From: a virus
DNA: 33,294 bases
Strand: one strand, 5' to 3'
Virus record (IMG/VR): IMGVR_UViG_3300030329_000080
Coordinates: 1-33,294 of that record
Shown here: positions 1 to 33,294 of the stretch, one piece after another
How the letters are laid out: every line of letters starts with the position of its first letter
How positions within the stretch are numbered: the stretch's first letter is position 1
Translations under genes and position numbers: made by a program
The notes under the pieces: model-generated
Databases searched by the model: none
What the model was told of the DNA's origin: nothing
Seen by the model: the letters and a program-made list of their open reading frames with translations, nothing else

Positions 1-99
1 AGTTATAAATCCTGCAGACATACATATAGGTAAATATTCTAATGATACTGAAACTGGCGAGGGATATGATGTTGAAACTGCCTGTATGAGGGTTTTAGA
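1..99. repeat. Terminal direct repeat identical to 33196..33294 (circular-closure overlap; unique genome length 33195 bp)
   Basis: Bases 1-99 (agttataaatcctgcagac...gagggttttaga) recur exactly as the last 99 bases of the window. Confidence 0.95.
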
Positions 100-769
100 G
101 GGCTTACAAGGACTTATAGCCAAAGCACAAGGCTTTGAGATTGAGAGAGTTTTATTTTGCGTAGGAAACGATATTTTACACATAGACAATGTTTACAATA
201 CAACTACAAAAGGTACTAATCAAGATGTTGATGGTAAATGGTGGGAACATTTTGAGGTTGCTCTACAATTATATGTTAGGTGTGTAGAGATTCTAAGAGA
301 GATTGCACCTGTAGATGTCTTGCACTCAATGAGCAACCACGATTATCAAAGTGGTTTTCATTTAGCACACGCTTTAAAATCTTGGTTTAGATTAGATAGA
401 GATGTTACGTTTGATATTAGCGTATCTTACAGAAAGTATTATCAATATGGTAGCAATCTAATTGGATTAGAGCATGGTGATGGTGCTAAGATGGAAAACT
501 TACCTTTGTTAATGGCACAAGAAGAGCCTAAAATGTGGAGTGACACTCAGTATAGATACTGGTATTTACACCACCTACATCATAAAGTAAAACACAAATG
601 GAGAGATGCTAAAGACTTTATAGGTGTTACTGTAGAGTATATGAGGTCACCAAGTGGCACAGATAGTTGGCACTCAAGGAAAGGTTATACAGGTGTTCCT
701 AAAGCAGTAGAGGGCTTTTTACACGAAAAAACAAGCGGTCAAGTGGCTAGACTTGTACATTATTTCTAA
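2..769 (+). CDS. Metallophosphoesterase-superfamily protein (calcineurin / Mre11-SbcD-like), 3' part of a gene that wraps the contig ends (5' part 32867..33294; full product 365 aa)
   Basis: Frame is continuous with 32867.. through the 99-bp overlap. Motifs appear in metallophosphatase order: ADIHIG (DxH), VGNDILH, SNHD, EHGDG, HHLHH. Confidence 0.6.
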   Translation, partial: VINPADIHIGKYSNDTETGEGYDVETACMRVLEGLQGLIAKAQGFEIERVLFCVGNDILHIDNVYNTTTKGTNQDVDGKWWEHFEVALQLYVRCVEILREIAPVDVLHSMSNHDYQSGFHLAHALKSWFRLDRDVTFDISVSYRKYYQYGSNLIGLEHGDGAKMENLPLLMAQEEPKMWSDTQYRYWYLHHLHHKVKHKWRDAKDFIGVTVEYMRSPSGTDSWHSRKGYTGVPKAVEGFLHEKTSGQVARLVHYF

Positions 770-843
770 AAATTATTCCTAGTAAATAAACATTTTTTAA
801 AAAATTGTTGAAAATTCTTTGGTATTTTGTTTCAATTTTATAC

Positions 844-866
844 TTTTACAAAAAGTTTTACAAAAA
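844..866 (+). repeat. Tandem 12-bp repeat TTTTACAAAAA(G) x2 abutting the ATG at 867
   Basis: ttttacaaaaa at 844-854 and 856-866, separated by a single g. Confidence 0.6.
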
Positions 867-1088
867 ATGAGAAGAAATTTATTATCAAGAATTAAAGTTA
901 GTCACTTAGAAAGTTTACACAGAAGTGAAGTGACAAAACCCAACTTAGTAAAAAACATATTAAACGTACTAAGTAATCAGAAATATATTGGAGAACTGAC
1001 TATATCTGAAACTATAGATATAATTAACTTGTGTAATTTACCTACAAGTAATTATAACTATATATGGGAAATGTTTAATGAAAACTAA
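867..1088 (+). CDS. Hypothetical protein (73 aa)
   Basis: ORF-track frame 819..1088. The in-frame ATG at 867 is preferred over the TTG at 819. Confidence 0.5.
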   Translation: MRRNLLSRIKVSHLESLHRSEVTKPNLVKNILNVLSNQKYIGELTISETIDIINLCNLPTSNYNYIWEMFNEN

Positions 1089-1101
1089 TTATTAACTAAA
1101 A
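1087..1101 (+). promoter_or_regulatory. Degenerate copy of the 16-mer leader motif (aattattaact-aaa)
   Basis: Matches AATTATTAACTTAAAC minus one T; 23 nt upstream of ATG 1110. Confidence 0.4.
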
Positions 1102-1109
1102 AAAATATT

Positions 1110-1292
1110 ATGGACTATTACACAAACAATTTAGAATTAGAAAAAGCAGAGAAAGATAACCAAAGATTAAAAAAATATAATCTTTATTTAAAACTTGAGG
1201 TTATTGACTTAAAACAAAAAATTAAAGATTTTGAAGAGCAAGTAAAAAATCTTGCGGTGCAAATAAAAAATTCTGAAGTAGAAGTATATTAA
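1110..1292 (+). CDS. Hypothetical coiled-coil protein (60 aa)
   Basis: ATG ORF; heptad-like K/E/L-rich sequence; preceded by the motif. Confidence 0.55.
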   Translation: MDYYTNNLELEKAEKDNQRLKKYNLYLKLEVIDLKQKIKDFEEQVKNLAVQIKNSEVEVY

Positions 1293-1295
1293 ATA

Positions 1296-1311
1296 AATTA
1301 TTAACTTAAAC
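1296..1311 (+). promoter_or_regulatory. 16-mer leader motif AATTATTAACTTAAAC (exact)
   Basis: Exact copy 24 nt upstream of ATG 1320; 1296-1322 is identical to 1738-1764. Confidence 0.55.
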
Positions 1312-1319
1312 TAAAAACA

Positions 1320-1739
1320 ATGAACACAGAAAAAATGAAACAAGAATTTGTAAAAACACAAATAGAAGCATTTAACAATTCTATAAAAAACACACAAGAT
1401 GTTTTTAATAAATGTTTTAAAGCAGAAAAAAAACAAAATGAGAAATACATTTTAAAAGACAGTTTAAATACTCACATCTCAATGCACAACACAGAAGATG
1501 AAGTACACGAAAAACTACACGAGTTTAGTAAAAAATTTAATGATAGTTTTTCAATAATTGGAGGACATCCAGATAGACCATCTTATGAAGATAACGCAGT
1601 TTTTGAAATTCCTCAAGAATTAAAGAAACGATATAAAAATAAAGAATACATTACTTTTTATTTTTTTAAATTTGATTTAAAAACAAATGAAAGAATTCCT
1701 TTATATGATTATGATGAAGATTATTATAAAAGAAATTAA
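1320..1739 (+). CDS. Hypothetical protein (139 aa)
   Basis: ATG ORF, tightly packed, no recognisable motif. Confidence 0.6.
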   Translation: MNTEKMKQEFVKTQIEAFNNSIKNTQDVFNKCFKAEKKQNEKYILKDSLNTHISMHNTEDEVHEKLHEFSKKFNDSFSIIGGHPDRPSYEDNAVFEIPQELKKRYKNKEYITFYFFKFDLKTNERIPLYDYDEDYYKRN

Positions 1740-1753
1740 TTATTAACTTAAAC
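1738..1753 (+). promoter_or_regulatory. 16-mer leader motif AATTATTAACTTAAAC (exact)
   Basis: Exact copy overlapping the stop codon of the 1320..1739 ORF; 24 nt upstream of ATG 1762. Confidence 0.55.
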
Positions 1754-1761
1754 TAAAAACA

Positions 1762-2268
1762 ATGGGAAAAATGAAACAAATGTTTGAACAACAAGAGAGT
1801 ATTAACCAATTAAATAATAATAAAATGACAAAAAAAACTATGCAACAAAAATTAAGAAAACAACCTGAGCCGATTGTTGAAACAAGAAAAGAAGCCCTAA
1901 GAAGGCTTTACAAAGAAAATGGATTAACAGAAGAAGATATTTATAAAGACAAGAGAGGCTTTGTAATTATTACAAGAACCGGTATAGATAAGATTGTATC
2001 AAGAAATAAAATTACAGTTGCCTATGAAGTTATAACTATGGACTTAGAAAAATCTATATGCGTACTAAGAGCAGCAGCAAGTATGAAAGTTGGTAATGAA
2101 GCAAAAAATGCTATGAGTTTTGGTGAAGCATCACCAGAAAATCTAATGGGAGGTGGTAAGAAGTTTCCTGTTGCAATGGCAGAAAAGAGAGCAATGAGTA
2201 GAGTTGTTTTAAAAATTGCTGGATTCTATGAGCAAGGAGTATTTGGTCAAGATGAAATTGTTGATTAG
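1762..2268 (+). CDS. Hypothetical protein (168 aa); weak resemblance to single-strand-annealing proteins (ERF/RecT-type C-terminal pattern)
   Basis: C-terminal FPVAMAEKRAMSRVVLKIAG..GQDE resembles the conserved KRA..R..L..G tail of phage annealing proteins. This is by eye only. Confidence 0.5.
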   Translation: MGKMKQMFEQQESINQLNNNKMTKKTMQQKLRKQPEPIVETRKEALRRLYKENGLTEEDIYKDKRGFVIITRTGIDKIVSRNKITVAYEVITMDLEKSICVLRAAASMKVGNEAKNAMSFGEASPENLMGGGKKFPVAMAEKRAMSRVVLKIAGFYEQGVFGQDEIVD

Positions 2269-2525
2269 TGAATGATGATTATTTTGATGAGTTAGTAAAT
2301 GGTAGACCTACTCTTATCACCGATAAGCAGTGGTTTATCATTGAAAGCATGATAGATAGAACATCACTTAGTATAGAATATAAAACTAAAATACTAAACA
2401 AAATAAACGACTTGACAGAAATAGAAGCAGAAGAAGTAATAACTAATATATTTGAAAATGAAATCAAAACAGACCCTAAAGACCAATGGCTTAAAATGCT
2501 CAAAGATGGAGTATTTAACAGTTAA
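2268..2525 (+). CDS. Hypothetical protein (85 aa), GTG start overlapping the upstream TAG
   Basis: taGTG stop/start overlap; no in-frame ATG near the 5' end. Confidence 0.5.
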   Translation: MNDDYFDELVNGRPTLITDKQWFIIESMIDRTSLSIEYKTKILNKINDLTEIEAEEVITNIFENEIKTDPKDQWLKMLKDGVFNS

Positions 2526-2538
2526 TATTTATGAGCAT

Positions 2539-2727
2539 ATGTCAATCAATTACACCTACATTGTATGGAATAAAGAAATACTATTAGGTGAGATTGTTGA
2601 GGATGACATAATGAAACTGCTAAACAAAGAGCAAATAATAGACTTTTATCACAGAGATAAGCACAGGTTTAAAGTTAGTGTAAGTGATTTAAACTCACTA
2701 TTAGAGAAGCCAAAATCAAATGACTAA
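2539..2727 (+). CDS. Hypothetical protein (62 aa)
   Basis: ORF-track frame 2452..2727. The ATG at 2539 removes the 74-nt overlap with the 2268..2525 ORF. Confidence 0.45.
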   Translation: MSINYTYIVWNKEILLGEIVEDDIMKLLNKEQIIDFYHRDKHRFKVSVSDLNSLLEKPKSND

Positions 2728-2962
2728 AAAATATTCTATGATTAAGATTAATGAATCTAGGAATGAGTTTGAGGCATTGCTTAGAATCTATGGAATATCA
2801 AATCTTAAATTGTGTAAGATTATGGGTATAAATCCTGCGACAAGCAGAAAGTATATAGAAGAGCCTACTTTAATTAGGTTTATTCATGCTTACAGATTAT
2901 CACAGTTTATAGGTTTAAAAGTTCAGGACATAGTCGATACAATAGTGTACGACTTAAATTAA
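2720..2962 (+). CDS. Small HTH DNA-binding protein (80 aa)
   Basis: ISNLKLCKIMGINPATSRKYIEEP reads as a helix-turn-helix; ATG overlaps the upstream stop by 8 nt. Confidence 0.5.
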   Translation: MTKKYSMIKINESRNEFEALLRIYGISNLKLCKIMGINPATSRKYIEEPTLIRFIHAYRLSQFIGLKVQDIVDTIVYDLN

Positions 2963-2972
2963 AAATTAAATT

Positions 2973-3416
2973 ATGACAATACAAAGAAAATTAACTTTTA
3001 GCAACTACTATAACGAGGTTATATTAGATGAAATTGCTCTTGTTTATAATGTAGATAGAGATACTATATTTACTGGTAGTAGAAAGAAAAACATTATATT
3101 TGCTAAAAGAATGTTTATCTACATACTAAGAAGTATGTTTGGATTAACGCTATATGAAATAGCACACATAACTAATTTACATCACTCATCAGTAATACAT
3201 CATAGTAGAAAGTTTGAATTTTTTAAAAAAAGTTACATTGAAGAAAATAAAGATTTTAAACAAGTTGAGGCTAAGATATTATCTGTAGAGGCAGATGAAA
3301 TGATTAGAGTGTTAGAAGAAAAAAAGAGTGAGATAGAAAAAGAATTAACTAAATTGTATAATATTAAAAAAGAAAAAAATGTCAGAAAAGAAAGAGAAGG
3401 TTTACTTACCGAGTAG
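2973..3416 (+). CDS. DnaA C-terminal (domain IV)-like DNA-binding protein with a coiled-coil tail (147 aa)
   Basis: GSRKKNIIFAKRMFIYILRSMFGLTLYEIAHITNLHHSSVIHHSRKFE lines up with the DnaA domain IV pattern SR..ar.RqiAMyL.k.lt..SL.eIG..fg.rdHtTVlha..ki. Confidence 0.75.
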   Translation: MTIQRKLTFSNYYNEVILDEIALVYNVDRDTIFTGSRKKNIIFAKRMFIYILRSMFGLTLYEIAHITNLHHSSVIHHSRKFEFFKKSYIEENKDFKQVEAKILSVEADEMIRVLEEKKSEIEKELTKLYNIKKEKNVRKEREGLLTE

Positions 3417-3636
3417 TATTAAAAACATTAAAACAAAATTTGGAACTATGTTGGTTGCTAATTTTAAAGTAGATTCATTACAAGCAAACGCTAACAATGG
3501 TTGGGTTTCTATGGTGATTACAGAAAGAAAAGAACCATCAGAAAAAGGTGCAACACATTATGCCTATGTAAATGATTGGAAACCAGATGCTGAGAAAAAA
3601 GAAAAAGTAACTCAAGATGATGATTTACCTTTCTAA
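3379..3636 (+). CDS. Mini SSB-like protein with a canonical acidic C-terminal tip DDDLPF (85 aa)
   Basis: The last six residues, DDDLPF, match the bacterial SSB tip (DDDIPF). The short beta-rich body is compatible with a reduced OB fold. Confidence 0.55.
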   Translation: MSEKKEKVYLPSSIKNIKTKFGTMLVANFKVDSLQANANNGWVSMVITERKEPSEKGATHYAYVNDWKPDAEKKEKVTQDDDLPF

Positions 3637-4136
3637 TGATTGAATGGAAAAAAACTACTTATCCTAGCACTTTCATCAAATTATCTGATGAACTTGCTAA
3701 GGTAAGGAGTATGTTATCTGCTAATGTTTATAATAAGAACACAGAAAAATATAGAGGAGATAAAGAACATAAAATACAACAGTTAGGAATATTTGCAGAA
3801 CTTGTAGCAAGACACATATTAGATAATAATAATGGTGTTAAATATGAGGCTGCACCACTAATAGATGAAAAACCTGTTGTAGAAGCAGACATAATTTTGC
3901 AAGGTATAGGAGAATTGAATTACATAGATGTTAAAGGTGTTAGCACTGGAGGAGATACTCTTAGAGTTAATTATAAGGCTCATAACAATCCAAATAAAAA
4001 AATTACACACTATTTATTCATACAGCCTATAAATGCTATATACGCAAGATTTTGCTGGTTTAAACACGAAGATGTTACACAGTGGACAGTAGTTATGTCT
4101 ACATACACAGAATGTTACGAACTTAAAATAAACTAA
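3636..4136 (+). CDS. Hypothetical protein, possible PD-(D/E)xK nuclease fold (166 aa)
   Basis: E (GIFAELVARH) ... EADIIL ... IDVKG gives an E / D / DxK arrangement; taATG coupling to the upstream gene. Confidence 0.4.
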   Translation: MIEWKKTTYPSTFIKLSDELAKVRSMLSANVYNKNTEKYRGDKEHKIQQLGIFAELVARHILDNNNGVKYEAAPLIDEKPVVEADIILQGIGELNYIDVKGVSTGGDTLRVNYKAHNNPNKKITHYLFIQPINAIYARFCWFKHEDVTQWTVVMSTYTECYELKIN

Positions 4137-4139
4137 ACA

Positions 4140-4775
4140 ATGAAACAACCAAACTACTATGCTATTATATCTGCAGAAGTAAGATATGATAGAAACTTAA
4201 CAGCACACGCAAAACTTTTATACGCAGAAATAACTGCACTGTTAAATATGAATGGAGAATGTTTTGCAACAAACAAATACTTTTCAGAACTGTATGGCAA
4301 GAGTGTTGTAACTATTTCTAAGTGGATAAAAGAACTTATTGAAAATGGCTATGTTACAACAACTTATAAGTACAAAGAGGGTACTAAAGAAATTGACAGG
4401 AGGTATATAAGAATTATTAAAGGGGGTATTAAAGAAAACTTAAAGGGGGGTATTAAAGAAAAGTTTAAGGATAATAATACTAAGGTTAATAATAATATTA
4501 CATATAGTAATAATAAAGGGCGTTTTAAAAAACCAAATATAATTGACATTGATAATTACTGTAGAGAAAGAAACAATAATATAGATGCAGAAACTTTTTT
4601 TGATTTTTACGAAAGTAAAGATTGGAAAGTTGGAAAAACTAAAATGAAAGATTGGAAAGCCTGTGTAAGAACTTGGGAGAAAAGACAAACTAAAAATAAA
4701 GGTATGAGTAAAGTACATATGCACTTAAGTTCTCATATACAAGCAAAAGAATTACTTAAAAAACAAAGACAATGA
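4140..4775 (+). CDS. Replication initiator / replisome-organiser-like protein with an N-terminal winged HTH (HTH_36-type) (211 aa)
   Basis: LTAHAKLLYAEITALLNMNGECFATNKYFSELYGKSVVTISKWIKELIENGYV fits the HTH_36 pattern. C-terminal FFDFYESKDWKVGKTKMKDWKACVRTWEKR is typical of phage replication proteins. Confidence 0.6.
   Translation: MKQPNYYAIISAEVRYDRNLTAHAKLLYAEITALLNMNGECFATNKYFSELYGKSVVTISKWIKELIENGYVTTTYKYKEGTKEIDRRYIRIIKGGIKENLKGGIKEKFKDNNTKVNNNITYSNNKGRFKKPNIIDIDNYCRERNNNIDAETFFDFYESKDWKVGKTKMKDWKACVRTWEKRQTKNKGMSKVHMHLSSHIQAKELLKKQRQ
4419..4466 (+). repeat. Tandem 24-bp duplication inside the initiator gene (encodes KGGIKENL / KGGIKEKF), each unit carrying GGGGG(G)TATTAAAGAAAA
   Basis: Units 4419-4442 and 4443-4466 are identical at 21 of 24 positions. 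Confidence 0.85.
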
Positions 4776-5134
4776 TAAAAAACAAAACAAAAGAAGAACT
4801 AGAAGATTTATGTTTAGACTTACTAAGCAAAACATATATAGAGTTAGGTCAGCATAATGTAGATGCTGAAACAAAAGTTATAATGGCACAAAGTTTAGCA
4901 GAAGATTTACAAAGAACTTACAAAAACTTTTACTTTTCTGATGCAAAAAATGCTTTTATGTTAGGTGTTAGAAGTCCAGAGAATAAAGATTTTATACATC
5001 TAAATGTGCCGACATATATGCGTTGGTTAAGGAAACATAAGGATTTAATATGGGATGCAAGGTCTAAAGTTGATGCAGGTGCTGACCCTAAAACTGTACC
5101 TTTTTATAGACCAGAACCAAAATTATTACAATAA
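4772..5134 (+). CDS. Hypothetical protein (120 aa)
   Basis: ATGA start/stop overlap with the upstream gene. Confidence 0.6.
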   Translation: MIKNKTKEELEDLCLDLLSKTYIELGQHNVDAETKVIMAQSLAEDLQRTYKNFYFSDAKNAFMLGVRSPENKDFIHLNVPTYMRWLRKHKDLIWDARSKVDAGADPKTVPFYRPEPKLLQ

Positions 5135-5159
5135 AGTTATAAAATTCAATTTATTTTTA

Positions 5160-5167
5160 TAAATTTG
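5160..5167 (+). promoter_or_regulatory. Bacteroidota-type -7 promoter box TAAATTTG (TAnnTTTG)
   Basis: Exact TAnnTTTG in an intergenic gap, followed 4 nt later by a leader-motif variant. Confidence 0.45.
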
Positions 5168-5171
5168 GCAT

Positions 5172-5186
5172 AATTAAACTTAAAAC
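5172..5186 (+). promoter_or_regulatory. Leader-motif variant aattaaacttaaaac
   Basis: Close variant of AATTATTAACTTAAAC; no ORF follows for about 180 nt. Confidence 0.4.
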
Positions 5187-5284
5187 TAATAAACAGAGTT
5201 GTAATCAATATTAATTATTAACAGAGCGGTTATACTTTGTATAGATTACCAATCACAAAATTGATAAACAACAAAAATTAAATT

Positions 5285-5298
5285 AATTATTAACTAAG
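5285..5298 (+). promoter_or_regulatory. Leader-motif variant aattattaactaag
   Basis: The first 11 nt match the 16-mer exactly. A shorter aattattaac copy lies at 5213-5222. Confidence 0.35.
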
Positions 5299-5365
5299 TT
5301 TTTAACTAATTACAATTAATCGGGTTTGTGATTCTCTGTTTGCTAGTTTTATAAAATAAAAAAAT

Positions 5366-5476
5366 ATGACAACTTGTTTAATAGCACTATTCGCATCAAT
5401 ACCTATTTGTTTTTTTCTTGGTTGGTTTAAAGGATATAACCAAGCATATCATAAGTATAATAATAAAAAAGATTAA
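5366..5476 (+). CDS. Small hydrophobic peptide (36 aa, one predicted TM segment)
   Basis: ATG ORF MTTCLIALFASIPICFFLGWFKGYNQAYHKYNNKKD, below the ORF-track size cutoff; ends 4 nt before the next ATG. Confidence 0.35.
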   Translation: MTTCLIALFASIPICFFLGWFKGYNQAYHKYNNKKD

Positions 5477-5480
5477 TTAA

Positions 5481-5723
5481 ATGATTTTACTAAATTTGTT
5501 AAAACATATGAAACTAAGTGATTTATGGCAGATAGATTTTTTTCTTGCTTTTACTATTTTAATTTTAGTTTGTTTTGTAATGCTAATAATATCAGATTAT
5601 TTAGAATATAAAATAATGAAACAAGAATCAGATGAACTTAAAAAAAATATGAACAACTATGTAAACACTAAATTTGGTGCTTTAGAGAATGATAGAATAA
5701 ATGAAAGACAAAACAAAAAGTAA
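5481..5723 (+). CDS. Small membrane protein (80 aa)
   Basis: Hydrophobic segment FFLAFTILILVCFVMLIISDYL followed by a charged tail. Confidence 0.55.
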   Translation: MILLNLLKHMKLSDLWQIDFFLAFTILILVCFVMLIISDYLEYKIMKQESDELKKNMNNYVNTKFGALENDRINERQNKK

Positions 5724-6069
5724 ATATTATTACGATTTTGACAGGAATAGAAGTGTTAAATCTAAAATAAACCCAAAGATGTTTGTACCTAAAGAAGAAT
5801 TAGAATACCAAATGAAAGAAGAAATAAACAACATAGACTACTCAAAAAATAAAATACCTAACTATTATATAGGACAAACATATGGCTATGAGGCTAGAAA
5901 AGTTTGTGAGGATTTTGAATTATCTTACAATATAGGAACTGCAGTAACGTATCTTCTTAGAGCAGAAAAAAAGCATGAAACTGCTACTCAATGTATTAGA
6001 AAAGCAATCAACCACTTAGAATTTGAACTAGACAAAATAGCAAATAAATCTATTAAAAAATTTAAGTAA
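5701..6069 (+). CDS. DUF3310-family phage protein (122 aa)
   Basis: PNYYIGQTYGYEARKVCEDFELSYNIGTAVTYLLRAEKKH...CIRKAINHLEFEL fits the DUF3310 pattern (HY...e.i...f...gna.KYl.R...K....KA..yl). Confidence 0.6.
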   Translation: MKDKTKSKYYYDFDRNRSVKSKINPKMFVPKEELEYQMKEEINNIDYSKNKIPNYYIGQTYGYEARKVCEDFELSYNIGTAVTYLLRAEKKHETATQCIRKAINHLEFELDKIANKSIKKFK

Positions 6070-6320
6070 TGCAAAAGCCTATCTTTAGAGTGTTTGTAAA
6101 CTACAGCATTAAAAACAGTAGAGGCATTACAAGGCGACCAAAGACAGGAACTATAGATACATTTGTATTGACCAATAATTTAGAAGAAATAAAAGAAGAT
6201 GAGGTGTTACACAATAGAATATTTTATCTGCACAAAATAAAAGATAAAGACAAGTTTAAGATAGAAATAAAAAATATTGAAGTGGAAGGTCAATATGGAG
6301 AAACAACCGACAGATTTTAA
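6069..6320 (+). CDS. Hypothetical protein (83 aa)
   Basis: taATG coupling to the upstream gene. Confidence 0.55.
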   Translation: MQKPIFRVFVNYSIKNSRGITRRPKTGTIDTFVLTNNLEEIKEDEVLHNRIFYLHKIKDKDKFKIEIKNIEVEGQYGETTDRF

Positions 6321-6576
6321 AACAAGTATTATGCCAAAAATTAGAAAAATAAAACTGGAAGATAGAAAAGATATGAGAGGTGGAGGTTACTCAAGAAGAA
6401 AGTTTACTGCAGAGGAAGTAGATTATATAAGAAAAGAATATGCTACATCTACAGAGAAAGTAACCATATCTTCTCTTGCCAGAAAGTACAACGTATCTCA
6501 ACCTCTTATGTACCAAATGATAAAAGGTACAACTTATACAGATAATAAGGGGGATAGGGGGGTACTAGGGGGGTAG
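6295..6576 (+). CDS. HTH DNA-binding protein (93 aa)
   Basis: ATG 6295 is preferred to TTG 6277. FTAEEVDYIRKEY...ISSLARKYNVSQPLMYQMIKG is a sigma-region-4-like or resolvase-like HTH. The last 9 codons are built from G runs. Confidence 0.5.
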   Translation: MEKQPTDFKTSIMPKIRKIKLEDRKDMRGGGYSRRKFTAEEVDYIRKEYATSTEKVTISSLARKYNVSQPLMYQMIKGTTYTDNKGDRGVLGG

Positions 6577-6579
6577 GGG
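6549..6579 (+). other. Canonical G-quadruplex motif G5-ATA-G6-TACTA-G6-TA-G4 on the sense strand
   Basis: G tracts at 6549-6553, 6557-6562, 6568-6573 and 6576-6579; this is the only such cluster in an AT-rich genome. Confidence 0.6.
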
Positions 6580-6584
6580 TGTCT

Positions 6585-6932
6585 ATGAAAAAAGAAGCCT
6601 CTGTACAATCATCATTTTGCACTTATATGCAATTCGCTTATCCAGACTTACGTTACTGTGCAAGTCTTGGTGGTATTAGAACATCAATGAAACAAGCCAT
6701 ACTAGCCAAGAAAACAGGATATGTTAAAGGCTTTCCTGATATGCAAATCCTAAGAGTCAATAGTCAATATGCTGGACTATTCCTAGAAATAAAAGCAGAC
6801 AAGAAATGTTATCCAACTAAAGAACAGAAAGAATGGGTTGCATACCTCAACGAAGCAGGTTACTATGCTAAAGTAGTTAAAGGTCTTGAAGAGTGTATGG
6901 ATGTTTTAGATTGGTACATGAAGATTCCTTAA
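6585..6932 (+). CDS. VRR-NUC domain nuclease (115 aa)
   Basis: KGFPDMQIL...GLFLEIKADKKCYPTKEQKEWVAYLNEAGYYAKVV matches the VRR-NUC pattern G.PD...EvK....s..Q..w...l...G. ATG 6585 is preferred to GTG 6579. Confidence 0.7.
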   Translation: MKKEASVQSSFCTYMQFAYPDLRYCASLGGIRTSMKQAILAKKTGYVKGFPDMQILRVNSQYAGLFLEIKADKKCYPTKEQKEWVAYLNEAGYYAKVVKGLEECMDVLDWYMKIP

Positions 6933-6969
6933 AACTTTTTTATAATTTTTTTTTTAAATTTTTTTCTAC

Positions 6970-7014
6970 TGAAACTGCCAGTGAAACTGCCCTGAAACTG
7001 CCAGTGAAACTGCT
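6970..7014 (+). repeat. Four tandem iteron-like repeats TGAAACTGC(C/T), spacing 12/11/12 bp
   Basis: Copies start at 6970, 6982, 6993 and 7005, directly downstream of a pure A/T stretch (about 6935-6966). Confidence 0.85.
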
Positions 7015-7036
7015 AGGGTTGCCGATAGGGAGGCTC

Positions 7037-7064
7037 AGAGCAACCACAAAAGATCTTTTGCTCT
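7037..7064. repeat. Bulged palindrome AGAGCA(accac)AAAAGATCTTTTGCTCT
   Basis: aaaagatctttt (7048-7059) is a perfect 12-bp palindrome. The outer arms agagca / tgctct pair. An alternative stem is ggttgc (7017-7022) with gcaacc (7040-7045). Confidence 0.7.
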
Positions 7065-7185
7065 ACAAAAATAATAAAACATTTTAACAAAATAAAATAA
7101 TTTGTTTATAAGTTATTAACAAAATAATTGTTTATATCTTTTTCAACATTTTTTTGTTTTTTGTGTATAAGTATAAAAAAGTTTG

Positions 7186-7193
7186 TATATTTG
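7186..7193 (+). promoter_or_regulatory. Bacteroidota-type -7 promoter box TATATTTG
   Basis: Exact TAnnTTTG with TTTG elements upstream (7153, 7160, 7182), followed 6 nt later by the 16-mer leader motif. Confidence 0.5.
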
Positions 7194-7198
7194 CAATA

Positions 7199-7214
7199 AA
7201 TTATTAACTTAAAC
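7199..7214 (+). promoter_or_regulatory. 16-mer leader motif AATTATTAACTTAAAC (exact)
   Basis: 33 nt upstream of ATG 7232. Confidence 0.55.
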
Positions 7215-7231
7215 ATTAAAAAAATAAAATT

Positions 7232-7432
7232 ATGAAAACAACAAATTATGAGTTTGAGATAGGAGTAGAAGTTAAAGAAAACCCAAGCAAATCAGATAAA
7301 ATAACTTATGTAGATTACAAAGTTGTTGCAACGTCAGAATATGAAGCAAGACAAAAAGCGGCTAAATTATGTGGAGAGGAATTTGGACACAACCCTTGGA
7401 CAACAGAAGTATTAGATTGGGAAATAATTTAA
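7232..7432 (+). CDS. Hypothetical protein (66 aa)
   Basis: ATG ORF after the motif; followed by a hairpin terminator. Confidence 0.55.
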   Translation: MKTTNYEFEIGVEVKENPSKSDKITYVDYKVVATSEYEARQKAAKLCGEEFGHNPWTTEVLDWEII

Positions 7433-7450
7433 CAACTAAAACCACCAATG

Positions 7451-7476
7451 CCCTGCAACGAAAGTTGTGGGGTTTT
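7451..7476 (+). terminator. Hairpin with a GNRA tetraloop plus T4 (intrinsic terminator or attenuator)
   Basis: ccctgcaac-gaaa-gttgtgggg (9 bp including 2 G-T pairs) then tttt. An outer helix accac (7441-7445) / gtggt (7478-7482) could extend it. Confidence 0.5.
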
Positions 7477-7499
7477 CGTGGTAAAAGGCAACAATGCCA

Positions 7500-7512
7500 A
7501 ATTAACTTAAAA
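7500..7512 (+). promoter_or_regulatory. Shortened leader-motif copy aattaacttaaaa
   Basis: Lacks the internal dinucleotide; followed by the same aaatacaattATGaaaaaatt context as at 7769. Confidence 0.45.
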
Positions 7513-7529
7513 ATTAAATAAATACAATT

Positions 7530-7727
7530 ATGAAAAAATTATCTATTACAGAGTGCAGAGCATTTTTAAAAGACAAAAAAAATATGCAATTTACAAACCT
7601 TTATATAATGATAAGTAAGTATGTAAAAAAATACGACAATTATGAAAGTCAATATATTATACAAACTTCAAATGCTTATCAAAAAAAGGCAGAAAATAAA
7701 AAATTAAAATTATATAATAGAATTTAA
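7530..7727 (+). CDS. Hypothetical protein (65 aa)
   Basis: ATG ORF after the motif. Confidence 0.55.
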   Translation: MKKLSITECRAFLKDKKNMQFTNLYIMISKYVKKYDNYESQYIIQTSNAYQKKAENKKLKLYNRI

Positions 7728-7735
7728 AAACTAAA

Positions 7736-7751
7736 AATTATTAACTTAAAC
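7736..7751 (+). promoter_or_regulatory. 16-mer leader motif AATTATTAACTTAAAC (exact)
   Basis: 33 nt upstream of ATG 7769. Confidence 0.55.
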
Positions 7752-7768
7752 ATTAAAACAATACAATT

Positions 7769-8083
7769 ATGAAAAAATTTAAAACAGTTTCTCAATTAAG
7801 AAATACAAACTTAATGCAATTAAATAAAGACATAAAACAATTTAAAAATTATTGTAACGACTTTTATAATATAAATAAAGGGGTTTATAAAATTGCAACA
7901 CTAGAAGAAATAACAAACGCTATTAATATATATTTATGGTGTTTTGATGGTGTTATTGAATTTGATTCAATAGATAGAGAAAACGTCCGCCAAATTATAG
8001 AGGAAACACAAAGACAAACAAAAGAAGATAAAAAACAAAACTTTGATAAAAGGCTACAAAGTTTAATTAATAACTTAAAATAA
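7769..8083 (+). CDS. Hypothetical protein (104 aa)
   Basis: ATG ORF after the motif. Confidence 0.6.
   Translation: MKKFKTVSQLRNTNLMQLNKDIKQFKNYCNDFYNINKGVYKIATLEEITNAINIYLWCFDGVIEFDSIDRENVRQIIEETQRQTKEDKKQNFDKRLQSLINNLK
8065..8080 (+). promoter_or_regulatory. Leader-motif variant aattaataacttaaaa
   Basis: Lies in the last codons of the 7769..8083 ORF; 25 nt upstream of ATG 8090. Confidence 0.45.
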
Positions 8084-8089
8084 TATATT

Positions 8090-8329
8090 ATGCAAGAAAA
8101 TAAACTAGTATCTAATTGTTGCGGCACTTCTTATTCATTCGATTATGTTTCTAACTGTTGCAACGCTTTATTTTTAGGCAATACAGATATATGTGTTGAA
8201 TGTAAAGAACACGCTGACCCAATAGAAGGATATATTTGTAACAACTGCCAAGAAACAACAGAAGAGGAAACGCAACAAGAATACAAATGCAATCAAGATT
8301 TTGAACGATACGACAATAATAGACATTAA
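8090..8329 (+). CDS. Cysteine-rich small protein, probable zinc-ribbon (79 aa)
   Basis: SNCC...SNCC...CVEC...CNNC gives eight Cys in four pairs. Confidence 0.55.
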   Translation: MQENKLVSNCCGTSYSFDYVSNCCNALFLGNTDICVECKEHADPIEGYICNNCQETTEEETQQEYKCNQDFERYDNNRH

Positions 8330-8342
8330 AAAAAATACAATT

Positions 8343-8627
8343 ATGAAAACAATAAACAAAGACAAAGCAAAAAAATTAATTTTAGATAGTAACGGTAAAA
8401 TATTTTCGGCTATCTTCATAAAAAAAGATAACACGCACCGATTAATAAATGCCAGATTAAAAGTAAATTATAAAAGCAAAACAGGAAAAAAAGCACCATA
8501 CAACCCAAAAGATTTTAATTTATTACCTGTATACGATATGAAGATAAAACAACATAGAATGTTAAACTTCAACACGCTTTTAAACTTATCAATAAATAAA
8601 AACAAATACTTAATAACTAAAAACTAA
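8343..8627 (+). CDS. SH3-like beta-barrel phage protein (DUF2693/WYL_2-like) (94 aa)
   Basis: GKIFSAIFIKKDNTHRLINARL...YNPKDFNLLPVYDM...RMLNFNTLLNLSINKNKY fits the F.v.F.KKdG..R.m....YD......r.in.d.i family pattern. ATG 8343 sits in the conserved atacaattATG context and is preferred to 8301. Confidence 0.55.
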   Translation: MKTINKDKAKKLILDSNGKIFSAIFIKKDNTHRLINARLKVNYKSKTGKKAPYNPKDFNLLPVYDMKIKQHRMLNFNTLLNLSINKNKYLITKN

Positions 8628-8633
8628 ATAACT

Positions 8634-8831
8634 ATGAAAAAATTTAAACATTTGAGTAACCAAGAGTTAATAAATACTATTAATAAAAGATATGCTAACG
8701 GACAAAATGATGATGATTATGTAGCAGAATTAACTAGAAGAGCCAAAGAGCAAGATTTTAAGATAAAACCAAAGTGGGACACTTATGAAATAATAACTAG
8801 AGAATTTACAAATAAAATAAAATCACTATGA
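8634..8831 (+). CDS. Hypothetical protein (65 aa)
   Basis: ATG ORF; the 5' end ATGAAAAAATTTAAA is identical to that of the 7769 ORF. Confidence 0.55.
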   Translation: MKKFKHLSNQELINTINKRYANGQNDDDYVAELTRRAKEQDFKIKPKWDTYEIITREFTNKIKSL

Positions 8832-9148
8832 ACAACAAAATGAAAGCATACAAGATAAACAATTACAGACAAATCAAAGTCAAATATTTAGGTCCGACTA
8901 ATAACAGGGGTTCAAGAGTTTGTATCTATGAACCAAAAAGATATAACAACGATACAACAAAAAGAATTTATTTGCCATATGATTACAGTATTGGAGACAT
9001 CCAACAACAAGCATATGAATACTTATTAAATAAAGGTTTTAAAGTTGTTTGCAGAGCCTCAGAATACGAAAACTATTTATTTTTTGTTGATAATTGGGCA
9101 AATGATTTTATAGAATTAGACACAGGAAAAATAAGAGAATACAAATAA
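8828..9148 (+). CDS. Hypothetical protein (106 aa)
   Basis: ATGA overlap with the upstream gene. Confidence 0.6.
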   Translation: MNNKMKAYKINNYRQIKVKYLGPTNNRGSRVCIYEPKRYNNDTTKRIYLPYDYSIGDIQQQAYEYLLNKGFKVVCRASEYENYLFFVDNWANDFIELDTGKIREYK

Positions 9149-9163
9149 ATTAATAACTTAAAC
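9148..9163 (+). promoter_or_regulatory. Leader-motif variant aattaataacttaaac
   Basis: 25 nt upstream of ATG 9173. Confidence 0.45.
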
Positions 9164-9172
9164 TATAAAACT

Positions 9173-9262
9173 ATGAGCAGAGGAAATTTGCCGCTTTCAA
9201 ATTTTAGCGACACTACATTAACAATACTTTTTTTATTATCCTTAATCTTTTGCGGTTGCTAA
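9173..9262 (+). CDS. Micro-ORF, hydrophobic 29-aa peptide ending in CGC
   Basis: MSRGNLPLSNFSDTTLTILFLLSLIFCGC; preceded by a leader motif at canonical spacing and followed by a strong terminator. Confidence 0.35.
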   Translation: MSRGNLPLSNFSDTTLTILFLLSLIFCGC

Positions 9263-9291
9263 ACAAACAAACAAACATAATAAAATGTTAT

Positions 9292-9317
9292 AGGGTCTTT
9301 AATTAGACCCTTTTTTT
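9292..9317 (+). terminator. Rho-independent terminator closing the early block
   Basis: agggtct-ttaatt-agaccct followed by a T7 run. Confidence 0.75.
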
Positions 9318-9516
9318 ATGCTCTAAGACAAGCAAATAAACATTATATATTATATATCCAAACACACTTAAAACGCTTTAAAACTAATATTTATTTTTTA
9401 GTTTATGTTAGTTAAAAATTAATTTATTATTATTGATGTGTTGGCTTTTTTTCTTTATTCAGACAAAAAAAAAGATAAAAAAGTATAAAAAGAATAGATA
9501 AAACCCAAACTAAAAC

Positions 9517-9546
9517 CCAGTTTAAGTTCCTGAACTGGTTTTTTTT
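9517..9546 (+). terminator. Second rho-independent terminator inside the non-coding region
   Basis: ccagtt-N10-aactgg followed by T8; preceded by aaaa, so it could act bidirectionally. Confidence 0.6.
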
Positions 9547-9694
9547 ATTGAAATTATTATTTTTTAAAGGGGATTTTAAATTCCGTAAAAAAAATTACAT
9601 ACACCTTTTAGCCCAACACACGTACACACACAAAACCAAAGTTCAATTTTATAAATACTATGTTTTATTTAAACATCTATTTTAAAAGTATATG

Positions 9695-9786
9695 TAAGAC
9701 TTTGCGATATGAGCAATGATGTTTACTATAAGACTTGAGGACGATTATAAGGGTTTAGATTTATGCTTATTCTTATAAGAGGACGA
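9695..9786 (+). repeat. Cluster of short direct repeats upstream of terS (TAAGACTT x2; TATAAGA..GAGGACGA x2; palindrome CTTATAAG)
   Basis: taagactt at 9695 and 9729; tataagacttgaggacga at 9727-9744 versus tataagaggacga at 9774-9786. Confidence 0.6.
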
Positions 9787-9867
9787 AGTTAGTGTTTTAA
9801 TTTTAAAGTTTTGCATAATTTTATTACAGAACAATTAACAAGTTAAAAACTTTGTAGTTCAATTTTA

Positions 9868-9875
9868 TATATTTG
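9868..9875 (+). promoter_or_regulatory. Bacteroidota-type -7 promoter box TATATTTG upstream of terS
   Basis: Exact TAnnTTTG 48 nt upstream of ATG 9923. Confidence 0.45.
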
Positions 9876-9922
9876 TTGTATTATTGTATAATGGAAAGCA
9901 AAACATTTTATATATTAGCGAA

Positions 9923-10342
9923 ATGAAAGAAGATAACAAAGCATTAGGTGGAGAGGCATTAAAGAAGAAAGCATGGTCTAGTGGAAAAATAGATGAGCAT
10001 TATAATAAAACAGATAAAGTATTAGAGCCAAAGAACACAGAAGTTAGAAGAGTTGCTAAGATGACTAGGAAGTCATTAGCCTATGCACTAGAAGGACAAC
10101 CGGTAAAAATTAAAATGGCTCTTGATATTTTATTTGATGAAGACCCACGTAGTTACATTGATGCTATAGCCAAACTAATGAACTATGCTTTACCAAAATT
10201 ATCTGCAACAGAAATTAAGAAAGATTCAGACACGCAAATAGAAATTAAGTTGAGTGAAGGCACAACTCTTGATGACATTAAACAACAAATAAGAGGACTT
10301 GAAGAAGCAGAAGATATAGATTACACAGAACTAGATGACTAA
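9923..10342 (+). CDS. terS: Putative terminase small subunit (139 aa)
   Basis: Lies immediately upstream of terL and overlaps it by 8 nt. ATG 9923 is preferred to the TTG at 9884 because the predicted -7 box ends at 9875. Assignment is by position only. Confidence 0.5.
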   Translation: MKEDNKALGGEALKKKAWSSGKIDEHYNKTDKVLEPKNTEVRRVAKMTRKSLAYALEGQPVKIKMALDILFDEDPRSYIDAIAKLMNYALPKLSATEIKKDSDTQIEIKLSEGTTLDDIKQQIRGLEEAEDIDYTELDD

Positions 10343-11777
10343 TAAAAAAGCACTGAAGTTTGCTCTTAATAAGAAACTATGTGAGATGAGTTTCTATGAG
10401 TTCTTTAAAAAGGCTTGGCACGTTGTAGAACCTGCAGTACCTCTATCCACTAATTGGCATCATAAATATATTTGCGATACACTACAAGCAGAGTGCGAAA
10501 GAATAATAGAACAAAAACCAAAAACAAAAGACATAATTATTAACGTACCCTTTCGTAGTACAAAGTCTTTAATAGTAACTGTTATGTTTCCAGTATGGGC
10601 TTGGATAAAATCACCAAAACTTAGATTTATAACCTCATCATATTCAGCAACACTATCGATTGAACTAGCAACAAAATCCAGAGATATAATATTTAGTGAT
10701 TGGTTTAAACAAAGGTGGGGAAATGTTTTTCACATTAAGAAAGACCAAAACCTAAAAGAGAGATACGAAAATAATTATATTGGAATGAGAAGAGCAACAT
10801 CTGTTGGTGGTACTGTTACAGGACAGGGTGGTGACTTCCTAATAGTAGATGACCCCTTATCACCGCAAATGGCTAACTCTGCAACCGAAAGAGATAATGC
10901 AAATGAGTGGTATCGTACTACATTTTATTCTCGTTTGAATCAAGCACATATTGGAGTTAGAATAATTATTATGCAGAGAGTACACGAAGAAGATTTAACT
11001 GGTTTTTTGTTAGGAACAAATACAAGACTAAACTACAAACATATATGTATACCTGCAACAAATGAGAATGGTAATATAAAACCAAAATCATTAGAGAAGT
11101 TCTACAATAAAGAAAATGGTTTGTTCTGGCAAGATAGATTTAGCAAAGAAGTATTAGATGATTATAAAAGTGCTTTAGGTAGTTATGGATATGCTGGACA
11201 ACTACAACAAACACCAACACCCCTAGATAGTGGTATGATACATTCAAGTTGGTTTAGAGTAGATAGGTATAGAGTAGAAGATGCAACAGTAAACTTTGTT
11301 ATAGACCCTGCATATACTGCAAACCAAAAAAACGACCCCTCTGCGTTATTAGCATATACATATAAAGACAACAAGTGGCAAATAGTAGATTGTGTTAATG
11401 TACATAAAGAATTTCCAGAGTTGGTTAAGTTTATACCGCAGTGGGTACAAAAAAATGGCTACACAAATAGAAGTAGAATATATGTAGAACCAAAAGCATC
11501 TGGTAAATCTATTGTGCAAACATTAATTAGAGAAACAGGATTAAACGTAAAAGAAGATAAGCCACCAACAAAAGATAAGGTAGCAAGAGTAGCAGATGTA
11601 AGTGCATCACTAGAAAGCGGTAGAGTTAGTTTACTAAATGGAGATTGGAACAGAGAATTTCTTGACCAACTGTCAAGGTTTCCATCTGCAAAGCATGATG
11701 ACATGGTAGATTGTTTAGTGATGGCTATAAACAAAGAAATTTGGAGTGGAAGTGGTAAGGTAGTATTTTTTAATTAA
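10335..11777 (+). CDS. terL: Terminase large subunit (480 aa)
   Basis: ATPase motifs VPFRSTKS (Walker A-like) and DFLIVDD (Walker B). C-terminal RNaseH-like nuclease acidic motifs VIDPAY and KHDDMVDC. Confidence 0.9.
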   Translation: MTNKKALKFALNKKLCEMSFYEFFKKAWHVVEPAVPLSTNWHHKYICDTLQAECERIIEQKPKTKDIIINVPFRSTKSLIVTVMFPVWAWIKSPKLRFITSSYSATLSIELATKSRDIIFSDWFKQRWGNVFHIKKDQNLKERYENNYIGMRRATSVGGTVTGQGGDFLIVDDPLSPQMANSATERDNANEWYRTTFYSRLNQAHIGVRIIIMQRVHEEDLTGFLLGTNTRLNYKHICIPATNENGNIKPKSLEKFYNKENGLFWQDRFSKEVLDDYKSALGSYGYAGQLQQTPTPLDSGMIHSSWFRVDRYRVEDATVNFVIDPAYTANQKNDPSALLAYTYKDNKWQIVDCVNVHKEFPELVKFIPQWVQKNGYTNRSRIYVEPKASGKSIVQTLIRETGLNVKEDKPPTKDKVARVADVSASLESGRVSLLNGDWNREFLDQLSRFPSAKHDDMVDCLVMAINKEIWSGSGKVVFFN

Positions 11778-11797
11778 TTTTTTCAGATTATCTAAAA

Positions 11798-11834
11798 ATT
11801 AGGAAAATATTTAGCAATACCTTTACTATTTTTG
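11798..11834 (+). promoter_or_regulatory. Putative late promoter: ATTAGGAAAA upstream element, with the TATTTTTG -7 box starting 29 nt downstream of its first base
   Basis: Same two elements at the same 29-nt offset as at 24098-24134. Confidence 0.5.
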
Positions 11835-11862
11835 CATTGTTTTGAAAAATTATCAAAAAATA

Positions 11863-12297
11863 ATGAAAGCAAGAGAAATAAACTATTTAGATGATAAACA
11901 TAAGAGCATAGTTGAAGATTACATAGTTAAAGTAAAAAAAGTTATGTATTTCTCAACTGACAACTGTGCTTATGGTAAATATCATTCGTTTATTGAGTTG
12001 ATGGATTCGGTTTATTTATATTCTAATAATTTTTATGACAGAATGTTAAAAGATGAAGATACTGAAATAATTTCTGAATTTTTATTCATAATTCCAAATA
12101 TGATGTTCTATACAACTGTTGGTTTTTTAACTGCATTAAGAAATGACAAAAACCTTATACAGATTACATTAAGTATAGACAATATAGCAAGAATAACTGA
12201 AGATGCTACAAGCGAGTTGGCAGATGTGCTTATAGACAAAGAAGAAAAGAAGAAAATACTAAAAGAATTAGAAACTTTACATTTAAGCAAAAATTAA
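11863..12297 (+). CDS. Hypothetical protein (144 aa)
   Basis: ATG 11863 is preferred to the TTG at 11842, which would lie at or before the predicted transcription start. Confidence 0.55.
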   Translation: MKAREINYLDDKHKSIVEDYIVKVKKVMYFSTDNCAYGKYHSFIELMDSVYLYSNNFYDRMLKDEDTEIISEFLFIIPNMMFYTTVGFLTALRNDKNLIQITLSIDNIARITEDATSELADVLIDKEEKKKILKELETLHLSKN

Positions 12298-12307
12298 TAA
12301 TATTATT

Positions 12308-12988
12308 ATGGTAGAAATAAAAATTCAAGACACAACTTATGAAGTTCCAACAAAATGGAAAGACATAACACTTAACTGGTGGTGTGGACTATACACAATC
12401 ATCAACAAGTATAACAAAAGAGATGAGGAAGGTAATGTAATAGAAGCAGAACATACTGAGGTGCAAACACTACAATTAAACAGAGATATATTTATGTATC
12501 TAACAGGTGTAAATGCAAACGATATGAAAATGCTAGATATGGAAAGTGTAAACGCAGCAGTGGGTACAGTAGGGGAACTATTACAAGAATACAAGCCTCA
12601 AGGAATAGATAGGTTTGAGTTTGAGGGAGAAACTTATTTTTTTCCAAAAGAATTTTTAAAAAGAAGTACATTTGGTGATTACATTGAATCAACACACTTA
12701 GAAAGTACGATAAAGATAATGAAGCATGGTAGATTTGATGTGTTACCAGAACAGATGGCAATACTATGTAGAAGAGCAGGTGAGGAATATAATGATGATG
12801 AGATACCCCAAAAATCTGATAAGTTTAAAGAACTCACAATGGATATAGTTTGGGAGTTCAGTTTTTTTTTGACAATGCAAAGCGTAAAATTAACAAGGAC
12901 TTTCCAAATGTTTTTGGGCAAAACAGAAGAGGAGGTGGAGGCGGCAAAAACCGAGTTTCTACAGTTGGACTCTACAACAAATTCATAA
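12308..12988 (+). CDS. Putative tail assembly chaperone-like protein, zero-frame product (226 aa)
   Basis: Carries an in-frame T_TTT_TTT slippery site with a long open -1 frame downstream, which is the G/GT-type architecture. Confidence 0.5.
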   Translation: MVEIKIQDTTYEVPTKWKDITLNWWCGLYTIINKYNKRDEEGNVIEAEHTEVQTLQLNRDIFMYLTGVNANDMKMLDMESVNAAVGTVGELLQEYKPQGIDRFEFEGETYFFPKEFLKRSTFGDYIESTHLESTIKIMKHGRFDVLPEQMAILCRRAGEEYNDDEIPQKSDKFKELTMDIVWEFSFFLTMQSVKLTRTFQMFLGKTEEEVEAAKTEFLQLDSTTNS

Positions 12989-13188
12989 GACCATATGGTT
13001 GGTTGAATAGTTTGTATATGGTGGCAGAGAAAGGAATATTTAAGATGGATGGACATAACGATATAGATAGTGTTAAAAATACTGACCTATATAAAGTATT
13101 AACTTACTTGAGTTGGCAAAGTGCTAAAAATGATTATGAAATTGCTGTTCAAGAAAAGATACATAACAAAAATAATATAACATTGTAA
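12308..13188 (+). CDS. Predicted -1 frameshift fusion product (about 293 aa: 187 zero-frame codons plus 106 -1-frame codons)
   Basis: After slippage at 12862-12868, reading resumes at 12868 as FDNAKRK... and ends at the stop 13186-13188. Confidence 0.4.
12862..12870 (+). promoter_or_regulatory. T9 run containing the -1 slippery heptamer T_TTT_TTT (12862-12868)
   Basis: Zero-frame codons agT TTT TTT; the -1 frame is open from 12850 to 13188. Confidence 0.55.
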
Positions 13189-13190
13189 AA

Positions 13191-14330
13191 ATGGCAATAA
13201 CAAGATTAACAGATATAATAACAGTATTCGAGAGCAAGTGGACTTATGGTGATGTGAAGTTTGGCTATGAAAGCGAAATAAATCAAGACCATGATGCTAA
13301 ATATCCTTTAATGCTAATACAGCCACCAGCATCAATAATACCAGAAATATATAATGGTAGAGAAGAGTATGAGTTTGAAATAAACTTTTATAACTTATAT
13401 TCTCAAGCAGCACAATCAGTAGTTACTCTACAAAAAAGATGGGATAACTTACAAGACTTAGCAAACGAGTGGCTAGATATGGTTTTAAAAAACTATCAAG
13501 ACAATACAGTAGAGGCTTACTTAAATGATGAAAGCATAGAAATAGAAAGAGTAAAAGAAGTTGCAAATGATAGATTAGTGCAAATAAAACTAACATTTAC
13601 TATGAGTGCATTTACAAAATGCTTTAGACCAGTTTCTAATTATCCATCAGATTATTCTGATTTAGTTGTTTGGTTAAAAGCAGACAGTGGTGTAACCTTT
13701 GATATACCAACAAAAAGAGTGAGTGCTTGGGCAGACCAATCTGGTAATGGCAATGGTGCGGCACAGGCAACTACTGCAAACCAACCTTTAAGATATGGTT
13801 ATGATGGTGCTAATGATAAGGCATATATTAATTTTGATGGCACAAATGATGTATTGACATCAACAAGTAACAATCCAATATCTGCAAATTCATTTACTAT
13901 GTTTATGGTGGCAAAGCAACATACATCACACGCAGGTAAAAATCCTGTCTTTGGATATAGTAGTCCTGACGCTAATGTAGTAATGGGTTTTAATGATAAT
14001 AAAGTTTATGGATATATAAATGATGCAGGTTCAAATGAAGCGTTATTTAATGGAGGTGTTGCAAGTAATTATAATGTTTTTAGGATGCAGTTTATAGGTG
14101 GTACTGGTACTTTAAGAACACAATTAAATGGAGGTGCGATTAGTAGTGATAGTTTAACTTGGACAGACACTATTGTTTTTAATGAAGCAAGTTATACTAT
14201 ATCTAAATACCGAACAAGTGATTTTGGTAAAGTAAATATAGCAGAGGTAATAGTTTATAATAGGTCATTGCAAGAAGCAGAAATTTCAAAAATCAATGAC
14301 TACTTAAATAAAAAATTTAAAATATATTAA
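13191..14330 (+). CDS. Virion protein with a C-terminal LamG / concanavalin-like lectin domain (379 aa)
   Basis: LVVWLKADSGVTFD...VSAWADQSGNGNGAAQATTANQPL...INFDGTNDVL is the typical Laminin_G_3 signature. Confidence 0.7.
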   Translation: MAITRLTDIITVFESKWTYGDVKFGYESEINQDHDAKYPLMLIQPPASIIPEIYNGREEYEFEINFYNLYSQAAQSVVTLQKRWDNLQDLANEWLDMVLKNYQDNTVEAYLNDESIEIERVKEVANDRLVQIKLTFTMSAFTKCFRPVSNYPSDYSDLVVWLKADSGVTFDIPTKRVSAWADQSGNGNGAAQATTANQPLRYGYDGANDKAYINFDGTNDVLTSTSNNPISANSFTMFMVAKQHTSHAGKNPVFGYSSPDANVVMGFNDNKVYGYINDAGSNEALFNGGVASNYNVFRMQFIGGTGTLRTQLNGGAISSDSLTWTDTIVFNEASYTISKYRTSDFGKVNIAEVIVYNRSLQEAEISKINDYLNKKFKIY

Positions 14331-14332
14331 TA

Positions 14333-16123
14333 ATGAGTACGAGTATTAATGGAACAATTAGTTGGGGTATACAGTTGCAAAATGAAGATGTTAATTCAAA
14401 TTTAGCAGCGTTAAGTTGGACAGGTAGAAGAAATTTTCTTGTAAGTGCTAATAGTCCTTTAAGGTTTCAAATCATATGGACAAGCACTGGAGTAACAGAA
14501 GATACAGAACCATCAAAAGCAAATTGGACAGGAGGCTCTTCACTTACAAATGGAAATGGAGATGTGGTAAATATAGTTTTTAAAGTTTATGCTACAACTA
14601 CATCACCAGCAAGTAGTACGCTAAGTGATTACGAATATCTAGGTGCAATAAAAAAATCAAGAGATATACCAAACAGAAGATATAACACGCAGACACCACC
14701 ACTAGACCATAGGTTTACTGTAGACTTAGCACCTCTTGTAAGAGATAAACTGTCTTATAGTTTAGTGCCAATAAACAAAGGAACTTGGCAAAGTCATGAG
14801 TGGGGAGGCATGAATGGTGGTCTAGCAATGCAAGATAATGTAACAGAGCCTGTAAGTTTTTACAATGTCACACCTAATGGTTGTATAAGAACAATAAAAG
14901 TTCTTGCTTGTCCAGAAGTTATTAATGGTGAGGGAACAGTAATTGAGGCAGATGGATATAATGGTGGTAAAGGATATTTAGCCTTATCTAAACTTACAAG
15001 AATCATAAACAGTGTTGCTCAGTATGGGGAAGATAGTTTAGTCAATAGAGGTACAGACGCTAAATTTGTTTGGGAGAGGTTTAATAATTACAGGTTTTTA
15101 TCTAGGTGTAAAAATGAAATACAAAGTAATACTGTATCAGATGCACCATATATGAAACCAGCAAGGCTAGATGAACAAGCAGAATGGTTATATTGGTATA
15201 TGTATACTGGTGAATATACAAGCGGAGGTGTTAGATATGCAATTCAAGGTATGGGAATGAAAGTAGAGACTTTTGACAGTATATCTGGTAGTGTACAAGA
15301 CACTTTTTATATAAAAGATTTTGAAGATACTGCTCGTTTTAATGGTGCTAACATACATGATGACCAAGAAAGAATGTTCGTTCAAAATGTTTCACCATCA
15401 TTTATAAACAATGCAGATGCTTTTCAGGTGACTAGCAGTACTGGTGCTTGGGCAACTTATACTGGAGATAGAATAACAAGTGATGTTGCTTTGTATAGAG
15501 TTTCTGTAAATAAAGTTTATGATGATGCAGATACTGTTGTAAGGGTTTCTCGTTATAGATATTATATTATAGACAAAGAAGATGAAAAGTTGCCATATGG
15601 ATTTGTAAGGTTTCACTGGTTAAACACTATGGGAGGTATAGATAGTTATACAGCAAAAAGAAACATAACAGAAGGATATAGTATAAGTAAAGATATAATA
15701 GAAAGAAAAAGTGTAGATAGAATGTGGAAGCAAAATGATGCTCAAGCAACAAGTGGTGCTGCAATACCTAACTCTACCTATGTTAATGACACAATGAGAG
15801 GTGGTAATCAATATAAGGGTGGAAGAGAAGTTTTAAATATAAATGCAGAAAAAAGAAATAGTGTTTACACTGAGCCTTTAAGCAATCAAGTTTCTAAGTG
15901 GCTAAAAGAAATTACTATGTCGCCTAATGTTTGGATAGAGGTAGATAGTGATGCTACTGCAGAAAACAATACTACAAATCCATATCTTAGACCATCAACC
16001 AAAGGTTATATGCCAGTTATTATAACTAATAGTGACATTGAAACTGTTAATGAAGAGCAAGGTCTTGTTAGGTTTAACTTAGAATATATATTCTCACATA
16101 AAGTACAAACACAAAGAAATTAA
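14333..16123 (+). CDS. Large virion (tail/baseplate) protein, function unknown (596 aa)
   Basis: Size, beta-rich S/T/N/G composition, and tight coupling within the tail block. Confidence 0.55.
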   Translation: MSTSINGTISWGIQLQNEDVNSNLAALSWTGRRNFLVSANSPLRFQIIWTSTGVTEDTEPSKANWTGGSSLTNGNGDVVNIVFKVYATTTSPASSTLSDYEYLGAIKKSRDIPNRRYNTQTPPLDHRFTVDLAPLVRDKLSYSLVPINKGTWQSHEWGGMNGGLAMQDNVTEPVSFYNVTPNGCIRTIKVLACPEVINGEGTVIEADGYNGGKGYLALSKLTRIINSVAQYGEDSLVNRGTDAKFVWERFNNYRFLSRCKNEIQSNTVSDAPYMKPARLDEQAEWLYWYMYTGEYTSGGVRYAIQGMGMKVETFDSISGSVQDTFYIKDFEDTARFNGANIHDDQERMFVQNVSPSFINNADAFQVTSSTGAWATYTGDRITSDVALYRVSVNKVYDDADTVVRVSRYRYYIIDKEDEKLPYGFVRFHWLNTMGGIDSYTAKRNITEGYSISKDIIERKSVDRMWKQNDAQATSGAAIPNSTYVNDTMRGGNQYKGGREVLNINAEKRNSVYTEPLSNQVSKWLKEITMSPNVWIEVDSDATAENNTTNPYLRPSTKGYMPVIITNSDIETVNEEQGLVRFNLEYIFSHKVQTQRN

Positions 16124-16126
16124 TAT

Positions 16127-19100
16127 ATGTCGATAAGAATAGAGTTATTAGATTTTAATTATAATGATGCTGAAAGAAATTTAATTGATGTTAATACAGG
16201 TGTTGTTGGTAGTGGATTTACTGTTGATAGTAAGTTTGGTGCTACTTGGGATAGCACAGGTATAACAGACTCAGTAAAATTTTTATCTAATATTCAAAAC
16301 ACAAATCTAGTTGTAGGTAAAGAGTATTTTGTTTCTTTTAAACTTAGTGGATATAGTGGAACTGGTAACATGGGCTTGTCTACAAGTAGTGGTGTTTCTG
16401 GCAATGCAAGACTTAGTGGTAATGGCACTCATAGCGAAACATTTACTGCAACCGACTCTGGTCAAATAGATTTATTTGGTAGAAAAACAAATAATGGTAC
16501 TTTTGAAAAGGTAAAGTTATTTAGATTAGATGCTATAAATTGGGGTCAAAGTGTGGCAGGACATTTAGAATTAACAAGACATGATGAATCTCCTTTTGCT
16601 TTAACTTATCAAATAAGCGATATAAAAAACATAACATCTACAAGTGGACACTATAGTAAAACATTTAAAGTTCCTGCTTCAAAACACAACAACTCTCTTT
16701 TAAAAAATCTGTTTATACCAAACATGACTTTTGACAATGATGTAACTGGACTCAAGCCTTGTAGAATAGTTTTTGATGGTGTAAACTCTATAGAGGGATT
16801 ACTACAAGTAACAGGGGCAGGAGGCTATGGGGAAAACGCATCTTATTATAATTGTGTCTTTTATGGCAACAATATGTCTTGGGGTTCTTTTATAGCAGAA
16901 AAATTACTAAAAGATGTTAATTGGGGTACAAATGGAGAGAGTCTTGCTTATAACAAAACAACAATAACTGCAACTTGGGCAGATGAAGATTGTACATCTT
17001 CTGATTCTTTTTTAGTTTATCCTATAACATCTTATGGCGACTACAATCCTAATGGAATAGAACATACAATACAGTTGTTAGGAACTGCAGGGGAAAATGG
17101 TCATGGTGCAGGTGCAAATGCTTATTATGGCAATGATACTGGTGGTGCTAGTTATGGCACACCACCTCCAGTAGCAGATTGGAGACCAGCAATATTTGTT
17201 AAAAGCACTTTAGAGCAAATATTTAAAGATGCAGGTGGATATTCTATAAAGTCTAATTTTATGGACACAAGCACATTTAAAAAATTAGTATGGCTTCTAC
17301 CTAACTTTAAGTATAATAATCCAGATGATAGATATGCTAGATTTGGTTTTGAAAGTGAGTTTGCTAGTGATGCCTCTTTACCTGCAGATGAGGTTTTAGG
17401 TAATAATTTAAACAACATACCTGGTGAAGACCATAATTATCAATTTGATGAAGAGCCTATAGAATTTGGAACTGATGGAGGTGCAAATGGATTTAATATA
17501 CTTACTACTGATGCTAGTAATGAAGTTGTATATACAAATTCTGCAGGTAACTTTAGTTCTGTTACAGTTAAAGAGTATGGATATTATAATGTAAGAGTGT
17601 CTGATTTTAACATAGATATTTCAAACCCTTTAATTGATTTAGGACAAACTGGTAGTTTTTCAACTCCTGATACAACACCACTAGAGGCTTGTTTTGTTAA
17701 AAGATTTAGTTTAGCAGTACAAGTAAGAACACAGGGAGAAACGCATTTTGCAAACAGGATTAGAGCAGAATTAAGCACAACTGAGTACGAGAGAGTTACA
17801 GGTGCAGGTACTTATGATTTTGTTTTTAGTGCTAATAATGCATTAGGAGACCTTTCTGGTACACTTACTTTTGAACCTATAGACGAGAGCATATGGCTTA
17901 ATAAAGATGATATAGTTAGGCTAACATTAAAAGTGCAATGGGAACGTAGGCATTGTGGAGGTGGTATTTGTAATGCAGACTACAAATTTACATCAACACC
18001 TAAACCTTTTGGTGCTAGATTTGATTTAGCCTTTAATCCTGTACCTGTAGAGTATGGGCAAACCTATGACCTTAAAGATGTTATAAATCCAGACTACAAA
18101 CAAAAAGATTTTGTAAAAGGTGTTGTTCATGCTTTTAATTTAAAATTAAGCACAGACCCTAGTTCTAAGCAAATAACAATAGAACCATTTAATGATTTTT
18201 ATAAAACATTTAGTGATGCTGTAGATTGGACACAGAAGTTAGATAGAAATAAAGAAATAACTGACAAGTTTTTAAAAACAGATATAAAAAGAAATTTAAT
18301 TTTTAAATACAAGCAAGACTCTAACGACAAAAATGCTGAATATTTTTCTAATCAGTATTTTGAAGGTATTAAGGATGTATACCCATACAAAGAAGAATTA
18401 GATACTATATTTGAAGATGGCGATAGTATTTTTGAAAACCCATTCTTTGCAGGAACTTTAAATCACCTAGACTTAGACACATACGACCCATTTAATATTT
18501 TTAATATGTTGTACGCTAATCCTCAAACGACATACAGTGCTTGTTTATGGCAAGAGCATTATAATTCTGGCAGTTCGCCAAGACCAGAAAAGGGTTATAA
18601 CTTTCAACCAAGATTATTGTATTGGAATAAATTATCTCCAGATGTTTCTACAGCAGGTTATAATAAAATAGCATTAGTGCAAACTTGGGCAGAAGAAAGA
18701 GAGGCGATTGTAGCCTGTTCTAACCAAACTCTAGTTTCTGGTACTTATCTAAGTAATGTGTTTCCTCAAGCAACATCATATGACCCTGAAAGCACAAGTT
18801 GCCCTAACCTTTGTTATGGTAATATTTGGGTTAGAAACTTCGACCATTCTAATGGAACATTTGCTGATGCAGTAGCACAAAAAGGATTATTCGATACTTA
18901 CTATAGGCAAATGGTAGAGATGTTAAAACAAAAACCAAGACTAAGAGAAGTTTTTGTTGATTTAAAAGTTGGTGATGTTTTAAACTTAGATTTTCAAAAA
19001 TTAATATACATAGATGGTGTTTACTGGAGACTAAATAAAGTTGTAGATTATATGCCAGATTCTAACATGCCAACTAAGGTAGAATTGTTAGAGTGGTTTC

Positions 19101-19225
19101 AATTAGGTGTAAACGCATCACAAACTCCTAGATTTGCTGGTGGTATGCAGGGTGGTACAGGAGTAAGAGGTTATCTAAACAATACAGACATATATACAAA
19201 TAGTAATCCAAATCAAGGTGCATAA
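16127..19225 (+). CDS. Largest tail protein, probable host-recognition or tail-tip protein with an N-terminal CBM-like beta-sandwich (1032 aa)
   Basis: Largest ORF. N-terminal LVVGKEYFVSFKLSGYSGTG...GTFEKVKLFRLD resembles carbohydrate-binding jelly-roll modules. Confidence 0.55.
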   Translation: MSIRIELLDFNYNDAERNLIDVNTGVVGSGFTVDSKFGATWDSTGITDSVKFLSNIQNTNLVVGKEYFVSFKLSGYSGTGNMGLSTSSGVSGNARLSGNGTHSETFTATDSGQIDLFGRKTNNGTFEKVKLFRLDAINWGQSVAGHLELTRHDESPFALTYQISDIKNITSTSGHYSKTFKVPASKHNNSLLKNLFIPNMTFDNDVTGLKPCRIVFDGVNSIEGLLQVTGAGGYGENASYYNCVFYGNNMSWGSFIAEKLLKDVNWGTNGESLAYNKTTITATWADEDCTSSDSFLVYPITSYGDYNPNGIEHTIQLLGTAGENGHGAGANAYYGNDTGGASYGTPPPVADWRPAIFVKSTLEQIFKDAGGYSIKSNFMDTSTFKKLVWLLPNFKYNNPDDRYARFGFESEFASDASLPADEVLGNNLNNIPGEDHNYQFDEEPIEFGTDGGANGFNILTTDASNEVVYTNSAGNFSSVTVKEYGYYNVRVSDFNIDISNPLIDLGQTGSFSTPDTTPLEACFVKRFSLAVQVRTQGETHFANRIRAELSTTEYERVTGAGTYDFVFSANNALGDLSGTLTFEPIDESIWLNKDDIVRLTLKVQWERRHCGGGICNADYKFTSTPKPFGARFDLAFNPVPVEYGQTYDLKDVINPDYKQKDFVKGVVHAFNLKLSTDPSSKQITIEPFNDFYKTFSDAVDWTQKLDRNKEITDKFLKTDIKRNLIFKYKQDSNDKNAEYFSNQYFEGIKDVYPYKEELDTIFEDGDSIFENPFFAGTLNHLDLDTYDPFNIFNMLYANPQTTYSACLWQEHYNSGSSPRPEKGYNFQPRLLYWNKLSPDVSTAGYNKIALVQTWAEEREAIVACSNQTLVSGTYLSNVFPQATSYDPESTSCPNLCYGNIWVRNFDHSNGTFADAVAQKGLFDTYYRQMVEMLKQKPRLREVFVDLKVGDVLNLDFQKLIYIDGVYWRLNKVVDYMPDSNMPTKVELLEWFQLGVNASQTPRFAGGMQGGTGVRGYLNNTDIYTNSNPNQGA

Positions 19226-19929
19226 TGAGAGATAGAAGGCAAATATCACAAAGAGGTTTACCAAATCAAAGTGGTTTGGAGATTTTTTCATCAATAATAA
19301 CATTTGGAGGAGAGTTCTTGTCTTGGGCAAAAGTTTTTTCTTCTGCTACTTTATCTGGTGCTACATCTTATGAGACAAGCACCTCAGACCCTACACTATA
19401 TGCTGTCAATAATAGCAGACCAACAACTCCAGAAACTTGGTACTTATATTTTACAACTGGATTATCTGCACCAAGTGTACCATCTGTAACTGATGAAAAT
19501 GCCAGAAACTCAATACAACTAACAGGTAATGATTCTGGTAACATAGGTTTGTATCAGCAACTATCTGGATTAACAGTAGGAACAACTTACAAGTTCTCTG
19601 TATTTTTTCATAAAGGTAGTGCAAGTGGAACTATAACATTAGAACAGTTTGCATATGCAGGAGAAAGTGATTATTCAAGAATATTAATATCAGAAACTAC
19701 AGTACCAGCATATGAATGTGTTTTAGAGTTTACTGCTTATTCATCTAATGATGTTATACTTATAGACTTCCAATGTGCTAGTGGTGTTACTGGTGCGGTA
19801 GATATAACACAAATGTCTATTAAAGAAAAAGAAGAATACTTAGTGCCAGTAGTAATGACAGATAGCACTGGAACTGCTCATAATGTTTTACAGAGAAACT
19901 TACAGGATAATTTAAGTGATGAGGAATGA
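19225..19929 (+). CDS. Tail-associated protein with a CBM-like beta-sandwich (234 aa)
   Basis: LTVGTTYKFSVFFHKGSASGTITLEQF parallels the N-terminal module of the 1032-aa protein; taATG coupling. Confidence 0.5.
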   Translation: MRDRRQISQRGLPNQSGLEIFSSIITFGGEFLSWAKVFSSATLSGATSYETSTSDPTLYAVNNSRPTTPETWYLYFTTGLSAPSVPSVTDENARNSIQLTGNDSGNIGLYQQLSGLTVGTTYKFSVFFHKGSASGTITLEQFAYAGESDYSRILISETTVPAYECVLEFTAYSSNDVILIDFQCASGVTGAVDITQMSIKEKEEYLVPVVMTDSTGTAHNVLQRNLQDNLSDEE

Positions 19930-20426
19930 TTAAACTAAAGCACACAAATAGAACTATGCACGAGGTAGGTGATATGCTAAGGAAAGGTTTAAGGCAAGAA
20001 CTGATTGACCAAAAGCATAATGCTACTGGTAGATTGAGTAGAGGATTAAAATACCATGTAAATAAAAGAACAAATACTATGAGTGTTTTTGCATCTGTTA
20101 GTTATTGGAAGGCAGTTAATAATCCTAAGTTTGCAAAAAAACCTAATAAAAATGCTATAAAAAGTTGGGTTAGAACAAAAGGATTACCTGAAAATTCTGC
20201 AAGTGCGATATTTAAAAAACTACAAAGTTTTTATGGTAAACCATATGTGTTTTGGTCAGATGGCAATAAAATAACAAGAACAGACTTTGCAGGGCATACT
20301 GCAAGAAAATTTAGTAAAAAAGTAGCAGATAAATTAGCACCATCAATAGGTGTAGATGTGGCTAATATGATAGGAGAACAAATAAGAAAAAATAATCCAA
20401 AAGCAAATGTCGTTGAGGCATTTTAA
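19926..20426 (+). CDS. Hypothetical virion protein, weakly HK97 gp10-like (166 aa)
   Basis: HNATGRLSRGLKY resembles the dTG.L..si motif of the gp10 family; ATGA overlap with the upstream gene. Confidence 0.4.
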   Translation: MIKLKHTNRTMHEVGDMLRKGLRQELIDQKHNATGRLSRGLKYHVNKRTNTMSVFASVSYWKAVNNPKFAKKPNKNAIKSWVRTKGLPENSASAIFKKLQSFYGKPYVFWSDGNKITRTDFAGHTARKFSKKVADKLAPSIGVDVANMIGEQIRKNNPKANVVEAF

Positions 20427-20438
20427 TATATAATATAT

Positions 20439-23018
20439 ATGGCAACAAATACAGAAAAAATAGTAGTACAGGTAGTCGTACAGGGAGATAAACAGTTAGA
20501 TAAACTTGAGAAAAAAACAAAAAGCACAACGCTAGGGTTTGGCAAAATGGCTGCTGGTGTTTTGGCTGCGGTTGCTACCTTTAGAAAGGTAAATCAAGTT
20601 GTTGCAGCATCTATAAGGTCTTTTAGAGATTTTGAATTTCAAATGGCTAAAGTAAAGGCGATTACTGGTGCAAACAGAAGTGAGTTTTTACAGTTATCAA
20701 AATCTGCTCAAGATTTAGGTAGGTCTACGTTCTTTACAGCACAACAAGTTGCTGAACTACAAACTAATTATGGTAAGTTAGGATTCACTACAAAAGAAAT
20801 ATTAGATGCTCAAGAGGCTACTCTTCAATTAGCGACAGCAACAGATTCTGATTTAGGTAGAGCAGCAGTTGTGGCAGGTGCTGCGGTAAGGGGTTTCGGT
20901 TTAAATGCTAATGAAACTGCTAGGGTTACTGATGTGATGGCGAAAGCATTTACATCATCTGCATTAGACTTGGAGAAGTTCCAAACATCTATGACAAAAG
21001 TTGCACCTATTGCAAAGTCAGCAGGATTTTCTATAGAAGATACAACTGCAATTATGGCTCAGTTAGCAGATTCTGGTATAGAGGCTTCTATAGCAGGTAC
21101 ATCTTTAAGGAATATATTACTTAAAATGCAAGACCCTAATTCAGATTTAGTAAAATCTTTTGGGAAAACTATACACTCTTTAGATGAGTTAGTACCTGCA
21201 CTTACTAAATTTAGTGAAGAGGGCGGTAGTCTTGCTGAAATTATGGAGGTTGTTGATTTAAGACAGGCGGCAGCGTTTGAACAAATGATAACCAGTAGAA
21301 AGAGAACTGTTGAGTTAAGAGATGCTTTAGTAAATGCTAAAGGTGCGGCTGCAGAAATGGCAAGAATAGTGGGAGATACATTAGAAGGTGCGTTAAAAAG
21401 GTCGCAATCTGCAACACAAGGTTTTCAAATTGTATTTATGCAAACATTTGGAGATGCTCTTAAAAACGTTATTGATGGTTTTGCTACATTAGTTAATAAG
21501 TTTACTGAATTTATAGAACTACCTATGTCTGAAACCTTAGACAACGATAGGGTTGCTATGAATAATTTATTTAAAAGTTTAGAAAAAACCAATATAAGTC
21601 AAGACACTAGAAACAGATTAATTGGTGAATTAAACTTAAAATATGGAGAATATTTACCTTTTATCATAGATGAAAAAACAAAACTTGAGGATTTGAAAAT
21701 AGCACAAAATGGTGCTAATGATGCTATGTTGAGAAGAGTAACGATAATGGCTGCTGAAGAGGCTCTAAGAGATGTTGTACAAAGAAGATTAGATAATCAA
21801 ATTGAAGCAACAAGATTAGTAAAAGAAGAAACAGAACTGCAAAATGAAAAGTTAGAAGCACAAGATGGTTCTTATAAAAGAGCAATACAAAGCAGTGGGG
21901 GTTATGACAGAACTTTAATGCGTATAACTACAAGTTTAGATGCTAATTCTAAAGCACAAGAAAAAAACAAAAAAGAAGCAGAGGAATTAGATGAAGAATA
22001 CACTGAAATTGCTAATACCGCAGCAAATTTAAAAATAAATATAGATGGTGTTACTAAATCTATAACAGGAGAGGGTGGTTCTGGAGGAGATGGTTCTGGA
22101 GGAGGTGGTGGTGGTGGTAAAGGATTGTCACAGGCTATGGCACAATCTACTATAGAAACTAGAATCCAAAATAATGAATTACAAAACTACATAAATATAA
22201 TGGGTGGAGTTATAGATAAATCTATAACATTAGAACAGGCTCAAGAACAGTTAAGACAACAAAGAATCAAAGACATAGAAGAAACATTAGCCAATGCACC
22301 TCTTATAATAACCGATTATCAAACAAGATTAAAACTTGAAAAACAGTTAATTGATTTAAAACTTCAAGGATTAACAGATGAGGAGAAAAAAAGAAAAGAG
22401 CAGATAGGACAAATGCAACAGGTAGGACAACAACTTATAACTTTAGCAGGAAATGATGAAAAATATCAAAAGGTAAGAGAGTTAGGTGTTAGAATATCTG
22501 CAGCAGCAGCATTAGCAAATAACGCGGAAGCATTGTCTTTACAAATGAAAGGTTTATCTGCAGATTTAGCATTAGGTTTCCCAGCCAACTTAATAGCAGT
22601 AGCATCTACACTAGCATTATTATTAAGTATGAAACAAAACTTTCAAGTTTTAGCAAGAGGTGAGCAGTTTGCAAATGGAGGTATGGTGCAAGGCAAATCA
22701 CACGCACAAGGTGGAGAAAAGTTTGCAGTAGGTGGTAGAGTAGTAGAGTTAGAGGGTGGTGAAGCAGTAATAAATAAAAGAAGTACAGCAATGTTTAGAA
22801 ACCAATTATCTGCTATGAACGCAGCAGGTGGTGGTGTTAAGTTTGCTGATGGTGGTTTATTAAATATGCCATCATTTACACAACAACAGTTTAATGCACT
22901 TGGTCAAACACAAATGATGGGTGCTATGCAGGGAGGAAGAAAAGTAGTAGTAGTTGAGGCGGATATTACAAATGCTCAAGATAAAGTAAGTGTAATTGAA
23001 TCTCAAGCAACATTATAA
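20439..23018 (+). CDS. Tail tape measure protein (859 aa)
   Basis: TP901-type core (FEFQMAKVKAITGA..., LGRSTFFTAQQVAE, AKAFTSSALDLEKF, SIAGTSLRNILLKM), long coiled-coil middle, Gly run, hydrophobic segment. Confidence 0.85.
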   Translation: MATNTEKIVVQVVVQGDKQLDKLEKKTKSTTLGFGKMAAGVLAAVATFRKVNQVVAASIRSFRDFEFQMAKVKAITGANRSEFLQLSKSAQDLGRSTFFTAQQVAELQTNYGKLGFTTKEILDAQEATLQLATATDSDLGRAAVVAGAAVRGFGLNANETARVTDVMAKAFTSSALDLEKFQTSMTKVAPIAKSAGFSIEDTTAIMAQLADSGIEASIAGTSLRNILLKMQDPNSDLVKSFGKTIHSLDELVPALTKFSEEGGSLAEIMEVVDLRQAAAFEQMITSRKRTVELRDALVNAKGAAAEMARIVGDTLEGALKRSQSATQGFQIVFMQTFGDALKNVIDGFATLVNKFTEFIELPMSETLDNDRVAMNNLFKSLEKTNISQDTRNRLIGELNLKYGEYLPFIIDEKTKLEDLKIAQNGANDAMLRRVTIMAAEEALRDVVQRRLDNQIEATRLVKEETELQNEKLEAQDGSYKRAIQSSGGYDRTLMRITTSLDANSKAQEKNKKEAEELDEEYTEIANTAANLKINIDGVTKSITGEGGSGGDGSGGGGGGGKGLSQAMAQSTIETRIQNNELQNYINIMGGVIDKSITLEQAQEQLRQQRIKDIEETLANAPLIITDYQTRLKLEKQLIDLKLQGLTDEEKKRKEQIGQMQQVGQQLITLAGNDEKYQKVRELGVRISAAAALANNAEALSLQMKGLSADLALGFPANLIAVASTLALLLSMKQNFQVLARGEQFANGGMVQGKSHAQGGEKFAVGGRVVELEGGEAVINKRSTAMFRNQLSAMNAAGGGVKFADGGLLNMPSFTQQQFNALGQTQMMGAMQGGRKVVVVEADITNAQDKVSVIESQATL

Positions 23019-23030
23019 AAAAACAAAACA

Positions 23031-23258
23031 ATGGAAGAAATTTTAATATTAGTAGAAAGTTATGGATTACCTTTAGTATTATTGCTAGGTGCATTATACG
23101 CATTATATAGATTTTTTGTTTTTAGTCTATATGAAGTTAAAAATGAATTTGGAAAAAGACACGAAGATAATGCAAAGGCAATGTCAGAACTAAAGATTGC
23201 AGTAGCAGAACTGAAAGAAAAGATTAGCACAGTGCTAGATTTTGTTAAACGTAAATAA
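23031..23258 (+). CDS. Small membrane protein with a coiled-coil tail (75 aa)
   Basis: TM segment GLPLVLLLGALYALYRFFVF. Confidence 0.55.
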   Translation: MEEILILVESYGLPLVLLLGALYALYRFFVFSLYEVKNEFGKRHEDNAKAMSELKIAVAELKEKISTVLDFVKRK

Positions 23259-23267
23259 TATAAACAT

Positions 23268-23462
23268 ATGTTTGTTAATAAAAAAACCAAATTAGAAAGG
23301 TTAAGTATATGTAAAAGTTGTAATATGTACCGAAACTTTATGTTACTTAAAAGACCAAAAATAGACTTAGGTGCAAGATGTGCAGAATGTAAGTGTTTCT
23401 TAGATGCAAAGACTTCTCTCACAAAAGAATTTTTTGGCAAATGTCCTAAAAATAAATGGTAA
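23268..23462 (+). CDS. Small Cys-rich (zinc-ribbon-like) protein (64 aa)
   Basis: CKSC ... CAEC-KC ... C. Confidence 0.5.
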   Translation: MFVNKKTKLERLSICKSCNMYRNFMLLKRPKIDLGARCAECKCFLDAKTSLTKEFFGKCPKNKW

Positions 23463-23472
23463 AATTAAACAT

Positions 23473-23778
23473 ATGAATTTTAAAGAAATCGCACAAAACT
23501 ACGACAAATCAAAAAGAAAGATGATGTCAAACGCTATTGTGAAGAACAGAAAGTATATGACTAACTTCGCAAAATATGATGCAGAATCATTAAACTTAAT
23601 GTATGCAGAATGGCATTTATTATTTCCAACACACAAGCAAGATATAAATTGCTCTAGTTGTAGAAAAGCAGTAAACAAGTTCTGGGAAACAATGTTAGAA
23701 GAGTGGATAGAATTAGAACAAACTCCAAAAGCAAAAACAAAAAAAACCAGTGGCTCAAAAAAAACAAAGGCAAAATAA
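23473..23778 (+). CDS. Hypothetical protein with a Lys-rich tail (101 aa)
   Basis: ATG 23473 is preferred to the upstream track start at 23404, which overlaps the previous ORF. Confidence 0.5.
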   Translation: MNFKEIAQNYDKSKRKMMSNAIVKNRKYMTNFAKYDAESLNLMYAEWHLLFPTHKQDINCSSCRKAVNKFWETMLEEWIELEQTPKAKTKKTSGSKKTKAK

Positions 23779-24082
23779 TATAGATATAGTTTACGACTAT
23801 ATAGAAACTCTTGGTGTAGAGTTAGAAAAAAGATTTGGAGATTGTCCTACTTGTAAAGATATGGTTAGACATCTTGTAGAGAGAGGAATTATAGAGCCAA
23901 AGAGAGTTAGAAACTATATGATTATTACTGACTTTGATAGAATGTTAGTACACAACGAGGGAAACAGAACTTATACATTTATGGATTTGTCTATTAAGTA
24001 CGAAATAAGCGAAAGTCAAGCACAAAATATCGTATACAAAGAAAGAAAAAAGTCTATTCCTAGCAATAACATTACTTGTTAA
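23750..24082 (+). CDS. Mor-like / sigma-region-4-like HTH protein, candidate late transcription activator (110 aa)
   Basis: RVRNYMIITDFDRMLVHNEGNRTYTFMDLSIKYEISESQAQNIVYKE fits the Mor pattern R...I...F...g.n...LA.kY.lS....iY. GTG start. Confidence 0.4.
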   Translation: MAQKKQRQNNIDIVYDYIETLGVELEKRFGDCPTCKDMVRHLVERGIIEPKRVRNYMIITDFDRMLVHNEGNRTYTFMDLSIKYEISESQAQNIVYKERKKSIPSNNITC

Positions 24083-24097
24083 AAGTTTTGTAAACAA

Positions 24098-24134
24098 ATT
24101 AGGTAAACATCAAATATATTTAACAGTATTTTTG
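24098..24134 (+). promoter_or_regulatory. Putative late promoter: ATTAGGTAAA upstream element, with the TATTTTTG -7 box starting 29 nt downstream of its first base
   Basis: Same architecture as at 11798-11834; the -7 box ends 5 nt before ATG 24140. Confidence 0.5.
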
Positions 24135-24139
24135 CACCT

Positions 24140-25174
24140 ATGAAAGGACAATGGTATAATATTCAAAACAAGGCTAGTGAAACTGCTGACATCTACATCT
24201 TTGATGAGATAGGTATGTATGGAGTAACAGCACAAGATTTTATTGGAGAAATAAAAGAATTAAAAAATACACCAATCAATTTACGCATAAACAGTTTAGG
24301 TGGAGATGTGTTTAATGGTATGGCTATTTATAATGTTATTAAAAAAAGAGAAGCAAAAACTACAGTTTATATTGAAGGTATAGCAGCGAGTATTGCAACT
24401 ATCATTGCGTTAGGTGCTGATGAGGTTGTAATGTCTGAAAACTCTTTATTTATGATACATAACGCTTGGGGTGGTACAATGGGAGATGCAAAAGATATGA
24501 GAAAATCTGCAGAAACTCTTGAAAAAATCTCAACAGAACTTACAGAAATCTATATGAAAAAGACAGGATTGTCTTATGATGTAGTTTCAAATATGATGGA
24601 TGAAGAAACTTGGTTAAACTCAGAAGAGGCTTATGAACTAGGTTTTGTAGACACTATATCTGATGCTATTAAGATTGCTGCAAAGTATGATGTTTCTAAG
24701 TTTAAGAACATCACCAATGAACAAATACAAAACAAATTAAATATTAACATAAATAACAGAAAAATGACTAACGAGTTAAAAGAATGGTTCAACAACAAAG
24801 TTGAAGAAATCGTTACTGCTGTAAAAGGTGATGTAAAAGTTTCTAATGATGTTGCTGAACAAACAGCAATTACTGTTAATTTAGGAGATAATGAAGAAAT
24901 AAAAAATAAGATTTCTGAGTTTGAAACTAATAATACAGAATTATCAAACAAAATCTCATTGTTAGAAGAAGAGTTAGCAACTGCAAAAGGAACTAACGAA
25001 ACTTTGACTAATGAAATTGAAGCGTTAAACGCAAAAATAAACAAGTCAGATGCTAAAGGAACTGAAATTGAAACTGATGGTGACCCTGCGGTAGTTGAAA
25101 ACAAAAAAGAAGATGCTAATGCAGGATTCTATAATGCAATGGCTGACAGAATAAGAAATAGATTTAATAATTAA
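24140..25174 (+). CDS. ClpP-family (S14) prohead protease fused to a C-terminal coiled-coil scaffold-like domain (344 aa)
   Basis: INSLGGDV, GIAASIATIIALGAD and FMIHNAWGG (Ser/His motifs), then about 150 aa of E/K/N-rich heptads. Confidence 0.85.
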   Translation: MKGQWYNIQNKASETADIYIFDEIGMYGVTAQDFIGEIKELKNTPINLRINSLGGDVFNGMAIYNVIKKREAKTTVYIEGIAASIATIIALGADEVVMSENSLFMIHNAWGGTMGDAKDMRKSAETLEKISTELTEIYMKKTGLSYDVVSNMMDEETWLNSEEAYELGFVDTISDAIKIAAKYDVSKFKNITNEQIQNKLNININNRKMTNELKEWFNNKVEEIVTAVKGDVKVSNDVAEQTAITVNLGDNEEIKNKISEFETNNTELSNKISLLEEELATAKGTNETLTNEIEALNAKINKSDAKGTEIETDGDPAVVENKKEDANAGFYNAMADRIRNRFNN

Positions 25175-25188
25175 AAAAATAAAATAAA

Positions 25189-26208
25189 ATGGCAACAGGA
25201 AACGTAGCAAATAAAGGAACTTTCGCAACTTACTCAGGGGCGAACTTAAATGAGATTTTTTATGAGCCAGTATTTAGAAGTGATGATATTATGCGTAACT
25301 ATAGAGTTATTCCTAATGTAAAGCATAAAATGAATGTGTTTACTTCTGCTGCTCTAACAAAAATAGTAACAAAACAAACTGCTTGTAGTGCAAGTAGTCA
25401 AGACCCAGTAGTAGATTTTAATATTGATGAGAAAACAATTACTGCAGGAAGAATGAGAGTTGCTCTTGAGCAATGCTCTAAAGAGTTTTATGACACTTAC
25501 ATTGAAGAAATGTACAGAAATGGTGTAGATGTAAATAATCTTGAAGGCACACAATTAGCAGATGCGATTGTAAATCGTGCTGTAAAAGGTATTGCACAGG
25601 ATGTAGTAAGATTAGCATGGGGTGGAGATAGCACAACTGCTAACTATGACCAAATGTCTGGTTGGATGAAATTAATGGGAGATGATGCAACTGTATTGGC
25701 AGCAAGAACTGAGTTTAGTGCGGCAGCACCTACAGCACCAACAGCAGCAGAGGCTCTTTCTTTAATAAGAAATATGTATGACAATGCACCGGCAGCACTA
25801 CAACAAGTTCCTGCAGCAGATAAGAAAATGTTTGTAACTCCAAAGACTTACAATGCTTACTTACAAAACCTAGAAGGTACTTCTGCAGATTTAGCAATAA
25901 CTAACCAACAAGATGGATTGTTAGTTGTTAAGTTTAGAGGTGTTGAATTAGTACCTATGTATGAGTGGGATACTATATTAGCAGACACTGACCCAGCATT
26001 ATTCTTAAGAGGTGGTGTTAATGGAACAGAAGGTGCTTGTTACTGCGCAGTTGAGAACTTAATAATAGGTTCTGATGTAACAGACCCAGAAGGTTCATTT
26101 AAAGTATTCTATGATGATTTAGAAGAAAAAATGTTCTTTAGAGGATATTTCAAGTTAGGTGTACAATTTCTGTACCCTTCACTTGTACAATGGGGAATTT
26201 TCTACTAA
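25189..26208 (+). CDS. Major capsid protein, HK97-fold type (339 aa)
   Basis: Directly follows the protease-scaffold gene; size and composition fit; followed by a stable hairpin. Confidence 0.75.
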   Translation: MATGNVANKGTFATYSGANLNEIFYEPVFRSDDIMRNYRVIPNVKHKMNVFTSAALTKIVTKQTACSASSQDPVVDFNIDEKTITAGRMRVALEQCSKEFYDTYIEEMYRNGVDVNNLEGTQLADAIVNRAVKGIAQDVVRLAWGGDSTTANYDQMSGWMKLMGDDATVLAARTEFSAAAPTAPTAAEALSLIRNMYDNAPAALQQVPAADKKMFVTPKTYNAYLQNLEGTSADLAITNQQDGLLVVKFRGVELVPMYEWDTILADTDPALFLRGGVNGTEGACYCAVENLIIGSDVTDPEGSFKVFYDDLEEKMFFRGYFKLGVQFLYPSLVQWGIFY

Positions 26209-26223
26209 AAATAATGTAATGAT

Positions 26224-26245
26224 AGAGGGGGAGTAATCCTCCTCT
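26224..26245 (+). terminator. Stable hairpin after the capsid gene (partial terminator or mRNA stabiliser)
   Basis: agaggggga-gtaa-tcctcctct (9 bp including one G-T pair); weak T tract downstream. Confidence 0.5.
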
Positions 26246-26282
26246 TAATTACTTTTAATTAACAATATAAAATAATAATAAT

Positions 26283-26876
26283 ATGGCAATAGATAAAGGT
26301 ATAGGCGTAGATTGCACAGCCCTACAAAGCACAGGTGGTATAAAGCAAATATGCCTAAGAAGTTTTGCTTCTGATGATGAAGTTACATTTGATAATGGTG
26401 TTGGAAAACATGATGTAACAAAGATTGTTAGTGGTGGTGGTTCTACAGCAAATTGGTTTGTTTTTGAATTTAAAAATGAAACTGCTGCATTAACTATAAA
26501 TGCAACTAAAGAAAATGGTTCAACAGCATTTGAGTGTGGTCTTAGTTTTATGATACCTCAAATAAACAATTCTAGGATGCATGAATTACAAACAATGCTT
26601 GACACTTGTATGATGGCAATAGTTGTAACTACAAATGATGAAAAATTAGTTATTGGATTAAGTGAGAAATATGCAAATGAAGATGTACCTGCTAAAAACC
26701 AAACTTTCTTAAATTTAGCAAGTATGGAGGGTGGTACTGGTGCTGCTTATTCAGATGAAAATGGGATTACTGTAAACTTAATGGCAAGACAATTTGAACT
26801 TCCAAGACAGTATGACCCAGCAACTGGTGCAGGTCTTGTAATTGATACATCTGCTTTAACAGCAACAACAACGTAG
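26283..26876 (+). CDS. Putative major tail (tube) protein (197 aa)
   Basis: Beta-rich. The pattern WFVFEFKNETAALTINATKENGSTAFECGLSFMIP...MAIVVTTNDEKLVIG recalls tube proteins, by eye only. Confidence 0.4.
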   Translation: MAIDKGIGVDCTALQSTGGIKQICLRSFASDDEVTFDNGVGKHDVTKIVSGGGSTANWFVFEFKNETAALTINATKENGSTAFECGLSFMIPQINNSRMHELQTMLDTCMMAIVVTTNDEKLVIGLSEKYANEDVPAKNQTFLNLASMEGGTGAAYSDENGITVNLMARQFELPRQYDPATGAGLVIDTSALTATTT

Positions 26877-26941
26877 TAATTAAATATATAATAATAGGTT
26901 GGTATTTTATCGTAAAATGTTTTAACATGACCCTATTAATA

Positions 26942-26949
26942 TATTTTTG
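26942..26949 (+). promoter_or_regulatory. Bacteroidota-type -7 promoter box TATTTTTG
   Basis: Exact TAnnTTTG in the 135-nt gap, followed by the inverted repeat gtgtgat (26957-26963) / atcacac (26987-26993). Confidence 0.4.
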
Positions 26950-27011
26950 TAAAAATGTGTGATTGTTCAAATAATGTTGTAGATTTATCACACTTAAAAA
27001 TTTATACAATT

Positions 27012-27224
27012 ATGGCAGAATATAAAGCAATAAAAAAAGTAACAGTTTATCATGGTGCTAACAGTGTTATTAGAACAGCATCAGCAACTCAAGAAGAATT
27101 AGCATACGCTTATGAAGAGTTAGGAATGATTAATGAAATACAAAAATTAACTACAAACAGTAAAGATGAGCCAAAGAAAGCAACCAAAAACAAAAAGTCA
27201 ATTAAAAACAAATCAAAAGACTAA
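27012..27224 (+). CDS. Hypothetical protein (70 aa)
   Basis: ATG 27012 sits in the conserved tacaattATG context and is preferred to the ATG at 26955. Confidence 0.45.
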   Translation: MAEYKAIKKVTVYHGANSVIRTASATQEELAYAYEELGMINEIQKLTTNSKDEPKKATKNKKSIKNKSKD

Positions 27225-28488
27225 TACTTTTGAGTTTGGTGTTTTTAACTTAGCGATACCAGAGCATATAGAAGAACCTTTGGACTTATCAAGAGTAAGG
27301 ACTAAGTTTATACCTTTTGGTACTAACAATCTTTTTCCTCAATATTTAGCAGAATTAAAACGTAAATCTTCTACTCACAGAAGTGTACTTGCACAAAAAA
27401 CTATTTTTACAAGTGGTGCTAAATTTGTAACAAACAACGAAGATTTAAAACAATATATTAAAGATGTCAATGCAGATGGCGAGAATTTAAGAGATGTCTT
27501 TAAAAAACTAGCAGATGATTACTATACATTTGGTAACGCATACATTGAGGGTGTATTGTATGATGGTGGACTAAATCTATATCATGTAGATGCCACTACT
27601 GTTAGAATGTCAAAAAACAAGAAGGAAGTTTATATACACCCAGATTGGGCAAAGTATAACACAATGAAAGACAAACTTACAATACTTCCTATTTATCCTA
27701 ATGTAAGAAGCAATAGGTTTGTATTACAATTCAAAGATTATGAGCCTACATTTACTTTCTATGGTTTACCAGATTACGTTGCTGCATTAGAGCATATTGC
27801 GGTAGACTATGAAATAGGTAAATGGAATCACACTAAATTTAAAAATGGTTTCCAACCATCTGCAATAGTAGAGATTAGTGGTGATATGGGAGAAGAGGAG
27901 GCTAAGAAATTAGTTAGAGAGGCACAGAAAAAGTTTGTCGGAGATGGTAATAATGGTAAGATAATGTTTATAGTAAAAAATGGTGACACTTCACCTGCTA
28001 ATGTAAATATTATAAAAGATGACCAAGAAGGAAGTTGGATTGACTTGCAAAAAATAACAGACCAAAACATTGTAACTGCACACAGATGGCAACCATCTTT
28101 AAGTGGTTTAGTTTCTAGTGGTAAAATGAATAATACAGGAAGTGAGATTAGAATTGCTTACGATTTAGCAATGACTACTGTTATTAAAGATACTTCTGAT
28201 ATGCTACTTACAGGTATTAAGAATTTATTATTTAAGGAGTTAGGATATTTACCAGAAGATTTACTTATACAGTACGAGCCACCAATTAGTTTTGCTACTC
28301 AAATAGACCCTTCTAAAGTTCTTACTATAAACGAGCAAAGAAGAATGTTAGATGAAGATTTACCAATGCTAGAAGAGGGCAATATGTTTATCACTGATAG
28401 AGAACAGATTATAGTAACAAGAGATGATGAAGATGGTGCGGATGAAGATGAAAGTCTACAAGTAACTGAAACTAATACAACAAACTAA
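27166..28488 (+). CDS. Portal protein (440 aa)
   Basis: Size. The N-terminal region FIPFGTNNLFPQYLAELKRKSSTHRSVLAQKTIFTSGAKF...YYTFGNAYIEGV resembles PBSX/HK97-type portals. Acidic C-terminal tail. Confidence 0.75.
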   Translation: MSQRKQPKTKSQLKTNQKTNTFEFGVFNLAIPEHIEEPLDLSRVRTKFIPFGTNNLFPQYLAELKRKSSTHRSVLAQKTIFTSGAKFVTNNEDLKQYIKDVNADGENLRDVFKKLADDYYTFGNAYIEGVLYDGGLNLYHVDATTVRMSKNKKEVYIHPDWAKYNTMKDKLTILPIYPNVRSNRFVLQFKDYEPTFTFYGLPDYVAALEHIAVDYEIGKWNHTKFKNGFQPSAIVEISGDMGEEEAKKLVREAQKKFVGDGNNGKIMFIVKNGDTSPANVNIIKDDQEGSWIDLQKITDQNIVTAHRWQPSLSGLVSSGKMNNTGSEIRIAYDLAMTTVIKDTSDMLLTGIKNLLFKELGYLPEDLLIQYEPPISFATQIDPSKVLTINEQRRMLDEDLPMLEEGNMFITDREQIIVTRDDEDGADEDESLQVTETNTTN

Positions 28489-28489
28489 T

Positions 28490-29071
28490 ATGGCAAATGT
28501 AAATCAATATATAACTTTAGTAACTGCAGCAGAGGTTATAAGCAATAGTTTTACTAACGCAAATACTGACACTGCTTTAATTTCTACCAACACGATATTA
28601 TTATCAGAATTAGCACACATAAAACCTGCTTTAGGTAGAAAGTTTTACGAAGAATTAAAAACTCAACATAACAATGGAACACTAACTACTGCTAATCAAA
28701 CATTAATGGATGATTTTCTTACTAGATGTTTGTGCTGGTTTGTTAGGTTTGAGGTTATAAATGAAGTGCAAAGTAATAGTACAAGTGCAGGTATAGTACA
28801 CAATATTGATGAATTTGCAACAATTATAGACCCTGCTGAATTAAATGCTTATAAGCAGGACACTTACAGAAAATCTGAAATATATTTAGATGATATGATA
28901 GATTACATGGAGGGAGATGACCAAAATGGTTTATACCCAACATATGAAGCAAACAGACCTACAAGAGGTCAAGCATACAAAAATCATGGTATAATAATGT
29001 ATGATAGTATTTACACTAGAAAAAGAAATTACACAAGTTGGAAAGATTTTTGCCCTTGTGATGATTGTTAA
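28490..29071 (+). CDS. Putative head-tail connector / head completion protein (193 aa)
   Basis: Immediately downstream of the portal gene; helical N-terminal region typical of adaptors. Assignment is positional. Confidence 0.4.
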   Translation: MANVNQYITLVTAAEVISNSFTNANTDTALISTNTILLSELAHIKPALGRKFYEELKTQHNNGTLTTANQTLMDDFLTRCLCWFVRFEVINEVQSNSTSAGIVHNIDEFATIIDPAELNAYKQDTYRKSEIYLDDMIDYMEGDDQNGLYPTYEANRPTRGQAYKNHGIIMYDSIYTRKRNYTSWKDFCPCDDC

Positions 29072-29081
29072 AATTAAATAA

Positions 29082-29723
29082 ATGGCTGCAAACGAACACA
29101 AAAACTTAAAAGACATAAACAGACATAATCCAAAAGGATTTGAGTCTGCTCTTAATGACACTGTCTTATCTAAAGGAGAGGGTAGTGGTGCAGATACTAC
29201 AGATGGTAGTATAGAATGGCAATCAAAGTCTTTGTTAGGAACAACTAATTATAAAATGCAAGGTTATATTAGTTCTGGTAACACTAATTATACTTTTGGA
29301 GAAGATATAGAAGATAATAAATCTCCTTTTCAATGGGATATAAATTTTGGTAGTACAAGTGCTACTGGTGCAACCCTAACTCCTAAACAGTTGTTTAGAA
29401 TGGGGGTTTCTCATGTTATACCTTTTGCATCAAAAGTACAAAGAATAAGAGGTTGGGTAACAAGTGATGGTGGTAATGTTATAACAATAGCATTGTGTAA
29501 GGTAACTCCAACAGCAGGTTCTGCAAGTGCGGTAACTCCTGTGGTTGTAGATGAGTTTACTGCAACTGGAGGTAGTAGTGATTCTAAGTTGGTATTAATC
29601 AATGAAACTGCTATTACTGCATCATCTTTAGCGGCAGGAGATATATTGTTTCCAATGATAAAAGAGGCTAGTGGAGGTTCAGAGATTTTTGTAAACTTAA
29701 CAATAGAAACAGTAGTATATTAA
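29082..29723 (+). CDS. Hypothetical virion protein (213 aa)
   Basis: Beta-rich S/T/G composition within the structural block. Confidence 0.5.
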   Translation: MAANEHKNLKDINRHNPKGFESALNDTVLSKGEGSGADTTDGSIEWQSKSLLGTTNYKMQGYISSGNTNYTFGEDIEDNKSPFQWDINFGSTSATGATLTPKQLFRMGVSHVIPFASKVQRIRGWVTSDGGNVITIALCKVTPTAGSASAVTPVVVDEFTATGGSSDSKLVLINETAITASSLAAGDILFPMIKEASGGSEIFVNLTIETVVY

Positions 29724-29742
29724 ATTATAAAAAAAATAAAAT

Positions 29743-30189
29743 ATGGCATCAACAGTAACAGCATCAACACTAACAGTAACAATAACAGAAAGTTATGATT
29801 TAAATAATGTTGCTTATGGAAATACAAATTCAAAAACATTTACAAGTAAAGGACAGGTTTTACAAAGAATAATGAGTGTAAGTACCTCTGCACCTCAACT
29901 TCTTAATTTTGGTGCAGCAGATGCTGCAGGACAAGTTGCGGTTGCTGATTACGCTTATTTTAGAATTACCAATCTTGATGATACTAATTTTATCAATCTA
30001 CAACTGTTTAATGGAGATGATACATTTTTTTATAAGTTAGCAGCAGGAGATACTTTTCTTTTAATGAATAATGAAATGGATGCGGTTGGAAGTTCAACAA
30101 CTTTTACCGCATTTGCAGACATAACAAGAATATTAGGAGATGCAGATACAGCAGCGTGTGACATTGAAATGTTAGCAGTAACAGCGTAG
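29743..30189 (+). CDS. Hypothetical virion protein (148 aa)
   Basis: Beta-rich composition within the structural block. Confidence 0.5.
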   Translation: MASTVTASTLTVTITESYDLNNVAYGNTNSKTFTSKGQVLQRIMSVSTSAPQLLNFGAADAAGQVAVADYAYFRITNLDDTNFINLQLFNGDDTFFYKLAAGDTFLLMNNEMDAVGSSTTFTAFADITRILGDADTAACDIEMLAVTA

Positions 30190-30192
30190 ATT

Positions 30193-30324
30193 ATGGCTAA
30201 GAAAAGAAAATTAGGGTCTAAAAATCCTAAATATAAAAGCGAGTCAGAAAAAGAAGATAAGTATAAAAAAGAATTTGTACACGAAGTAAAAGGAGTAAAG
30301 GTTTATAAATTATATTTAAAATAA
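30193..30324 (+). CDS. Highly basic 43-aa micro-protein
   Basis: MAKKRKLGSKNPKYKSESEKEDKYKKEFVHEVKGVKVYKLYLK fills the gap exactly: the ATG is 4 nt after the upstream stop, and the stop is 1 nt before the next ATG. Confidence 0.35.
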   Translation: MAKKRKLGSKNPKYKSESEKEDKYKKEFVHEVKGVKVYKLYLK

Positions 30325-30325
30325 A

Positions 30326-30598
30326 ATGGCTACTGAAATTGGAAAAGCAACTAAGTTAAAATTATCATTAGAAACTTTAATAACTGTAGGTGCTACTGTG
30401 GTTGTAGTTACTACTATGTATTTAACATTAAAGTCTGAAATTGCTGTTGCAAAAGAATTACCAAAATCAGAAGTCACTAGAATAGAATATGAGTTAAAAG
30501 ATGAGTTGATAAGAAACACAATTCTTAAAACTCAAGATGATATAAATAAAATTACAAAAACACTAGAAAGAATAGAAGATAAAGTTTATGACAGATAA
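30326..30598 (+). CDS. Membrane-anchored coiled-coil protein (90 aa), candidate lysis accessory (i-spanin-like or holin-like)
   Basis: TM segment TLITVGATVVVVTTMYLTL followed by a coiled coil. Confidence 0.45.
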   Translation: MATEIGKATKLKLSLETLITVGATVVVVTTMYLTLKSEIAVAKELPKSEVTRIEYELKDELIRNTILKTQDDINKITKTLERIEDKVYDR

Positions 30599-30671
30599 CG
30601 CAAAGATATTTGTATTATATATTACACTTTTATTAATCGTAATGATTTGCGGTATTCATTTCTCAAATTAA
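30588..30671 (+). CDS. Micro-ORF, hydrophobic 27-aa peptide
   Basis: MTDNAKIFVLYITLLLIVMICGIHFSN; overlaps the upstream stop and ends 4 nt before ATG 30676. Confidence 0.25.
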   Translation: MTDNAKIFVLYITLLLIVMICGIHFSN

Positions 30672-30675
30672 ATAA

Positions 30676-31068
30676 ATGAGTATATTAGGTAAAATATTTA
30701 GTAGTGGTGCAACTGAACTTGTTAAAGGAGTCGGTGGTGTTATTGATGAATTACACACATCTAAAGAAGAAAAGTTAGAGGCGGAGAGAAAGATAAAAGA
30801 TATGATAATGGGTTATGAGGCAGAAATGCAGAAACAAGTAACTGAGAGATGGAAGGTAGATATGAACTCAGATTCTTGGTTAAGTAAAAACATAAGACCA
30901 TTAGTGTTAATCTTCTTAGTAGTATCTACTGTCTTAATGATATTTATTGATGCAGGTGTTATTGCTTTTGAGGTAAAAGACACTTGGGTTGATTTGTTAC
31001 AATTAGTATTAATAACAGTTATTGGTGCTTACTTTGGTGGTAGGTCGTTAGAAAAAGTAAAAAAATAG
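30676..31068 (+). CDS. Holin, resembling the '3-TM holin for gene-transfer release' family (130 aa)
   Basis: N-terminal GVIDELHTSKEEKLEAE, then SDSWLSKNIRP and hydrophobic segments LVLIFLVVSTVLMIF and LVLITVIGAYFGG. Confidence 0.55.
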   Translation: MSILGKIFSSGATELVKGVGGVIDELHTSKEEKLEAERKIKDMIMGYEAEMQKQVTERWKVDMNSDSWLSKNIRPLVLIFLVVSTVLMIFIDAGVIAFEVKDTWVDLLQLVLITVIGAYFGGRSLEKVKK

Positions 31069-31071
31069 ATT

Positions 31072-32079
31072 ATGCCTTGTTACGAATGTGAAAATGGTAA
31101 ATGGAAGTTTGGTGAAACTGGCAAGTGTCAGTATGAAACTAAATCAGAGTGTGAAACTGCTAATAAAGATTATTATGCAGAAGAAACTTATGATGACTAC
31201 CCTCAGGCAGCAACCACTAATGCTAAGAGAGCAATAAAGTACAAAGAAGAAAATGGTAGTTCTTGTGGAACTGTCGTGGGCTGGACAAGAGCCAGACAAA
31301 TCGCAAATAGAGAAAAACTAACGAGGAGAACTATTGCAAGGGTTGCATCATTTAAAAGACACCAGCAGCACAAAGATGTTCCTTATGATGAGGGCTGTGG
31401 AGGCATAATGTGGGATGCATGGGGAGGAACTGAAATGATAGAATGGGCAATAAAAAAATTAGAAAAAATAGATAAAAAAAGTAATGAGTTTAAAAATGAA
31501 GAAGAATTTGAAATAAGCGAAACAACAAAAAAAACTTTGAAAAACAAAATGGAAGAACACAATGAGAATGTAAAAGACTTAGATGTAGAGTGGAATCCAA
31601 AAGTAACTGTTGCTAAATTAGAAAAAGTTTACAAAAGAGGTGTTGGTGCTTATTATACAAATCCAGAAAGTGTTAGAGAGTCTGTTACGAGTCCAGAACA
31701 ATGGGCGATAGCAAGAGTAAATTCATTTCTTTTTGCAATGCGTAATGGTAAATATAGAAGCGGAAAACACGATACAGATTTATTACCAAAAAATCATCCA
31801 ATGAAAAACACAGAAAAAAAAGAAAATAATATGGCTAAAAAAAAGAAATACTATGGAGATGAAGAGCATGACTTTCATTTTCACTTTACAGAAGAAATGA
31901 TGGCAGAACTTCATCAAACAGGAGAATTAGAAGTTATGGTTAAGCAAGAAGATAGAGAAATGCTCATTAAGTTTACTTATGGAGAAAAAGAAAAGAAAGA
32001 AGAAATCATAATAGAAGAAGAAATTAAAGATGAATTTGAAGCCTTTTTCAATGAGATTATTAATAAACATAAAAAATGA
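31072..32079 (+). CDS. Conserved phage protein of unknown function (335 aa) located between holin and endolysin
   Basis: N-terminal Cys knuckle (CYEC...GKC), then YPQAATTNAKRAIKYKEENG..VGWTRARQIA..SFKRH and VYKRGVGAYYTNPESVR..SPEQWAIARVNSFL, both recurring phage motifs. Confidence 0.55.
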   Translation: MPCYECENGKWKFGETGKCQYETKSECETANKDYYAEETYDDYPQAATTNAKRAIKYKEENGSSCGTVVGWTRARQIANREKLTRRTIARVASFKRHQQHKDVPYDEGCGGIMWDAWGGTEMIEWAIKKLEKIDKKSNEFKNEEEFEISETTKKTLKNKMEEHNENVKDLDVEWNPKVTVAKLEKVYKRGVGAYYTNPESVRESVTSPEQWAIARVNSFLFAMRNGKYRSGKHDTDLLPKNHPMKNTEKKENNMAKKKKYYGDEEHDFHFHFTEEMMAELHQTGELEVMVKQEDREMLIKFTYGEKEKKEEIIIEEEIKDEFEAFFNEIINKHKK

Positions 32080-32429
32080 CATTAAATCATTTTAAAAAAA
32101 GAGAGTTTACTTGCAAGTGTGGCTGTAAACAAAACTTAATAAATGTAGAATTGCTACAAATGCTAGACAAAGCAAGAGCAATGGCTAAGATACCATTTGT
32201 AATAACAAGTGGTTATAGGTGTCCTAACCACCCAGAGTCAATTAAAAATCCTACATCATCACACATAAAAGGATTAGCAGTAGATATAAAATGTACTGAC
32301 AGTAAAAGCAGAGCAATCATATTAGATTCTCTGGCTTATAATGGTTTCGATAGATTTGGATTGCACGATTCATTTATTCATACTGACATAGATAAGGATA
32401 AAGCCTGTCCTGTAATTTGGCTATATTAA
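32076..32429 (+). CDS. Peptidase M15A-type (zinc D-Ala-D-Ala carboxypeptidase-like) endolysin (117 aa)
   Basis: SGYRCPNHPES...SSHIKGLAVDI...FIHTD supplies the H..D...H zinc triad; ATGA coupling to the upstream gene. Confidence 0.8.
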   Translation: MTLNHFKKREFTCKCGCKQNLINVELLQMLDKARAMAKIPFVITSGYRCPNHPESIKNPTSSHIKGLAVDIKCTDSKSRAIILDSLAYNGFDRFGLHDSFIHTDIDKDKACPVIWLY

Positions 32430-32432
32430 CAA

Positions 32433-32449
32433 AATTATTAACTTTAAAC
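32433..32449 (+). promoter_or_regulatory. Leader-motif variant aattattaactttaaac
   Basis: One extra T relative to the 16-mer; 27 nt upstream of ATG 32460. Confidence 0.45.
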
Positions 32450-32459
32450 ATATATAAAA

Positions 32460-32684
32460 ATGGAAAACGTATTTAATTTAGTAAGCGGCTTTTTTGGAAA
32501 AATGACATCATTAATCGTAGGATTACTTTCTTTCGGTGTGATGGCGGAAATATTATTTGGTACTCCTGTAATGGGAATGTCGGTAATAGGTAATATTATG
32601 GGTGTAATAAGTGAATTAGGAGATAATGGTGTTGTTGGATTGATAGCACTTGTAATATTATACAATTTGTTAGAAAAAAAATAA
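32460..32684 (+). CDS. Small multi-TM membrane protein (74 aa), candidate second holin or antiholin
   Basis: Gly-rich hydrophobic segments LIVGLLSFGVMAEILFG, MGMSVIGNIMGVI and VVGLIALVILYNL. Confidence 0.5.
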   Translation: MENVFNLVSGFFGKMTSLIVGLLSFGVMAEILFGTPVMGMSVIGNIMGVISELGDNGVVGLIALVILYNLLEKK

Positions 32685-32781
32685 ATTAATCTTAGATAAT
32701 TAATAAAAATAATTATCTTTGCTGAAGTTTAGGGTAGGGTAAAACCTACTTGTTTTCAAATTGTTTAGTTTAAGTATCAAG

Positions 32782-32809
32782 AATGGGGTGTTAATAACAT
32801 CCCATTTTT
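32782..32809 (+). terminator. Rho-independent terminator closing the late/lysis block
   Basis: aatggggtgtt-aat-aacatcccatt (11 bp including one G-T pair) running into a T5 tract. Two weaker hairpins lie upstream (32694-32718, 32734-32749). Confidence 0.65.
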
Positions 32810-32835
32810 GTGTAATATTTGGTATATTTTTTATA

Positions 32836-32843
32836 TACATTTG
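32836..32843 (+). promoter_or_regulatory. Bacteroidota-type -7 promoter box TACATTTG (candidate early promoter)
   Basis: Exact TAnnTTTG, 24 nt upstream of ATG 32867 and just after the terminator. Confidence 0.5.
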
Positions 32844-32866
32844 TTTAGTAATCAATACTATAAACT

Positions 32867-33294
32867 ATGACAACTAAAAAAATTAAAGGTAAAAGATTAA
32901 GACTATCTGCTGAAGAAGTTGATATTATAAATGAGTTTAGAGGAGATAGTCTTGAAAATATAAATGGAAATACAGCCTTAGATATACACTTAAAAGAAAG
33001 AGGTATAAACAAGAAAGATGTTGTTAGTGTAAAGCACTGGCAAAGCATGAGTGGTGAGTTAAGATTCTCTATTGTAACAAAAGAAGAATATGGAATTGCA
33101 GAAGAGCAGATACTTGACAAAATAAAAGATTTAATAGAAAGCCATTCTCCTAAATACACACCAATTAAAAGAGATAAATTTGCAAATCATCTTTTAGTTA
33201 TAAATCCTGCAGACATACATATAGGTAAATATTCTAATGATACTGAAACTGGCGAGGGATATGATGTTGAAACTGCCTGTATGAGGGTTTTAGA
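32867..33294 (+). CDS. 5' part of the wrap-around metallophosphoesterase gene (continues at 100..769)
   Basis: ATG at 32867, open to the end of the window, in frame with 86..769 through the 99-bp overlap. It is missing from the ORF track because no stop lies inside the window. Confidence 0.6.
   Translation, partial: MTTKKIKGKRLRLSAEEVDIINEFRGDSLENINGNTALDIHLKERGINKKDVVSVKHWQSMSGELRFSIVTKEEYGIAEEQILDKIKDLIESHSPKYTPIKRDKFANHLLVINPADIHIGKYSNDTETGEGYDVETACMRVL
33196..33294. repeat. Terminal direct repeat identical to 1..99
   Basis: Exact 99-bp identity with the window start. Confidence 0.95.

Follow-up and report, generated by a model that had tools for sequence, protein, structure and literature searches.

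The window analysed here, positions 1 to 33,294 of IMG/VR virus record IMGVR_UViG_3300030329_000080, is a tailed-phage genome or most of one, and the gene under study occupies positions 12308-13188 of its plus strand. Two genes upstream lies the terminase large subunit gene (10335-11777, plus strand; phrog_38, E = 5.8e-97), and between the two is a gene for an unknown protein of 144 or 151 aa with no recognisable family (11842-12297). Downstream are genes for a LamG-like protein (13191-14330), for proteins of 596, 1032, 234, and 166 aa (14333-20426), and for a tape-measure-like protein of the PhageMin_Tail type (20439-23018, plus strand), followed by a head protease (24140-25174), a probable capsid protein (25189-26208), a portal (27166-28488), and holin- and endolysin-like genes near the 3' end. 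The initial annotation had placed a frameshift gene pair behind terL and ahead of the LamG protein, with the tape measure gene at 20439, and this arrangement holds: 7.45 kb and five genes (13191-20426) separate the recoded gene from the tape measure gene.

The zero-frame open reading frame (12308-12988, plus strand) encodes an acidic short product of 226 aa (pI 4.66) and contains a run of nine T residues at 12862-12870 (plus strand), with a G on either side, that is read as AGT TTT TTT TTG. As expected of a ribosomal -1 site, the run includes an in-phase X_XXY_YYZ heptamer, T_TTT_TTT, at 12862-12868. No stop interrupts the -1 frame from 12829 on; its earliest start-type codon is a TTG at 12850, and it ends in the stop codon at 13186-13188. 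A -1 shift on the run would join 187 residues to the 106 encoded by the -1 segment (12868-13188, plus strand; 106 codons plus stop, pI 9.7), giving a long product of 293 aa (pI 5.44) with the junction WEFSFFFDNAKRK. The -1 segment includes a Gly-rich linker and a C-terminal helical domain with a PYGWLNSLY motif, and it overlaps the end of the short form over 39 zero-frame codons (12871-12988, plus strand). The perfect heptamer within a T9 run, the -1 frame open from 12850, and the pair of 226-aa and roughly 293-aa products had all been reported from the initial reading and are confirmed by the coordinates, the two products (187 + 106 residues for the long one) on comparative grounds.

A heptamer on its own means little in DNA of 31% G+C, where it is not rare, and 83 in-phase heptamers were counted across 34 plus-strand open reading frames of the window. 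The -1 run behind these 83 has a median of about 5 codons and the runner-up reaches 30, compared with 106 codons at the T9 site. The T9 at 12862 is also the sole homopolymer of at least nine bases placed within a confident gene of the window, a T10 at 6946 and an A9 at 9465 both being placed outside confident genes. A second in-phase T_TTT_TTT (T7) occurs in the same gene at 12637-12643; the -1 frame behind it is shut after 11 codons, it is found in few relatives only (L001, L026, L039, and L043), and it is probably incidental.

We found 716 relatives of the short protein in marine metagenomes, many of these relatives from Tara Oceans. Of the 120 that were listed, nearly all have 226 or 218 aa, and no fused form is present among these 120 close protein clusters. 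We retrieved 65 IMG/VR loci, 61 of which contain the whole gene. In every one of the 61, the run is exactly T9 in an unchanged phase and the -1 frame is open for 99-109 codons, and this applies to relatives as remote as 42% protein identity. Conservation of the -1 peptide begins at the T-run (FFFDxAKRKINKDFPNVFG ... PYGWLNSLY ... LYKVLTYLSW); it does not include the Met at 13018, where relatives have L, I, or D. The T9 shift site is invariant in 48 unique related sequences, including its first T, a purely synonymous site of AGT or GCT that is retained across changes between these two codons. Synonymous sites just 5' of the run (12850-12861) are frozen as well, with TTC in 48/48 and GAG in 44/48 unique sequences despite the A/T-rich codon usage, which suggests that the sequence 5' of the shift site is constrained at the nucleotide level.

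Entropy by codon phase was computed upstream of the run, in the overlap, and downstream of the zero-frame stop. Upstream of the run, the third position of the zero frame has an entropy of 0.81, against 0.13-0.27 at the others; in the overlap (12871-12988), all three positions are suppressed (0.38/0.22/0.26); downstream of the zero-frame stop, it is the third position of the -1 frame that reaches 0.81. The zero-frame tail beyond the T9 is itself conserved among relatives. The passage of the phase signal from the zero frame to the -1 frame, together with constraint on all positions between the two, indicates a frame switch with a dual-coding overlap, and both frames of the 39-codon overlap appear to be under purifying selection. 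As judged by comparative sequence, the recoding site and both predicted products are under selection.

An exhaustive HMMER search yielded 389 cluster representatives, and the family thus defined, 389 clusters at 50% identity, comes mostly from marine metagenomes. Among the representatives that cover the junction, 103 end 0-82 residues (median, 29) past it, with FF at the junction in 99 of these 103 short forms, and approximately 7-9 run on into the C-terminal domain as a single open reading frame. Single-ORF homologues (P0229, P0233, P0180, and L081) align through the junction. In the fused genes the T-runs are interrupted (TCT TTC TTT TTT GAT, encoding SFFFD; CTG TTT TTT CTA; AGC TTC TTC GAA), so these fusions are not assembly artefacts, and the existence of such homologues proves that a long protein with the predicted junction (SFFFD) is a real entity. 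Recoding by a -1 shift to give 226-aa and 293-aa products, as the initial annotation had proposed, is therefore supported by the conservation of the T9, the frame switch, the dual coding, and the single-ORF homologues.

The T9 recurs in eight further diverged contigs. One of them, L076, has it in the window's own codon phase; the other seven (L073, L074, L075, L077, L079, L080, and P12024S), which range from 32 to 48% G+C, carry the exact T9 in the other phase (GTT or CTT, then TTT TTT TNN). No T8 or T10 was seen at the shift site among the T9 contigs of either phase. One lineage at 28% identity (L065/L078) has a T7 only, in the phase that a heptamer requires, and no shifting lineage, this T7-only one included, lacks an in-phase heptamer. 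L076 (NZQM01000015.1) and L077 (CAYUOS010000119.1) were the sole matches in the genome collection and are contigs in the bins of a Parvibaculum MAG and of a Rikenellaceae MAG, respectively. L076 has genes for close homologues of the terminase subunits and the tail-module proteins arranged as in the window and looks like a phage contig carried into its bin, and the same is suspected of L077; host assignment from these two bins was rejected, as neither is reliable.

The family also has cultured members. In Nonlabens phage P12024S (NC_018271, L072), gp38 (175 aa) and gp39 (55 aa) at 23136-23830 are the same recoded gene, with the T9 at 23578-23586 (CTT TTT TTT TAT) and the family C-terminal motif in the -1 extension; P12024L has the same arrangement. 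GenBank lists P12024S gp38 and gp39 as separate hypothetical proteins with no frameshift annotated, and our literature search returned no described frameshift in P12024S or in chaperones of Flavobacteriia phages. A tblastn search of 50,697 phage records with the window fusion gave no match, and with the P12024S version it matched P12024S and P12024L only. The P12024S gene resembles that of the window in its T9, its -1 extension, its C-terminal motif, and its location between terL, which it follows closely (immediately, in P12024S), and the large tail genes; it differs in the codon phase of the T-run and in its shorter protein, a 231-aa fusion.

With regard to mechanism, usual decoding would produce the acidic 226-aa protein, and some expression events would shift to the -1 frame on the U9 and produce a 293-aa protein that shares the first 187 residues and is extended by the Gly-rich linker and the basic helical C-terminal domain. 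By a ribosomal route, two tRNA-Phe would slip in tandem on U_UUU_UUU; by a polymerase route, which would be equally viable, one extra U would be inserted in the mRNA. Either would lead to the identical protein (...SFFFD...), and a downstream RNA stimulator would not be needed. We found no stimulatory RNA structure downstream of the T9 (fold z-score, -0.16), and the consensus RNA structure at the site has -2.2 kcal/mol and no covariation. GGGAG upstream of the site, considered as a Shine-Dalgarno-like stimulator, encodes a conserved W-E. A stimulator is not obligatory for ribosomal -1 frameshifting; phage P2 E/E+E' lacks one and shifts on TTTTTTG without any RNA structure (PMC3091744).

The same two products could arise at the level of transcription, with RNA polymerase adding one U at the T9 and ordinary translation then giving the 293 aa, and we regard this as a serious possibility, if somewhat short of an even one. 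A homopolymer of about nine or more bases in the coding strand, as programmed transcriptional slippage requires, is present, and nine is both the length of the RNA:DNA hybrid and that of efficient bacterial polymerase slippage (PMC5009743). The exact T9 is kept in the window clade (phase 2) and in the seven other-phase contigs (phase 1) across their whole span of G+C content, without a T8 or T10; the RNA stimulator is missing; and in an unrelated family, that of Croceibacter phage P2559Y, the short and long forms likewise part at a long homopolymer (A10/A11). The retention of exactly nine in two codon phases would fit polymerase slippage at least as well as ribosomal slippage. Against polymerase slippage, the L065/L078 lineage keeps only a T7, placed exactly in the phase of the ribosomal heptamer, and the flanking T residues may also owe their retention to the hydrophobic residues that they encode (V/L-F-F-F/L), which even the non-shifting fusions conserve. 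An in-phase heptamer is inherent in any T9, so that ribosomal and polymerase slippage are inseparable at the level of sequence, and both may contribute. We can only infer the level of the shift, ribosome or polymerase, and its efficiency.

Known slippage systems offer parallels for either route. Transcriptional slippage on a run of nine is established for dnaX of Thermus thermophilus, which, like Shigella flexneri mxiE, resembles the window gene in a homopolymer of exactly nine bases and in a long product that needs the equivalent of one added nucleotide and no other signal (PMC5009743); these are, however, cellular genes of unrelated function, and slippage at the window T9 is only predicted. 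The resemblance to P2 gpE/gpE+E' lies in the T-rich slippery sequence, T_TTT_TTG there and TTTTTTG at 12865-12871 here, and in the lack of a downstream RNA structure (PMC3091744). The P2 genes differ in their location between the tail tube and tape measure genes, their far smaller products (91 and 142 aa), and their other host, and no homology to the window gene was detected.

For the 293-aa form, an AlphaFold model based on 134 family sequences has high confidence, which extends through the C-terminal domain (pLDDT, 88.5; pTM, 0.83); a single-sequence model (pLDDT, 44) was useless. In the model, residues 1-198 form an N-terminal domain of mixed alpha/beta structure with two beta-hairpins, residues 205-225, approximately, are a disordered Gly-rich linker, and the C-terminal module is helical and packs against the N-terminal domain. 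The model puts the shift site within the final helix of the N-terminal domain rather than between domains. Both frames must therefore encode a similar amphipathic continuation (FFLTMQSVKLTRTFQMFLG versus FFFDNAKRKINKDFPNVFG), which accounts for the constraint on the overlap.

Searches for relatives of known function returned little. The window protein matched nothing in Pfam, PHROG, or NCBIfam, so that the similarity to chaperone families that the initial annotation had in view was not found for it, and scans of the fused and diverged homologues and of 134 family representatives against the same three collections gave no usable family. Among the 134 family members, one each had a weak match to phrog_344 (E = 1.3e-4) and phrog_1442 (E = 4e-3), both chaperone PHROGs, and no Pfam match was consistent. 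A profile search against PDB sequences returned nothing, and Foldseek of the model against the PDB gave no match (best E = 1.9). Foldseek against BFVD gave 45 matches below 1e-3, all to uncharacterised proteins of phages, Flavobacterium phage 6H and P12024S among them, the P12024S protein being a family member by fold (BFVD I6R9M9); two further models labelled as chaperones matched weakly (E = 0.02-0.05; TM, 0.35-0.39). By these searches the protein family is new and so far unannotated, and recoding itself is of a known kind in phages.

Our results lead us to consider it somewhat better than an even bet that the gene at 12308-13188 is a recoded gene whose two forms act as a G/GT-like tail assembly chaperone pair of a new family; for the chaperone function taken by itself, we infer a chance of about one half. 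Xu, Hendrix, and Duda (2004) reportedly described the -1 frameshift as conserved in the tail assembly chaperones of long-tailed phages. Comparative evidence points to the corresponding architecture here, two proteins with a common N-terminus made from overlapping open reading frames, the -1 shift falling late in the first of them. The position of the gene at the start of a block of large genes of tail type makes the chaperone reading plausible, as do the acidic short form, the basic extension, and the lack of a competing heptamer. The gene is always followed, on its own strand, by several large tail-type genes. This block ends in a PhageMin_Tail protein in the window and L068, in a homologue of the window tape-measure-like protein in L078, and in a large protein of similar size in L079 and P12024S. 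In no case is the gene adjacent to the tape measure gene, and the separation is common to the window, L068, L079, and P12024S. No other in-phase heptamer with a -1 extension occurs in the tail block, and a rival G/GT pair just before the tape measure gene (19225-19929/19926-20426) was rejected, as it has no slippery site with a -1 extension.

The chaperone reading of the initial annotation is thus plausible as far as the tail block, the charge pattern, and the -1 architecture are concerned, and falls short in position and family homology. The gene does not lie between a major tail protein gene and the tape measure gene, as G/GT genes do. No major tail (tube) protein was identified in the window, including next to the recoded gene; the upstream 151-aa protein was tested as a tail tube, and the homologue search gave close relatives only, with no domains. 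Similarity by sequence or profile to the chaperone families (Pfam Phage_TAC_*, PHROG, NCBIfam) is likewise missing, the direct links to chaperones being the two weak Foldseek and the two weak PHROG matches, the latter from the 134 family members. The G/GT label is plausible, and the gene is a candidate member of that class only.

In lambda, gpG has approximately 140 aa and gpGT approximately 279 aa, and both G and GT are needed. The window gene resembles this pair in total size (293 aa against approximately 279 aa), in its location in the tail block upstream of the tape measure gene on the same strand, and in an acidic common part with a basic extension. It differs in standing 7.45 kb and five genes off rather than between the major tail and tape measure genes, in lacking sequence or profile similarity, in a longer common part (approximately 190 aa against approximately 140 aa for gpG), in a T9 homopolymer in place of G_GGA_AAG, and in a 39-codon overlap constrained in both frames. 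Moreover, several lineages of the family make the fused long form only.

The main rival to a chaperone function is that the recoding is real and its products are two isoforms of a virion or other morphogenetic protein, for which the T7 capsid proteins 10A/10B, or tail proteins with C-terminal domains added by frameshifting, would be models. This would be in line with the distance from the tape measure gene, the lack of demonstrable homology to chaperone families, the lineages that have the long form alone, and the shift site within the last helix of the N-terminal domain rather than at a domain boundary. However, tube, capsid, connector, and baseplate folds are usually recognisable, and the present fold matches no known virion protein in the PDB; in addition, the sole annotated matches, though weak, are chaperones, and the charge pattern, sizes, and -1 architecture are like those of G/GT. 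We therefore consider the two-isoform explanation rather unlikely.

Two explanations that do without recoding fare far worse. An independent small gene, read without any shift from the ATG at 13018 or the TTG at 12850, is very improbable: start-type codons do exist in the -1 frame, and GenBank has P12024S gp39 as a separate 55-aa open reading frame, but the Met at 13018 gives way to L, I, or D, the -1 peptide is conserved back to the T-run, upstream of any ATG, distant homologues are continuous fusions, and the AlphaFold model packs the C-terminal helices onto the N-terminal domain (pTM, 0.83). The 56-aa gene from ATG 13018 that the initial annotation had raised as an alternative is accordingly rejected. 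Its other alternative, a sequencing or assembly error that conceals a true T10 and a single open reading frame, hardly deserves consideration, for although homopolymers are error-prone and a tenth T would join the frames, the T9 is exact in approximately 70 independent contigs (the 61 IMG/VR loci and eight further independent contigs, from different projects) and also in a Sanger-era isolate genome, no fusion occurs among the 120 listed close protein clusters, the zero-frame tail is conserved, and the overlap is under dual-coding constraint.

Our findings add a large, abundant, and unannotated family to the conserved recoding events of tailed phages, the long product of which is systematically missed by gene callers, in the cultured Nonlabens phage P12024S as well. 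They also offer a culturable system, in a host phylum without Shine-Dalgarno pairing, in which a U9 shift at the ribosome can be set against one at the polymerase. Annotation pipelines rely on the rule that G/GT precedes the tape measure gene, and if the chaperone role is true, a location directly before that gene is not universal. With the T9 kept in two codon phases and in genomes of 31 to 48% G+C, one may speculate that it is a site of programmed polymerase slippage that would set the ratio of the two forms of a new-fold chaperone uncoupled from the tape measure and, together with the P2559Y-like A10/A11, that Bacteroidota phages generally recode tail-assembly stoichiometry transcriptionally and not ribosomally; we think this broader proposal doubtful.

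The P2559Y-type family itself (P2559Y, L066, 10647-11390; L086, 6001-6751) lies directly before a large gene, annotated as the tape measure in P2559Y and, at 1006 aa, taken as the tape measure in L086. At approximately residue 131 this family carries a long run of A: an A10 in P2559Y, which leaves one 247-aa open reading frame, and an A11 in L086, which gives a 147-aa product with the remainder in another frame. Several other short forms of this family end in ...VKKKNR, and the A-run could be a slippage-prone chaperone junction or a homopolymer assembly error. The family (gp14) is absent from the window, and hhalign of the window family against it gave a probability of 0.3%, with no detectable homology; only a short N-terminal motif is similar.

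The closest cultured terminases are those of Flavobacteriia phages of Croceibacter, Chryseobacterium, Riemerella, and Cellulophaga. In the window, a Shine-Dalgarno motif is missing from the 20 bases upstream of all 30 gene starts (0/30), and these upstream regions are A/T-rich, which would be expected with a Bacteroidota host. The host is probably a member of the Bacteroidota, and the phage is marine and probably infects Flavobacteriia.

Two A8 runs (23739-23746 and 23757-23764) follow closely on the tape measure gene, in the Lys-rich overlap of the open reading frames 23404-23778 and 23750-24082. [quoted passage not shown] The late region (9884-32429) has an unusual order, with terS, terL, the tail-type genes up to the tape measure, protease, capsid, portal, small proteins, and lysis genes in succession. 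The portal gene lies 15 kb from the terminase in the window, and the order of blocks is as in P12024S.
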